From the NCBI GenBank assembly GCA_031284925.1, contig JAITXE010000048.1, positions 1,394-65,393 on the forward strand: a stretch of 64,000 nt of DNA. Direction: 5' to 3'. The translations under genes were made by a program, and so were the position numbers. Numbering within the stretch: position 1 is the first letter of the stretch; each line of letters starts with the position of its first letter. Source of the DNA: Methanobrevibacter sp. (GTDB lineage: Archaea; Methanobacteriota; Methanobacteria; Methanobacteriales; Methanobacteriaceae). Shown piece by piece: positions 1 through 64,000 of this stretch. The notes under the pieces are model-generated. The model worked only from the letters and a program-made list of their open reading frames with translations. It did no database searches and was not told where the DNA came from.

Positions 1-373
1 TATTATTCTCATGAGGAGGAACAGGATCAGGTTTAGGTGGATCTACTTCTGTAATATTAAAATTAACATAATCATTATCCTCAATAGGCCTGAAATTATT
101 TATTATAGTAAAACATTTAAAACCAGGTACAACAGCCTCAGCTATAAGCAAATCATCTCTTTCCCAATACATTTTAAACATTCCCACATGATAAAAAGCT
201 AACATAAAATGATAATTATCATAAACTTCCAATTCTTGGCATAAAGCATAAACACCTATCTTATCACCAAGATGACAACTAACATTATAAGTGTAGGATG
301 TGGCACTATTGCAACCTAAACTACCTATAATTAAAACAACCAATAATAAAACACTTAAAAACTTTTTAAACAT
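1..373 (-). CDS. Secreted/lipoprotein-like hypothetical protein, 5' part only (ORF runs off the left edge)
   Basis: ATG at 373-371 with GGAGG about 8 nt upstream (complement of 383-387). Translation MFKKFLSVLLLVVLIIGSLGCNSATSYTYNVSCH... is a signal peptide with a lipobox-like LGC. The frame stays open to position 1. It is absent from the ORF track because no stop lies in the window. Confidence 0.5.
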   Translation of the reverse strand, partial: MFKKFLSVLLLVVLIIGSLGCNSATSYTYNVSCHLGDKIGVYALCQELEVYDNYHFMLAFYHVGMFKMYWERDDLLIAEAVVPGFKCFTIINNFRPIEDNDYVNFNITEVDPPKPDPVPPHENN

Positions 374-404
374 TATAATAAACCTCCATGTCTAATAAAT
401 TCAC

Positions 405-539
405 TCAATCATGTAAATTAAAACTATCCATTACACTAAGCTCTAAATGATAAGTATATGAATGAGCAGCAACACTACTAACAGTACTCAAAGCTAAAAT
501 ACCAACTAATAAAATACTTAACATTTTCTTAAATGACAT
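405..539 (-). CDS. Small (44 aa) signal-peptide protein, a short paralog of the neighbouring 1-373 ORF (possibly a truncated copy)
   Basis: Hand translation from ATG 539-537 gives MSFKKMLSILLVGILALSTVSSVAAHSYTYHLELSVMDSFNLHD, with the stop at 407-405. It shares the signal peptide plus SYTY motif with the 1-373 ORF. Confidence 0.3.
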   Translation of the reverse strand: MSFKKMLSILLVGILALSTVSSVAAHSYTYHLELSVMDSFNLHD

Positions 540-739
540 AATAAACCTACAATTGAGCAAAACTCAATAATTAAATAAAATACAGGCTTTCTTTAGATAT
601 CCTGTTGCCTATTTTCTCTTCAAAGCCAATTTCTGTAGAATTTTTTTCCATATTTTTTAATATAACCTCTATAATTAATGATGTTTGTTTTAATATGTTT
701 TAGTATTTATATTTTTCTATTATTTACTCAAATCTTTTT

Positions 740-1436
740 TTATGAAGAAGAATTATATTATAAATTAATGGAAATTAATGAGGATTTACCTGAAAAAGCT
801 ATTAATGAAGCAATTCGTAAAATAAAGGAGCTTGGAATTGGAAGTTTAGTGGATAAAAATTTAAAATTTAGTAATTATCTTCAAACTGTGGTTTCTGTAA
901 CTTATAATCAGGGATAATGAGGAGATTTCTAAAGTAGTTAAATATAATTGATTAAATCAATAACTGATAATAGTTTCTTTGTTATAAATCAGTGGATGGG
1001 GAATGAAAATAGTATAAAAAGACCATATATTGTTATATTTGTTAATAGTATTCCTCTTGTTATAATAGAATTAAAATCTCCTTCAAGAGAAGAAAATGAT
1101 GCATCAGAGGATTATAGACAACTTAAAAATTATATGAAAGAGATTCCCTCTTTATTTAATTATAATGTTTTTTGTGTTATTAATGATCAAGCAATTCAAA
1201 AGCAGGAACAATTACATCTGATGAAGATAGGTATATTGAATGGAAATCAGTTGATGAAAGTTATGAAACAACTAAAGGCACTGATTTTAATGTTTTTTTC
1301 AGGGGAATCTTTGAGAAGGAGAGATTTTTAGATATCTTAAAACAATAGTATTAAAAGATCTTTAACTCTTTCAGATATTGATAGGCTTGATATTCTTTAT
1401 GATAATAAGGTTGTTTATACTTGGAGACCTCAATAA
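740..1436 (+). pseudogene. Type I restriction enzyme R subunit (HsdR) relic: N-terminal nuclease region only, frameshifted, helicase domains deleted
   Basis: The pieces lie in three frames. They read ...NLKFSNYLQTVVSVTYNQG; then LIKSITDNSFFVINQW...RPYIVIFVNSIPLVIIELKSPS...YRQLKNYMKEIPSLFNYNVF (HsdR-type D...ExK nuclease core); then a shift to KAGTITSDEDRYIEWKSVDESYETTKGTDFNVFFRGIFEKERFLDILKQ*. No SF2 helicase motifs follow. Confidence 0.7.
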
Positions 1437-1483
1437 GTTTAAAATGAAATCTTCTTTATTTTAACAGTAATGCTTTATAAATG
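1437..1483 (+). repeat. About 45-bp dispersed repeat (copy A); copy B is at 12803-12847
   Basis: gtttaaaatgaaatcttctttattttaacagtaatgctttataaatg versus gtttaaaatgaaattttcttattttaacagcaatgctttaatgtg, roughly 90% identical. Each copy lies about 25-35 nt upstream of a short MKI/MEIKI... start. Confidence 0.6.
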
Positions 1484-2007
1484 TTAAATATGTATAAATT
1501 GGGAGTAAAATGAAGATAAACTAACTAATTTGAACCTATTTACTTAATAAATCACATATTACACATCATATAATTAAAAATAACCTTATACATATATTTA
1601 ATTTAAAAATTAATTAAAAGAGAAAGAATATGAAAATAGGGCAAAAAATGTGACAATATTGATATTGGCTGGATTAATAATATTAGATGTTATTATCTTG
1701 GAAGTTCTTATCTTTACACACAAGATATAACTAATAAAGACATACTTCATGAGATACAAGTCAAGATTTAATCAATGAATTAGTATTGAATAATGAAAAT
1801 GATAGGAATATAACAAATTCAGTGGTAAATCATGATCATAACAGTATATTTATTATTATGGGTAGTGATAAATCATTAGATCAAATACTAAATACAATGA
1901 TATTACCGATGAAACATATTAAATATGGTAAAATAACTGTTCTAAAAAGAGCTATGAAATTATCTTTTGGGAATACAATAAATTCAAATTTCTTTGTTTT
2001 AGATATA

Positions 2008-2610
2008 CTAAGAAATATCTGTTTTGCTAATATCTAATTCAATAGTTTTTAATTCATTAATGTAACTATTTATAAAATCAGCAATAAATTCAATTAGATT
2101 ATCATCTGTAAAATAGCTATTTTCATTTTCATCCTTTAATTCGAGGAGTCCGATAACATTTACATCGTTAGGACTTCCAATATCAGTTAGATTTATGCCT
2201 AAATGTATTTTAGTAGAATTTAAAGAAGATATAGCTATTGAAACAGTAAGTTTCCCATTGTTTATATAAATATCATCTCCTTCCCTTAAAGATAGAATTC
2301 CTTTTTTTGTAAGTTTTTCAGCTAAAATCATAACCAGTAATCTTTGACGAAGATATCCTATTCTTAAATTTCCTGGTTGAATATCAAAGTGTTCAACAAT
2401 GCAATGAACCATGGAATCTGATTTTATATCCAAACCCACATCTTCATAATCCTTTAAATTTTCAGATTTAATATCCATAGCTCCAATCCATGTAACAACA
2501 GAGGAACCTTTAATTTTAAATGATTTAAATGCCCATAATGGATTTATTTGACTTCCATCGTACTTAATATTATCGTTTAAATGTTTATAGATTATCATGA
2601 AATTTTTCAA
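2008..2610 (-). CDS. Conserved archaeal hypothetical protein (resembles the DUF366 family)
   Basis: 200-aa ORF. Segments YDGSQINPLWAF..., MVHCIVEHFD, LRQRLLVMILAEKL, REGDDIYINNGKLTVSIAISS and KIHLGINL match my recollection of DUF366. The family name is from memory only. Confidence 0.6.
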   Translation of the reverse strand: MKNFMIIYKHLNDNIKYDGSQINPLWAFKSFKIKGSSVVTWIGAMDIKSENLKDYEDVGLDIKSDSMVHCIVEHFDIQPGNLRIGYLRQRLLVMILAEKLTKKGILSLREGDDIYINNGKLTVSIAISSLNSTKIHLGINLTDIGSPNDVNVIGLLELKDENENSYFTDDNLIEFIADFINSYINELKTIELDISKTDIS

Positions 2611-2777
2611 TGATTTTAATTAATTTTTAGTCAATATTTTATTATATATAATTTTAATTAATTAATATATTAATATTTAATCCATTATATAATATATTTT
2701 AAAAAATTTGTTAATAAATTATATGAATTTAATAAATTTTTATTTATATCATAAAAAATAGATTAATAAGTGATAGT

Positions 2778-3093
2778 ATGAATCGTAAATAAATAGCTAT
2801 TAATTTCGCCAACTCTTTAAATCATGATGAAATTGAGAAGATTAATTTATTTGGTTCTGTTGATCGTGGAGAGGATAATGAAGAATCTGATATAAGTATT
2901 CTTATTATAATAAAAAAAGAGAATGATAATATTAAGATTAAAAGAGATAGTTATAATAAAGTTTTTAATATTCTCATGGATATGGCTGAGAGAATTTCCA
3001 TTAAAATGAGGTATTTAAATCAATATAATTCTAATCTTGATTTTCCATTCTTATGTAACTATTGAAAAAGAAGGCATTGTTATAAAACAATGA
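2778..3093 (+). pseudogene. Minimal nucleotidyltransferase (MNT, HEPN-MNT type antitoxin family), disrupted
   Basis: ATG AAT CGT AAA TAA: an in-frame TAA at codon 5. The frame then reads LFGSVDRGEDNEESDISILII (the GS...D.D nucleotidyltransferase motif). A further frameshift near 3060 is needed to reach the usual C-terminus ...YVTIEKEGIVIKQ*. Confidence 0.65.
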
Positions 3094-3242
3094 ATTATTG
3101 ATATTTATCTATAAACCTAATTTTTAGAATCAAAAAACCCACCACTTTTGACCTAATCAAGTTATAGTATAATTTTAAAATAAATAATATTAATTGGATA
3201 AATTCAGTAAACATTAACTAAGACAAAGTAGGTAATCATAAA

Positions 3243-4433
3243 ATGAAGAAATTTGAAAAAGTAAGGGAAGATTTTCCATTATTAAAGAGGTTTGTTTATT
3301 TGGATTCTGCAAGTACAAGTCTTACACCAATACCTGTTGTTGAATCAATGAATGATTATTATTATAATTATAATGCAAATACGGGTAGGGGTAATTATAA
3401 AATAGCTATTAAAGCCACTGATAAATTAGAGAATACAAGGAAAGAATTAGCTAAATTCATTAATGTGAGAGATAAGGAGATAATTTTTACTAAAAATACT
3501 ACAGATTCTATTAATATGGTAGTAAATGGTTTGAAATTTGAAAAAACAGATAATGTTATTGTTTCTAGTATTGAACATCATTCTAACCTTATTCCTTGGT
3601 TAAACTTAAAAAATCAGGGTGTTAAAGTGAAAACAGCTAAAAATAATGGTGATTATGAGGTAAATCCTAATGATATCAATGATTTAATTAATGAAAATAC
3701 AAAGATAATAGCTATTACTCATATTTCTAATGTTTTTGGATCTTTACAAGATGTTAAGGAAATTGGTAAAATAGCAAGGGAAAATGATGTTCTATTCCTC
3801 ATTGATGCTGCTCAATCAGTAGGTTATATTCCCACCAATACAAAGGATATAAACCCAGATTTCATGGCATTTCCAGCCCATAAAGGATTGTTAGGTCCTG
3901 TTGGTGCAGGTGCATTATATTTAAAAGAAGAAATAGCTGAAAGATTAATGGTTAAAAATCTTGGTGGTGGAACAGTAACAAATGTTGAGGGAGATGGTTT
4001 TAGATTAGAAAGTATTCCTTATAGATTTGAAGGTGGAACTTCCAATATTAGTGGTATTATTGGATTGGGTAGAGCTATTGATTACATTAACAATATAAAA
4101 ATAGAAAATATTGAAAAGTATTCTCAAAAACTTACAGATGAACTTTACCAAAAAATTAGTTCAATAGAAAACATTAAAGTATATGGAAATCCTAATAATA
4201 TACATCATACAATTGCATTTAATATTAAAGGTTTAAACCCATATGATGTGAGTAAAATTTTGGATGAAACATCCAATATCTGTGTTAGAAGTGGGGTTCA
4301 TTGCTCAATACCAAGTGTAAAAAATGTTGGTGCTGAAAGTGGTATAGTAAGAGCTTCAATTCACTTTTACAATAACCTTGAGGATATTCAAAAATTGTAT
4401 GATGCTCTTAAACTTATAAGTCAAATGGTGTAA
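3243..4433 (+). CDS. Cysteine desulfurase (class V aminotransferase, NifS/SufS-like)
   Basis: 396 aa. Contains SIEHHSN, a PLP-lysine context AFPAHKGLLGP and an active-site Cys context RSGVHCS. Confidence 0.85.
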   Translation: MKKFEKVREDFPLLKRFVYLDSASTSLTPIPVVESMNDYYYNYNANTGRGNYKIAIKATDKLENTRKELAKFINVRDKEIIFTKNTTDSINMVVNGLKFEKTDNVIVSSIEHHSNLIPWLNLKNQGVKVKTAKNNGDYEVNPNDINDLINENTKIIAITHISNVFGSLQDVKEIGKIARENDVLFLIDAAQSVGYIPTNTKDINPDFMAFPAHKGLLGPVGAGALYLKEEIAERLMVKNLGGGTVTNVEGDGFRLESIPYRFEGGTSNISGIIGLGRAIDYINNIKIENIEKYSQKLTDELYQKISSIENIKVYGNPNNIHHTIAFNIKGLNPYDVSKILDETSNICVRSGVHCSIPSVKNVGAESGIVRASIHFYNNLEDIQKLYDALKLISQMV

Positions 4434-4456
4434 TAAAATTAATTGGAGATGAAAAA

Positions 4457-4546
4457 ATGAGTAAACTTTTAAGACTTGGAGGAATTATAATAATATTATT
4501 AATGGTTTTAAGTTCTGCAGCTTACTTTATTAGCATGACTATGTAA
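4457..4546 (+). CDS. Possible 29-aa single-TM micro-protein
   Basis: GGAG at 4445-4448, then ATG at 4457. Translation is MSKLLRLGGIIIILLMVLSSAAYFISMTM*. There is no other support. Confidence 0.2.
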   Translation: MSKLLRLGGIIIILLMVLSSAAYFISMTM

Positions 4547-4718
4547 GAAGAACCTTTTTTAAAAAAATTCATCTAAATAGTTCTTTGAATTACTTTGGTA
4601 TTTGAGGATTAGTATAATAAATTTATAATTTATCATATTAAAATTAAAAATTTTTAATAAATTTATTAATTAAAACATATCTATTAAGGAATAATTAAAT
4701 AATATACATGGTGATAAA

Positions 4719-5135
4719 ATGGTAGAATATAGAATTGCTGCTGTTGTGGCTGAATTTAATTATGATATTACACAAATGATGCTTGAATTAGCTAAAGAAG
4801 AGGCTAAAATAAGGGGTTGTGAAATAGTGAAAGTTATTTCAGTTCCTGGAGTTTTTGACATGCCGATTGCTATTAAAAAAATCTTACAAAAGGATGATAT
4901 TGATGCGGTTGTTACACTTGGAGCTGTAATAGAAGGAGCAACAGATCATGATCAAATAGTTGTTCAACATGCTTCACGTAAAATATCTGATCTATCTCTT
5001 GAATATGATAAACCAGTTGCTTTAGGAATAAGTGGTCCTGGTATGACACGATTAGATGCTCATAAAAGAGTAGATTATGGTAAAAGAGCCGTTGAATCAG
5101 CAATAAAAATGTGTAAAAGACTAGAAGAAATATAG
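4719..5135 (+). CDS. ribH: 6,7-dimethyl-8-ribityllumazine synthase, archaeal type
   Basis: 138 aa. AEFNYDITQMM, VPGVFDMP, DAVVTLGAVIEGATDHD and LGISGPGMTRLDAHKRVDYGKRAVE are nearly collinear with archaeal RibH as I remember it. Confidence 0.9.
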   Translation: MVEYRIAAVVAEFNYDITQMMLELAKEEAKIRGCEIVKVISVPGVFDMPIAIKKILQKDDIDAVVTLGAVIEGATDHDQIVVQHASRKISDLSLEYDKPVALGISGPGMTRLDAHKRVDYGKRAVESAIKMCKRLEEI

Positions 5136-5160
5136 ATTAAACATCTCTTGATGATTTTTT

Positions 5161-6096
5161 ATGGAAATTTTAAAACCTGATGAGCTTAAAAAAAAGTATA
5201 ACCAGCCATGGGTTGCACCTTATCATAAGGTAGTAACTATGGTTGATGATGAGCTTGTGGAAATTGTAGAATATCATCCATGTATTTCTGGTTCGCATTG
5301 GATTGTTCATCAATATAAAAATAGTAGCAAACTTATTAAATCAGCTTATAGAGATGGAAATAAACAAGTCTTTTTAGCAAAAATTGGCAAATCTCCTATT
5401 GACTTAAAAGCAAGCATAAATGCTGCAGGAATAGATGAAATAGTTGTTGAAGATAATAATGTTAAGGTTACCCATAGTGGACTGGCTGGAGCTGGTGTTG
5501 GAGCTGGCATTTGTCGTGGTATGGCAGAGGGTGTGAAATATATTGAACATGTAACTGTTGGTGGTGGCTCTAAACTTGGTAAGGCAGTAGTGGTAACTGA
5601 AAAAATGGAAAAAATCGTCATTGGAATAGATGATACTGATACAAAAGATGAAGGTGCAACATGGACAACAGCACACAACATCGCAACTCAAATTCAAAAA
5701 GAGGGATTTGAGTACTTAGACCATACAATAGTTCAACTCTATCCACATAATCCAAATAAAACCCAAAATTGTGTATCAATAGCATTAACATTTGCCGTGA
5801 AAACGGAAGATAAAGAAAATCTCATAAATAGAATAGTCGAACTCTTAAAAGAAGATACTCTTTCTGATAAAACTTCAATAGCTATTTTAGAAGGTATAAA
5901 AATTCCTAAAAAATTAAGAGAATATTCAATTAATGTAAAAACAAGAATGGTATCTATTGAGGAAGCAGAAAGTATAGCTAAAGAGTTACAAATTAAAATA
6001 ATAGCTGTAACAGGAGATAATGGTAAGATTGGAGCATTGGCGGCTCTTGGTCTTTATAATGATCTAGAAGAAGCTGTTAAAATTTATTATGATTAA
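5161..6096 (+). CDS. Methanogen-conserved protein whose C-terminal half is a paralog of the TiaS N-terminal DDTD kinase-like domain (possibly methanogenesis marker protein 11)
   Basis: IGIDDTDTKDEGATWTTAH...QLYPHNPNKTQNCVSIAL...SIEEAESIAKE...GKIGALAALG aligns by eye with IGIDDTDSPYGMCTTF...RLNPFARFKTRGNGAVSF...TIEEAEKFATE...GIIGSVAAIG of the TiaS gene in this same window. The marker-11 name is recollection only. Confidence 0.6.
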   Translation: MEILKPDELKKKYNQPWVAPYHKVVTMVDDELVEIVEYHPCISGSHWIVHQYKNSSKLIKSAYRDGNKQVFLAKIGKSPIDLKASINAAGIDEIVVEDNNVKVTHSGLAGAGVGAGICRGMAEGVKYIEHVTVGGGSKLGKAVVVTEKMEKIVIGIDDTDTKDEGATWTTAHNIATQIQKEGFEYLDHTIVQLYPHNPNKTQNCVSIALTFAVKTEDKENLINRIVELLKEDTLSDKTSIAILEGIKIPKKLREYSINVKTRMVSIEEAESIAKELQIKIIAVTGDNGKIGALAALGLYNDLEEAVKIYYD

Positions 6097-6144
6097 TATT
6101 AGATAAAATAGAATATTAATAATTATATTTATTAAGGTTGAAAA

Positions 6145-7155
6145 ATGAAGAATATTTATCCTTTTACAGCAATTGTAGGCCAAGATAAGATTAAAATTGC
6201 ACTAATATTGAATGCTATTAACCCATCAATTGGTGGAGTTTTAATTAAAGGAGATAGAGGAACTGGTAAAACAACAGCTGTTAGAGCATTAGCAGATTTA
6301 CTTCCTAAAATAAAAGTTGTTAAAAATTCTCCTTTTAATGTTGATAAAACTAGTTATTTAGAATACGGACTTTTCAGTGTGCATGATAAAAGTCCTGAAG
6401 ATGATATTGAATTTGATGAAGTTCCAATGAAAGTAGTTGAACTTCCTCTTGGTGCAACTGAAGATAGGATAATAGGTTCTTTAGATATTGAAAAAGCATT
6501 ACATGATGGAATTAAAGCATTAGAACCAGGAATATTAGCAAAAGCAAACCGCAATATTCTTTACATTGATGAGATTAATTTACTTGATGATAATCTTGTG
6601 GACGTCCTTTTAGATGCTGCTGCTTATGGAATTAATATAATTGAAAGAGAAGGAATTTCAATATCCCATCCTTCTAAATTTATTCTAATAGGAACAATGA
6701 ATCCAGAAGAAGGAGAATTAAGAAGACAACTTTCTGATCGTATAGGTCTTGAAATTCAAGTTAAAGGTGTTTCAAACCTTGAAGATAGGATATTAATCAT
6801 GAAAAGAAGGGAAGAATTTGAAAAAAACCCAGAAAAATTCAATAAGAAGTTTGAAAAAGATCAAATAGAGCTTCAAGATAAAATTACAACGGCAATTAAA
6901 TTCTTGGATAAAGTTAAAATCAGTGAAACAATCCTAGAAATCATAGGAAGAATAACCTTAAATTATGGTAGTGAAGGTCATAGAAGTGATATATCCATTT
7001 TAAAAACTTCCAAAACAATAGCTGCTTTTAAAAATCATGAAAATGTAACTGATGAAGATTTAAAAGGAGCTATTAAGTTAGTTTTAGGTGAAAATAAATT
7101 CCTTAGTGAACAAATTCAAAATATTAAAATTGAAATTAAAAATAAACAAAATTAA
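6145..7155 (+). CDS. AAA+ ATPase of the Mg-chelatase ChlI/BchI family
   Basis: 336 aa. Walker A is GDRGTGKTT and Walker B is [12 protein letters not shown]. Also contains [17 protein letters not shown] and an N-terminal FTAIVGQD. Confidence 0.85.
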
Positions 7156-7164
7156 CAAAATTAA

Positions 7165-7527
7165 CTATATGGGAACAAGGAGTGGTATCCAGATGCCACA
7201 TCACAACAAATAAAAAAAGTTATAGAACAATTATTAGAAGACTTATATACAATTGTTAACCAGAATTATGATAATTGCAAATCCAAACTTGAAAAAGTTC
7301 ATTATAGGAAAGAAAAGTATTCTAAAATCTTAAATAAACTTAAAACAGCTAAACTCCCTAATGAAAATCTAAACATAGATAGTCCAGATGATTACATCAT
7401 ATTGGATGCTCATGATTTAGTTATTAAAAATCTCGTTTCTAAATTCATAACTGGAGATTTTCAGTTATTAAAATTTAAAGAAAGAAGTATAAGATGTTTT
7501 TTTTTAAATATTTTAACTAATCTTTAA
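7165..7527 (+). pseudogene. Start-less 120-codon open frame directly after, and in frame with, the ChlI-like gene. Likely the 5' relic of a partner gene. Copy A of a dispersed repeat.
   Basis: After the TAA at 7153-7155 come CAA AAT TAA, then an open frame LYGNKEWYPDATSQQIKKVIEQLLEDLYTIVNQNYDNCKSKLEKVHYRKEKYSKIL...DDYIILDAHDLVIKNLVSKFITGDFQLLKFKERS... that contains no Met. About 7200-7490 is roughly 80% identical at the DNA level to about 19615-19895. Confidence 0.45.
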
Positions 7528-7637
7528 GTTTAAAGTTAAATATATCAGGTAGTGGAAAATGTTTTTTCGTTATGCTTAAAAGGAGTTCTTTTTAATAATT
7601 TGTTACCAAATTATTAGAAAATTTAAGCTGATTCCAT

Positions 7638-7958
7638 TTGACTGAAAAAAAGAGATATCCCTCGAAAACTATATATCTAAATAGTGAGAATGTTAAGAAA
7701 TTAGAGGAGCTTGTTCAATATATTGGATTAAACTCTTCTCAGATTTTCGATCGAATTTTACCAATGATAAACAAAGAATATTTAGAAATTAAGGAAGAAA
7801 AATTTAAGAAATTAAGTAAGAGCTACTGTGACAAATCAATAAATAAACAGTATAGAGATAAAAACATTCACATGGAGGAGTTAATGGATAGTATCATTGG
7901 CGCAACTCCTATTGGATCTGTTAAAGCTGTTAGGGAAGTTAGAAATGGAGACTATTAA
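7638..7958 (+). CDS. Ribbon-helix-helix-like small protein, candidate orphan antitoxin
   Basis: TTG start. KTIYLNSENVKKLEELVQYIGLNSSQIFDRIL looks like an RHH/CopG N-terminus. About 100 nt of downstream sequence (7958-8060) contains only short fragments that could be a PIN toxin relic. Confidence 0.35.
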   Translation: MTEKKRYPSKTIYLNSENVKKLEELVQYIGLNSSQIFDRILPMINKEYLEIKEEKFKKLSKSYCDKSINKQYRDKNIHMEELMDSIIGATPIGSVKAVREVRNGDY

Positions 7959-8091
7959 TGATATTTATGTATATGGTAGAAACTAAGAAGAAAAAGATGA
8001 GAGAAGATGGTATATTCCTGATGTCTGCACAGATTATGGCATCAACCACGTTAGTTTTTTAGATTTAATCAAAAAATTGGATATTTATAAT

Positions 8092-8568
8092 CTATTGCTT
8101 ATTTTTTAATTTTTCAATCTCTTGAAGATGGTGTTTTTCAGTGAATTTACTGACGGGCTTAGCTGATGTAATATGATGTTTTTTTTCTAATTTATAGATT
8201 AAATACTCTTGATTATCTAAGTTAATTGATTTTTTAGGATCTTCAAGTTTTAAATCATTTAATTCACCCATAATACTATCATATTCTTTTTTTTCAATAG
8301 CTATTAACTCTTTTATTGGAGTGGTTTTAAGTTCATTATTGAGTTGTATTACTAATGCTAATATTCCATTGAGATTTTCACCTTTCAATTTGAAATTTGA
8401 TTTTCTTATCTCTTTCATACTTAAAATCACATGGTCTATGGTTGGTTTTGTAATGGGGATTTCATTTGACTTTCCAATTAAGTTTATTTTATAATCATTA
8501 TTCCAAGACCCAATTTTATATATTGCATAGTTAATATCATCAAATTTAATTTCTTTATCTTTACTCAT
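8092..8568 (-). CDS. Hypothetical protein (158 aa), no recognisable domain
   Basis: A clean ORF with an ATG start, immediately upstream (minus strand) of tiaS. I recognise no motifs. Confidence 0.5.
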   Translation of the reverse strand: MSKDKEIKFDDINYAIYKIGSWNNDYKINLIGKSNEIPITKPTIDHVILSMKEIRKSNFKLKGENLNGILALVIQLNNELKTTPIKELIAIEKKEYDSIMGELNDLKLEDPKKSINLDNQEYLIYKLEKKHHITSAKPVSKFTEKHHLQEIEKLKNKQ

Positions 8569-8607
8569 TATAATCTCCTCTATGTTAATTAATCTAATTT
8601 TGTATAT

Positions 8608-9861
8608 TTAAATATTCATTCTTATCAGTGGTTTAGATAGATGTCTTCTTGATGATATTGGAGTTTCATAATAGTTATTTTCAATTAATTCTCTTTCACA
8701 TGTAATAATTATTCTCTCTCCATCAGGAAGTTTAAACCCACATTTTTTACATTTAAATCCTTTTAATTTGCCTGCTGATGTCATAGTTTTACCACACTCA
8801 CATTTTGGATTTTTAAAGATTTGTTTCTTCTTTAATGATAATATTTTAATCTTCTCAAGATTGAATGTTCCACCACAACCAATTCCCCCATATACTTGAA
8901 TCTCATCTCCTTTAATGAGTTTTTTTATAATATGTCTAAAGTCTTTAGTTGGTTCATATGCTGCAAGTTCTATCTCACCACTTCCATCCATTAATTTAAA
9001 AAAAACATGCCCTCCTTCAATAACATGAGGATCGTTTTTAACTTCTCCATGCACAATATAAGAACCATATTTTTCCATTTCAGATATTTTATCTATTTTT
9101 TGAAGATGCATATCCGTGTGTTGGTTTGTTTTAAATATACAATAGTTATTAAGTTGTTCATATATTTTAACAATGTTTTTAGCTATTTCAAGTATTTCAG
9201 GAGATTCACCTCTAATTCCATAAAGAACTGGGCAGGGAGTATTTGGTTTAATTGCCATGTAATCATTATCAATATTTTCAAAAGTTTTAGGATAAGTTTT
9301 TTCATTCATTAAAACTACTGAATCATAATCTATGAGTCTTTTTTTAGCATAATTTTCTTTTATTCTATAAGTGATTAATTCGTATGTGTAATCTTTTAAA
9401 GGACATCCAATAGCTGCCACAGAACCAATAATTCCTCTCCCATTTTTAATTTTATGAATTTCCATCCCATTTTCAGTTGCAAATTTTTCAGCTTCTTCAA
9501 TTGTTATAATTGAATGGATTGCTTTAAGAGAATATTTTTCCATTTCTTTAGTAATTTCCCCATTATAAAATACAATTCCTGGGTTTGTATTTTCACAATC
9601 TACCCTTGATAAGAGTTTAACTTTATCAAGAACTATTTTCTTAATTAAGTCTTCATCCTTGCAGACAGCTATTTTAAATGAAACTGCTCCATTTCCACGT
9701 GTTTTAAATCTTGCAAATGGATTTAATCTTATAATATGGGGGAATCCTTCAATTTTAATTCCATTCTTTTTTAATTCAGTTATTATCTCTGATGCAAGAA
9801 ATGTTGTACACATTCCATATGGAGAGTCCGTATCATCAATTCCAATGTATAAGAAACTTAT
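8608..9861 (-). CDS. tiaS: tRNA(Ile2) 2-agmatinylcytidine synthetase TiaS
   Basis: The track ORF starts at MCTTF..., but the frame is open upstream and encodes ISFLYIGIDDTDSPYG before that Met, which is the conserved TiaS N-terminal motif. The C-terminal Zn ribbon is CECGKTMTSAGK...KCKKCG. The 5' end is drawn at ATA 9861-9859, because no in-frame ATG/GTG/TTG is available from 9900 down to the ATG at 9813 (hand-read). Confidence 0.8.
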   Translation of the reverse strand: MSFLYIGIDDTDSPYGMCTTFLASEIITELKKNGIKIEGFPHIIRLNPFARFKTRGNGAVSFKIAVCKDEDLIKKIVLDKVKLLSRVDCENTNPGIVFYNGEITKEMEKYSLKAIHSIITIEEAEKFATENGMEIHKIKNGRGIIGSVAAIGCPLKDYTYELITYRIKENYAKKRLIDYDSVVLMNEKTYPKTFENIDNDYMAIKPNTPCPVLYGIRGESPEILEIAKNIVKIYEQLNNYCIFKTNQHTDMHLQKIDKISEMEKYGSYIVHGEVKNDPHVIEGGHVFFKLMDGSGEIELAAYEPTKDFRHIIKKLIKGDEIQVYGGIGCGGTFNLEKIKILSLKKKQIFKNPKCECGKTMTSAGKLKGFKCKKCGFKLPDGERIIITCERELIENNYYETPISSRRHLSKPLIRMNI

Positions 9862-9865
9862 AAAA

Positions 9866-11053
9866 TCACCTTTTATTCCAATATAAAAATTTGTTTTTAT
9901 TAATGGTTGCTATAACATTCTCATTTTCAACTCTATTTATTATATTTAAATATGGATTTTTAGATATTAATTTACTTATAAATAATCGAGCATCATTACC
10001 TTCTTCAATCACTGATTTATTAACTACTGAATAAAAACTTGAATTATTTTTATCTAAGTTATTAGATCCTTCTACGGTAGATAATTTAAGTATATCTTTA
10101 GGATTTATATAAGTTTTATATTTTGCTCTTAATGCTTTTAAGCTGTATTCCATTTCGCGCATTAAATTTGGGGAGTTGAACATTATATTATCAGTTCCAA
10201 GCAAGGTTTTAATTCCATTTTTCTTAAAATCTAAAAATGGGGGAATTCCTAAAGAAAGTGTTCCATTAGAACGAGGACATATTGTGAGAATTTTATTATT
10301 CTCAGATATTAACTTAATATCATTCTCTTTTGGGTAAGTACTATGAATTAATAATTGAAAATTTAATTCAATCGCTCTTTCAATCTCAGTTTTCCCAGTT
10401 TCTTTAATTGATTTCTCTTGAAGTTTTAGATATTCTCCCACATGGATAGATGATATTTTATTTCTTTTAAAACATTCTTCTACTATAATTTCACATACTT
10501 CACTTCTTACTTCATTTAAACCACTTACTCCTATTCCATCACAGTTTTCTAAAAGTTTTATAGTTGTTTTTCTAATATTAATTGCTGATGCAGTATTATT
10601 ATGGAAAATAGGATCTCTTCCAAGTATTATTGGGTTAATAGGAATCTCAGATGCTGCTTTTTTTAATAATTCTATTCCTTTTAGACCTCCTTCACGGTAA
10701 TCTATGAAATGTGTTGTTCCTGTTTTAAGCATTTCCCACATTGAATCTTTCATAGCAGAAATAATCTCATCATCAGAACTTCTAGAAAGTGCAAGATGTT
10801 TTAATCCGAGCGGTGGTTTTACTAAGTCATCCATAGATTTTCCATCCCCACAATCTTTAATTATAGAGTCTCCAATATGTGTATGCCCATTTAAAAAACT
10901 TGGACATATTATTGCCCCAGAAACATCTATGATTTCACCTTTATAAATTTTATCTGAGATTTCAATGATTTTACCTTCATCAATTAACATGTTTGATTTT
11001 GTTGGGGTTAAATCATAACCTTTAAGAATGATTCCATTGGTAATTGTTTTCAT
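9866..11053 (-). CDS. Metal-dependent amidohydrolase (chlorohydrolase/deaminase-like family)
   Basis: 395 aa. N-terminal metal motif FLNGHTHIGDS, then later HV/HS and GTDN motifs. TGA stop at 9868-9866. Confidence 0.75.
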   Translation of the reverse strand: MKTITNGIILKGYDLTPTKSNMLIDEGKIIEISDKIYKGEIIDVSGAIICPSFLNGHTHIGDSIIKDCGDGKSMDDLVKPPLGLKHLALSRSSDDEIISAMKDSMWEMLKTGTTHFIDYREGGLKGIELLKKAASEIPINPIILGRDPIFHNNTASAINIRKTTIKLLENCDGIGVSGLNEVRSEVCEIIVEECFKRNKISSIHVGEYLKLQEKSIKETGKTEIERAIELNFQLLIHSTYPKENDIKLISENNKILTICPRSNGTLSLGIPPFLDFKKNGIKTLLGTDNIMFNSPNLMREMEYSLKALRAKYKTYINPKDILKLSTVEGSNNLDKNNSSFYSVVNKSVIEEGNDARLFISKLISKNPYLNIINRVENENVIATINKNKFLYWNKR

Positions 11054-11294
11054 TGTATTAATTATCCTTATTATTAAAGATTTAGAGTTTTACTTATTCT
11101 TAGTTTAAGATTTAAAGTTAAAAGTGTATACATTATATGAATTTTTAAGAAATTCCAAAAAGTTTTTAATACTCTATTATTTTATATGATAACTAATTAA
11201 TATTTTATTAATACAATTGAGACCATAAATAAATATACTTATAATTAAAATATTTAAGATAAGATTAATTATTAAATAAGTTGAAGAAATAAAA

Positions 11295-11935
11295 ATGTCA
11301 ACGAATCTTCTTAAATCAGAAGGTAAATGTTTATTTTGCGGTAAAACTTTTACTAAAGCAGGTACTAATCGTCATTTAAAAAATCATTTAAAGGAAAAAG
11401 AAGCTGAAAATAAGAAAGGAAAGTCATATCTTGTTAAAGTAGAACATAATCTTTATGGTTCTTTATCTTATTTTCTTTCATTATGGATTGATGGTGAAAC
11501 GAGCATGAAAGATATTGATTCATTTATTCGGGCCATTTGACTTGAATGTTGTGGGCATATGAATGAATTTTCAAATGGTAATGTATCAATGAATGCAAAA
11601 GCAAAAAATGTTTTTCATAAAGATTTGAAGTTGAATTATGAACATGATTTTGGAAGTACTACTGAACTTCAGTTAACTGTTTTAGATGAGTATTATGTAA
11701 AAACAGATGATGAATTAATATTGCTTTCACGTAATGAACCTATAAAGGGGAATCATGTTGCAAATCTGTGTTATTCATGATAGTATGTTCTGTGATAAAT
11801 GTGCAATAAAACATGCAGAAAAGTGTTCTGATTTAAAAATTATGCGTCAATGCCTGTTGTTAATTCCTCTCGTATGGGTCTATGTGGTTATGAAGGTAGA
11901 TTTATTGATCTTGAAAGAGATTAAAGGTTCCTTAT
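11295..11935 (+). pseudogene. Zn-finger / CCGH-motif protein gene, disrupted by one nonsense codon and two frameshifts
   Basis: The three track ORFs (11295-11540, 11559-11780, 11755-11937) are pieces of one gene. The sequence reads ...DSFIRAI[TGA]LECCGHMNEF..., with TGA at 11538-11540 where Trp is expected. Frame changes occur near 11745 and near 11830; the other frame there reads ...DLKNYASMPVVNSSRMGLCGYEGRFIDLERD*. Confidence 0.7.
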
Positions 11936-11959
11936 AAAAGAAATCATGAAAAAATAATC

Positions 11960-12420
11960 CGTGTATTTATATTAGTTATGAAAAATTAATTGAAAAAAGA
12001 GATTTACTTAAAAATAACATGAATTTATTTACTAAAGAAGCTTTAGAAAATTATGGGACTGATTTTGAGATTAACTTCACTCATGAGTCAACAGCTATTG
12101 AAGGAAACACTTTAACTTTACTAGAAACCAAACTTCTAATAGAAGATAAAATATCAATGGGAAAAAGGATTTAAAAGAAATATATGAAGTAACGAATCAT
12201 GATAAAGCTCGGAATTTTGCTAAAGAAAATTATATATTAAATCAGATGAAAAAAATAGCTATTATGATGTTTTAGATGAATATACTACTGATAATAATTT
12301 AAACCCATTTATTGATTTAATTTATAAATTAGAAGAAGAGCAATTGAATTTCTATTTAGAACAAATTCAGTCTAAAATTAATAATCATAGATTAAGGGAA
12401 TTATTAATTTTAGTATTATG
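11960..12420 (+). pseudogene. Fic/DOC-family protein relic (frameshifted; the HPFxxGNGR core is deleted)
   Basis: YEKLIEKRDLLKNNMNLFTKEALENYGTDFEINFTHESTAIEGNTLTLLETKLLIEDKISMGK, then a frameshift to DLKEIYEVTNHDKA. The catalytic motif is absent. The C-terminal piece is ...YYDVLDEYTTDNNLNPFIDLIYKLEEEQLNFYLEQIQS. Confidence 0.65.
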
Positions 12421-12802
12421 AAGAATATAGGATTTTAATCCAATTCATAATGTTATTTATATTTGGTGGCAATGTAAAACATAATCACTGATTTCAAATT
12501 CTAAAAACAGTTTTTAGTCATTAAAATCATTAATTCATAGAGAAATTATTATAGACGTCGTATGAATTTATCTATTTCCAAAATTTTGTTAAAAATCTAA
12601 GAATTTGGGAAAATCATGTGAAGATGAGAATAAGTTATAGACTTGGAAAAATCAATGAACCAAACATATCCCACAAAAAATAATCGCGTGGAAACCTCTA
12701 AATAAAATATACTAGATTTAAGAAATGACAAACCAAAATAGTTATACTATGAGATAATTTGTATTTTAATTCATCAATATTTTTAATATTATTGACATTG
12801 TT

Positions 12803-12847
12803 GTTTAAAATGAAATTTTCTTATTTTAACAGCAATGCTTTAATGTG
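12803..12847 (+). repeat. About 45-bp dispersed repeat (copy B; copy A is at 1437-1483)
   Basis: See copy A. This copy lies 34 nt upstream of the 12881 ORF start. Confidence 0.6.
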
Positions 12848-12880
12848 TTTTAATAAATTTAGTGTGGTAAATATGCAACG

Positions 12881-13171
12881 ATGGAAATTAAAATAGAAAA
12901 TAGTTTATTTAATATTATTAGCCAAAAAGCTAGAAAACAAGGTATATCAAAGAGTAAACTCATTAATGAAATATTAAAAAAAGAAAGCAGTGATAAAGAG
13001 TCAGCTATTGAAAGAATTGAAATTTTAACTAATGAAAAAGCAATTATTCTTAATAAGAACATCTACAATCCTTCTAATGTAAATATAATTGTTGGAATAG
13101 CTGATGCTCCTAAAGAATTTGATTCTGTAACTGCTGTAAATGATTTAGGATGGATAAGTAGGAATAAGTGA
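12881..13171 (+). CDS. RHH-like antitoxin candidate, followed by a PIN-toxin C-terminal relic
   Basis: MEIKIENSLFNIISQKARKQGISKSKLINEIL looks like an RHH N-terminus. Immediately after the stop, the sequence reads DIILFDTHFDNKKNI, which resembles the extreme C-terminus of VapC/PIN proteins. The body of the toxin gene is missing. Confidence 0.35.
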   Translation: MEIKIENSLFNIISQKARKQGISKSKLINEILKKESSDKESAIERIEILTNEKAIILNKNIYNPSNVNIIVGIADAPKEFDSVTAVNDLGWISRNK

Positions 13172-13616
13172 GATATTATCCTTTGATACTCATTTTGACA
13201 ATAAAAAAAATATAATTAGAGTTTATTAAATTAAGTTAATAATTGATGAGTGCAATTTATTTGTGTCTTAATCATGAAACATTCTTAACATTTGAAGATT
13301 TTTAACATTTATAAATTAGAACTTATCCTAAATTTGGTTTGCATTGAGTTTTTATTTATTCTGTATGCATATCTGGAGTTATTTTTTATTGTATGAAATA
13401 AAGTTTAATAATTATTTTATCATAGACTAATTTTTCAATTTTGGAAAATTCTTTTATTTTTAGAACATACAATGGGAACATTTATATAGAACTTTGTAAA
13501 TAACAGTTCTAATATAAAAATTTATAACTATTGTTATATATCAACAGGCGAATTTTTCACAGTAATCTCAGGTTGTGTTCCATCACTTATGGGGGATGAT
13601 GTTGATGCAATAGTCA

Positions 13617-14579
13617 ATGAATTTAAATTTAAGTAATTTTAATGAAAATACAAAAATAATTAAGGGGCATGATAATATAAGTGAAGTTAAAGAAGAGTTA
13701 GCTGTAAATGGTAAAGAAATAACAGGACCGCCCAAAATTAGGATTGACAATGTTAAAAAAATATTTAAAACCAAGAACAATAAAACGAGTAAAATAGAAG
13801 ATTTTATTGCACTAAATGATGTAAATTTAGATATTTATAAAGGCGAATTTTTAGTTGTTTTAGGTCCAAGTGGTTGTGGAAAATCAACTTTATTGGATAT
13901 TTTAGGTGGTCTTTCACCTGCAAGTGAAGGAGAAGTTAAAATAGATGATAATGTAATCACAGAACCTGGTTTAGATCGAGGGATTGTGTTTCAGCAATAT
14001 GCTTTACTACCTTGGAGAAATGCTCTTAAAAATGTTACATTTCCTCTTGAAAATAATAAAAAAGATGCTGAATCTGAAGAAATAGCTAGAAAGTATCTTG
14101 CGCTTGTTGGTTTATCTAGCTTTGAAGATAGATATCCTCATGAATTAAGTGGTGGTATGAAACAGAGAGTAGCTATTGCAAGAGCTTTAGCTATTGATCC
14201 AGAGATATTATTAATGGATGAACCATTTGCAGCTGTAGATGCTCAAACAAGAGCAATATTACAAGAAGATTTACTTAAAATCACTGAGAATACTAAGAAA
14301 ACTGTTATTTTCATTACCCATAGTATTGATGAAGCCGTATTTTTAGCTGATAGAGTGGCGGTTATGACTGCTAGACCGGGTACAATTAAAGAAATAGTGA
14401 ATATTCCCTTTTCAAGACATCATAGAATAGCTACAGATTTTAAAAACAATTCAGATTTTATAAGTTTAAGACGTAGAGTATGGGATCTTTTAAAAGAGGA
14501 GGTTATTAAATCTCAAGAAATCACTGAAAAGAGAATTAAATTTGAAGAAAATGAAAATATTGATGGTGGAGGGATTTAA
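13617..14579 (+). CDS. ABC transporter ATP-binding protein, NitT/TauT (nitrate/sulfonate/bicarbonate) family
   Basis: Walker A GPSGCGKST, signature LSGGMKQRVAIARAL, Walker B LLMDEPFAAVD. The start is uncertain because of an N-terminal extension of about 40 aa. Confidence 0.85.
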   Translation: MNLNLSNFNENTKIIKGHDNISEVKEELAVNGKEITGPPKIRIDNVKKIFKTKNNKTSKIEDFIALNDVNLDIYKGEFLVVLGPSGCGKSTLLDILGGLSPASEGEVKIDDNVITEPGLDRGIVFQQYALLPWRNALKNVTFPLENNKKDAESEEIARKYLALVGLSSFEDRYPHELSGGMKQRVAIARALAIDPEILLMDEPFAAVDAQTRAILQEDLLKITENTKKTVIFITHSIDEAVFLADRVAVMTARPGTIKEIVNIPFSRHHRIATDFKNNSDFISLRRRVWDLLKEEVIKSQEITEKRIKFEENENIDGGGI

Positions 14580-15362
14580 ATGGCACTAAACTCTTCAGTT
14601 ATGGGTTGGTTTAAATCAGTAGCACATAAATATCTTGCAATTATAGTATTTTTAATAGCTTGGCAGATTTTTCCAACAATTGGTCTTGTTAATGAGATTT
14701 TTATCCCAACTCCAACCACAATTCTTGCTGAAATTTGGAAATTAACTCTTGATGGAACTTTACCAAATGATGCAGTAATAAGTTTGTTTAGAGTAGGTGT
14801 TGGTTTTGGGATTGCACTTTTAGTAGCATTACCTCTTGGGTTTTTATTAGGAGGTTTCTTTAAAAGCTTTGAAAAAGCAGTTAATCCTCTTTTACAACTT
14901 TTATCTCAAGCAAACCCTTTCACATTATTCCCTATTTTTATCGTGTTTTTAGGTATAGGTGAAGTTTCTAAAATATCAATTATTTATTGGGTTTGCCAAT
15001 GGCCAATATTACTTAATACAATCACAGGTATTTCTAATGTTGATCCTGTTTTAATTAAAATGGCAAGATCTTCTGGTCTTTCAAAAGCAGAGATTTTTAC
15101 TAAGGTATTAATTCCTGCATCATTACCAACGGTCTTTACAGGAATTCGTATGGGTGCAGCATTTTCATTCTTCATGCTTATTGGGGCTGAGATGTTAGGA
15201 TCAAGTGCTGGTTTAGGATATTTGATTATGCAAGCTCAGATGGTTATGCAAATTCCTAGAATGTGGGCGGGAATTGTTGTTGTTGCATTAATAGGTTATA
15301 TTGTAACCTATTCCTTAATTTATCTAGAGCGAAGAGGTTCTGTTTGGAAACAAGAGGTATGA
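14580..15362 (+). CDS. ABC transporter permease (NitT/TauT family)
   Basis: 260 aa and polytopic. The start codon abuts the ATPase stop, which suggests translational coupling. Paralogous to 16625-17422 (shared ...LGFLLGG...NP...WP.L.NT..G). Confidence 0.85.
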   Translation: MALNSSVMGWFKSVAHKYLAIIVFLIAWQIFPTIGLVNEIFIPTPTTILAEIWKLTLDGTLPNDAVISLFRVGVGFGIALLVALPLGFLLGGFFKSFEKAVNPLLQLLSQANPFTLFPIFIVFLGIGEVSKISIIYWVCQWPILLNTITGISNVDPVLIKMARSSGLSKAEIFTKVLIPASLPTVFTGIRMGAAFSFFMLIGAEMLGSSAGLGYLIMQAQMVMQIPRMWAGIVVVALIGYIVTYSLIYLERRGSVWKQEV

Positions 15363-15484
15363 TTTTTATAAATATTATTTATTAAGGGTGATATCCATGA
15401 TGTCTTAAGAGAACATATAGATTAATTCATTATAATATAACTTATTAAAATATTAAAATAAATAAAAAAGGAGAGATACAATAA

Positions 15485-16543
15485 ATGGTTAATAAAAAGT
15501 TATTATTAATAGTTTTAGCAATTATACCTATAGTTGTAGTTGTTGGTGTATTATCATTATCACAACCTGTAGATGCTAATGCAATTAAGGGGGCGGTGAC
15601 TAAAGATTGTTCTGGAACTCCATGGTTTGTTGCTAAGGAGAAAGGATTTTTTGATAAATATAATGTAACTTTAGTTGATAAAGGAAACATTCCTCCTCAA
15701 CAGCAACCATCAGCATTTACAAATGGAGATCTTAATGTATTTGACGGACATCCAGATCACTTAATTAACTTCCTTAAAAGTGGAATTAAAGCAAAAGCTG
15801 TTGCAGTAACTGGTGCAGAACCAATAAATGGTTCTATTGAGAAACGGCATATGCACTGGTTAGTTAAAGAAGATAGCCCATTAAAAAATGCCTCAGACTT
15901 TAAGAAATTTGTTGAAGATAATCATCGTAAAGTTAAAGTAGGAGTATTGTCTACAGGTAGCTGTGCTGATTTAGAAACTAGTGCATGGTTAAGAAATAAT
16001 GGGGTTGATCCAAAGAGTATTATAGAATACCTTGTACTTCCTGATAACCAACAAGAACAAACTTTAATACAAGGAGGCATAGATGTTTCAGTATTACATC
16101 CTCCATTCTTTTATAAAGCAGAAAGAGATAATAATGAAACAACAGACCCTAGTAAAAAACTAAGAATATTAACTACAAGTACTGAAGTATTTGGTCCTGC
16201 TGCAGGAGTGACTATGGCTATTGTTACTGAAGATTACATAAAAAAACATCCAGATACAGTTAGAAAGTTTATTAAAGCATTTTTAGATGCAAATAGATGG
16301 TCTAATAATAATAGGCAAGAAGCTGGAGAAATAACCTCTAAAAATATTGGTTTACCATACACATCTAATGTTCATTGGTACAGTCCTTCTGGAGCATTTG
16401 ATGCAACAGTTGATGGTTACTTGCAAACATGGATTGATGCAATGGTAGCGGATGGATTAATAAAAGAAGGTGAATTTAAACCAGAGGATCTTTACACTAC
16501 AAAATTTAGTGATGCATGGGATACCAGTTTACCAGATCAATGA
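15485..16543 (+). CDS. ABC transporter substrate-binding protein (NMT1/THI5-like fold), membrane-anchored
   Basis: 352 aa with an N-terminal TM/signal anchor LLLIVLAIIPIVVVVGVL. It sits between the two permease genes of the same family. Confidence 0.75.
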   Translation: MVNKKLLLIVLAIIPIVVVVGVLSLSQPVDANAIKGAVTKDCSGTPWFVAKEKGFFDKYNVTLVDKGNIPPQQQPSAFTNGDLNVFDGHPDHLINFLKSGIKAKAVAVTGAEPINGSIEKRHMHWLVKEDSPLKNASDFKKFVEDNHRKVKVGVLSTGSCADLETSAWLRNNGVDPKSIIEYLVLPDNQQEQTLIQGGIDVSVLHPPFFYKAERDNNETTDPSKKLRILTTSTEVFGPAAGVTMAIVTEDYIKKHPDTVRKFIKAFLDANRWSNNNRQEAGEITSKNIGLPYTSNVHWYSPSGAFDATVDGYLQTWIDAMVADGLIKEGEFKPEDLYTTKFSDAWDTSLPDQ

Positions 16544-16624
16544 AAAATTTATTTTTTTATAATATTATTTTATCTGTTTATTAAAACTTTCCATGATTAA
16601 TATATTAAATAAGGATTAATTTAA

Positions 16625-17422
16625 ATGAAATTAGAAAGTGCTAAAGAAAATCAAATTTATAAAATTTTTGCTCATGTGAGATCATTTTTTATTAAATTTA
16701 TTGCTATTATCCTTTTTATAATTCTATGGGAAGTTTTAAGTATTGTTGGTGTATTTGATCCTAACTTTATATCATCACCAACAAATATAATAATCACGGC
16801 ATGGCAGTTAATAATTCATGGAATGATTATAGAAGATATTTTATATACATTAATAAGGGTAATAATTGGTATTTCACTTGCAATTTTAATAGCTATCCCA
16901 TTAGGTTTTTTACTTGGAGGATACTTTAAAAAAATAGAAGAATCTTTAAATCCTTTTTTTATACTTTTAGAACAATTCAATCCACTTACACTTTTTCATT
17001 TACTAATACTCGTAACCATTATAAATGAGTTATCCACAGTAATTATTATTTATTGGGCAGCACAATGGCCAATATTAAATAATACTGTTACTGGGGCAAA
17101 AAATGTAAATCCAACCTACGTTAAAGTAGCTAAAGCAACTAAATTAGATAAATTTGATATATTTTGGAAAGTTCAGCTTCGTTCATCACTCTCAAATATA
17201 TTTTCAGGTATTCGTTTAGGAATTCTGTCTGGGTTTTTAATGGCTTTTGGAGTTGAAATGATGGGAATGACAACTGGAAAAGGATTAGGATACTTTATTA
17301 TGAACTCACAAATGAATGGCGAAGTTTCTTTCATTTGGGCAGGCATATTTATAATGACATTATTATCTTTATTAATAACCTTATCAATAAATCAAATTGA
17401 AAAGTATTTATGTAAGAATTAA
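16625..17422 (+). CDS. Second ABC transporter permease (NitT/TauT family)
   Basis: 265 aa. Clear paralog of 14580-15362. Confidence 0.85.
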   Translation: MKLESAKENQIYKIFAHVRSFFIKFIAIILFIILWEVLSIVGVFDPNFISSPTNIIITAWQLIIHGMIIEDILYTLIRVIIGISLAILIAIPLGFLLGGYFKKIEESLNPFFILLEQFNPLTLFHLLILVTIINELSTVIIIYWAAQWPILNNTVTGAKNVNPTYVKVAKATKLDKFDIFWKVQLRSSLSNIFSGIRLGILSGFLMAFGVEMMGMTTGKGLGYFIMNSQMNGEVSFIWAGIFIMTLLSLLITLSINQIEKYLCKN

Positions 17423-17809
17423 TATAATAAGTATAGAGGTTTCCACACAAGTGTATTTTTTGAAAATATTAACTTGGAGTAAATCAATTTATTTATAATT
17501 TAACAATATTTAATTATTTTATTTTAATTTAAAAAGAATTTTAATTAGTTAAATAAATATTAAATCAAACTTTACATTCATTAAATAAAACATCCATTTA
17601 AACAATGATTTAATAATTATAAATTGCTTTTTCTTTTCGTTGCCAATAAAAATTTAAGGAATAATTTAATAATAGATTTAAAGAGATAAAAATTTTTTTA
17701 AAAATACATTTCTTTGGAAGCCTCGTATAAATAATAAATAAAGAAATAATTAAATAGTAATTATAAAATAATAAATAATTAAATGAGATAAATCATGGGA
17801 GGATAAATA

Positions 17810-18064
17810 ATGAAAAAAAAATATGTAATTGGTGGGGTATTTATAGTTATTGTAATTATAGCTATTGTTGCGACATGTATTTTAGCATCTCAACATGAAA
17901 AAGGGGTATGTAATCAATGCAAAATGTTAATATCTAAGTGCCATGACCATGCAGGTGGAGATAATGAATGTTGTGCTATGTGTGAAATAGGTAATGATAG
18001 TAAATGTAATTGTAATATGTCTATGACAAAAGAAAACTCATCTATGGGAATGAACAATACTTGA
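17810..18064 (+). CDS. Membrane-anchored Cys/His/Met-rich small protein (84 aa)
   Basis: GGAGG 6-8 nt upstream. One TM segment (VIGGVFIVIVIIAIVATCILA), then CNQCKMLISKCHDHAGGDNECCAMCEIGNDSKCNCNMSM. Confidence 0.55.
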   Translation: MKKKYVIGGVFIVIVIIAIVATCILASQHEKGVCNQCKMLISKCHDHAGGDNECCAMCEIGNDSKCNCNMSMTKENSSMGMNNT

Positions 18065-18936
18065 TTTTAAAAATGGCAAAATAATTAAAAATTTTATCAT
18101 TAAATTTCTTTTTTTTAAAATGGGGGGAAACATTCTCCAAAAATTTCTTTTGTATGTTTTATAGCTAAATCTACCTATTTTGGATATTTTGAACTTATTT
18201 TTTTTGAAAATCATCTCTATTATTTGAGATAGCTATTATTTTTAGAAAATCTTCATATGTTTTTTTTAGATAGATTTGATTTATTATTACATGGAATTTC
18301 AATTAATATTTCTTTCTAATTAATGGAGAAACAGAACTTACTAAAACCTTATTTTCAAGTTCAATTAAAGGAGGAAGACCTCCGCAATCTTTTCTATTAT
18401 TTGATGTGAATTTTTCATAATTTTTAACAGTGTAATTCAGTGTAAAAATCAGGATTATATTCTTTTATAAGGCCTATGACTTTTCCCAATTTCTAATAAT
18501 CTTCTTTTAAAGTTGAGATATATTCACTTTCATCAAAGTTACATATTATAATTTTCCCATTCTTAAAACCATTTAAGTTCTTTAAGAAGCTTAAAGTTGT
18601 TAATCCTTCTTTTTCATGAAGTTCATTAACAAATAATTTAGTGGGTGATTCTGATTTATTAATACATTTAAAATAAGTCATTTTATCATTTATTAGTATT
18701 TTTTTAATAATTAATTATATTTAAAATAATTTTTATAAACATTAAATATAATATTATTATATCTAAAAATTAAATATTAAATTTAAAAATAAATAAATTT
18801 TTACTTTTATACTTCCTAAATTTAATAGAAATAAGCATTGTAAATTTAAATGTTTCTTTATAATCAATTTTTTTCATCTCATTAATAATTTTTTTAAAAA
18901 ACATTCCTTAAGTTGTTAGAGTGGGATAGTGTGTTC

Positions 18937-19383
18937 ATGTTTAAAAAATTCCTTGCAAAGATATTTAACCTTTCACAATATGAATTTGAAGAAGTTCATG
19001 TTCATGATGATGTTATTGAATCAATTTTAGAATACTGCAAAGAATCAGACCCTAATGAATTCATGGCACTTTTTGATGGCGAAATTACTAATAAAATTCT
19101 AACAATCACTGGTTTAATATTTTTACCTATAGAATCATCCAATGAAGGAGTTATAATCTTTTCTGGTATGTTACCACCCACAATAAAAAATTGGGGTTCT
19201 GTTCATAGCCATCCAGGACCAAATAATTCACCTTCCCATTCTGATCTTATTAGTTTTGCAAAAGCAGGAATATTTCACATGATAATATCACAGCCTTATG
19301 AAATAGAAAATATCATGACATACAATAGATATGGGGATACTATTAACTATAAAATTGTTAAACACTATTTAAATGAATATTAA
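18937..19383 (+). CDS. JAB1/MPN/Mov34 (JAMM) metalloprotease-family protein
   Basis: The JAMM motif is GSVHSHPGPNNSPSHSDL, with an upstream Glu in NEFMALFDG. ATG 18937 is preferred over the TTG at 18913. Confidence 0.8.
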   Translation: MFKKFLAKIFNLSQYEFEEVHVHDDVIESILEYCKESDPNEFMALFDGEITNKILTITGLIFLPIESSNEGVIIFSGMLPPTIKNWGSVHSHPGPNNSPSHSDLISFAKAGIFHMIISQPYEIENIMTYNRYGDTINYKIVKHYLNEY

Positions 19384-19496
19384 AAATCATATAATAAATA
19401 ATTTTTTAATAATTTGCTGTTTTCATAATCATTTACTAAAAAATTTATAATGAGAATTTCTCTCTTCACTAACCTCTACTTAGTCTTTTTTAGGCA

Positions 19497-19570
19497 TTTA
19501 TAAATTTTTAAGATGGAAAAATCACATATGTAGTTTACATTGCCAAAAAAGAGAAAGAAAAACTAAGCAA
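19497..19570 (+). promoter_or_regulatory. Promoter-like module with a TGTA-N3-TACA palindrome (copy X of 3)
   Basis: tttataaatttttaagatggaaaaatcacatATGTAgTTTACAttgccaaaa is about 85% identical to 62228-62283. The downstream gene here is decayed. Confidence 0.5.
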
Positions 19571-19614
19571 TGAATTAAATTATCTTTACTTTTTTATATA
19601 ATTTACAAATAAAT

Positions 19615-19895
19615 GACTCAATAAAAAAGAAGTTACAGAACAATTTTTAAATAATTTGCCCATAGTTGTTGCTCATAATTTTACTGGTTGTAAATCTAAA
19701 CTTGAAAAAGTTCATTATAGGAAAAAAAAGTATCCTAAAATCCTAAATAAACTTAGAACAGCTAAACTCCCTAAAATTTAAACATACATACTCCTGATGA
19801 TTATATTAATTGGATGCTCGTGATTTAGATATTAAAAATTTAGTTTCTAAATTCATAACTGGAGACTTTAAACTATTGAAATTTAAAAAAACCAT
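19615..19895 (+). repeat. Copy B of the dispersed repeat / gene relic seen at about 7200-7490, more decayed
   Basis: ...TGCKSKLEKVHYRKKKYPKILNKLRTAKLPKI* followed by frame breaks. The DNA aligns with 7200-7490 at roughly 80% identity. Confidence 0.6.
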
Positions 19896-19949
19896 ACTAA
19901 AATACACTAAAATTCAAGATATGATCAGTATAACTAAACTAAATCCATA

Positions 19950-21133
19950 ATACTTTGGGCAGTATTTTTCGCTGCTGTAATTTCATTTATGGGGAATTGG
20001 CTTAGTAGATCCTATTTTACCTGTTATTTATTAAGAAAACTTTACTTTCTGGGGTTGTTATAATTGCAATTTTCTCAGTTTTATGTGGATGTTCAGATAA
20101 TGTTTGGACAATAATCTTCTTAAGGATGGGTTGGGGACTTAGAAATGCTTTATTTGTAGCGGTAGCATTAACACCTATTTTAAACTTTTCTGGAAATGAC
20201 ACTCATGGTTCAATAATACTTTATGAAACAGCTGTTGGTTTAAGATTTTCAATGGGTCCTTTAATTGAGGGAATATTCTGGAAGTATCCATTTTATGGTG
20301 TAGGATTATTGATGTTATTAGGGTTTATGCTTTTACTTGTACTTCTACCTAAATAAAGTGTAATTGAAAAACAAATAAAAGCTAATGAAGAATTTAAAAG
20401 AGAAAATAAATCTATTTTAAATCCATTTTGTTTTAACTTCGGATTTTTCACATTATTTGCATATTCTCCATTTATGCTTGGTTTAAATGCAGAAGATATA
20501 GGTTTAGTATTTTTAGGATGGGGGATACTTGTAGCATTATCCTCAATTTCATGGTACTATTAATCAGAGAAAAATTTGGAACATTTAAATCAATTTAATT
20601 TTTTTTATCCTTACTTGTTGCTATTTTATTTATCATGGGAATTTTTACTAAGAGCATAGAAACACTTGTAGTTAGTATTATCCTCTCAGGTATTTTAATA
20701 GGAAACATCAACACTTCATTTACAACTGCAATGATGAAAATAGGGGATAAAGACAAATCAACAACATCAGCAACATATAATTTCATCTGTTTTATAGGTT
20801 CAGCAATAGCCCCACTTTTTGCAACATACATTAGAGAAAATATAGCACCAAATGTTCCATTCATTAAGGGGGATTATTTGTACTTGTAGCCATTATATTT
20901 TTATACTTAAATAGAAATTATCTGCCTGAAGTTGATGAAGTAGCAGATAAATTTGAAGAGAATATTTTTAAAGTAAAAGATTTCATGGTTAAGAGTGTTA
21001 TAAAAACAGATCCAAAAACTAAAATAACAACAATCTTAAATATTTTAGATAAAAATAAAATCAGTGGTCTTCCTGTTGTTGGGGAAAATAATAAATTAAT
21101 GAAAAGCATTAAGAATAATTCAATCAACTTTTA
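19950..21133 (+). pseudogene. MFS-type transporter with a C-terminal CBS domain, heavily frameshifted
   Basis: Hydrophobic pieces lie in all three frames (track ORFs 20126-20356 and 20635-20889, plus unlisted pieces). An intact-looking CBS tail reads NYLPEVDEVADKFEENIFKVKDFMVKSVIKTDPKTKITTILNILDKNKISGLPVVGENNKLM. Confidence 0.6.
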
Positions 21134-21139
21134 ATAAGG

Positions 21140-21815
21140 ATTCAGAAAATGAAATTATCATAAAAAATTTACTATTATCATTGATAAATTTAAATGGGTT
21201 AAAAAGTGGATTTAAATTTATTGATAACTTTCCAAAAGAAAATCCAAAATGGTCATATACTTTTTTTATTAAAGTCGCATTTTTATCAAATAACGGAAAG
21301 TTTAAAGAGTGTTTAGATGCTTGAAATGAAGTTTTAGCTAATGATCCTCACCAGTTAGATGCACTTTCTAAGAAAGTTTCTGTTTTAAATAGTCTAGGAA
21401 GAGAGAATGAGGCACTTGAAGTAATAGAGTATGGAATTGAAAATAATCTTCGACCTAAATAGGCTATGGTTGATAAAGCTCTTTAGTAATTGATAAAGAT
21501 AAAAAATTGGAAGCTATAGATATTTTAGATGAAGTTCTTGAAATAGATTCTAATTTTGGATATGCATTATCTAATAAAGCCATTATTCTTAGTGCTAATG
21601 GAGACCCAGACTTAAGATTAAAATACATAATAAAACTTTAAAAAATTCAAATCATAGAACACATGATGAGTTTTTGATTAATAAAGCACAAATATTAGAT
21701 AATAAGGGAGATTTAAAGAAATCCATAGATATTTTACTTAGCATCAATGAAAATAGCCATTACTTGGAAACTGCACAAACACTTCTTAAAGATTATCCAA
21801 AAGAAAATGAATGAA
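21140..21815 (+). pseudogene. TPR-repeat protein relic with multiple stops and frameshifts
   Basis: Contains ...FKECLDA[TGA]NEVLANDPHQLDALSKKVSVLNSLGRENEALEVIEYGIENN... (TGA at 21322-21324), ...LDEVLEIDSNFGYALSNKAIILSANGDP... and ...AQILDNKGDLKKSIDILLSINENSHYLETAQTLLKDYPKEN. The pieces are in different frames. Confidence 0.6.
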
Positions 21816-21851
21816 CCTTTCAAAAATTTAACAATATTAATTACCAATTAA

Positions 21852-22421
21852 TTATAGTCCTGAATCGTTTCTATTATTAAATTCTTTTTTTAATATATCC
21901 ATATACACTTCATCATAAACTTTATTATTTATAGGATAAGCTTCTCTTCGACGACCAATTATTTTAAATCCAAAACTTTTATACACAGATAATGCTTTCT
22001 CATTAAATTCAATAGCATATAACATAACATTATTTAAATTTAAAATATTAAAAGCAAACTCAAGAAGTAAATTAGTGGATTCTTTACCATATCCCTGTGA
22101 TTGAAAAGATTTATCTAATAAAAGACCTAAAGTAGCTTTCCCATGAACATAATCTATATCATACAATAATCCAATCCCAATAGCTTGCTCATTTTCAGGA
22201 TTTTCTCCTTTACACACTATAACAAAGAAAAATTTATCATCATTATTATCATAATCTTCAATATATTTAGCTTGTTGTTGTTCATTAAAAACAATATGAC
22301 TTCTTCCATATGTTAAATTAATTTCAGCATCATTTAACCAACCATTATATAACCTTAAATCTTCTTTCTGACTTAAACTTAAGAATATTCTATCCCCATC
22401 TAATTTATTAATATATTTCAT
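21852..22421 (-). CDS. GNAT-family N-acetyltransferase (RimJ/RimL-like)
   Basis: 189 aa. The acetyl-CoA binding region is QSQGYGKESTNLLLEFAF. Also contains NEKALSVYKSFGFKIIG. Confidence 0.8.
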   Translation of the reverse strand: MKYINKLDGDRIFLSLSQKEDLRLYNGWLNDAEINLTYGRSHIVFNEQQQAKYIEDYDNNDDKFFFVIVCKGENPENEQAIGIGLLYDIDYVHGKATLGLLLDKSFQSQGYGKESTNLLLEFAFNILNLNNVMLYAIEFNEKALSVYKSFGFKIIGRRREAYPINNKVYDEVYMDILKKEFNNRNDSGL

Positions 22422-23039
22422 GATTAAACCTCTATTTTAGCAATATATTTAAATAATAACAAATCAGGACGGTATGTTATACTTTACTTGTCTTAAACTT
22501 TTAATTTTAAGATCTTCTTCACGATTATTAAATTTATAATTTAACCATTCTTTTTCATAAAATTCCTGATTAATACAATTATAAATTCCTTTAGAGTTAG
22601 CATCAACTCTTTCAGAATATATAAGAATATTGTATTTAGTTAATTCTTCTTATTCCCTTTTAAATAAGGATTAATGAAAGTTTGATGAGCTTTATTAAGA
22701 ATTAAAAATATAGCAATTAAAAAACACTCTATTTTTGTTAATATTTTGCATTTTAAAACTCTAAATTTATATTTACTTTATTCTCATATTTAGATATTTC
22801 AAATATTATTTCAGTAAAATTTTAGACAGTTCCCACTTAAAGTTGAAAACATAAACTGATTTTCAAAGGAAAAAGCTTTTCTTTAATCCCATAAATTAAA
22901 AATTTTCATGAATCTTTAAGAAAATATTGGGAACTTTTCCAATTACTTATCATATAAACATTTTTTAATATATATGTATTTAAATGTTATGATTTTTAAG
23001 AATAGGTAATAATACAACCATTCTAAATTTATAGGACAT

Positions 23040-23531
23040 TTTATCCTTTGATGGAAAGGTTAATATTAAAGGAATAGTCAATGATAATTATAATAAATTA
23101 AAAATATGATGGAAGAATCAGATATTATGATTTGTTCTGGTGGAACATCATTTGTTGTTGGAGATATACTAAAAAAGTCAGGTGAATTAGGAGAAATTAT
23201 AATTCATAGTATTTACCAGAAACTCCCAATTATTTGGTAGGATTAAAGATAAATTTATAATGGGGCTTCCATGAAATTTAGTATTTGCAATGCTTATTTA
23301 TTATATTTTAATAGATTTAAATATCAAGGCAATGACTGGATTATCTGGAAAAATACCTTTAAAAGAATATACTATAAATTAGCAAAAAGAATTCATCCTG
23401 CAAACATAGAATATTTTTTAGTTGGAATTAAAAATAATGAAGTTTATCCTATAATAAAAGATTCAGGAGCAATAGCATCTTTATCATTTTCAGATGAAAA
23501 TCTCCAAAATTGTTTAGATTATAAATGTTGA
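23040..23531 (+). pseudogene. MoeA (molybdopterin molybdenumtransferase) C-terminal relic
   Basis: EESDIMICSGGTSFVVGDILKKSGELGEIIIHS, then a shift to ...FGRIKDKFIMGLP[TGA]NLVFAML (the canonical sequence is GLPGNPVSA), then ...VYPIIKDSGAIASLSFSDE. The N-terminal two-thirds of the gene is absent. Confidence 0.6.
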
Positions 23532-23693
23532 ATAAATTGTAGAAGTTAATTCTATTTTAAGATTTATTATATATAAAAGAAGAAAGTAAATGAGTTTTTT
23601 CAAATTGAAAATTTATAGATAATTTTTGAAATTGAAAAAATCCACTATTTTTTACAGAGATTTAAAAAAAAGAAAAATTTGGAAAGGAGAATA

Positions 23694-23909
23694 TTATTCT
23701 ACCAATTCTGCAAATGCTAAATTTCTTTTAGTTTCAGTGATTTTTATTTTAACTTCTTGACCTTTTTTAGTATTAGGAACAAAAATTATAAATCCTTCAA
23801 TTTTAGCTATTCCATCTCCAGATCTTCCCATATCTTCTATTTTAACATCATGTTCTTCTCCAACATTAACAGGAGCACTATTATAATTTCTATCATTATT
23901 TTCAAACAT
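23694..23909 (-). CDS. Small stand-alone TRAM-domain protein
   Basis: 71 aa. VNVGEEHDVKIEDMGRSGDGIAKIEGFIIFVPNTKKGQEVKIKITETKRNLAFAELV is a typical archaeal single-TRAM protein. Confidence 0.8.
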   Translation of the reverse strand: MFENNDRNYNSAPVNVGEEHDVKIEDMGRSGDGIAKIEGFIIFVPNTKKGQEVKIKITETKRNLAFAELVE

Positions 23910-24237
23910 TGTGAAATCACTTCCATTTTTATATGAATTTATTTATTTAGCAAAAATTAGTTAATAAAAAAGATTTTTAGAAATAATTTCTTCAAGAATA
24001 ATCAATAAAAAAACACTAAAAAATTTAATAATTAAATAGTATAATTAAATAATATTTATCTTTTTAAGAAAAAATAATAAATCATAAAATATTGTTCTAA
24101 CAATTACAATTACTTATTTTATTTTTCAAACTATATATAATAAACCTTTTTTGACTGTAAATTTATAATAGTTTTTTCCTAAAAATTTGTAAATTCATTT
24201 GAAAATAGCCACAAAAAATAATTCTTCATTAATTCAT

Positions 24238-25665
24238 TTACCTTTTTAGATTTATTTTATCTAAGGGTATTAATTTAGTTTTATGATAAATTTTATAGGA
24301 TATAAACAAAATAAAGAAGATTATTAATGGGAAGAATAGATAAAAAGAACTAATCCAATCAGTAAAGAAAGTTGAAATTAAGTTATATCCTAACATTAAA
24401 ATTGTTCCAAAAATAACTACAATTGGGCCTAATGGGAATAATTTAGATTTAAATTTTAATTTACTTAAGTTGAAACCTTGTTTTATGTATCCTTGTCTAA
24501 AACGATAATGAGCTATTCCTAAACAAGTCCATATGATCAATGTTGAAATACCAACACCATTAATTAGAATTAAATAAGCATTAAAACCTATTAATGTGAT
24601 TAATATACATACAGGTACAGTAAGTATTGTAATTATCATTGAAAAGTAAGGTATTCCATTTTTATTTGCGATTGTGAATTTTTTTGGTGCGAATTTTTCT
24701 TTTCCTAATGAATATAATACTCTCGTGGAAGCATAAAATTCTGAATTACAAGCAGAAATAACTGCAGTTAATATAATGAAGTTAATAAGTGAATCAACAG
24801 AGGTTATATTTGCATATTGAAATATTAATGCAAATGGTGAAACAGCTAAGTTTGTTTCACTACTTAGTAAATATGGTGATGTGTAAGGTATTATTGCTCC
24901 TATTACAAAGATTGTTCCAATGTAAAATATTAATATTCTTAATAAAATAGTGCTTATTGCTTTAGGTATGGATTTAGAAGGGGTATCTGCTTCTCCTGCT
25001 GTTAATCCAATTAATTCGACTCCAGCAAAAGATAATGCTCCTAGTATAAGAACTGAAAAAAAGGAATTAATATTTCCAATAAATGGACCTCCCCCGTAAA
25101 AAAAGTTTGTTAATCCTATGGGGTTTCTGCCTATTACTCCTAAAATAATTAATACTCCAAGTATTATGAAAATTATTATTGCAAGGACTTTAATAATAGA
25201 CATCCAGAATTCAGTTTCTCCAAATGTTTTTGTCCCTAAAAAATTTAAAAAAAGGATTATTAAGAATAATACTGTGCTAAAAATCCAAATAGGAATGTTT
25301 GGAAACCAAAAACTCATTAAAATTCCTAATGTAATTACATCCATGATTATTGAAGCTATCACCATATAATAATATATCCATCCAATTGAAAAACCTAATG
25401 CTGGATCAACGTATTCTTTTACAAATGTTATGACTGAACCTGTTACAGGATGATAAGTTGACATTTCTCCTAATCCATTCATTAAGAAGTAAATTAAGAA
25501 TCCAACTAAAAGATATGATAGTAAAGCTCCGCCAGGTCCAGCTACTGAAATCATCCCTCCTGATGCTAAAAATAAACCCGTTCCTATGGAACTACCCAGC
25601 GCTAGCATTGTTAAATGTCTTGTTTTTAATCCTCTCTTTAAAGAATCTTTATTTTCACTATCCAT
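24238..25665 (-). CDS. Amino-acid permease (APC superfamily, AroP/LysP-like)
   Basis: 475 aa with about 12 TM segments. The N-terminal signature is LKRGLKTRHLTMLALGSSIGTGLFLASG. Confidence 0.85.
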   Translation of the reverse strand: MDSENKDSLKRGLKTRHLTMLALGSSIGTGLFLASGGMISVAGPGGALLSYLLVGFLIYFLMNGLGEMSTYHPVTGSVITFVKEYVDPALGFSIGWIYYYMVIASIIMDVITLGILMSFWFPNIPIWIFSTVLFLIILFLNFLGTKTFGETEFWMSIIKVLAIIIFIILGVLIILGVIGRNPIGLTNFFYGGGPFIGNINSFFSVLILGALSFAGVELIGLTAGEADTPSKSIPKAISTILLRILIFYIGTIFVIGAIIPYTSPYLLSSETNLAVSPFALIFQYANITSVDSLINFIILTAVISACNSEFYASTRVLYSLGKEKFAPKKFTIANKNGIPYFSMIITILTVPVCILITLIGFNAYLILINGVGISTLIIWTCLGIAHYRFRQGYIKQGFNLSKLKFKSKLFPLGPIVVIFGTILMLGYNLISTFFTDWISSFYLFFPLIIFFILFISYKIYHKTKLIPLDKINLKR

Positions 25666-25909
25666 AAGAAACCATTTTAATTTTGAGTTTTTTTAAATTA
25701 TTTATTATAACTGTTTCCATTAATTATTTATTATAAAATTATACTCCAAAAGATATATTATATATATACTATAATATTTAGCTTATTAATTAAAATTATT
25801 TATCATTTAAATATGAAATTAATCCATAATATAATACTAAAATTATAAAAATTATTCATATTATAACTAAAAATAAAATTTAATTAATTAAGAAATTCAA
25901 GTGCTTAAT

Positions 25910-27394
25910 ATGTTAGAAATATACAATACTATGAACAGGGAAAAAGAGAAATTTGTCAGTCAAAATGATGATAGAGTTAATCTTTTTGTTTGTGGACCAA
26001 CAGTTTATGATGATGCACATATTGGGCATGGACGTACTTATATCTCTTTTGATATGATAAAGAGATATTTGGAATTTATAGGGTACTCTGTTTTTTATTT
26101 GGAAAATATAACTGATGTGGATGATAAAATAGTTGTAAAAGCCAGAGAGATGGGGTTAAATTTTGAAACATTAGCAAGATTCTATGAAAATAGATTCAAG
26201 GAAGATATGTATACATTAAATGTTGATTCTGTTAATTTTTATCCTCGTGCAACAAGTCATTTAAAAGAGATTTATAAGCAGATTGATATCTTGCTTGAGA
26301 AAGGTTTTGCTTATGAAACAGATTATGGGATTTACTTTGAAACGGCAAAGTTTCCAGATTATGGGAAGCTTTCTAACCAGAGATTAGATAAATTAGAAAC
26401 CCATAGAGAAATAGCTAAAAGCAATAAAAAAAGCCCATATGATTTTGCTTTATGGAAAAAAACCAATGAAAAACCATATTTCACATCAAAATGGGGAAAT
26501 GGAAGACCAGGTTGGCATATTGAAGATACAGCTATTACAGCAGAATATTTTGGTTCTCAATATGATATTCATGGAGGAGGATTAGACTTAATTTTCCCCC
26601 ATCATGAATCAGAAATTGCTCAAATGGAATCTATCTCTTCTTTAGAACCTATGGTCAAATATTGGTTACATACAGGATTTCTTAATGTGGAGGGAGAAAA
26701 GATGTCTAAATCATTAGGCAATTTTATTACAATAAGAGAAATTCTAAAAGACTGGGATCCTATGGTATTTCGCTTATTTATTCTTTCAACACATTACAGA
26801 AATCCAATTGACTTCTCCTTTAAGGCATTAAATCAGGCATCAAAAAATATGGATAGATTAAAAAAAACCGTAAATAATTTAATTGAGTTTCAAGAAATTC
26901 TTGATAAAAGTTATCCAAAGAGGGATGAATTTAAAACTCTCCAATCAAAACCTTTAAAAGATGAATTAATAAAATATGATGATTTGAATCATGATATTCT
27001 AGTAAGGTTAAATGATGTAAAAAAAGAATTCTTTAAACATATGGATGATGATTTTAATACTCCTCGAAGTTTAGCAGCTGTTTTAAATTTTACTAAGAAT
27101 ATTAACAGCTTTATCAATGAAAATATTTCTAAAATTGATATAGATGAAAATCAACTAAAGATAGCTCAGGAATTTATTTACCTATCTTTAAGATTTTTAA
27201 TGGATTTTGATGAAATATTTAACTTAAATCTTTTTAAACAAGAAAAAAGTCTTGAAAATCAAGAGTTAGCTGATAACCTTTTAGATATTATTTTAAAAAC
27301 TCGAGATAAAATAAGAGATGAAAAAAATTATCAGTTATCTGATTATATTCGTGAACAAATAAATGAATTGGGTATAAATATAGAAGATAGATAA
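25910..27394 (+). CDS. cysS: Cysteine--tRNA ligase
   Basis: The HIGH motif is AHIGHGRT and the KMSKS motif is present. Also contains WHIEDTA. ATG 25910 (MLEIYNTMNREKEKF) is preferred over GTG 25901. Confidence 0.9.
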   Translation: MLEIYNTMNREKEKFVSQNDDRVNLFVCGPTVYDDAHIGHGRTYISFDMIKRYLEFIGYSVFYLENITDVDDKIVVKAREMGLNFETLARFYENRFKEDMYTLNVDSVNFYPRATSHLKEIYKQIDILLEKGFAYETDYGIYFETAKFPDYGKLSNQRLDKLETHREIAKSNKKSPYDFALWKKTNEKPYFTSKWGNGRPGWHIEDTAITAEYFGSQYDIHGGGLDLIFPHHESEIAQMESISSLEPMVKYWLHTGFLNVEGEKMSKSLGNFITIREILKDWDPMVFRLFILSTHYRNPIDFSFKALNQASKNMDRLKKTVNNLIEFQEILDKSYPKRDEFKTLQSKPLKDELIKYDDLNHDILVRLNDVKKEFFKHMDDDFNTPRSLAAVLNFTKNINSFINENISKIDIDENQLKIAQEFIYLSLRFLMDFDEIFNLNLFKQEKSLENQELADNLLDIILKTRDKIRDEKNYQLSDYIREQINELGINIEDR

Positions 27395-27571
27395 GTATAT
27401 AGAAATTAATATATTATTAGTAAATTATTTATTGATATATTTATTGATATAATTTAGTAAGCAAATTCATTACTGATTTAATATTTAATTTAATGAAAAA
27501 TTTATTATATTTTTATTAAAGTTCTATTTTTTATTATATCATAGTTTAAAACCAATTTTTAAATAATGCAT

Positions 27572-27747
27572 AATTTTTATAAATGTATCTTATTTTCTTG
27601 TTTAATAGCATTTATACTTATTATTTTAAATATTAATAAGTTTCATACTATTATTTTATAAAATAATAAAAATATAGTAATATTTTTTAAAAATATTAAT
27701 TTTAGTAAAATTTAAAATATTTATAAATTGCAAAAAAATAGGTTTTA
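27572..27747 (+). repeat. Copy 1 of an inverted-repeat pair (two blocks, 27572-27599 and 27694-27747, separated by about 94 nt)
   Basis: Block 27694-27747 (tattaattttagtaaaatttaaaatatttataaattgcaaaaaaataggtttta) is the exact reverse complement of 59127-59180. Block 27572-27599 is the reverse complement of 59184-59211. It ends 112 nt upstream of the ATG at 27859. Confidence 0.85.
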
Positions 27748-27858
27748 AACTATAAAAAAAAAATATTAAAATTATAATATTAATCATTCATGATTTGTAA
27801 AATATTTAAGTATTATATTTGTGAATTGTATTTAAATGATTATTAAGGAGAAAAATTA

Positions 27859-30381
27859 ATGGGTGATTTTAAAGAAGTTTATAGTAAATATAAAACTAGA
27901 AAAAATGGATTAACTGATTTAGAAGCATCTCAAAGGCTTGAAATTAATGGTAAAAATGAATTGTTAGAGGATAAAAAGGATGGTCCTTTAAAGATTTTTT
28001 TAATGCAATTTTTGGATTTACTTATTATTCTTCTTATAATAGCTGCTATTATATCTTATATCATTGGAGATATTGTTGATTCTGTTGTTATTATAATTGT
28101 TGTTCTTTTAAATGGAATAATTGGGTTTATACAGGAATACAGAGCTGGAAAAGCAATAGAAAAATTAAAATCTCTTGTAACAACTGATGCTGTTGTTAAA
28201 AGGAATGGTGAAGTTCAAAAAATTTCTGGGGTGGAACTTACAATTGGAGATATTGTAATTGTTGAAGAAGGAGATAAAGTTCCAGCTGATCTGATTTTAA
28301 TTGATGTTATAGATTTAAAAATAGATGAATCTTCTTTAACCGGTGAATCTTTTCCTGTAACTAAAAGTAATGTTAGTGTATTAGATATTGATAAAGATTC
28401 TCATGATGATAATATGAGAAAATCAATAGCTTATATGGATTCTAATGTTATATCTGGTCATGGAACTGGAATTGTAATGGATATTGGGATGAACACATCA
28501 ATTGGAAAAATTGCTCAAATAATTGGAGAAAAAGATGAAGATACTCCACTTCAAAAGAAAATAAGTTCTTTAAGTAAAACTCTTGGTTTAATAGCTATTG
28601 TAGTTTGTAGTATTGTTTTTGCTTCCCAATATTTAAAAGGAAGTCCTATTGTTGAAACATTCATGACTGCTGTTTCTCTTGCTGTTGCAGCTATTCCTGA
28701 AGGGCTTCCAGCTGTTTTAACCTTAACTTTAGCATTAGGTATTCAACAAATGGCTAAATCAAAAGCAATTGTAAAAAAACTATTGTCTGTTGAAACACTT
28801 GGATCATGTACTGTTATTTGTACAGATAAAACAGGGACTTTAACTTTAAATAAAATGAAAGTTAGAGATGCAAGAGTTAGTAACAACCTTAAATCTTATG
28901 AAATAGCTACATTATGTAATAATGCGAGTATTAAAGATGGAGAAGGTATAGGTGATCCAACTGATGTTGCTGTTATGTTATATGGGGAAGATAATGGTTA
29001 TAAAAAGTTAGAACTTGAAAAAACACACCCCATTATAAAAGAATATGCATTAGACAGTATTAGAAAAAGAATGACAACAATTCATGAAAATGATGGTAAA
29101 ATAGCTATTTTTAGCAAGGGTGCACCTGAGATTATCCTAGAAAAATCTAAATATATTGATAAAAATGGAAACATTGAAATTTTAAGTAAGGAAGATAGGA
29201 AAAAAGCTATTGAAGATATAGATATGACAGAATCAGCTCTTAGAGTATTAGCTCTTGCATATAAACAGGTAGATAATGACTTCCAAATAGATAATCAAGA
29301 CTTAGTTGAAGCTGATTTAATATTTGTTGGGTTGTTAGGTATGATGAATCCTCCAGCTGAAGAAGTTAAAGACGCGATTGCATCATGCAAGGCTGCTGGA
29401 ATAAAAGTTGTAATGATTACAGGTGATCATCAATCTACAGCTGCATCTATTGCACGAGAAATTGGAATATTAAGTGATGGGAAAGTTTTAAATGGAAATG
29501 ATATGGATAAACTTTCCGATGAAGAATTTAATGAAATTGCTGGAGATGTTGAGGTTTATGCTAGGGTTTTTCCACAGCAAAAAGTTAAAATAGTGGAAGG
29601 ATTACAAAATCATGGACATATTGTTTCAATGACAGGTGATGGTGTTAATGATGCTCCAGCACTTAAAAAAGCATCTATTGGTGTAGGAATGGGTAATGGA
29701 ACAGATGTTGCTAAAGAATCAGCAGATATAATAATTCAAGATAATAATTTTACAACAATAATTAAAGCTATTAAAGAAGGAAGGAAAATATTTGATAATA
29801 TTAAAAGATTTGTAAAATTTCAAGTCTCCACAAATATTGGGGCTATTTTAACAATAGTATCCGCATCAATTTTAAATCTTCCCATCCCATTTAATCCTGC
29901 TCAAATTCTATGGATTAATATACTAATGGATGGACCACCAGCTCAATCATTAGGAATTGAAGGTGCTGAAAAAGATATTATGGATAGAAAACCAAGGAAA
30001 GGAGATATCTTATCAAAAAATACATTAATTAAGGTGATTATTTCTGGGATTGTAATGGCAATAGGTACATTAGCCTTATTTATTTATGAAGATCCAATCC
30101 ACAATAAAGAAATAGCTATGACTGTTGCATTTACTACTTTTGTAGTATACCAAATATTCAATGCTTTTAATAATAGATCAAATTCAGATGAAAAGAATAA
30201 GTTTTTTTGGATATCTATCTCATTATCATTTTTATTACAGCTATTAGTAATTTACTTACCATTTTTACAAAATGTATTTAAAACAACAAGCATAGGATAT
30301 TTTGAATGGATATTAATTGTTATAATATCAACAACTATTTTAATATCTGAAAAAATTCTTAATATTTTTATTAAAGAGTGA
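27859..30381 (+). CDS. P-type ATPase, P2-type (Ca2+/cation-transporting)
   Basis: 840 aa. Contains TGES, AIPEGLPAV, ICTDKTGTLT and MTGDGVNDAPALKKA. Confidence 0.9.
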   Translation: MGDFKEVYSKYKTRKNGLTDLEASQRLEINGKNELLEDKKDGPLKIFLMQFLDLLIILLIIAAIISYIIGDIVDSVVIIIVVLLNGIIGFIQEYRAGKAIEKLKSLVTTDAVVKRNGEVQKISGVELTIGDIVIVEEGDKVPADLILIDVIDLKIDESSLTGESFPVTKSNVSVLDIDKDSHDDNMRKSIAYMDSNVISGHGTGIVMDIGMNTSIGKIAQIIGEKDEDTPLQKKISSLSKTLGLIAIVVCSIVFASQYLKGSPIVETFMTAVSLAVAAIPEGLPAVLTLTLALGIQQMAKSKAIVKKLLSVETLGSCTVICTDKTGTLTLNKMKVRDARVSNNLKSYEIATLCNNASIKDGEGIGDPTDVAVMLYGEDNGYKKLELEKTHPIIKEYALDSIRKRMTTIHENDGKIAIFSKGAPEIILEKSKYIDKNGNIEILSKEDRKKAIEDIDMTESALRVLALAYKQVDNDFQIDNQDLVEADLIFVGLLGMMNPPAEEVKDAIASCKAAGIKVVMITGDHQSTAASIAREIGILSDGKVLNGNDMDKLSDEEFNEIAGDVEVYARVFPQQKVKIVEGLQNHGHIVSMTGDGVNDAPALKKASIGVGMGNGTDVAKESADIIIQDNNFTTIIKAIKEGRKIFDNIKRFVKFQVSTNIGAILTIVSASILNLPIPFNPAQILWINILMDGPPAQSLGIEGAEKDIMDRKPRKGDILSKNTLIKVIISGIVMAIGTLALFIYEDPIHNKEIAMTVAFTTFVVYQIFNAFNNRSNSDEKNKFFWISISLSFLLQLLVIYLPFLQNVFKTTSIGYFEWILIVIISTTILISEKILNIFIKE

Positions 30382-30405
30382 ATTTTACTAAAATTTAAAT
30401 TAATA

Positions 30406-32388
30406 TTAATTTAAAATGCCTTTTCTTGTTTTAACTGCTTGACCAGTATTGAAACTCATAATTTCATTGTGATTAAGCAGTGATTTACCAAAAGCAAGTA
30501 ATTTATCATCTTTATTAACAATTAAAATTTCATCTTGGGATCTTATATTCTCATCACATTCTAGAACAAATTTTGAAAATATACTTTTTCCTTCAGTAGC
30601 AAAGGTTTCAGAATCTGCATTTACAACAATTCTGTTTTTAGGAAATTTCGTACAACCATGCACTCTTTTAGCTCCTTCTTTTGAAAGAACAAAATATGAA
30701 TCTGAAGATCTCATAGTTGCAATTAACTCATTATTATCATAAATATGTCTGATTTTACCCGTTTTTTTACTTTTTTCTATTTTAATTTCTCCTTTAAAGA
30801 GAGTATTTCCTACCTCATTTCCAAACTGATAATCAGCCACTGATTTAATTTTTTCTTTATCATCTATTTTAAAGGTGATTAAATTTGATTGTGGATGTAT
30901 AATAAATAAACTCATTTTATAATCATTAATTACTCTAGAATGTATTAATACCTGAGCATAATTTTCAAGGAACTCTGATAAAAAATCTCTAAGAAATTTT
31001 ATTGCTCCTGCATCTTTTATTCTTGGAGATTCATTTTGAGATAATGGGTAAACTTCATCAATATTTAAAGGAATTAAAGTAAATGGAATATCAGCAACCA
31101 TGAAATCAGTATTATCTAAATCTATTTCCATTTCATCACCATAAACATAAAAATCCCCTAAATTATCAGGAAGATTATTGGAATATGGTTTTGTATATGA
31201 TGGTAAAATAACTAAGTCTCTTTTTTTATCCATTTCATTTAATTTTAATAAATGTCTTGTAACTTCTGGTCTTTTTAGAGATTCAGATCCTGTATAAAAA
31301 AATGCAGATTTTTTTACTCTTGGTTCATATACTTCAAGGTCATTAGAATAATCCCCGAGTCTCCTATATGCATTTAGTAGTAATGGATGTGATCTTGATC
31401 TTTCTTCAACAAGTTCCATTAAATTTCCATCCACAATTGCCTGTCTTATAACCCTAATTTCTGCAAAACTAACATTTAAATTATGTTCAGCTATTAACTT
31501 TGTTCTTTCATTTTTATCCATGGCTCTTAACTGATCAGGAGTATAATTACTACAAATTTCACATGAACATGGCATTTCCTCTAGATTTTCAAGTTTGTAT
31601 GTTCCTTGGGTGGTTAAAAATCTATTTTTTTCTGCATATAATATATAAGCTGCAGAGTCAAATAAATCACATCCCATTGCAACAGCTAAAGCAAATATCA
31701 TGGGGTGTCCTGCTCCCATTAAATGTTTTGGTTTAGAATCTGGTAAGTGTGAGATTGAATTCATTACTACATCTACTAAATCAGTAAAATTATACCTTTC
31801 CATTAAAGGAACAACAGCTCCAATAGGATATATATCACTATCCAGAGTTGAAAGTTCTGTTGCAGATTTGCGTCTTAAATCAAGAAATGTTGAACCTTGT
31901 ACAACTGAGTTTAATAACATTTTCATCTGATTATCATTTTTAATCTTTTTTGCTTCTTCAGCACGATTAAAACTAATTTTTAGATCTTTTTCTGCCTTAG
32001 ATCTTGTTGAAAATGGGGGTGTTGGAATATCCAAAGAAGTTCCAATATCTGTTTTTATTGCTTCTTGAAATTCAATAATATCCTGATTACTTATCTCAAC
32101 ATCTCCATAAACTGAAAGTTGATAAGATCCAGAATCAGTCATAATAGCTTTATCAAACTTAATTAAATCATGCACTCCATTATTTAAAGCTTTAGTTCTT
32201 AATTCTTCATCTTTATAAATAATATATGCATTTGTGATTACTATATTTAAATCAAATTTGTTCATGTCTATAGTTTGCTTTCCTGGATGAATAACTGGCA
32301 TTAAATTAGGTGTTTTAACAATACCATGTTCTGTTTCAAAAATACCAATTCTTCCTCTTGAATCTTTATTTTTAATAGTGAATTTAAT
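30406..32388 (-). CDS. tgtA: Archaeosine tRNA-guanine transglycosylase (ArcTGT) with C-terminal PUA-type domains
   Basis: The track ORF begins at MPVIHPG..., but the frame is open upstream and encodes (I)KFTIKNKDSRGRIGIFETEHGIVKTPNL, the conserved TGT N-terminus. No in-frame ATG/GTG/TTG exists between the TAA at about 32421-32419 and the ATG at 32301. The 5' end is drawn at ATT 32388-32386, which has GGAG about 8 nt upstream. Also contains a Zn site CSCEIC...H. Confidence 0.85.
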   Translation of the reverse strand: MKFTIKNKDSRGRIGIFETEHGIVKTPNLMPVIHPGKQTIDMNKFDLNIVITNAYIIYKDEELRTKALNNGVHDLIKFDKAIMTDSGSYQLSVYGDVEISNQDIIEFQEAIKTDIGTSLDIPTPPFSTRSKAEKDLKISFNRAEEAKKIKNDNQMKMLLNSVVQGSTFLDLRRKSATELSTLDSDIYPIGAVVPLMERYNFTDLVDVVMNSISHLPDSKPKHLMGAGHPMIFALAVAMGCDLFDSAAYILYAEKNRFLTTQGTYKLENLEEMPCSCEICSNYTPDQLRAMDKNERTKLIAEHNLNVSFAEIRVIRQAIVDGNLMELVEERSRSHPLLLNAYRRLGDYSNDLEVYEPRVKKSAFFYTGSESLKRPEVTRHLLKLNEMDKKRDLVILPSYTKPYSNNLPDNLGDFYVYGDEMEIDLDNTDFMVADIPFTLIPLNIDEVYPLSQNESPRIKDAGAIKFLRDFLSEFLENYAQVLIHSRVINDYKMSLFIIHPQSNLITFKIDDKEKIKSVADYQFGNEVGNTLFKGEIKIEKSKKTGKIRHIYDNNELIATMRSSDSYFVLSKEGAKRVHGCTKFPKNRIVVNADSETFATEGKSIFSKFVLECDENIRSQDEILIVNKDDKLLAFGKSLLNHNEIMSFNTGQAVKTRKGILN

Positions 32389-33288
32389 GTTATCATCTCC
32401 TTTAAGATAAAACGTCTTTTAAAATAATAATTCATTCCTGATTAAATTATAAAAAAATTATTTTATTAATAACTATTAATTGATAGTGAATAATTAACTT
32501 ATCTGAAAATGTTATATGTATTTTTCTCTTAAAAAATTAGTCTAGTATTAGGCTTGATGCTATAACAATTACCTTATATTTACTTTTTAAAAAGCTTAAC
32601 GACCAAAAATATTACTTTATTGATATATAATTAATGGAATGTTTTTTTTTTAAAAGGAAAAACAATATAAAAAATTAAAATTCCTCTCAATTAAGCATAT
32701 AAATTGTAAAAATGTAATTTTAAAGTTTTAAATTTTCATAAATAATGGATATTTTGTTCTTTTATAACAGTTATCCCTTCTTTTTTTTAATAAAATTAAT
32801 AATATATTATACAAACCACCCTCTCTTTTATTTAATAATTTGAAGTTTAAATAGCAAACTTAAAACAAATTCTTTTTATTAAATATTATCTTCTAAAAAC
32901 AAGCATTTTTCCCTAATTTTAAAAGTTTTAAAATATATGAACAATATCAATTGATAAAAATACAGTATAACCATTCCTTAAAATACGATAATTAATATTT
33001 TGTAGTAAACTTTATATATGATTATATTGTTTATTAATTGAGAAGTAAGATAAAAAATTTTAATAATAAATTAAAAAAAATTTTAAAGGAATGTGTTAAC
33101 ATGTATGGAGAGAAAAAAATATTAATTTAGTAAATTGATAAAAATAAAATATAACCACTTTATTTTATTAATAATTTTTCTCTTCAAAACTAACTAAACT
33201 ATTAAAAATAAGAGTATTTTCCGATATTTTACCATATCATAGAAAATATAATAATAAATTAAAATTATCAATAGGAGGTATACTCATT

Positions 33289-34242
33289 ATGAAGAGTAAA
33301 TATTTTAAAACATTTATAACTTTATTAACTATAATATTATCCGTTTCATCCAGTTTTGCAAATGTGGGGGTTACTGTACCTGATCCTGGTCAGTTTAATG
33401 GAACTGGCATTTATGGTGTAAATGTTACTTTAACTAATAATATGAATCAACATTTGGAGTATGGGTCTGGTGCTACATTTGAAGAAGTTTTTTATAAATT
33501 TGAAGGAGATTCTTGGGGGTTAGCTGACTATGCTGCTCATTACTTAAAACGTGAAGGTTATCCTTGTGCAATTATCCAAGGTGAAAGTAATAATGGCACA
33601 CATGATTATCGTGCCATCTTAGTGGAGATTAATGGTACTATTTATAGGTTTGAATCAGAATGTGCTACTAATGAAGATAATGGTTGGGACATAAGTAAGT
33701 TTAAAGAAGGAACTAATCAAACCGTTCTACAGACATTTAATAATTTCTCCATAGAAGAAGGTAAAGAGATTAATGATTTATATATTAATAAAGTATCAGA
33801 TAAGGCATATGTAACTAATTTGTTTAATGAGATGATTACTGTAAATGGTGAAAAAGTCCATAAATATGTTTTTGGTATTGGTACTAACAGTATTGCACCA
33901 AGCCGAACTAATTACACCTGGGGAGAGTATTATTTAACAGCAGTTAAAAATTATGATCCTCAATCTAAAAAATGGGGTGTTATGAGATTTGCACTTAATT
34001 CAAATCCTTGTTTTGCAGGTATTAAAGATAATGATTTAATTGAAGGTCATTTCTTTAGTTGTATGGGTCTTGGTGGTAATGATGGTGATTTTGATGTTCC
34101 TACAGGAAAAAATCATGCTGAAAGCTTTGAAGATCTTGAGGGGCCTGTTTATAAATTATATCTTGGTTCTTATGGTAGTAACTATCCATTAAAGTTCACT
34201 GGTGATACTTTCTTAGATCCTAGAGATTATATTAAATTTTAA
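33289..34242 (+). CDS. Secreted protein of unknown function (possibly a degenerate transglutaminase-like core)
   Basis: GGAGG RBS and a signal peptide MKSKYFKTFITLLTIILSVSSSFA. The segment WGLADYAAHYLKREGYPCAIIQGES..THDYRAILVEINGTIYRFES loosely resembles a transglutaminase-like fold that lacks the catalytic Cys. The fold assignment is weak. Confidence 0.6.
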   Translation: MKSKYFKTFITLLTIILSVSSSFANVGVTVPDPGQFNGTGIYGVNVTLTNNMNQHLEYGSGATFEEVFYKFEGDSWGLADYAAHYLKREGYPCAIIQGESNNGTHDYRAILVEINGTIYRFESECATNEDNGWDISKFKEGTNQTVLQTFNNFSIEEGKEINDLYINKVSDKAYVTNLFNEMITVNGEKVHKYVFGIGTNSIAPSRTNYTWGEYYLTAVKNYDPQSKKWGVMRFALNSNPCFAGIKDNDLIEGHFFSCMGLGGNDGDFDVPTGKNHAESFEDLEGPVYKLYLGSYGSNYPLKFTGDTFLDPRDYIKF

Positions 34243-34788
34243 TCTTTTTTTTTAAGTAAAATATTGGATAGTCAAATTCTTCCTAAATTAAGCATGGAAA
34301 TAAGTGTTTTGTGGTATATAACTATTATATCCAAAATAGCTTATTATAATTTGTTTAGTATTATTTGCAGGCATTTGATTGTATTAAGTCTTGTTTAAGT
34401 TTAATTTTTCTATTTTTTTTAGAGATAAACGATTTTTTTTAAGCATATATCATTGAATTAAATTTATAATAACAATATTTATATATTATAACAAACAAAA
34501 ATTATAAAGTAATTTAAAAAAAAATTGAATAAAAATAAATTTATTAACTTCATAGTGATATTATTATTATAAATTAATTTTTTTTTAATTTAAAGGATAA
34601 TAAAATTTAAGATTTTAATTACTCAATTAATAATTTTTCTTAATATAATAGTTTAAAATAAAAATAGTACATCATGATTCATTTTTATTAAAGTTTTAAC
34701 ATGATGATATTTACATTTTAGATTATTGAGTTTTTTTAATACTTATTTAAATTTATAATATTTATTGTATAATCTAAAAGGTATTCTT

Positions 34789-36603
34789 ATGTGTGGTATT
34801 GTTGGTTATGTTGGTATTGGAAAAGTAGGATCCGTTTTATTTGATTCAGTTAAAAAATTAGAATATAGAGGTTATGATTCAGTAGGTATAGCTACATTAA
34901 GTGAAGGAAAAATTGAGTTAAGAAAAGATAATGGAAAAATTGATGATGTTGATAAGAAAATTCATCTTGGGGATGTTAAAGGAAATTTAGGTATTGCTCA
35001 TGTAAGATGGGCAACTCATGGACGTCCAAATAAGATTAACTCTCATCCTCATACTAACAATGATGATACAATAGCTATTGTTCATAATGGGATTATTGAA
35101 AATTATGAAGAACTTAAAACTAATTTAATTTCAAAAGGATACATTTTTAAATCTGAAACTGATTCAGAGGTAATAGCTCATCTTCTTGAGAAATTCATAA
35201 ATGATGGGTTTGATTTTCAAGATTCGATGATAGAAATGGTTAAATCACTTGATGGATCTTATGCTATAGGGGCAATTTATAATAATAATCCTGATGAAGT
35301 TTTAGCTATTAAAAATGAAAGCCCTTTAGTTGTTGGCTTAAGTGAAGATGGAAACTTTATAGCATCCGATGTTCCAGCATTCTTAAAACACACAAAAAAA
35401 GTAATTTTTCCACAAGATAAGGAATTAATAATTTTAAAGAAAGATAAAGTCATTGTAAAAGATTTAAATGGAAAAATTTTAGATAAAAATATTCAAACCA
35501 TAGAATGGAATGAAAAAATGGCTCAAAAAGAGGGTTATAATCATTTCATGCTAAAAGAAATTAATCAACAACCTAATGTAGTAGTAAATACTTTAAAAGC
35601 TAAAAAAGATATTGAGAATATTGTATCTAACTTAAATGATATTAATAAAATATATTTTGTTGCATGTGGAACTTCTTATCATGCTGCTTTAACTGGAAAA
35701 TACCTACTTGAAGTCTTTACAAATATTAAAACGGATGTTATTTATTCATCTGAATTTAAGTATTTCACAAACACTTTAGATGAAAACACATTAACAATAT
35801 TTGTTTCCCAATCTGGAGAAACTGCAGATACCTTATCAGCCATTAAAATGTCTAAAGTTTCTAGAACATTAGCTATTGTTAATATCTTAGGAAGTTCTAT
35901 TACTCGTGAAGCAGATAATGTTATTTACACAAAAGCAGGACCTGAAATAGGTGTTGCAGCAACAAAAACTTATTTAAGCCAATTAGTATCCATATATCTA
36001 CTAGTCACTTATTTATCTAAAAATAAGAACAATAAATTCTATCATGAAATGATTTCTCAAATTGAAAAAGTTCCAAGATATATTAATGATTTACTCTCAG
36101 ATGAAGATAAAATTAAAGAAATTGCTCATAAATATAAGGATACAAAAGAATTTTTCTTTTTAGGAAGAGGTTTTATATATCCAACAGCATTAGAAGGTGC
36201 CTTAAAATTAAAAGAGATCACATATATCCATGCTGAAGGTTATCCATCTGGCGAATTAAAACATGGTCCTTTAGCACTCATTGATGAGAATGTTGCGGTT
36301 GTTGTTTTAGCACCAAATGAAAATTCTAAATCTATTTCAAACTTAGATAGTTATAAAGACACTATAAATAATATGGAGGAAGTTAAATCTCGTGCAGCAA
36401 AAATAATACTCCTCACATCCCATGAAAATGGAAAATATAATAATGTGGATGATCTATTTACAATGGATAATCAAGTAGATGAGTTAATTTCCCCAATTGT
36501 TTATGTGGTTCCATTACAACTCTTGTCCTATTATATAAGTATTTATAAAGGTTTAGACCCTGATAAACCAAGAAACTTAGCCAAATGTGTTACAGTAAAA
36601 TAA
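34789..36603 (+). CDS. glmS: Glutamine--fructose-6-phosphate aminotransferase (isomerizing)
   Basis: It must start at MCGIVGY (Cys after the initiator Met is the nucleophile), so ATG 34789 is used rather than the track's upstream TTG. Two SIS domains are present, and the C-terminus reads ...LAKCVTVK. Confidence 0.9.
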   Translation: MCGIVGYVGIGKVGSVLFDSVKKLEYRGYDSVGIATLSEGKIELRKDNGKIDDVDKKIHLGDVKGNLGIAHVRWATHGRPNKINSHPHTNNDDTIAIVHNGIIENYEELKTNLISKGYIFKSETDSEVIAHLLEKFINDGFDFQDSMIEMVKSLDGSYAIGAIYNNNPDEVLAIKNESPLVVGLSEDGNFIASDVPAFLKHTKKVIFPQDKELIILKKDKVIVKDLNGKILDKNIQTIEWNEKMAQKEGYNHFMLKEINQQPNVVVNTLKAKKDIENIVSNLNDINKIYFVACGTSYHAALTGKYLLEVFTNIKTDVIYSSEFKYFTNTLDENTLTIFVSQSGETADTLSAIKMSKVSRTLAIVNILGSSITREADNVIYTKAGPEIGVAATKTYLSQLVSIYLLVTYLSKNKNNKFYHEMISQIEKVPRYINDLLSDEDKIKEIAHKYKDTKEFFFLGRGFIYPTALEGALKLKEITYIHAEGYPSGELKHGPLALIDENVAVVVLAPNENSKSISNLDSYKDTINNMEEVKSRAAKIILLTSHENGKYNNVDDLFTMDNQVDELISPIVYVVPLQLLSYYISIYKGLDPDKPRNLAKCVTVK

Positions 36604-36843
36604 GAATATTGAAAATCCTTAAAAGGTAATGATAACATTTATAAGATGTATAAATTAAAGAAAATTTTAATATAAAAATTTTACTTGAAAAAATTAAGAA
36701 TTTTTCAAAAATAACTATATAAAAAATTAGATTAATTATTTATAATATTTAGTATAAAAATTGATTATAAATAAAATAATAAAACGTTAAAATCCAAATT
36801 TTAAACCTCTCGAATTCGATGGGTTTAAAAAACAAGCTGGACT

Positions 36844-36890
36844 AAATGTATTTACATTTCACCAAAAATGGATAAATAAAACTAATGCTA
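36844..36890 (+). promoter_or_regulatory. Palindrome-containing module (copy Z of 3)
   Basis: AAATGTAttTACATTT (36844-36859) is a 16-nt near-perfect palindrome. The following tcaccaaaaatggataaataaaactaatgc aligns with copy X (gccaaaaaagagaaagaaaaactaagc). Confidence 0.4.
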
Positions 36891-36953
36891 TTGGTTAAAT
36901 ATATAAATTGTAAAAGATATATTAAATAAAATAAATAAACTAAAGAGGTAATT

Positions 36954-37366
36954 ATGGTAATATTATATTTGGATACTTGTTGTTATAATAGACCCTTTGA
37001 TGATAAAAGTCAGTTAGTATTCAATTAGAAAGTAATGCTAAATTATTTATACAAAAAGAAATTTTAAATGGTGCATATTACTTAATCTTTCATATTTGAT
37101 CATGAAAATAAGTTTAATCCTCACAAAGAGCAACGTAAAAATATGGATGAATGGAAAAATAAAGCTAATTTTTATATTGTGCCTTCAGAGATAATATTTA
37201 AAAAAATATTGAATTAGAATCCAAAGGCATTCATAAAAATGATGCAATACATATAGCAGGTGCAATACATAGTAATTGTGATTATTTTATAACAACAGAT
37301 CATGATTTAATTAAAAGAAAAATTAATGAGATAAAAATTATAAAAGTTTTTCATTTCCAAAAATAA
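36954..37366 (+). pseudogene. PIN-domain protein gene with multiple frameshifts
   Basis: MVILYLDTCCYNRPFDDKSQLV, then a shift to IQLESNAKLFIQKEILNGAYYLI, then further shifts to ...NKFNPHKEQRKNMDEWKNKANFYIVPSEIIF and ...ELESKGIHKNDAIHIAGAIHSNCDYFITTDHDLIKRKINEIKIIKVFHFQK*. Confidence 0.65.
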
Positions 37367-37408
37367 GTTTGTAAATAAAAATTTTTATTTAAAATATGGA
37401 TATTTCAC

Positions 37409-38281
37409 ATGAATAGGAATAAACTATCAGAATTTTTAATAGAGAAAGGATTGCTTATCACTGCTGTTTTTTCTATTATTATCATTCTTGTCATACTACT
37501 TTTTATTATAATACAAGGGTTTCCAGCTGTTTATGAGATTGGGTTTTTTAAATTTGTTTTTGGTTTATCTTGGTTTCCATCTGATTCTCAGTATGGTCTC
37601 TTGCCAATGATTGTATGTTCTGTTTATGTTACATTACTTTCACTTGTCATGGCAGTTCCTTTGTCTTTACTTTCATCAATTTTCATGACTGAGATTGCTC
37701 CAGATAATCTTACGCGATTTGTGAAACCTGTCATTGAAACATTGGCAGGAATTCCATCTGTTGTTTATGGATTTTTTGGATTAACTGTTTTAGTACCACT
37801 TATGCGTGAAATCTTTGGAGGAACTGGGTTTAGTTTATTTACAGCCTCCATAATTCTTGCTGTAATGATTTTACCTACAATAATATCTGTTTCTCAGGAG
37901 GCACTGCGATCAGTTCCTGTGCACTATAAAGAAGCATCATTAGGTTTAGGGGCTACGGATTGGCAAACAATAAAAAATATCACAGTTCCATGTGCACTTC
38001 CTGGAATAATAACGGCCATTATTCTGGGTATGGGAAGAGCTATTGGGGAAACTTTGGCTGTTATGATGGTTGCAGGTAATGTTGTAAATATTCCAGGTTC
38101 TATTTTTGATCCTGTACGAACAATAACCTCAAACATTGCTTTGGAAATGGGATATGCTATGGGTATTCATTATAATGCACTGTTTGCATCTGCTATTGTC
38201 TTATTTTTAATAATTTTAATACTTTTAGTCATTGCAAAATATGTACAAAATAAATATAAAATGGATATTAGGGGTTCTTAA
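37409..38281 (+). CDS. pstC: Phosphate ABC transporter permease PstC
   Basis: 290 aa and polytopic. Contains the EAS/EAA-loop region [44 protein letters not shown]. Confidence 0.85.
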
Positions 38282-38282
38282 A

Positions 38283-39137
38283 ATGGGATTTAATAGACTA
38301 ATTTCTCCAAAAACAGCTCAAAAAATAATGAATATAGTTTTAATAGCTTCAGGAGCCATTATATTTTTAATATTATTATTAATAATTGGTTATATTCTTA
38401 TTAAAGGTCTTCCTGTTGTTAATCTTGAGTTTTTATTCTCAAATCCTATTGATTCAGGAAAATCAGGCGGAATATTTCCAATGATTATCTCCACATTATA
38501 TGTTACTTTGGTGGCTGGATTAATAGCTACACCTCTTGGACTGGGTGCTGCAATTTATATTTCTGAATATGCTGGTAAAAATCCGATTGTTGGTTTTGTT
38601 CGATTCGGAGCTGAAATTTTAGCATCACTACCTTCCATTGTTTTTGGTCTTTTTGGTTTAGCATTTTTTGTTATCTTTGCCCAATTAAAATGGTCAATTC
38701 TATCAGGTGGTTTGGTTTTAGCTATTATGGCATTGCCCACAATTTTTCAAGTTTCAGAGCTTGCAATTTCATCAATTCCTAACTCTTATAAAGAAGGAAG
38801 TTATGGGTTAGGAGCAAGTAAATGGCAGACGATTTATAAGGTTATTTTACCAACAGCCATTCCAGGAATAGCAACTGGTGTAATTCTTGGAATGACAAGA
38901 GCTATTTCTGAAGCAGCTGCTGTTATGTTTGCAGTTGGTTCTTCACTTAAAATGCCAATCTCAATCTTTGATCCTGGTAGACCATTACCTTTACATTTAT
39001 ATATTTTATCAACTGAAGGAATTTCTATTGAAAATGCTTATGGAACTGCAGCTGTTCTTGTGATTATGGTTTTAATTATAACAATATTTTCAAATTATTT
39101 AATAAATAAATATCAAAAGAAAATAATGGGGGAGTAA
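38283..39137 (+). CDS. pstA: Phosphate ABC transporter permease PstA
   Basis: ATG 38283 lies 2 nt after the pstC stop, and is preferred over the overlapping start at 38232. Contains [44 protein letters not shown]. Confidence 0.85.
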
Positions 39138-39559
39138 TGGTTATAATATTATATTAAACAAGGGTTTTTATATATTCAAATGTATATTTATTTTTTAGTG
39201 AAAACAAATGGTTAAACTAAGATTAAATATTTTAGAAATACCTAAACTTTTATATAGTATGAAGTTCGAGAATAATAATTAATCTACTAAAATTTGTTAA
39301 AAACTTATTTTTCTAGAACTTAAATACATATCTCATATCTTCAAATCAATTGATTATTAAATAGTATGACATTAATTAAACACATATTTTTGACTAATAA
39401 CAGTTAAATAATTTCTTCTATTAATTTTAAATGTAACTATTTAATTAATTTTAATTATTTAAAATTTAAATCAATCTTTTTATAAGAATATTTAAAATAG
39501 TAATTATAATATTTAAAAGTAAAATATTTATCTAATTATTTAATAACGAGCAAAGTATC

Positions 39560-41569
39560 ATGGATATTAAAGTTGGTTTAGTTGGGAATCCTAATGTTGG
39601 AAAAACTACCTTGTTTAATCATTTAACAGGATTACGACAACATGTTGGGAATTGGCCAGGGAAAACTGTAGAAAAGGCAGAAGGACATTTGAACTTTGAA
39701 AATAATAAGATAGATATAATTGATCTTCCTGGAAATTATGCATTAAGCCCTCATTCAATAGAAGAGATTGTATCAAGAGATTTTATTGTTGATGAAAGTT
39801 CAGATGTAATTGTCAATGTCGTTGATGCAAATAACCTTGAAAGAAACTTATATCTCACAACTCAAATGATGGAACTTGAAACAAATCTTATTGTAGCCAT
39901 TAATATGAATAAATTTGCTAAAAAAAGAGGGCATGATATTGATGTCGAAAAATTATCCACTTTACTTGGGGTTCCAGTTATTGAAATTGAAGCCAATGAC
40001 AATAGTGGACAAAAAGAACTATTGAAATCCATTGAAAAGGCTACAAAAAATCATATTGACAGTAGTAAAAAGTTAGTATATGGAAATGAATTACAAGAAC
40101 ATTTACTCAAACTTAAAAAAATCATTGAAGAAGATGAAAAATTATTAGATGTTCCTTCTTCATGGACAGCGATTAAATTATTAGAAAATGATATTATAAT
40201 TAAAGAGAAAGTTGAAAAATCATCAATAAGAACTAAAATATTTGATGAAATAGAAAAACTAAATAAACACTTTAAAGATGTTTTTGATGAAGATCCAGAA
40301 GAAGTAATAGCTAATTATAGATATGCTTTCATTGAGGGATTGTTAAAAGAATCTGTTAAAAAACCAGAATTTGAAGCTCCAACAATAACAGATAAAATTG
40401 ATAGAGTCGTTCTTAATAGATTATTAGGGATTCCAATATTTTTATTTGTGATGTGGTTAATTTTTCAAGTGACTTTTATCTTAGGAGCACCATTACAAGA
40501 ACCTCTTGAAGACTTATTTAAAATTTCAGGAGACTTAATATTAAATGTTTTAGGTAATAATATAGTTTCTTCACTTATTGTTAATGGAATAATTAATGGT
40601 GTTGGGGGGGTTCTTGTATTTATACCTATAATCTTCTTAATGTTCTTAATGATTAGTATTCTTGAAGATTCAGGTTATCTTGCAAGAGCAGCATTTGTTA
40701 TGGATAGAGTGATGCATAAATTAGTAGGATTACACGGGAAATCATTTATTCCTATGATATTAGGATTTGGCTGTGGTGTTCCGGGAGTAATGGCTACAAG
40801 AACTATGGAACATGAAAGGGATAGATTACTTACCATGTTAATTGTACCATTTATGTCTTGCACAGCAAGGTTACCAATTTATACACTTTTTGTTGCAGCA
40901 TTTTTTGCATCTTATCAAGGAGAAGTCATATTTTCACTTTATCTACTAGGTGTGATTGTAGCTATTATAGTTGCAACTATTCTTAAAAGAGTATTATTTA
41001 AAGGAATTACAAGCCCTTTTGTTATGGAATTACCCACATACAAACTACCTTCAATTAAAGGAGTTTTAATCCATACTTGGGAGAAAACTTATGGGTTTAT
41101 TAGAAAAGCAGGTACTATAATTCTTGCAGCTTCAATAATTATATGGATGTTAAGCAGTTTTCCAGTAGGTGTTGACTATGGTTCACAAGAAAGTATAATT
41201 GGTCAAATAGGGACAGTAACATCCCCAATATTTGCTCCACTTGGATTTAGTCAGTGGCAACCAAGTGTGGCATTATTTTTCGGTGTAGCAGCTAAAGAAG
41301 TGATTGTTTCAACTTTTAGCTCTTTATACGGAGTAAGTGATGGTGGAGGAATAAGTAATGCAATACAAAATACTTTTACCCCACTTAGTGCATATGCTTT
41401 CTTAATTTTTGTATTATTATACATACCATGCTTTGCATTTTTATCCACAGTAAAAAAAGAATCCAATTCATGGAAATGGCCTATAATATTAGTATGTGTT
41501 ACCACAATAACTGCATACATAGTTTCATTTATTATTTATAATATAGGAATTATTATAGGATTTAAATAA
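39560..41569 (+). CDS. feoB: Ferrous iron transporter FeoB
   Basis: 669 aa. The N-terminal G-domain has [12 protein letters not shown] and DLPG, followed by a polytopic C-terminal region. Confidence 0.9.
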
Positions 41570-41882
41570 GTTCATCTTCATATTGAATAGTTATTTTATT
41601 TATTCTTTTATTCTTTTCATCATCTATTAAAATTAGATTTCTTCCATTTTTAAGCATTATAATCCCATGTTCTTTTCCATGACCACAACATACATATGCT
41701 GCTCCTCCCACATAGCCAATGCATGCATCATATCCATCATCTGTTGGAGGTTTTTCACATCTTGAACAAGGACGTGACTCATCTACATTTTCTTTTGTAT
41801 CTGCATAAATATCTTTCTCTCCATTAGGCCATCTAATAATAACTTCATGTCCACGAACATATTTTTTACCATATTTTCTCAT
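41562..41882 (-). CDS. Cys-rich small protein (106 aa), function unknown
   Basis: [37 protein letters not shown]. It is convergent with feoB, and the 3' ends overlap by 8 nt. Confidence 0.5.
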
Positions 41883-42063
41883 GCATACACCATGTTTTTT
41901 CTTTAAATTGTTTTGTGGTTAATGTTTATTTATAGTTTTAATATTTATTTTTATTCGGTTTCTAAAAATTAATGTTATTAAGCAATGAATTTCTATTAAT
42001 CTTTTAATAAAATTAATATTAATTTTAATAAAAATAATGAATCTTAGTAAATGATTAATGAAT

Positions 42064-42897
42064 TTAATTATCTTCAAGTAATTTAATAATTGTTAATGCA
42101 AAAATAGCTGCTCCGAAACCATTATCAATATTTTCAACTGCAAGACCAGGCACACATGATTGAAGCATTCCATAAATAGCCGCTTTTCCATCTGCACCTA
42201 TTCCATAACCAACAGAAGTTGGAACTCCTAGCACTGGAACATTTACTAATCCTGCTACAACAGAACTTAATGCCCCTTCCATTCCAGCACAAACAACAAT
42301 GACTTTGACATCTTCTTTAATCATTTTCTTTATTTCGGGGAAAAGTCTATGGATTCCAGCTATTCCAATATCATATGCTTTAACAACTTCACAGCCTCCT
42401 TCCTCTGAAATGATTCTAACTTCTTCAGCAATTGGAATATCTGATGTTCCAGCTGTTATTAATCCTATTTTATATTTTGTTTCATTTTTCCCTATTTTTT
42501 TGCTTCCTATTTTATCTCTTTCTCTCTTTCTTTTAATGATTAAAATTTTTCCTTTTTCATTGTATTGAAAATTAAAGTCTTTTTTTATATTCCATTTTGT
42601 GTTGGATGTATCTTCTTTTATTTTTTTATATGAATTAAGATCTAATTTTGTAACTATTAGTTTATCTTTGTTTTCTTTGTCGTTAAGATAACTTTGGATT
42701 ATTAGTAATAAATCAGAATAAACTTTACCTTTTGCTAAAACTGCTTCTGGGAATCCTGAACGATATTTTCGAGAAATATCAAAATTAGCTATCTCTTGTA
42801 TTTGCTTAATATTGTTAACTTTTAAGAGTTTTTCAGCTTCTTTAATTGTGATTTTTTTCTCTAAAAGTTTTTCTAAAATTTCTCTCAATTTTATCAC
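42064..42897 (-). CDS. larB: LarB-like nickel-pincer cofactor biosynthesis protein (PurE/AIR-carboxylase-like)
   Basis: 277 aa. Contains GLITAGTSDIPIAEE, VCAGMEGALSSVVAGLVNVPVLGVPTSVGYG and GMLQSC. Confidence 0.75.
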   Translation of the reverse strand: MIKLREILEKLLEKKITIKEAEKLLKVNNIKQIQEIANFDISRKYRSGFPEAVLAKGKVYSDLLLIIQSYLNDKENKDKLIVTKLDLNSYKKIKEDTSNTKWNIKKDFNFQYNEKGKILIIKRKRERDKIGSKKIGKNETKYKIGLITAGTSDIPIAEEVRIISEEGGCEVVKAYDIGIAGIHRLFPEIKKMIKEDVKVIVVCAGMEGALSSVVAGLVNVPVLGVPTSVGYGIGADGKAAIYGMLQSCVPGLAVENIDNGFGAAIFALTIIKLLEDN

Positions 42898-43189
42898 ATT
42901 TTCAAGTTTATTAACAAAATATTTATATTATGAAAATATTATTATACTTTATAGATTAAATATTTATGTGATTGATTTAAGTTTTATTATTATACTTTGA
43001 TTCTATAATAATTAATTTATAATATACTAAAATATTCGTGGTTATATATTTATTTGTTAAAATTAAAGTATTTTTAAAACTCTAATTAAAATACTTATAA
43101 ATAAAACTTAAATAAGATATTATTGAAAAATTGATTAAAATATTTATTAAAATTTAATTAAGGCATTTAAAAAGTGGAGATGTGAATAA

Positions 43190-44314
43190 GTGAGATTGAA
43201 TAATCTACCTACTGAACAAGTACGTCATAGTTCTAATGTTTCTATTGCTAATGTGCAAGTGAAAAAAGAAGCAAAAGCTATTGTTATTGAAGAAGCTGGA
43301 TTTCCTTTTAAATTACCTATTATGGATATTTCAAACTTAGAAGTAAAAAATAATGAACTTTTTGAGGAATATGCTAAGGAACAATGGTTAGGTTCTATTG
43401 CTAAAGAAGGAAATTATCTTTTTGATCAAAGAATACTTCCAGATTATGCTTTTAAGATTATAACAGCATACCCTAATAATTCAATGATTGGTGAGAATAC
43501 TTCAATTCTTCTTCTATCTAAGGATGAAAAAGATGAGAATATAAAAGCAGATAACTCTAAACTAAATTTAAATGATGTCATTGGTCAAGAAAAAGCTAAA
43601 ACAAAGTGTAAAATTATCATGAAATATCTTGAAACCCCTGAAAAATTTGCAGACTGGGCTCCACGTAACATATTATTTTATGGAATTTCAGGCACAGGTA
43701 AAACAATGTTAGCTAAAGCATTATCTAATGAGCTTGATGTTCCATTATACTTAGTAAAAGCAACAAATCTAATCGGCGATCATGTTGGAAATGGTTCATC
43801 TTCAATACATGAATTGTTTGAAAAAGCAGGGAAAAAATCACCATCTGTTATATTCATTGATGAAATTGATGCTATTGGACTTCATAGAAAATACCAATCA
43901 ATAAGAGGGGATGTTTCAGAAATTGTAAATGCTCTTTTAACTGAAATGGATGGAATATCTAAGAATGAAGGAATTATAACAATTGCAGCAACTAATAATC
44001 CAGAACAATTAGATCATGGAATTAGAAGTAGGTTTGAAGATGAGTTTGAATTCACCCTCCCAAATGAAAAGGACAGAATAACTATTTTTAATAAGTATAT
44101 GGATAGTTTACCATTATCTATTGAACCATCAGCTAAAAAATTAGCCAATATGACTAAAGGATTTTCAGGAAGAGACATTAAAGAAAAAATACTTAAATCC
44201 TCACTTCATAAAGCAATCTCAGATGAGGTAGAAACAATTACTATGGCACATGTTAAATATGCATTAGATAATTATTATAAAGAAAATAACTCTCCAAAGA
44301 ACATGTTTGCATGA
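43190..44314 (+). CDS. AAA-family ATPase (single AAA module, classical clade)
   Basis: GTG start. Walker A GISGTGKTMLAKA, Walker B VIFIDEIDAIG, second region of homology ATNNPEQLDHGIRSRF. Confidence 0.85.
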   Translation: MRLNNLPTEQVRHSSNVSIANVQVKKEAKAIVIEEAGFPFKLPIMDISNLEVKNNELFEEYAKEQWLGSIAKEGNYLFDQRILPDYAFKIITAYPNNSMIGENTSILLLSKDEKDENIKADNSKLNLNDVIGQEKAKTKCKIIMKYLETPEKFADWAPRNILFYGISGTGKTMLAKALSNELDVPLYLVKATNLIGDHVGNGSSSIHELFEKAGKKSPSVIFIDEIDAIGLHRKYQSIRGDVSEIVNALLTEMDGISKNEGIITIAATNNPEQLDHGIRSRFEDEFEFTLPNEKDRITIFNKYMDSLPLSIEPSAKKLANMTKGFSGRDIKEKILKSSLHKAISDEVETITMAHVKYALDNYYKENNSPKNMFA

Positions 44315-44338
44315 TTTTAAGGTAATTAAGATAAGTGT

Positions 44339-45601
44339 TCATGGAATTGTGAGGCAATTAGAATTTTGATCTGTGTATTTATTGCAAAAGCTCTTAAAAT
44401 CACAGGCATCACAAGTTCTTTTATCACCATCTGCTTTCCATGAATTTTTTATTGAATTACTTTTATTTTCTTTTAATGTTGATTTTTCAATTTTATTTAC
44501 AACAATATCAAATTCAGTTAATGCTTTTTTGATTTCATCATCATCTATCTTAATTATTCTAATAGATCTATCTAATTTAAATGAATTGGAAAGTTTAGGA
44601 AAATTTTCTTCACTCTCATCCCAATCTTCAATTAATTGTTTATCAAATTTACTTATTTTAAGATCTGTTTTATTGGTTTCAATGTCCTCTTTTATAACAA
44701 GTAAGTCCTTAGTTGAAGGTAGAAGTTCATTTAAATAAAATATTATTCCAGCCATTATTGGTTTTGAATTAGCTTGTCTACTTCTAAGCCAACTATAAGT
44801 TAATATCTGCCATTTGTGATAGTTCCAATCAGATTTATCACTTATTTTTGACTGTTGATTAGTTGTTCTAGAATCATATTTTGGTCTTTTCATTCCTTTA
44901 TAATCAATTATAATTTCATATTCTTCTGATTTTCGTTGTGATTTATAAAAACCCTCTTTTTTTAGGTAATCTATAATTAAATTATTAGTTGAGATTTCAG
45001 AACTTATATTTAAAGAACTTATTACATCTATTATTCCATTAACACAATAAAAATCTGAACGTTTTTCTATATTATTATCTGATTGTTCCTCATTATTACT
45101 GTCTGATGGTATTTCTCTTAATCTTTTAATTAAGACTTCGGAGGAATCTATTAAAGGAAATATATGTTTTCCCCATATATTGATTGATTTTTCAACACGT
45201 GAACTTATGATTCTCTTTAGAGGAATTTTTTTAGAATTCTCAATATCTATGTAATGAGTGAAATATTTTGGATTTGGTGGATATAAACCTCTTATTTGCA
45301 TTTGTTGATCTATTTTTTCTTCAATAGGTCTAATATCACCCATCCAGTCCCAAGGGAAGTGGGTTTCTTTAATTTTCCACTGTTTATATGCTTCATCCAT
45401 AACCCCATGGATAAATTCCCCAAACCAATGTTGCAAAGGTCTTGAAGGAGGTAATAATCCTTTATTTTGATATCTATACTGTAAATTACAAGTTAAAAAT
45501 GATAATAAGTCTCCAGTTAGACTATATTCTGGAATATTATACTCCTTAGATTTTGATGATAATTTCATTTTAAATCCTAACAAATTTTTAAGATTAAACA
45601 T
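44339..45601 (-). CDS. Cas4/AddB-like PD-(D/E)XK nuclease with a 4-Cys (Fe-S) signature, stand-alone
   Basis: N-terminal Cys in LSFLTCNLQYRY. Motifs FGEFIHGVMDEAY, GIIDVIS, EIIIDYKGMK and WQILTYSWL. The C-terminal CDACDFKSFC is C-x2-C-x5-C. Confidence 0.7.
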   Translation of the reverse strand: MFNLKNLLGFKMKLSSKSKEYNIPEYSLTGDLLSFLTCNLQYRYQNKGLLPPSRPLQHWFGEFIHGVMDEAYKQWKIKETHFPWDWMGDIRPIEEKIDQQMQIRGLYPPNPKYFTHYIDIENSKKIPLKRIISSRVEKSINIWGKHIFPLIDSSEVLIKRLREIPSDSNNEEQSDNNIEKRSDFYCVNGIIDVISSLNISSEISTNNLIIDYLKKEGFYKSQRKSEEYEIIIDYKGMKRPKYDSRTTNQQSKISDKSDWNYHKWQILTYSWLRSRQANSKPIMAGIIFYLNELLPSTKDLLVIKEDIETNKTDLKISKFDKQLIEDWDESEENFPKLSNSFKLDRSIRIIKIDDDEIKKALTEFDIVVNKIEKSTLKENKSNSIKNSWKADGDKRTCDACDFKSFCNKYTDQNSNCLTIP

Positions 45602-45727
45602 TTTTAAACTTATTAATTTCTAAATTATATCATGATAACTCATTTATAAACTAAATACTTAACATATAATTTAAATTCAATCAGCTACATGAAAAATTAT
45701 ATAAGTTTTACACAAACATATATGCAA

Positions 45728-46681
45728 TTATATTGGTTCAACACTAATTAACTTACAATGACAATAACATTCTGCAGTTGTATATCCTGGAGGCCAACAA
45801 GTTCCCATTATTAATCCATTACTTTTTTTGTCAAATTGAATCTTGTTAGTTTCATAATCATATTTTATATCATCAGTTGCAACCTTTTCCACTTCATATG
45901 TATATTTCTTTTGAGTTAAAAAATCATTAATATAAACCTTATCTCCTTTTACAAGTCTATCTAATTTCTTAAATGGTGCTGAATAAGTAACATGATGTCC
46001 TAACAATCCAACTGTCCCTTTTTCTCCAGGATAAGAACTTATATTATAATGATATACACCGTTTATTGCATTAACTGTATCATATCTTATATCCCATTTA
46101 CAATCTAATTTTGGTATTGTGAGAGTTGCAAATATAAATTTTTCCTTAAGTGATGTAAATTGGATATTTAAGCTGTCTCTGATTAAATCTATAGTATTAG
46201 ATTTTTTTCCAGTTAAAATGATACTATAAACTGCATTGTTTTTATAAACCCATAGCTCCCTTATTAGCATAGAACTATCATTTTTTAGTTTATAAGTATT
46301 GTCATAAACATCAGTATTCTTTACTGTGTATTTTTTATTATCTATTAAATCTATCTTACTTTCACTTCCGTTCCATTCTTCAATGATAAAATTTTTGGGA
46401 TCATGACCTGGTGGATTATACTGTCTATTTATAGTAATAAATTCATTTTCATATGGATTAATTAGTTTACTAATATAATTATTTACAGTAAAATTATTTG
46501 TAGTGGAGTTTTCTAATTTAAATACATTAGGATATTTGAATGATATTTCTTCTTTGGAAAAATTATTTAAATCTTGTTTGTTAAAAGCAGTATATTCTTG
46601 ATCTAAACATGATAATGACCCAAGATATATTGAAATTACTCCAAGTAGTACAATTATTGCTATCATATATTTTATTTGCAT
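45728..46681 (-). CDS. Membrane-anchored sortase-family transpeptidase-like protein
   Basis: N-terminal TM segment. The C-terminal domain has LLGHHVTYSAPFKKLDRLVKGDKVYINDFLTQKKYTYEV...LIMGTCWP, matching the sortase His and TLxTC-type Cys motifs. I could not find a clear conserved Arg. Confidence 0.55.
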   Translation of the reverse strand: MQIKYMIAIIVLLGVISIYLGSLSCLDQEYTAFNKQDLNNFSKEEISFKYPNVFKLENSTTNNFTVNNYISKLINPYENEFITINRQYNPPGHDPKNFIIEEWNGSESKIDLIDNKKYTVKNTDVYDNTYKLKNDSSMLIRELWVYKNNAVYSIILTGKKSNTIDLIRDSLNIQFTSLKEKFIFATLTIPKLDCKWDIRYDTVNAINGVYHYNISSYPGEKGTVGLLGHHVTYSAPFKKLDRLVKGDKVYINDFLTQKKYTYEVEKVATDDIKYDYETNKIQFDKKSNGLIMGTCWPPGYTTAECYCHCKLISVEPI

Positions 46682-46898
46682 TTTAAATCATTACTCTTAT
46701 CATTAATATTTTAATTTAAATCTTGTTTAATTTATTCATTGCTTATTTAATTTAGCATATCTTATTAATTTAATTGGTTTATTAAACCATTTATAAGTAT
46801 ACATTCAGTTTTAAAATAATAATAAATGTTAGCTTATACATATATAAATATGTTTCGCTAAAATTTAGCTTTTCAAAAATGAAGAGCAATATATCTTA

Positions 46899-47513
46899 TC
46901 AAAAAATATTGAAAATAATCCATGATGCATACTTTCTTAAATGATTAATTAATTTAAATCCAGATTTACTAGTTAAAAATCGTGAAAATGCAATGAATAG
47001 TTTTAATAGATTTATTTGAAAAACAAGTTCCGTGTTAAAATCAAAAATTTCCTTAGTAAAATCTGCTTTAACATTTAAATTACATTTATTGTAGAAATTA
47101 AGAATTGTAAAAATATTATTGACATTAGCAAAACTAATTGCAGTATTAACAGGACTATAAAAACCAAAAACAATATTTCCATTTAACTTTTCTAATTTAA
47201 TAGATTTAATGAAAATTGTAAGTAATTTAGCTATTTTAAAAAGATTGTTTTTAATTAAAGGTAAAGTTTCTCTTAAAAGGGTTAACTTATTAGAAGATTT
47301 ATTTAAATCCTTTTTATCTTTTAGTTGGGATTCTTTATTTTTTGAAATTCTTCTAGAATAAATCTTTAAAAATAAGAATTTAATCTCAACATATAACTCA
47401 AAATTTTCTTTTTCTTTTTCTGATTTAATATATATTTTAATTCCAACAGCTAAAACAATAACAAATAAAAAGAATATAATCACTATAAAAATAATATTTA
47501 AAATACTGAACAT
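46899..47513 (-). CDS. DUF2953 (YtfI-like) membrane protein
   Basis: ATG 47513 (MFSILNIIFIV...) is preferred over TTG 47522. It has an N-terminal TM segment followed by a Lys-rich body. It sits directly downstream (minus strand) of a GerW/YtfJ-like gene, as in the Firmicutes ytfIJ pairing. The family call is from memory. Confidence 0.5.
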   Translation of the reverse strand: MFSILNIIFIVIIFFLFVIVLAVGIKIYIKSEKEKENFELYVEIKFLFLKIYSRRISKNKESQLKDKKDLNKSSNKLTLLRETLPLIKNNLFKIAKLLTIFIKSIKLEKLNGNIVFGFYSPVNTAISFANVNNIFTILNFYNKCNLNVKADFTKEIFDFNTELVFQINLLKLFIAFSRFLTSKSGFKLINHLRKYASWIIFNIF

Positions 47514-47645
47514 GCAATCCAATCCTTTTAAAGTTTAAAACATGCTGTTTGTATTAATAAAAAACTTGTTTTATAAAATTAATTGAAATAATATATAAAT
47601 AAAATTAAATAATTTCACAAAAGACTAAATATCAAATTAAGTAGA

Positions 47646-48038
47646 TTATTCATTAGTTTCATTTATATTTGAATTTGAAGTATCATATTTAAAATTAGTT
47701 AAAATTTCTTTTATTAAATCTGTAAGAACAAGCCCTAAATCTGTAATAATTTTGCTACTATTATCAATCTCTGATAAACTAAGAACTTGAACTAGATCAG
47801 AATCTTCTGGTTTTTTATTGATAACTACTATGGATATTGGTTCTATTCCTACACCAGCACCAAAAGCTTCCCCATTATTACTTTCATCATTTCCATCTAC
47901 TCCAGCAAAACCAAATCCTACTTTCATAAAAGGAATTAATAATTTATCCTCTGTTTCAATAGGTTTTCCAATGAAATTATCTGCTTTTATCAAGTCTTGT
48001 ATCTTTGAAATTGAATCATTAATTGCTTTTTCACTCAT
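47646..48038 (-). CDS. GerW/YtfJ-family protein
   Basis: 130 aa. NFIGKPIETEDKLLIPFMKVGFGFAGVDGN....GAGVGIEPISIVVINK matches the GerW/YtfJ glycine-rich beta core. Confidence 0.65.
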   Translation of the reverse strand: MSEKAINDSISKIQDLIKADNFIGKPIETEDKLLIPFMKVGFGFAGVDGNDESNNGEAFGAGVGIEPISIVVINKKPEDSDLVQVLSLSEIDNSSKIITDLGLVLTDLIKEILTNFKYDTSNSNINETNE

Positions 48039-48059
48039 ATAATTTGCCTCAGTTACTTA

Positions 48060-50183
48060 TTATTTTTCATCTAATACTGGTTGTGCAGATAAAGCACCAA
48101 TAACTATTGTGGATAAATTATGAATTAATGAAGAGTTTGAAGGAGTTATTACACCTAAACCACCTAATAATATAAGTGAAGAGTTAATAGTAATTATAGA
48201 TTTAAAGTTATTTTGGATTTTATCTAACATCTTTTGACTTAAAATTCTAATTGTGATTAGATTGCTTAAATCATCAGAAAGTAAGGTAATATCTGCAACT
48301 TCCCTTGCTATATCTGAAGAATCTCTCATAGCTACTGAAACATCTGCAACTGATAAAGCTGGTGAATCATTTATCCCATCACCAACCATGATAACCTTAG
48401 AACCTTCTTTTTTAATCTCTTCAATAATATTTGCTTTTTCTCCTGGAAGTACTTGAGATTTATATTGAGAAATACCTAACTCTTGTGAAACTGCAGATGC
48501 TACATTTTCACTATCTCCAGTTAACATAACTATATTTTCAATTCCTAAATCTTTTAATTTAGATATAACTTCTTTAGCTTCTTCCCTAACAGGATCTTCA
48601 ATGCATAAAATACCTTCTAACTTTCCATCCATAGCTAAAAATATGGTGGAATATTTATCAGAGTTTTCTTTAATAATCTTCTTATTTTCACTGCTTAAAG
48701 GAATTTTTTCATCTTCAAAAATAAAATGTGCACTTCCAATCATTGTTTTTTGAGATCTAAATAATGTTGAAATTCCATGAGCTACAATATACTCTAATTC
48801 AGCATGTTCTTCTTTGTGTTTAAGGTTGCAATTTTCAGCTTCATTTACAATAGCTGTAGCAACACTATGTGCATAATGTTCTTCTATACATGCAGATATT
48901 CTCAGTAAATCTTCTTGCCCATATTTTCCTAAGGATATAATCTTAGCTAACTTTGGAGTACTTTTAGTTAAGGTCCCTGTTTTATCAAAAATTATGGTAT
49001 CTGCTTCAGCATAGGCTTCAATGAATTTTCCGCCTTTAATCATGATCTTGTGTTTAGTTCCTTCATTCATTGCAGAAATCACTGAGATAGGGGTTGATAA
49101 TTTAATTGCACAGGAATAATCAACTAAAAGTGCAGAAAGGGCTCGCATTGGATTTCTTGTTAGTGTATATATTAATGCAGTTGCTATTAAACTTAAAGGC
49201 ACTACAGAATCTGCTAATTTCTCAGCTTTACCTTGTATATCTGCTTTTAAATCTTCTGACTGCTCAATTAATTTAATAATCTTATTTATTCTGGATTTTT
49301 CATCTATGCCTGTTACTGAAATTATAATAGAACCTTCTTCAACAACAGTTCCAGCATGAACAGCTGTTCCATTATATTTATGAACAGATAAAGGTTCTCC
49401 AGTCATAGATGCCTCATTAATCATTGCTTCACCATCAGAAATGATACCATCTACAGGTATCATGCCACCAGATCTTACCTTAACCAAATCTTCTTCTTTA
49501 ATATCTTTAAGCGGGATAGCCATTTCTTCACCAGAATTAGTAACAGACCATACAGTGTCTATATTAATCGCTAAACTACTTTTAAGAGTATTTTTAGTTT
49601 GTTTAAATGTGTATTCCTCTAGAACCTCAGATATTGAGAGTAAGAACATTATAGAAGAAGCAGAACCGTATGACTTCATATATATTGATCCTCCAATTGC
49701 AAGAGAATCTAAAACAGCTACATTAATTTCATGCTTATTAAGAGATTTTAATCCAGTAACCATATATGGAATTGCTTTATAAACTACAGTTACCTTTTTA
49801 AGTGGAATAGGAACAAACACATCAAATAAGATTCTTCCAATTACCATATTTGAAAGTTTTAAAAAAAACTCATTTTCCAGTTGTTTTAATGAATTTTTAT
49901 CATTAGTTTCATCAACTTCAAATATATCTTTTTCTTTAAGATTAGTTATGAATTTAAGAATTCTGTTTTTATTTTTATTAATTGTAATCTTATTTTCCCA
50001 ATTAAAAGATAAAAAGATACTTCCATTAATATGTGAAGTAAATACACGATCCACAAATTCATTCTCTAAGATTAATTGAGCAATACCATAACCTTCTTTC
50101 TCTGTGAATGCATATCTTCCAGACCTAATTCTAAGTCTATTTTCTTTGTTATATACTACTTCATACCACATAAAGCATCTCAA
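48060..50183 (-). CDS. P-type ATPase, P1B-like (heavy-metal type) with an atypical TM6 motif
   Basis: Contains TGEP, DKTGTLT and GDGINDSPAL. The position of the canonical CPC metal motif reads VDYSCAIKLSTP (Y-S-C). There is no classical CxxC HMA domain. The start could be 50183 or the Met at MWYEVVY. Confidence 0.85.
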   Translation of the reverse strand: MRCFMWYEVVYNKENRLRIRSGRYAFTEKEGYGIAQLILENEFVDRVFTSHINGSIFLSFNWENKITINKNKNRILKFITNLKEKDIFEVDETNDKNSLKQLENEFFLKLSNMVIGRILFDVFVPIPLKKVTVVYKAIPYMVTGLKSLNKHEINVAVLDSLAIGGSIYMKSYGSASSIMFLLSISEVLEEYTFKQTKNTLKSSLAINIDTVWSVTNSGEEMAIPLKDIKEEDLVKVRSGGMIPVDGIISDGEAMINEASMTGEPLSVHKYNGTAVHAGTVVEEGSIIISVTGIDEKSRINKIIKLIEQSEDLKADIQGKAEKLADSVVPLSLIATALIYTLTRNPMRALSALLVDYSCAIKLSTPISVISAMNEGTKHKIMIKGGKFIEAYAEADTIIFDKTGTLTKSTPKLAKIISLGKYGQEDLLRISACIEEHYAHSVATAIVNEAENCNLKHKEEHAELEYIVAHGISTLFRSQKTMIGSAHFIFEDEKIPLSSENKKIIKENSDKYSTIFLAMDGKLEGILCIEDPVREEAKEVISKLKDLGIENIVMLTGDSENVASAVSQELGISQYKSQVLPGEKANIIEEIKKEGSKVIMVGDGINDSPALSVADVSVAMRDSSDIAREVADITLLSDDLSNLITIRILSQKMLDKIQNNFKSIITINSSLILLGGLGVITPSNSSLIHNLSTIVIGALSAQPVLDEK

Positions 50184-50513
50184 TTAATTGATAATTCCTG
50201 TGAGTATTATTCCTTATTTAATCACTGGATTTATCTTTTTTTTCTTAAATTAAGTTTCTAAATCAAATTATTATTCAATTATAAATACATATTTTTTAAG
50301 ATGGTTAATTTATCTTTTAAACAATATTTATATAAAATTTAATAATAAATAATATTTTTTGTGTGTTAAAATCAGAAAAAATAAAGAATACATAAATTAC
50401 TTAAAATACAGGATATATTAATCCTAAGATAAATACATCCCTACAGGAAAATTCTAAGAAAAAAAAGATAAAATAGAAAAAATAAATATATAAATTAAAA
50501 TTTTTTGTTTTAA

Positions 50514-50765
50514 TTATTTATTTTGAATATCATTCTTTTTAGCTGATACACCATCATTTTTAATATCTTCCGCATCTTCTTTAATATTTAAAAGAGCTTC
50601 ATTTGCTTCATCTTGGAATTGTAATGCTTTTGCTGTTGTTTTAACTGCAAAATTCTTAGCTTTCTCACTACTTATAATCTTTTTTGCTGCTAATGCTGTA
50701 ATTGCTCCAGCTGCAAAAAGTAGCAAACCTTTATGTTCAAATGCTTTATTTAATACTTTTTTCAT
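50514..50765 (-). CDS. Small (83 aa) membrane-associated protein upstream of the P-type ATPase
   Basis: GGAGG lies 8 nt upstream of ATG 50765. Translation MKKVLNKAFEHKGLLLFAAGAITALAAKKIISS... is one hydrophobic segment followed by an amphipathic tail. Confidence 0.55.
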   Translation of the reverse strand: MKKVLNKAFEHKGLLLFAAGAITALAAKKIISSEKAKNFAVKTTAKALQFQDEANEALLNIKEDAEDIKNDGVSAKKNDIQNK

Positions 50766-51451
50766 AATAATTTCCTCCATATATTTATTAATAATCAACT
50801 ATTTATTTAATATTAACTAATAATATTTAAAATTATTTAATTTAATTATATATTAATTTAACAGTTTTTGTTATATATATAATTATTCATAATTTATAAT
50901 AATCTTAACATTGCTCTTTTAAAAAATTATTAATCTCATCAAATTTAAAATGATTTAATAAAAGTATTTAGTTAAATTAAGACCAATCTAAAATATATAA
51001 TCCTTTTTGAAGTTTAATCATAAGTTAAATTTTTAGTTTTAATATTTTTAAAAATATTACCATCATTTTATTTTTTTTAAATTTTGGTAAATATGGTACA
51101 GATTGAACAATTTAACATCATTCATGATAAAATATCTTTAAAATGATCAAATAGGCTAGAATTTGTTTTTTCAGCACATAAGCAAAAAAAATTGAAAAAG
51201 AGATTTAAAACTATTAAATGAATTATAAACAACAAAATTCCCAAGATAAAAAGATTAAACAGAAAATTTGGGATTAATATAAATTTTAAGCACGGTTCTT
51301 ATAATTAATACTTATTTAGGGATAAACTGATAGAAATATTCCAATTACAAGTATTTTATAAGTGAAAAATTTCCAGGAGGCAAAAACTTTGCACTGGCAG
51401 TTTTTTAGATACTCCTTTTTTAGTAAATATCTTAACAAATTTATAAATTAA

Positions 51452-51523
51452 TATATAATTTCTAAAAGGTATATTTCTAAAAAGTATAAATCTTAAAATA
51501 AATATATTTCTAAAAAGATATTT
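51452..51523 (+). repeat. Three direct copies of ATATTTCTAAAAAGNATA
   Basis: atataatttctaaaaggtata / tatatttctaaaaagtataaa / atatatttctaaaaagatattt, within 72 nt, just upstream of the decayed ABC exporter gene. Confidence 0.6.
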
Positions 51524-51554
51524 GTTGATTAAAATTATTAAATAATATAGAAAA

Positions 51555-51930
51555 ATGTTAAATTTTGTTAAAAAGTATTCAAAAGATTATATTCTTTTAA
51601 TTATTATCTCCTTGGCAACTTCAAATTATACAAATATTTTTACCTTGTATTTGCTTGATATAAATACACAAATTATAGATATTGGTATTTTAAATGGAAA
51701 TATTGAATATATTCGAAGTCAAGGATTTTGGATGATTTTTGTAGTAGGTTTACAGGTTTTAACCTTATTTTAACCAGCTATTTTAGTACAAAAACTTCTT
51801 TATCAATTGGGCGTGATGTTCGAAGAGATTCATATTTATTGAAGAAGGCACTCATAATGATTTAATTAAGCTCGATGAGTATTATCAAAAATTACACTAC
51901 AGTCAATTTGAAGATCCAGATAGCATTTAA
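51555..51930 (+). pseudogene. ABC exporter (fused TMD-NBD, MsbA-like) relic with a large internal deletion
   Basis: The N-terminal TMD piece is MLNFVKKYSKDYILLIIISLATS... / ...TSLSIGRDVRRDSY. It is joined to the extreme C-terminus ...IEEGTHNDLIKLDEYYQKLHYSQFEDPDSI*. About 450 codons are missing. Confidence 0.6.
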
Positions 51931-51974
51931 AATGAAAATAATTGTTTTAAATATAATTTATGGAGTTTTAGTAA

Positions 51975-52421
51975 ATGTGGGAAGATTTAGGAGAATATAT
52001 AGAAAAATTTTTATATAAAAATGAGAGTAATAATGAAAAATTAAATGAAAAAAAGTATAATGCTAAAGAAGAATATAAGTATAAAGTAGTTGAAATAGGT
52101 GTTGGGAATTTCTTTAAAGTTGCTGACTATCTAAAAAACACTAATAATAATATTGAAGTGGTTATGATAGACATTGATTCTAAAAGAAAAGATGTTATAA
52201 AAGATGATATTATAAATCCTAAAATACATATATATAAAGAAGCTAAAATAATATATTCTATAAGACCACCTTATGAATTACAAACTTGCATTGAAAAAAT
52301 AGCAATAAAAATAAATGCATTATTAATTATTAAACCATTGTTTAATGAAGATTTAAATATAAAAACTAAAATGAATTTAAAAAATTATAAAAAAGCTATT
52401 TTCTATCAACATCAATACTAA
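51975..52421 (+). CDS. UPF0146-family protein (archaeal, methyltransferase-like fold)
   Basis: 148 aa. Contains VVEIGVGNFFKVADYLK, VVMIDI, DDIINP and IIYSIRPPYELQ. Confidence 0.65.
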   Translation: MWEDLGEYIEKFLYKNESNNEKLNEKKYNAKEEYKYKVVEIGVGNFFKVADYLKNTNNNIEVVMIDIDSKRKDVIKDDIINPKIHIYKEAKIIYSIRPPYELQTCIEKIAIKINALLIIKPLFNEDLNIKTKMNLKNYKKAIFYQHQY

Positions 52422-52508
52422 AATATGTTATTTTTTGTATAATCTCATGGATTTTTTCTATTAAAAGATTAATTAGTTTAGATAAAAAAATATTAATAAA
52501 TAAAAAAT

Positions 52509-53462
52509 ATGCACTATGGCGATAAAATGAGTGAATTTTTAAATAATGTTCGTGAAGGAGAAAATGGGTGGAAAGGATATACAGTTACTATACTCTTAAC
52601 AATGTTTTTTAATTCATTTACAGCAATCTATTATTTATTCTTTATCATTGGTTTCTATTTTATCTTAACTAATATTGCTCATGTTCAGGATAATTTTTCA
52701 GAGGGGGTACATTATTTTCTAACAATGATTTTAAGCTTTGGTATTTCTTATCTGTTTTTAATACTTTCAGCCAATGCTTTTCATAAGCGAGATTTCATAT
52801 CATTAGTTAATGTATCTGAAAAATATAATTTTAGGGGAAATTTACTTAAATGGTATCAAAGAATTAGATGGAATAAATTTTTTAAAGGTATGGGTGTTTG
52901 GTTGGTTTATATGATTATCACCCTTTTTGTTCCATGTATTATTGATCCAAGTAAGTTTGTATTTAATCCTAATTTAAGTCAATTTATAATCTTACTTGTT
53001 TTAGTATTAATAACAATTCCTATTCAAGCAAGCTTTGAAGAAGTCTTTTTTAGAGGATATCTTAACCAAGGTTTAAGTTTAAAGATAAAAAAACCAATTA
53101 AAGTGATTATAATAAGTTCAATTATTTTTGGATTAGGTCATATTATAAATGGGGGATTTGTTCTAGAATCAATGATACTAAACACATTATCCGCTTTTTT
53201 ATTTGGAATAATTTGCAGTTTAACAACCTTACTTTATGGCGGAGTTGAATTTTCAAGTGGAGCACATATAATTAATAATATTCTTGCATTTACAATGATT
53301 GGGTATGCTGATAGTCCAGATAATTTTGGAAGTTTAATAATTCAAACAAGCCCGTTAAACTATAATTTTGAATTAATATGGGCTATAGTTCCAACAATAA
53401 TATTTTTAATACTCTTAATTAATTATAAATGGAATGAAATTAAATTAGTGTTAAAAGGATAG
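52509..53462 (+). CDS. CPBP-family intramembrane glutamic endopeptidase (CAAX protease/Abi-like)
   Basis: 317 aa and polytopic. Motifs EEVFFRGYL, FGLGH and a later AHIINN. Confidence 0.8.
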   Translation: MHYGDKMSEFLNNVREGENGWKGYTVTILLTMFFNSFTAIYYLFFIIGFYFILTNIAHVQDNFSEGVHYFLTMILSFGISYLFLILSANAFHKRDFISLVNVSEKYNFRGNLLKWYQRIRWNKFFKGMGVWLVYMIITLFVPCIIDPSKFVFNPNLSQFIILLVLVLITIPIQASFEEVFFRGYLNQGLSLKIKKPIKVIIISSIIFGLGHIINGGFVLESMILNTLSAFLFGIICSLTTLLYGGVEFSSGAHIINNILAFTMIGYADSPDNFGSLIIQTSPLNYNFELIWAIVPTIIFLILLINYKWNEIKLVLKG

Positions 53463-53522
53463 CTATCAAATCATAAAAAAATTTATTTTATTTTTAATTA
53501 ATAATTTAAATAATTTAAATTT

Positions 53523-53945
53523 ACCCCAGTCAATTTATCTTTATCAACAATACTCAATATGAAATTAATAAGGAAAACCTATAAATAAAACTATTGAAAT
53601 TTCAGGTATTAAAATAGTTATTATAACTAAAATGAACACAATAAGTGCCATTAATCTTTTCATGGATTTTTCTTTGTAATGTTTTATCACTTACAACTGT
53701 TTGCAAGTAAAACAAATGAGATATTAACGAGTAAAAAGAGAATATCGTATGAGAAAACAGGAACTATCTCATGGAGATTTTCAAGAACCCACTTAGTAAA
53801 AACAGGCATTAAAGCTAAAAAAATAAAAACAATGATTCATCCACATAATACTAGAATTTAACGTTTCTAAAGAGTTTAATAGGTTATTCCAAATGATTCC
53901 AACAATTAAAAAGGTAATGTCAAAAATTTGAGTGATAACACTTGT
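53523..53945 (-). pseudogene. Decayed paralog of the TMEM175-like channel gene at 55057-55674
   Basis: The DNA aligns with 55070-55520 at about 85% identity. This includes a 72-nt perfectly identical run (53702-53773 = 55290-55361), plus indels and frame breaks. Confidence 0.75.
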
Positions 53946-54479
53946 TATATACTACAAAAATATTTTTGGAACTGATGAAAGAATAGATAGAGCTTTGATG
54001 TTTGATAGGCTTTGGTGGGTTACGAAATAGAAAACTGAAATCTTAAATTTATAATTTTGACTTTCTCACCCAAATTTTTGACATTGCCATAATTGAAACT
54101 ATTATTATATATTGTTATTAAAAATAAAGAAAACTTAGCTTTTCTAACTTGTAATGGCCTTTTTAAGCTTAGAAATTTTATTTGTTTCCCTCCAAACAGC
54201 TTCAATTAACTTCTCTTTCTCATAACCATCTAACTTTTCAGGAGTAATAACTTTTTCTACCATTTAATCCATCATTTATAGTTTAAAACATGTATTTTAT
54301 AATATAATTAACTTTCTTAATATACAATAGATTTTTTTAATTAATATTTATTTATTAAAAGTGCATGAAAAGTAATAGTTTTAATTAAATACAAGTCCTT
54401 TAAAATGATTTTTGCATTAAATTATTAAACAAGTTGTCTATTTCTATTTTAGACTGCTTTTGATTTATTTTATTTTTTC

Positions 54480-54890
54480 TACTGCTTCTACTATTTTAGC
54501 AAATTTATTTTGAAGTTCTAGGAGGTAATGGTATTTTTAAGTTTAGAACATCAATATTATTTACAGCAGGATAACTTGCTCCTTTACATTGATTTACCAA
54601 AGATTGAATGAAGTAGTTACTACGAGCTATTAATAATAAGTATTCTGAGAGAATTTTTTATTATTTGCTCTTAAAACACAAAACCCTATTGATGCTATTT
54701 GATTATCATATTTAGAATGAACTAAACAAAATGCATTTAAATTTGCTCTAACGGTTGAAATTAAGAAATCATTCTCTTTAGTTTTTTGTTTGGTGCTGCT
54801 TGGAGCATCTTTACATAAATATTTAGAACTTAAAATTATTTTGCTAACATTAGAATCAATTGAAGAAATATCTATATAATCAAAGACTTC
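54480..54890 (-). pseudogene. Type I restriction enzyme specificity subunit (HsdS) relic: one target-recognition domain, frameshifted
   Basis: The reverse strand reads FDYIDISSIDSNVSKIILSSKYLCKDAPSSTKQKTKENDFLISTVRANLNAFCLVHSKYDNQIASIGFCVLRANNKKF..., then a shift to ...FIQSLVNQCKGASYPAVNNIDVLNLKIPLPP..., then ...LQNKFAKIVEAVEKI. Confidence 0.7.
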
Positions 54891-55056
54891 TTAGGATTTT
54901 CATTTTTAGTTTTTATTATTTAAGTTATAATATATTTTCTTTAACTAATTCTTTTAAAAGTACAAAACATAGCTTATGAAATTTAATAATTCCCATTATT
55001 TCTTATTTAAATAAAAATTTTTTTTTAAATTATCATCTAAGTATCTTCCTTTTTAA

Positions 55057-55674
55057 TTAATATAATTTAAATTTGTCCACAGCCAATTTATCTTTATCAA
55101 CAATACTTAACAATGAACTTATAATAGGAAAACCTATAAATAAAAATATTGAAATTTTAGGTACTAAAATAGTTATTATAAGTAAAAGAAAGACAACCAG
55201 TGCCATTATAATTAAACTAATGACGGATTTTTCATCTTGATGATTCTTTTCATGGATTCTGTGTAATGTTTCATCACTTACAACTGCTTTTGCAAGTAAA
55301 ACAAATGAGATATTAACGAGTAAAAAGAGAATATCGTATGAGAAAACAGGAACTATCTCATGGGGATTTTCAAGAACCCATTTAGTAAAAATAGGCATTA
55401 AAGCTAAAAAATACAAGAATAAATGATTCATCCATATAATACGAGAATTTAATGCTTCTAAAGAGTTTAATAGAAAGTTATGTTTATTCCAAAATGATCC
55501 AACAATTAAAAAACTCGTAAAAAAAATAATAATAGATTGTAAAAGATTTATAATATCCTTAAAGTTGAATGTGTTTGATAAAGGTATTTCTAGTACCATA
55601 ATAGTGATTATTATTGCAATAACCCCATCTGAAAAAAAATCAAACCTTTCTTTAGAATATGCCAGAATAATCAA
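55057..55674 (-). CDS. TMEM175/DUF1211-family membrane protein (putative K+ channel)
   Basis: 205 aa. The N-terminus KERFDFFSDGVIAIIITIMVLEI matches the RxxxFSDGVFAIxxTLLVLE signature. About 6 TM segments. Confidence 0.75.
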   Translation of the reverse strand: MIILAYSKERFDFFSDGVIAIIITIMVLEIPLSNTFNFKDIINLLQSIIIFFTSFLIVGSFWNKHNFLLNSLEALNSRIIWMNHLFLYFLALMPIFTKWVLENPHEIVPVFSYDILFLLVNISFVLLAKAVVSDETLHRIHEKNHQDEKSVISLIIMALVVFLLLIITILVPKISIFLFIGFPIISSLLSIVDKDKLAVDKFKLY

Positions 55675-55815
55675 CTCTTATTAAAAATTGTTTTTGCGGT
55701 TTTAATATTAGAAACCTTAACTTTTATCATCAAAACATTATGCAAGATTTTTTTGTGTGCTGAATTTTAATTTTTCATTATTAAATATATTAATTTAAAT
55801 AGTTTATATATTTAA

Positions 55816-56874
55816 TTATTTAAAATTAAATAAACTTGTTTGACTACTTTTCGCCTTTTCTATATTTGTAAGTTTTTCAGTTTTATTTAAATTATCCTTT
55901 TCATTAATCGCATCTTTAGAATCATTATTTAAATTATCCTTTTTATTAATTGTATCTTTAGATAAATTAGAATCAATTTTTATTGGAATTGCTCCCTTTT
56001 TTATTAATTCTTGATTTCCTTTATAATCAATATCAACACAGTATAATTTTGTGTATTTCTTATTTAAATTTGCAATAGCTCCAGCCCATGTTCCCCCTTT
56101 TTCATGGTCTGATTTAATTACAATAGCTTGCTTAGAACATATATAAATAAATTTATTTCTTTCCATTGCAGTATACTTATAGGATCTATCGGAAGGTAAA
56201 GCTGCTGAAATTAGAAGTAATTTATTATCTTGAATTGCTTTAGCCGTATTAGTCTTTTTTATTCTTTTTAACATTGAACCAGCTAAAAATTCCACTCCAA
56301 AAGAATTATTATTTAATGATTCATTTATGCAAATAGAATCTATCCCTTCAGCTCCGCCTGAAACTATTCCTGTTTTATTAAAATTTTTAACTAAATCTTT
56401 TGTTATTTTAATATCATTATCATCAACATTTCTAGATCCAAGAAAACCTATTAAACTTTTATTTAACAAGTTTATATCTCCAGTATAATAAAATAAAGGA
56501 GGTGCATTCTCTTTTAACTTTTCATGAATTTTTTTAGGGTAACCTGAATCTGAGAGAGTAACAATTTTTAAACCAATGTTGTTTAATTTTTCAACTTTAA
56601 AAAAGATACTGATTTTTCTTGATATTAATGATTTTAGTCTTTTTAAATCTATTAAAACTTTAGATTTTCTTTTTCTTTTAATGGGTAAATCTATTTTTGA
56701 TTTAAATTCTTCATCGGAAAAATCAAATAATTGATAAAGCTCAATATTTTTTTTATCTAATTCTATGAGTAAATCCCTGAATTCTGCATTGGATAATGGT
56801 TTTGATGTTTGAGATATTTCTAATTTACTGCAGAAAACTATTATGGCTTTTGAATTTTCTTTATTTATATTCAT
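55816..56874 (-). CDS. DprA/Smf-like (SLOG/Rossmann) protein; candidate PsyrA-type partner of the upstream helicase
   Basis: 352 aa. GYPKKIHEKLKENAPPLFYYTGDINLL, IGFLGSRNV, IVSGGAEGIDSICINESL (the canonical motif is SGxAxGID), ERNKFIYICS and GGTWAGAIANL. The C-terminal tail has a 14-aa tandem repeat. Confidence 0.8.
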   Translation of the reverse strand: MNINKENSKAIIVFCSKLEISQTSKPLSNAEFRDLLIELDKKNIELYQLFDFSDEEFKSKIDLPIKRKRKSKVLIDLKRLKSLISRKISIFFKVEKLNNIGLKIVTLSDSGYPKKIHEKLKENAPPLFYYTGDINLLNKSLIGFLGSRNVDDNDIKITKDLVKNFNKTGIVSGGAEGIDSICINESLNNNSFGVEFLAGSMLKRIKKTNTAKAIQDNKLLLISAALPSDRSYKYTAMERNKFIYICSKQAIVIKSDHEKGGTWAGAIANLNKKYTKLYCVDIDYKGNQELIKKGAIPIKIDSNLSKDTINKKDNLNNDSKDAINEKDNLNKTEKLTNIEKAKSSQTSLFNFK

Positions 56875-56915
56875 TATATCATTATATTCATTAATTTTAA
56901 TATAAAATATTTAAC

Positions 56916-59012
56916 TTAAGAATCATCAGCTAATGTATAAGGAATTACCTTTGAAACACCAAATTTTTCCCTAAGAATACTACCACAAACAGTTAAAGTC
57001 CATCGTGAATCCACAGTATCATCAATTAACAATAACTTTTTAGGAATTTTTTCTTTATTATTTTTATTATGGGAAAAAGAGTCTAAAGCATTTTTACATA
57101 GAAATGATGAATTTTCCATATCTTTTTGAGGTTTCACATCACTTTTTATTAAAACATCATAAAAACCAATATCTAAACCATCAGCAACCTTTTTTGCAAA
57201 TTCTTTTACAATATCACTTCGCAGTGATGGTACAGGAACAACTCCTTGAATTTTTTCTTCTTTGACAATGTCCTTTAAAATCTCAGAAGTTTTTTTAACT
57301 AATTTATCTGAAAATGCACCATATTCTGTTTTTCCAACTTTAACCAGTTCTCCAAAACCATCATCTCCATACTTTGATAAAGAAATTCCTGGTTTATTTA
57401 TAAGTCTAATCTTTGAATATTTAGTACTATCAGTTTTTGCCCACATTTTTCTTGGATTTATTTCTAAATAAAGAGTATTAAGAAATTCTTGTGCTAACTC
57501 TATATTCTCATAATCAATATCCTTAGAAACTATATCTTTTCCTAAGCAGTTAGAACATTTTCCACAATCTTCATTTGAATAATCATCCAATGCATTTAAT
57601 AAAAATTTGCTGTAGCATTTATCTGTAGATATAAACTCATTTACTTGTTTGTTTTCTTTTCTACGAATTTTAGTTATTTCATCATAATGTTTATGAGGGT
57701 AGGAATAATTTTTTGGACTTATATGGTACTTATATTTGTCTTTTATAATATAACCATCATTACAAAGAAAATCTATGGCTTTATAAACAACTTTTTTTCT
57801 TGAATTAATCTTAGCCATTATTTCACTTATTTTTAAACCTGAATCACTATTTTCAAGCGAATCTAAAATTGTTGAAAAAATTTCTTCTTTTGGAAAAGCA
57901 TTATCTATAAAATGATTTAATATTTCATCATCTTCCTTATCTCCTACTAAAAGTACTATACTCGCATGATTAATGTTTCTTCCAGCTCTACCAATTTGTT
58001 GATAATATGATACTAAATTTTGGGGTTTTTGAAAATGAATAACAAAACTTATATCTCCTTTATCATAACCCATACCTAATTTAATAGTAGCAACAATGAC
58101 TTTAATTTCATTATTCATGAATTCTTTTTCAGTTAAAGCTGTGTCACCTTTTCCAGAATAGTATGGTCTGGCTGAAATACCATTTTCTACTAAAAACATG
58201 GCTAAGTTTTCACAGTCTCTTTTAGTTAAACAATATATTATTCCAGTACCAGGGAACTTATTAATGTTTTCAAGAATCCAAATATATTTGGAGGCTTTAC
58301 CATTTAAATGCACAATATCTATGGCTAATGATTCTCTAAAAAGAGATCCTCTAAAGTTAACAATCTCATTTCCAAATTGTGATTCTAAATCCTTAACTAC
58401 TCGATCACTGGCTGTTGCTGTGGTACATAATACTGGTACATTATTGGGTAATTGATTAATGATTTTATGAAGTTTACCATATTTCAATCTAAAATCATGA
58501 CCCCAATCAGACATACAATGTGCTTCATCAACAACAATAAAACCAACATCTTTAAGGTTGGCTTGAAATTGTTCTGTAAATAATGATTCAGGTGTTATGA
58601 ATAGTAAATCTACTTCATCCCTCATTACAGAGTCCATTATCCTCTTTTTATTCCGTCCTGAAACTGATGAATTAAAAACTTTAGCATTTAATCCAATATT
58701 TTTAGCTTGTTCTAATTGATTATCCATTAAAACTAAGAGAGGACTCATAACCAAAGTAAATCCTCTATTTAATTCTCTAATAATCTTACATGCAACAAAA
58801 TATAAAAAACTTTTGCCCCAACCAGTTCTTTGAACAACTAATGTTCTTTGATTTGTTAAAATAGCATTAATTGCTTCTAATTGACCTTCTCTAAACTTAG
58901 TTGGTTTTCCACAAATCTTGTTTAACAGTTCTTGAGCATAAGATTCAATATCCTCTTTAGAAAAAGAACCTATTTTTTCATCTGTGTTGATAATCTCTGT
59001 TTTCTTAGACAT
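56916..59012 (-). CDS. RecQ-family SF2 helicase fused to a C-terminal ComFC-like (type I PRTase-fold) domain; candidate PsyrT/RqlH-type protein
   Basis: 698 aa. FREGQLEAINAIL, Walker A RTGWGKSFLY, VVDEAHCMSDWGHDFRLKY, QQIGRAGR and the Zn motif CGKCSNC. The C-terminus VPVPSLRSDIVKEFAKKVA...KKLLLIDDTVDSRWTLTVCG looks like a PRPP-loop-like element, degenerate relative to VDDVxTTGxT. Confidence 0.85.
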   Translation of the reverse strand: MSKKTEIINTDEKIGSFSKEDIESYAQELLNKICGKPTKFREGQLEAINAILTNQRTLVVQRTGWGKSFLYFVACKIIRELNRGFTLVMSPLLVLMDNQLEQAKNIGLNAKVFNSSVSGRNKKRIMDSVMRDEVDLLFITPESLFTEQFQANLKDVGFIVVDEAHCMSDWGHDFRLKYGKLHKIINQLPNNVPVLCTTATASDRVVKDLESQFGNEIVNFRGSLFRESLAIDIVHLNGKASKYIWILENINKFPGTGIIYCLTKRDCENLAMFLVENGISARPYYSGKGDTALTEKEFMNNEIKVIVATIKLGMGYDKGDISFVIHFQKPQNLVSYYQQIGRAGRNINHASIVLLVGDKEDDEILNHFIDNAFPKEEIFSTILDSLENSDSGLKISEIMAKINSRKKVVYKAIDFLCNDGYIIKDKYKYHISPKNYSYPHKHYDEITKIRRKENKQVNEFISTDKCYSKFLLNALDDYSNEDCGKCSNCLGKDIVSKDIDYENIELAQEFLNTLYLEINPRKMWAKTDSTKYSKIRLINKPGISLSKYGDDGFGELVKVGKTEYGAFSDKLVKKTSEILKDIVKEEKIQGVVPVPSLRSDIVKEFAKKVADGLDIGFYDVLIKSDVKPQKDMENSSFLCKNALDSFSHNKNNKEKIPKKLLLIDDTVDSRWTLTVCGSILREKFGVSKVIPYTLADDS

Positions 59013-59126
59013 AGTTTCATAATTAATTTTAGTTTTACTAATAAATTTTAATATATAAAAATCATGATTATTTATATATTATTACTAATATTTGTAGTTA
59101 TTTCATTTTATTATATTATACTATAT

Positions 59127-59211
59127 TAAAACCTATTTTTTTGCAATTTATAAATATTTTAAATTTTACTAAAATTAATAAATAAGAAAATAAGATACAT
59201 TTATAAAAATT
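59127..59211 (-). repeat. Copy 2 of the inverted-repeat pair (both blocks contiguous)
   Basis: 59127-59180 is the exact reverse complement of 27694-27747. 59184-59211 is the reverse complement of 27572-27599. It begins 115 nt upstream of the RecQ-like start at 59012, in the same relative orientation as copy 1 to its gene. Confidence 0.85.
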
Positions 59212-59221
59212 AGTTTTAAAT

Positions 59222-59600
59222 TATAATTGGACTCAAAATATTAGAGATGAAATTAGGCAACTTAAAACTAATCATGGAAATCATGTATTAATTTATCAAT
59301 CAAATAAAACCGATTTAAGATTAATAAATGTTTTAAAAAGGATTAATGAAAACTTTATAATTTATGGATTTGATAAAGAAAGGATAGATGACAATTTAAC
59401 TTTTAGAAAATTTAATGAAACTAAATTATATAATGATTTGAAAGATTCTAAAGCAGTTATAACCAATGAGGGATTTTCATTAATAAGTGAAGCAATCTAT
59501 CTTAAAAAACCCACATATAATATTCCAATTAACGGGTAATTTGAACAATTATTAAATGGATTCTATGTTGAGAAATTAGGTCATGGAATGTAAATCAGGA
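59222..59600 (+). pseudogene. Glycosyltransferase (MJ1255/UDP-glycosyltransferase-like) C-terminal relic
   Basis: ...HVLIYQSNKTDLRLINVLKRINENFIIYGFDKERIDDNLTFRKFNETKLYNDLKDSKAVITNEGFSLISEAIYLKKPTYNIPING[TAA]FEQLLNGFYVEKLGHGM. The N-terminal half is absent, and there is an in-frame TAA where Gln (CAA) is expected. Confidence 0.6.
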
Positions 59601-59962
59601 AATAAGTATTAAAAGCTTAAATAAATTCTTATCTAAACTTCCCAATTTATCAAAAAAATGAAAAACGTGAAAAATACTGATAACTCTAAGTATAATAAAT
59701 AAAATTGAAGAATCTATTGAAAAATATGCTAAAAATTAAATAAATTAAAAAACCATAATAAGTTAAAGAGATATCTACTTATAAAATTAAACATTTCAAT
59801 CATTTTTGTAAATGATTTAGTTTAATATTGAACTATTTTCATCCCTGTTTTAGGTAGAAAAATAAGTACTGCAATTTTTAAAAAAAATTATTCTTCCAAT
59901 ATATTAATTTTGGATTGCTCTATCTATTTATTATTTATATATAATTATAAAAACTATTAACA

Positions 59963-61846
59963 ATGTCAAATGAACTTTTTTGTCCTGATTGTGGAATGCT
60001 AAAAAGCAACTGTATTTGTGGAAAACACAAATCTAACTCCAATAATCGGGGATATGCTAATGCTAAGCATGATACTAGTGAATACTCTGATATAAAACAT
60101 AAACGAAATTCTAATAAAGGACTGTATGCTAATTTTAAGGATAATCCTACGGAAAAAGAATCAAAGACAATAAACTCACAATATTCTATAGAGGAAAATG
60201 TTTTAAATAATAGTCAAATTAATCAGTTAAAGAAAGAGTTCTCACATATTAATGAAGAAATAATTAGAAACTTTCCATTTGATTATCCTCGTAAAGGTCA
60301 GCTTGAAATAATAGCCGATATTGAAAATGCAATAGATAAAGGTTATAAATATGTAATTTTGGAGGCAGGAACAGGAACTGGAAAGTCTGCTATTGCTACA
60401 ACACTTGCAAAAATGTATGCTTCGTCATATATTCTTACAATGACTAAACAACTACAATCTCAATATATGAATGAGTTTAATTTTCCTTTAGTTAAAGGAA
60501 GAAGTAATTTTGATTGTTTAACAGATAATTTTGATTCTACTTGTGATATTGGAGCATGTAAAACAGCACCAAGGTCTAAAAAATTCTTTTGTCGATATGG
60601 AGTAAATCAAAACCCAACACTTGATGGAACAGAGGCTTTTAAGACTGCTTTTGGTTCTAATATTTATTTTAATTCAGGTAATAAATGTAATTATTGGCTT
60701 CAAAAAGCAAATGCTATTAATTCACCTATCACCTTAATGAATTATGATTATGCAATTCTTGAATTTAATTATGTAAACCATTTTGGAAAAAGAGATTTAT
60801 TAATTTTAGATGAAGCACATAATATAGAAGATAAATTAATGAGAATATTGGAATTAAATTTATATAATAAGAGAATAGAAAAAGATATTAATAAAAAATT
60901 AACTAAAGATATTTTATCAAGTGATAATCCAAAAGAGTGGATTTTAGAAATTGAAGCTATTGCAGAGGCATATAATGAAATTTCTTTATCTGATCTTCCA
61001 ATCAATAAAGTGGATAGAATCAGAACCACAACTAAAAGATTAAATCAGTTAAAAGCAAATCTAAAAAAAGAACCAAGGAATTGGGTTATTGATACAAATA
61101 ATGTTGGAGTATCTTTTAAACCACTTCGAATAAATAACTATGCACATGATTATTTACTTGATCACGGGGAAGTTTGTCTATTTTTAAGTGCAACCATACT
61201 CTCTCATACTATGTTTGCTAAATGGTTAGGAATAAAACCAAATGAGATCTATCATATTAAGGTTGATAGTCCATTTCCACCTGATAAAAGACCTATTGAA
61301 TTAACTTTAGCTGGAAAAATGTCTAAAAATAGAATAAAACAAACGGCTCCAAAAACATTAGATATATTAAATAAAATTTTAAAAAAGCATGCTAATGATA
61401 AAGGCTTAATTCATACACACAGTTATAGATGTCAGCAATATATCACAAACAAACTAACAGATTCAAGATTAATATCTCATAGTTCTGCTAATAGAGAAAG
61501 AATATTAGACTATTTTGAAAAAAGTGATGATCCACTCGTTCTTGTAAGTCCATCTATGAGTGAAGGTGTTGATTTACCTTATGATAAATGCAGATTTCAG
61601 GTTATTTACAAGGTTCCATTTCCTTACCTTGGAGATAAGCAAGTTAATCAAAGAAGGAAAAAAGATCAACGCTGGTATTCATATAAAACCGTGATGACTT
61701 TAATGCAAGCTTACGGAAGAGGTATGAGAGCAGAAGATGATTCTTGTCATACATATATACTTGATACAGATATTAAAATCCTCTTTAAAAGCCCAATGTA
61801 TAAATCATTGGTTCCTGAATTTTTTAAAGAAGCTATCATAGAATGA
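59963..61846 (+). CDS. XPD/DinG-family (Rad3-like, Fe-S) SF2 helicase with an N-terminal Zn-ribbon extension
   Basis: 627 aa. The N-terminus is CPDCGMLKSNCICG followed by a low-complexity linker. Walker A is EAGTGTGKSAIA. A 4-Cys cluster region reads NFDCLTDNFDSTCDIGACKTAPRSKKFFC. The DEAH box is LILDEAHNIED. The C-terminus has VSPSMSEGVDLPYDKCRFQVIYKVPFP and QAYGRGMR. Confidence 0.8.
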   Translation: MSNELFCPDCGMLKSNCICGKHKSNSNNRGYANAKHDTSEYSDIKHKRNSNKGLYANFKDNPTEKESKTINSQYSIEENVLNNSQINQLKKEFSHINEEIIRNFPFDYPRKGQLEIIADIENAIDKGYKYVILEAGTGTGKSAIATTLAKMYASSYILTMTKQLQSQYMNEFNFPLVKGRSNFDCLTDNFDSTCDIGACKTAPRSKKFFCRYGVNQNPTLDGTEAFKTAFGSNIYFNSGNKCNYWLQKANAINSPITLMNYDYAILEFNYVNHFGKRDLLILDEAHNIEDKLMRILELNLYNKRIEKDINKKLTKDILSSDNPKEWILEIEAIAEAYNEISLSDLPINKVDRIRTTTKRLNQLKANLKKEPRNWVIDTNNVGVSFKPLRINNYAHDYLLDHGEVCLFLSATILSHTMFAKWLGIKPNEIYHIKVDSPFPPDKRPIELTLAGKMSKNRIKQTAPKTLDILNKILKKHANDKGLIHTHSYRCQQYITNKLTDSRLISHSSANRERILDYFEKSDDPLVLVSPSMSEGVDLPYDKCRFQVIYKVPFPYLGDKQVNQRRKKDQRWYSYKTVMTLMQAYGRGMRAEDDSCHTYILDTDIKILFKSPMYKSLVPEFFKEAIIE

Positions 61847-62227
61847 TATTTAATTTTTAAACATTGAAGAATTTTTATTAACTTAATTTTTTCATGTATT
61901 TATTACTTTTTAGTTATATATAATAGTTTTAATAAAGTTCTTAAAAAATGAAAGCAATGGCAAAATTTTAAAATATTGCTTTAAATTACTCTTATTTATA
62001 TAATACCAATTATAATTAACAAATTTTTAAAATAAATATGAATTATACTATTTAAAATTAAAAATGAATATAAGTCATAATATAAATTTCACTTGAAAAT
62101 TAAGAACTTTATCAAAACCACCATAAATTAGGCACTGTAAAAACTCATGTGGGGTTTCAAATTTCAAAAATCAGTTTATCCATGAAAACATTTAGTTCAT
62201 ATTCTATCAACTTATTTTTTTAGATGA

Positions 62228-62290
62228 TTTTATAAATTTTAAAGATAAAAATCATACATGTAATTTACACTGCTAAAATAGGAAATATGA
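62228..62290 (+). promoter_or_regulatory. Putative archaeal promoter (TATA-like TTTATAAAT) with an ATGTAaTTTACA palindrome near the expected TSS (copy Y of 3), followed by the RBS GAGGAG
   Basis: tttataaattttaaagataaaaatcatacATGTAaTTTACActgctaaaataggaaatatgaggagaattcATG. The palindrome is centred about 30 nt downstream of the TATA-like box. Confidence 0.5.
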
Positions 62291-62299
62291 GGAGAATTC

Positions 62300-63475
62300 A
62301 TGCTTTATAGAAAATTAGGAAATACTGGGGAAAAAGTATCTATTTTAGGTTTTGGGTGTATGAGATTCCCTATAACCAATGTTAATGATGGAAGTAAAAT
62401 AGATAAAAAACAAACATTTGAATTATTAAACCATTCAGTTGAAAATGGTATTAATTACTTTGATACTTCTTTTGTATATCATAACAAAGTACTTTTTTCA
62501 AAAGATGGGGGAACAAGTGAAACAGTTCTTGGCGAATTTTTCTCCCAAAATTATAGGGAAGATGTTTTAATAGCTGATAAACTTCCTGTATGGAATATAA
62601 AAGAAGAAGAAGACTTTAATAAATATCTAAATTTACAATTGAAAAAATTAAAAACAGATTATGTTGATGTGTTTCTTATACATTCACTTAATAAAGTGCA
62701 TTGGCCAAAAATGTATGAATTAAATGTTCTTAATTTTTTAGATGAAATTAAAAGTGATGGTAGAGCAAAATATGTGGGGTTTTCTTTTCATGATGATTTA
62801 AGTATATTATATCCCATAATCAAATCTTATAATTGGGATATTATTCAAACACAATTAAATTATTTAGATGAAAGTTATCAGGCAGGTGTTGAAGGTTTAA
62901 AGTATATTAACTCAAAAAATATAGGTACTGTTATAATGGAACCTTTAAAAGGAGGAAAATTAGTAAATAATGTTCCACTAAAAGTTCAAGATATTTTTCA
63001 AAAATCAGAAATTAACAGAACATTTGCATGGTGGGCTTTTAAATATTTATACAATAAAACGGAAGTTAATACTGTGCTAAGTGGAATGAGTTCTTTAAAA
63101 GAGCTTGAAGAAAACATAAGTATTGCATCAAAATCACGCCCAAATACTTTATCTTCAAATGAAAAAGAAATAATTCAAGAAGTAAAAGAGATTTATGAAT
63201 CTATGAGAGGAATTGAATGTGGAAATTGTAAATATTGTATGCCTTGCCCTTATGGTGTCGATATACCTAAATGTTTTGTGTGGTATAATTATTTATTAAT
63301 GTTAAGTATTGATGATAAAGAAGAAGCTAAAAATCACTATCTAGAATTTGTTGAACCAAAAAATAGAGCATCTAATTGCACACAATGTCAAAAATGTATT
63401 CAATTATGTCCCCAAGATATTAACATTCCGCATGAACTAGAAACAATTAAAAATACATTTGAGTCAACAACATGA
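62300..63475 (+). CDS. Aldo/keto reductase fused to a C-terminal 4Fe-4S ferredoxin-like Cys cluster domain
   Basis: 391 aa. AKR features are LGFGCMRF, the DTSFVYHN region and DVFLIHS. The C-terminus has CGNCKYCMPCP and CTQCQKCIQLCP. Confidence 0.85.
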   Translation: MLYRKLGNTGEKVSILGFGCMRFPITNVNDGSKIDKKQTFELLNHSVENGINYFDTSFVYHNKVLFSKDGGTSETVLGEFFSQNYREDVLIADKLPVWNIKEEEDFNKYLNLQLKKLKTDYVDVFLIHSLNKVHWPKMYELNVLNFLDEIKSDGRAKYVGFSFHDDLSILYPIIKSYNWDIIQTQLNYLDESYQAGVEGLKYINSKNIGTVIMEPLKGGKLVNNVPLKVQDIFQKSEINRTFAWWAFKYLYNKTEVNTVLSGMSSLKELEENISIASKSRPNTLSSNEKEIIQEVKEIYESMRGIECGNCKYCMPCPYGVDIPKCFVWYNYLLMLSIDDKEEAKNHYLEFVEPKNRASNCTQCQKCIQLCPQDINIPHELETIKNTFESTT

Positions 63476-63589
63476 TTATAACTAAATTAATACAGGATGA
63501 TAAATATTAATAATACGAAATCATCATGTTTAAGACCAGTTAATCAATTGATTATTAAGGGATATCTTTATGTACTAATATGATACCTT

Positions 63590-63740
63590 AGGTAGTTTCA
63601 TTAGGATCATTAAAAGAAAATACTTTAGTGCAAATATGGAATGGTGAAAATATAAAGAGATTAGTACTAAACTCATTAATAAAAAATTTGCTTGAAGAAA
63701 CATTGATTTATGCATGAATTGTGATGCTAATGGGATTAAT
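63590..63740 (+). pseudogene. Radical-SAM/SPASM-domain protein C-terminal fragment
   Basis: ...GSLKENTLVQIWNGENIKRL..., then a shift to ...DLCMNCDANG. No radical-SAM core lies upstream. Confidence 0.4.
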
Positions 63741-64000
63741 GCTTTTAAATTTAAAAAAAACAGGAAAGCTATTGAAAAGAATTGGAAAAAGTTAGAATAT
63801 GGGGGTTCTATTGGCGATATAGATAATACTTTTCGATGATGCTGTTAAACTACTTATTGCTTACCAGTACATGAAATAAATTATTATTATGAAGGTTTGT
63901 GATTAATGTTTAATAAATTTTTATTCAATAGAATTCGTGTTGTTACTTGCTATGAAATTAAATTTTATTTAAGTAAAAAGAAAAACATACATCAAATGGA

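Follow-up and report, generated by a model that had tools for sequence, protein, structure and literature searches.

What is a RecQ-like helicase gene, followed closely by a dprA-like gene, likely to be doing on the chromosome of a methanogenic archaeon? We investigated this question in a 64,000-nucleotide stretch of Methanobrevibacter sp. DNA (the window), for which an earlier note, made from the letters alone, had proposed either an archaeal PsyrTA/RqlHI-type module or a competence-like DNA-processing triad packed into two genes. The ORF list indeed confirmed the two-gene layout. [quoted passage not shown] The two are separated by an AT-rich spacer of 41 nt (56875–56915, minus strand), a probable operon junction in which no site resembling a terminator was detected. 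A possible archaeal TATA box, TTTATATA (59052–59059, minus strand), lies 40–47 nt upstream of the psyrT ATG, but this assignment is weak, because position is its sole argument (32 occurrences in the window versus 32.7 expected). We consider, with a probability of about 85%, that the pair is an intact PsyrTA (RqlHI) toxin–antitoxin, or abortive-infection, module on the Methanobrevibacter chromosome, probably an old acquisition from bacteria.

The helicase core of PsyrT (57933–58898, minus strand; residues ~39–360) matched the Pfam families DEAD (residues 42–208, E 1.4e-27) and Helicase_C (247–346, E 2.5e-15). All of the motifs quoted in the earlier note were located in the two proteins, including motif I TGWGKS (63–68), motif II DEAH (162–165, as DEAH(CMSDWGHDFR) from residue 162) and motif VI QQIGRAGR (338–345), and these three helicase motifs are invariant in a 35-sequence alignment. 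The core is followed by an RQC-like region (57543–57932, minus strand; residues ~361–490), comprising a winged helix and a four-cysteine zinc motif, which matched HTH_45 (376–434) and RecQ_Zn_bind (445–490, E 2.1e-5). The zinc-motif cysteines C466, C483, C486 and C489, the last three in CGKCSNC (483–489), are invariant in the family alignment A2. PsyrT also passed the cut-off of the NCBIfam recQ_fam subfamily TIGR00614 (261 versus 219.8 bits). A Foldseek search with its AF2 model (pLDDT 86.9, pTM 0.83) retrieved the RecQ cores 4tmu, 1oyy and 1oyw (E 1e-26 to 1e-30, target TM 0.70). Its helicase lobes, together with the zinc-binding and winged-helix regions, can be superposed on E. coli RecQ (1oyw/1oyy), with an rmsd of 3.6–3.7 Å over ~476 alignment columns, the RQC-like region included. 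Unlike bacterial RecQ, however, PsyrT has no HRDC domain, carries the PRTase domain in its place, and is not conserved in the host genus.

The C-terminal domain (56919–57470, minus strand; residues ~515–698), the predicted toxic effector, resembles the ComF-like type I PRTases. Its profile matched PRPP synthetase 1dkr (E 3.4e-5) and other PRTases in the PDB, and the best solved match of its AF2 model (pLDDT 86.8) was Helicobacter pylori ComF 7p0h (E 5.8e-6, query TM 0.56), followed by APRTs and ShosT (8zvd/8zvc, query TM 0.54–0.57), so that the PRTase fold proposed for this region was borne out by both profile and predicted structure. The VPVPS motif occupies residues 592–596. The PRPP-binding loop, LLLIDDTVDSRWT (56997–57035, minus strand; residues 660–672), was assigned from its invariant residues and from the domain profile, which aligned it to the loop DDIIDTAGT of 1dkr. 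This loop had been described as degenerate, and DDTVDSRWT indeed differs from the textbook TTGGT, yet it is almost invariant among the homologs and thus typical of the family: alignment A2 shows no variation at D664, D665, D668, S669, W671 or T672, and the loop residues are kept in homologs at 36–39% identity. In E. coli RqlH, toxicity requires the PRTase domain and is abolished by D663A (PMC4670107). Judged from the register of the DxVD motif rather than from an alignment with the E. coli sequence, PsyrT D665 would correspond to this residue.

PsyrA contains a DprA-type Rossmann domain (55987–56583, minus strand; residues 98–296; Pfam DNA_processg_A, PF02481, E 3.3e-30) with the motifs GSRNV (146–150) and SGGAEGID (172–179). 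Its PDB matches, at E ~1e-5, were ShosA (9vzo and 8zva, the latter deposited as 'DNA processing protein DprA') and DprA structures, in support of the DprA-like partner that had been proposed. A low-complexity C-terminal tail (55819–55962, minus strand; residues ~305–352), ending in QTSLFNFK (345–352; 55819–55842), stands where E. coli-type RqlI has a wHTH domain, so that PsyrA here is of a short class. The match to the PADLOC PsyrA profile correspondingly stops at position 326 of 398; what remains of the profile is the wHTH, which is dispensable in RqlI (PMC4670107).

Both proteins gave strong, full-length matches to the PADLOC models of the system, PsyrT with E 5e-226 (residues 24–696 against profile positions 6–683 of 689) and PsyrA with E 1.5e-77 and 259 bits (residues 1–332 against positions 1–326). 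The order from toxin to antitoxin on the same strand, with a 41-nt gap, matches that of the PsyrTA/RqlHI family, where the toxin gene has been described directly 5' of the antitoxin gene (PMC4670107). The pair thus combines the RecQ core, the C-terminal PRTase with its acidic PRPP motif, the DprA-like partner, the profile matches and the gene order of this family, and the archaeal PsyrTA/RqlHI reading passed every test made at the sequence level (PADLOC models, domains, gene order). Family membership, domain architecture, intact catalytic motifs and an operon-like arrangement are established by this analysis. The RecQ–PRTase fusion emphasized in the earlier note is real but not novel, as it is the defining architecture of RqlH (PMC4670107; Millman et al., 10.1101/2022.05.11.491447). 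The novelty is a new and unexpected host, an archaeon of the gut methanogens, for a known bacterial system, and not a new kind of system. The closest counterpart is RqlHI of extraintestinal pathogenic E. coli F11, in which RqlH likewise has a RecQ core, a zinc/winged-helix region, a C-terminal PRTase and the loop DD-x-V-D-S-x-W-T, and is encoded first, on the same strand and a short gap away from its DprA-like partner (PMC4670107). RqlI binds and neutralizes RqlH (PMC4670107), and bacterial PsyrTA protects against phage (10.1101/2022.05.11.491447). Apart from its host and its short PsyrA, the present pair differs from known members in sequence: no known toxin exceeds 55% identity to it, and no known antitoxin 44%.

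Several other identities were considered and rejected. A housekeeping RecQ did not fit, with 296 of the 640 bits needed for the equivalog TIGR01389 and 234 versus 1015 bits for PRK11057; the Pfam scan gave no HRDC domain, and no Methanobrevibacter ortholog was found. As for the competence proteins, the helicase is of the RecQ family, and no ComFA model was among the best 25 of 36 NCBIfam families; the likeness to ComFC is at the fold level only (NCBIfam ComF, 16 bits, E 0.008, versus a cut-off of 233.55); and PsyrA scored 84 bits against the DprA equivalog cut-off of 191. The C-terminal domain does share with ComFC (7p0h) a Q..M.N....N..F pattern followed by a DD loop, but it is 17% identical to it and fused to a RecQ helicase, and the N-terminal zinc finger of ComFC was not found. 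DpdF, of the 7-deazaguanine DNA modification (Dpd) system, was also rejected (NF041063, 152 bits versus a cut-off of 550), as the PADLOC DpdF matches were confined to the helicase core and scored below PsyrT, and no dpd genes were found near the pair. The ShosTA system was also compared; it pairs ShosT, a toxin that depends on PRPP, with the DprA-like antitoxin ShosA (PMC11961720, PMC12961424). ShosT shares the PRTase-fold effector domain with PsyrT, and ShosA, like PsyrA, consists of an N-terminal helical domain, a Rossmann domain and a disordered C-terminal tail. However, ShosT has a pyrophosphatase-type N-terminal domain and no RecQ helicase (PMC11961720), no ShosT model was among the best 25 PADLOC matches, and the ShosA model matched PsyrA more weakly (E 8.6e-23, 79 bits) than the PsyrA model did. 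The modes of neutralization also differ, as ShosA acts indirectly via DNA repair and RecA (PMC11961720, PMC12961424), whereas RqlI binds RqlH (PMC4670107).

We also asked whether the pair is patchily distributed or a universal, syntenic part of the genus. The closest PsyrT relative in any collection searched is 55% identical, and the closest PsyrA relative, among 1.84 billion representatives, 44%, whereas for the ArcTGT and Rad3-like helicase genes, also in this window, Methanobrevibacter orthologs are 63–85% identical. No Methanobrevibacter ortholog of the pair was found in any search made, and in four congeners the anchor helicase gene had no adjoining psyrTA copy. The pair is thus not a conserved syntenic core of the genus, and its accessory status is well supported by these sequence comparisons. 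The two genes are co-inherited: of 16 loci with a PsyrT homolog of full length and some sequence beyond it, 15 have a PsyrA homolog immediately 3' of the toxin gene, and PsyrA identity declines in parallel with PsyrT identity across the homolog loci. Among the near relatives, the few that have a named source or telling neighbours are bacterial, and homologs were found on IMG/VR viral contigs and adjoining serine recombinases. The pair is therefore probably a cross-domain acquisition from bacteria, and we read it as an old one, because its GC3 is identical to that of the host genes.

The pair sits in a patch of gene relics, much as the earlier note had described. A 5'-truncated glycosyltransferase pseudogene with in-frame stops (59210–59653, plus strand) abuts the psyrT upstream region and covers only profile positions 182–318 of 322 of Glyco_trans_1_3 (PF13528, E 5.3e-35). 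On the other side lie an intact TMEM175-type K+ channel gene (55057–55674; Pfam TMEM175, 4.9e-22), a frameshifted pseudogene of a type I restriction–modification specificity subunit (HsdS, 54403–54890, minus strand), which with its frames joined matched structures of S subunits (5ybb and 3okg, E 9e-32), and a frameshifted partial duplicate of the channel gene with broken ORFs (53514–53927, minus strand). The duplication is also visible as the direct repeat families D1–D6 and D15, which are 75–98% identical and 1553–1600 nt apart. The 'repeat-bounded upstream region' that had been claimed amounts merely to weak AT-rich inverted repeats and is unconvincing. The context gives the defence reading modest support and is no rich defence island, as it contains a single HsdS pseudogene, and PADLOC detected no other system within ~12 kb of the pair. 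Pfam scans of most large ORFs in the window revealed no plasmid or element backbone. A neighbouring Rad3/DinG-like core gene matches the CRISPR type IV "DinG" model, yet is not a defence gene.

How such a module would work can be proposed from its bacterial homologs. PsyrT would be the toxin, composed of a RecQ-type 3'–5' DNA helicase core and a ComF-like PRTase domain that, by analogy with E. coli RqlH and ShosT, would bind PRPP. Unrestrained, the PRTase domain may disturb nucleotide and DNA metabolism, leading to DNA damage and replication arrest that would stop both cell and virus, while the helicase part may position this activity on DNA or hold it in check there. PsyrA, as a DprA-like ssDNA-binding protein, would bind PsyrT and render it harmless, and infection would free the toxin, either through loss of a labile antitoxin or through its titration by viral ssDNA or replication intermediates. 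Toxicity through the PRTase loop, neutralization and physical binding by the antitoxin, and protection against phage are thus carried over by analogy, and for action against archaeal viruses in this host and the nature of the trigger we infer a possible scheme only. To our knowledge, archaea lack RecA. The ShosTA antitoxin relies on this bacterial protein (PMC12961424), so the present pair may be regulated differently or have lost part of its control.

Three other explanations were weighed against the toxin–antitoxin reading. The pair might be a domesticated one, a RecQ-like helicase with a DprA-like mediator acting in fork or recombination repair and with no toxin–antitoxin or antiviral role. 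The intact RecQ core, with all ATPase and zinc motifs, would suit this function, as would the clamp-binding-like motif in the PsyrA tail, a feature typical of factors that act in replication and repair. Recombinase loading is an activity of DprA-like proteins, and ShosA stimulates recombination (PMC11961720). RqlH, furthermore, is found without RqlI in many, indeed most, Gram-positive bacteria, so that the helicase can have a non-toxin role (PMC4670107), and the fully host-like GC3 implies a long residence, during which the pair could have been domesticated for another function. Nevertheless, we consider this explanation improbable: a housekeeping repair function would hardly be missing from the other Methanobrevibacter in every search made, the RecQ equivalog cut-off is missed (296 versus 640 bits) and HRDC is absent, the PRPP loop that determines toxicity is strictly conserved, and homologs are carried by viral contigs and mobile elements.

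Alternatively, the pair could be a functional but selfish addiction module, kept only because its loss kills the cell and of no antiviral benefit here. The family was first found as a toxin–antitoxin pair in a shotgun-cloning screen, as cited in 10.1101/2022.05.11.491447, and the present copy is surrounded by pseudogenes (HsdS, the TMEM175 copy and the truncated glycosyltransferase), with no neighbouring defence genes found by PADLOC. The bacterial homologs do protect against phage (10.1101/2022.05.11.491447), however, addiction and defence are not mutually exclusive, and the window shows no plasmid or element backbone for which addiction would pay; a purely selfish role is therefore very unlikely. 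A competence-type module for natural transformation, in which two genes would supply ComFA-like, ComFC-like and DprA functions, is hardly credible. The ComF/ComFC structure 7p0h as best solved match of the C-terminal domain, the weak NCBIfam ComF match and the DprA fold of the partner point in this direction, but the RecQ-family helicase without a ComFA model among those best 25 families, and the wide margins by which the ComF (16 versus 233.55 bits) and DprA (84 versus 191 bits) cut-offs were missed, ran counter to the proposed triad. Both proteins agree far more closely with the PsyrT and PsyrA models, DNA-uptake genes were not found in the Pfam scans of most large window ORFs, and the family is experimentally a toxin–antitoxin or defence pair (PMC4670107).

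Within the toxin–antitoxin reading, the PsyrA tail deserves attention. PsyrA-family proteins often terminate in a β-clamp-type QLSLF motif, for which the archaeal copy has QTSLFNFK; 37 of 149 family representatives carry a C-terminal Q-x-x-L-F motif, versus 7 of 3530 background windows, and the literature searched made no mention of it. Archaeal replication and recombination use RadA and PCNA in place of RecA and the β clamp, and QTSLFNFK (Q-x-x-L-x-x-F) is also compatible with an archaeal PCNA-interacting (PIP) box. Many PsyrA C-termini would be QL[SD]LF β-clamp-binding peptides, tethering the antitoxin, and thereby the RecQ–PRTase toxin, to replication forks, where the module would monitor replication status or viral replication intermediates. 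The PIP-box fit, with the motif retained through a long residence in a host without a β clamp, would suggest that a bacterial immune module was retuned to the archaeal replisome. That PsyrA is such a sliding-clamp client, with a retuned motif, is a speculative idea that we hold to be rather doubtful, but the conserved motif is a cheap and testable lead on the mechanism of PsyrTA.

The locus carries two warnings for annotation, as this "RecQ" is not the housekeeping helicase, and a Rad3/DinG-like core gene that matches the CRISPR type IV "DinG" model is not a defence gene. More broadly, PsyrTA/RqlHI, hitherto studied only in bacteria, is placed in a methanogenic archaeon with both genes and all catalytic motifs intact. 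It thus provides a natural test case for two questions: whether an antitoxin of the DprA type and a toxin dependent on PRPP can operate alongside RadA and PCNA, where bacteria have RecA and the β clamp, and whether gut methanogens borrow antiviral modules from bacteria.

Two minus-strand ORFs, psyrT (56916..59012, 698 aa) and psyrA (55816..56874, 352 aa), are separated by 41 nt, and all of the motifs quoted in the earlier note were located in them. In the Pfam analysis, the 698-aa protein matched DEAD (E 1.4e-27), Helicase_C (2.5e-15) and RecQ_Zn_bind (2.1e-5), with a sub-threshold Pribosyltran match (E 0.006), and the 352-aa protein matched DNA_processg_A (3.3e-30). The PADLOC library has dedicated models for the two components, of which PsyrT aligned with residues 24-696 of the toxin (profile 6-683 of 689, E 5e-226) and PsyrA with residues 1-332 of the antitoxin (profile 1-326 of 398, E 1.5e-77). 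The matches to both curated models support the PsyrTA/RqlHI reading preferred in the earlier note. [quoted passage not shown] The RecQ-PRTase fusion is already the defining architecture of RqlH (PMC4670107), and the pair in the window is a cross-domain addition to the known PsyrTA/RqlHI kind, with no new architecture.

We weighed other identities against family thresholds. The helicase exceeds the NCBIfam cut-off for the RecQ family (261 against 219.8 bits), but its identity as a housekeeping RecQ was rejected, since the RecQ equivalog cut-off was missed (296 against 640 bits). A competence-like module, the second reading of the earlier note, was likewise rejected, since the small protein scored 84 bits with the NCBIfam DprA equivalog, far below the cut-off of 191, and the C-terminal domain of PsyrT scored 16 bits with ComF, against 233. 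DpdF and ShosTA, the latter a related pair of PRTase toxin and DprA-like antitoxin, were also rejected as identities by membership tests.

An AlphaFold2 model of the whole PsyrT (35-sequence alignment, pLDDT 86.9, pTM 0.83) superposes on RecQ catalytic cores, best on 4tmu, 1oyy and 1oyw, with E-values of 1e-26 to 1e-30, a target TM of ~0.70 and ~476 aligned columns. In a sequence search of solved structures, none covered the C-terminal 200 residues; the profile of the C-terminal domain matched PRPP synthetase 1dkr exactly at the PRPP loop (E 3.4e-5), as well as several purine PRTases. The model of residues 500-698 (pLDDT 86.8) gave H. pylori ComF (7p0h, E 5.8e-6) as the top match, followed by adenine PRTases and then by ShosT (8zvd, 8zvc). 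The term "ComFC-like PRTase" thus holds at the level of the fold, whereas the NCBIfam ComF model matched the domain only weakly (E 0.008, 16 against 233 bits). The PRPP loop LLLIDDTVDSRWT (residues 660-672), previously called degenerate, is instead a family signature: D664, D665, D668, S669, W671 and T672 are invariant in 35 homologs, and the motif is also present in high-GC bacterial homologs at only 36-39% identity. By motif register, D665 would be the counterpart of D663 in E. coli RqlH, the residue essential for toxicity. The four zinc cysteines are likewise intact, as are helicase motifs I, II and VI; with these and the PRPP loop preserved, psyrT and psyrA both look functional.

The two genes are also coupled elsewhere. 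Of the 16 retrieved loci that include a full-length PsyrT homolog and the sequence beyond it, 15 have a PsyrA homolog as the very next gene, and the toxin and antitoxin identities to the window pair fall in parallel, from 55% and 37% (L008) through 53% and 40% (L009), 47% and 42% (L025), 40% and 40% (L017) and 39% and 32% (L004) to 36% and 28% (L003), respectively. The exception, L001, is a high-GC contig that bears no label other than "uncultured bacterium"; its lone toxin gene resembles the RqlH-only genomes reported among Gram-positive bacteria (Russell and Mulvey, PMC4670107).

PsyrA-family proteins form two groups. Members of the long class, such as E. coli RqlI, have a C-terminal wHTH domain, which is dispensable in RqlI; those of the short class often end in Q-[L/M]-[S/E/D/T]-L-F-[D/E]. 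Of the 149 representatives (proteins P0363-P0511), 37 have the strict Q..LF form within their last 15 residues, as compared with 7 of 3530 other 15-residue windows of the same proteins (0.2%; Fisher p 8e-47), and the motif is the bacterial β-clamp-binding consensus QL[SD]LF. The archaeal PsyrA retains it as QTSLFNFK (residues 345-352, window 55819-55842), which also fits the PCNA PIP box Q-x-x-L-x-x-F, up to position 7. A link between PsyrA and the clamp was not mentioned in the literature searched, and a degron, akin to the ShosA tail, is as plausible a role for this tail as a clamp tether. The low-complexity tail of PsyrA also contains an imperfect tandem repeat (residues ~306-335; 55870-55960, minus strand), INKKDNLNNDSKDA / INEKDNLNKTEK.

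The window is archaeal, and carries genes for an archaeosine tRNA-guanine transglycosylase (ArcTGT), UPF0146, a PRS2-type AAA protein and TiaS. The ArcTGT is 68-85% identical to those of Methanobrevibacter relatives, the nearest named ones being insect- or termite-gut lineages. TiaS (agmatidine synthetase) domains occur in two ORFs (5161-6096, plus; 8608-9813, minus), one with the full domain set and the other shorter, matching the TCKD and FLD domains in part only; the latter could be either a paralog or a relic. The PRS2-type AAA+ ATPase (43190-44314, plus) gave strong PADLOC matches to IetA and TRIP13 (6e-42), probably reflecting generic AAA similarity, because no IetS partner was detected. 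The anchor gene flanking the pair encodes a Rad3/DinG/XPD-like helicase of 627 aa whose N-terminus bears a Cys-rich zinc ribbon (59963-61846, plus), conserved genus-wide in Methanobrevibacter at 63-75% identity; PADLOC "typeIV_DinG" matches it at 7.5e-85, yet the gene is genus-wide core, and the match is likely a false positive for defence annotation.

The pair itself has only distant relatives. The best PsyrT relative is at most 55% identical among 5.8 billion protein clusters, and the best PsyrA relative at most 44% among 1.84 billion representatives; the few PsyrT relatives that carry a source name come from Eubacteriales or Ruminococcus MAGs, and on one contig the neighbouring genes are bacterial, of LysR/LacI type. 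JGI metagenomes and a collection with one genome for each GTDB species were scanned with the single protein through exact 8-mer patterns, which copies at 50-60% identity could escape; no close copy or second archaeal copy was found, and the scans yielded distant bacterial homologs only (28-41% identity). A neighbour-joining tree places the window protein on a long branch, as sister to the entire clade of its 119 best hits. In four Methanobrevibacter relatives, psyrTA is absent beside the anchor helicase; the genes around it show no conservation whatever, and the comparison therefore shows absence next to this gene only and gives no clean empty site. PsyrTA is not listed in a DefenseFinder census published for M. 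intestini (PMC13078230), and no explicit number of archaeal PsyrTA systems was found in the literature and supplements. The low identities, lack of close copies and absence beside the anchor therefore indicate that psyrTA is accessory, not core.

The GC3 of psyrTA (0.13-0.14) equals that of the host genes, whereas GC content is 37-45% on the contigs that carry the nearest homologs; thus, either the acquisition is old or the donor is an unsampled AT-rich organism. In bacteria the homologs are mobile: IMG/VR viral contigs carry five full-length pairs, one of them beside two large serine recombinases. Three low-GC contigs bear homologs and are not claimed as archaeal (L017, L025 and L029). On L017 (1932-9346; IMG/VR UViG_3300010365_002308, GC 29%, classed viral), two large serine recombinases lie just upstream of the PsyrT/PsyrA pair, an instance of the module riding a mobile element. 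On L025 (4932-13404; NCBI MAG GCA_028748445.1, GC 22.9%), the genes flanking PsyrTA encode RmuC, a SocA_Panacea/MqsA-type antitoxin and a UvrD-like helicase of 1069 aa, in what looks like a defence island. In the window, sortase-domain (45728-46681), DUF2953 (46899-47522) and Spore_YtfJ (47646-48038) genes, of families typical of Firmicutes, form a bacterial-looking minus-strand group (45728-48038) that may be a further horizontal acquisition.

The immediate surroundings of psyrTA are decayed. A glycosyltransferase gene upstream of psyrT is reduced to its 3' half and has in-frame stops (59210-59653, plus; Glyco_trans_1_3 PF13528, E 5e-35, profile 182-318 of 322), and the lost 5' half would fall where psyrT now starts, suggesting that an insertion or rearrangement destroyed it. 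Downstream of the pair, an intact TMEM175-type K+ channel gene (55057-55674, minus) has a frameshifted partial duplicate (53514-53927, minus; 75-98% identical) at a distance of ~1.55-1.6 kb, and between the two sits a frameshifted HsdS pseudogene of a type I R-M system (54403-54890, minus), detected against PDB sequences with the frames joined (E 9e-32); Pfam did not match its raw frames, and neither hsdM nor hsdR was seen nearby. As for boundaries, there was no integrase, tRNA or Rfam element, and no direct repeats convincingly flank the pair; the weak inverted repeats are at chance expectation for AT-rich DNA, and all promoter and terminator counts are at chance level for 25% GC DNA. Of the context features named in the earlier note, the HsdS relic, the channel duplicate and the truncated gene are present, but the bounding repeats are not convincing, and no further PADLOC system lies within ~12 kb of the pair. 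These surroundings support a variable region, and weakly support a defence island.

The best-supported model of the mechanism rests on homologs (PMC4670107; for the related ShosTA, PMC11961720 and PMC12961424). ShosTA is triggered by host shut-off together with a labile antitoxin C-terminus, and RecA takes part in its neutralisation (PMC11961720, PMC12961424). By analogy, the PRTase domain of PsyrT would act as a toxic effector that depends on PRPP and brings about DNA damage or replication arrest, and the helicase would target or restrain it. Whereas ShosTA neutralisation involves RecA, the archaeal host has RadA and PCNA in place of the bacterial counterparts, so the wiring of the module may differ here. 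In the Methanobrevibacter pair, PsyrA would bind and silence PsyrT, and infection would lead to the release of the toxin.
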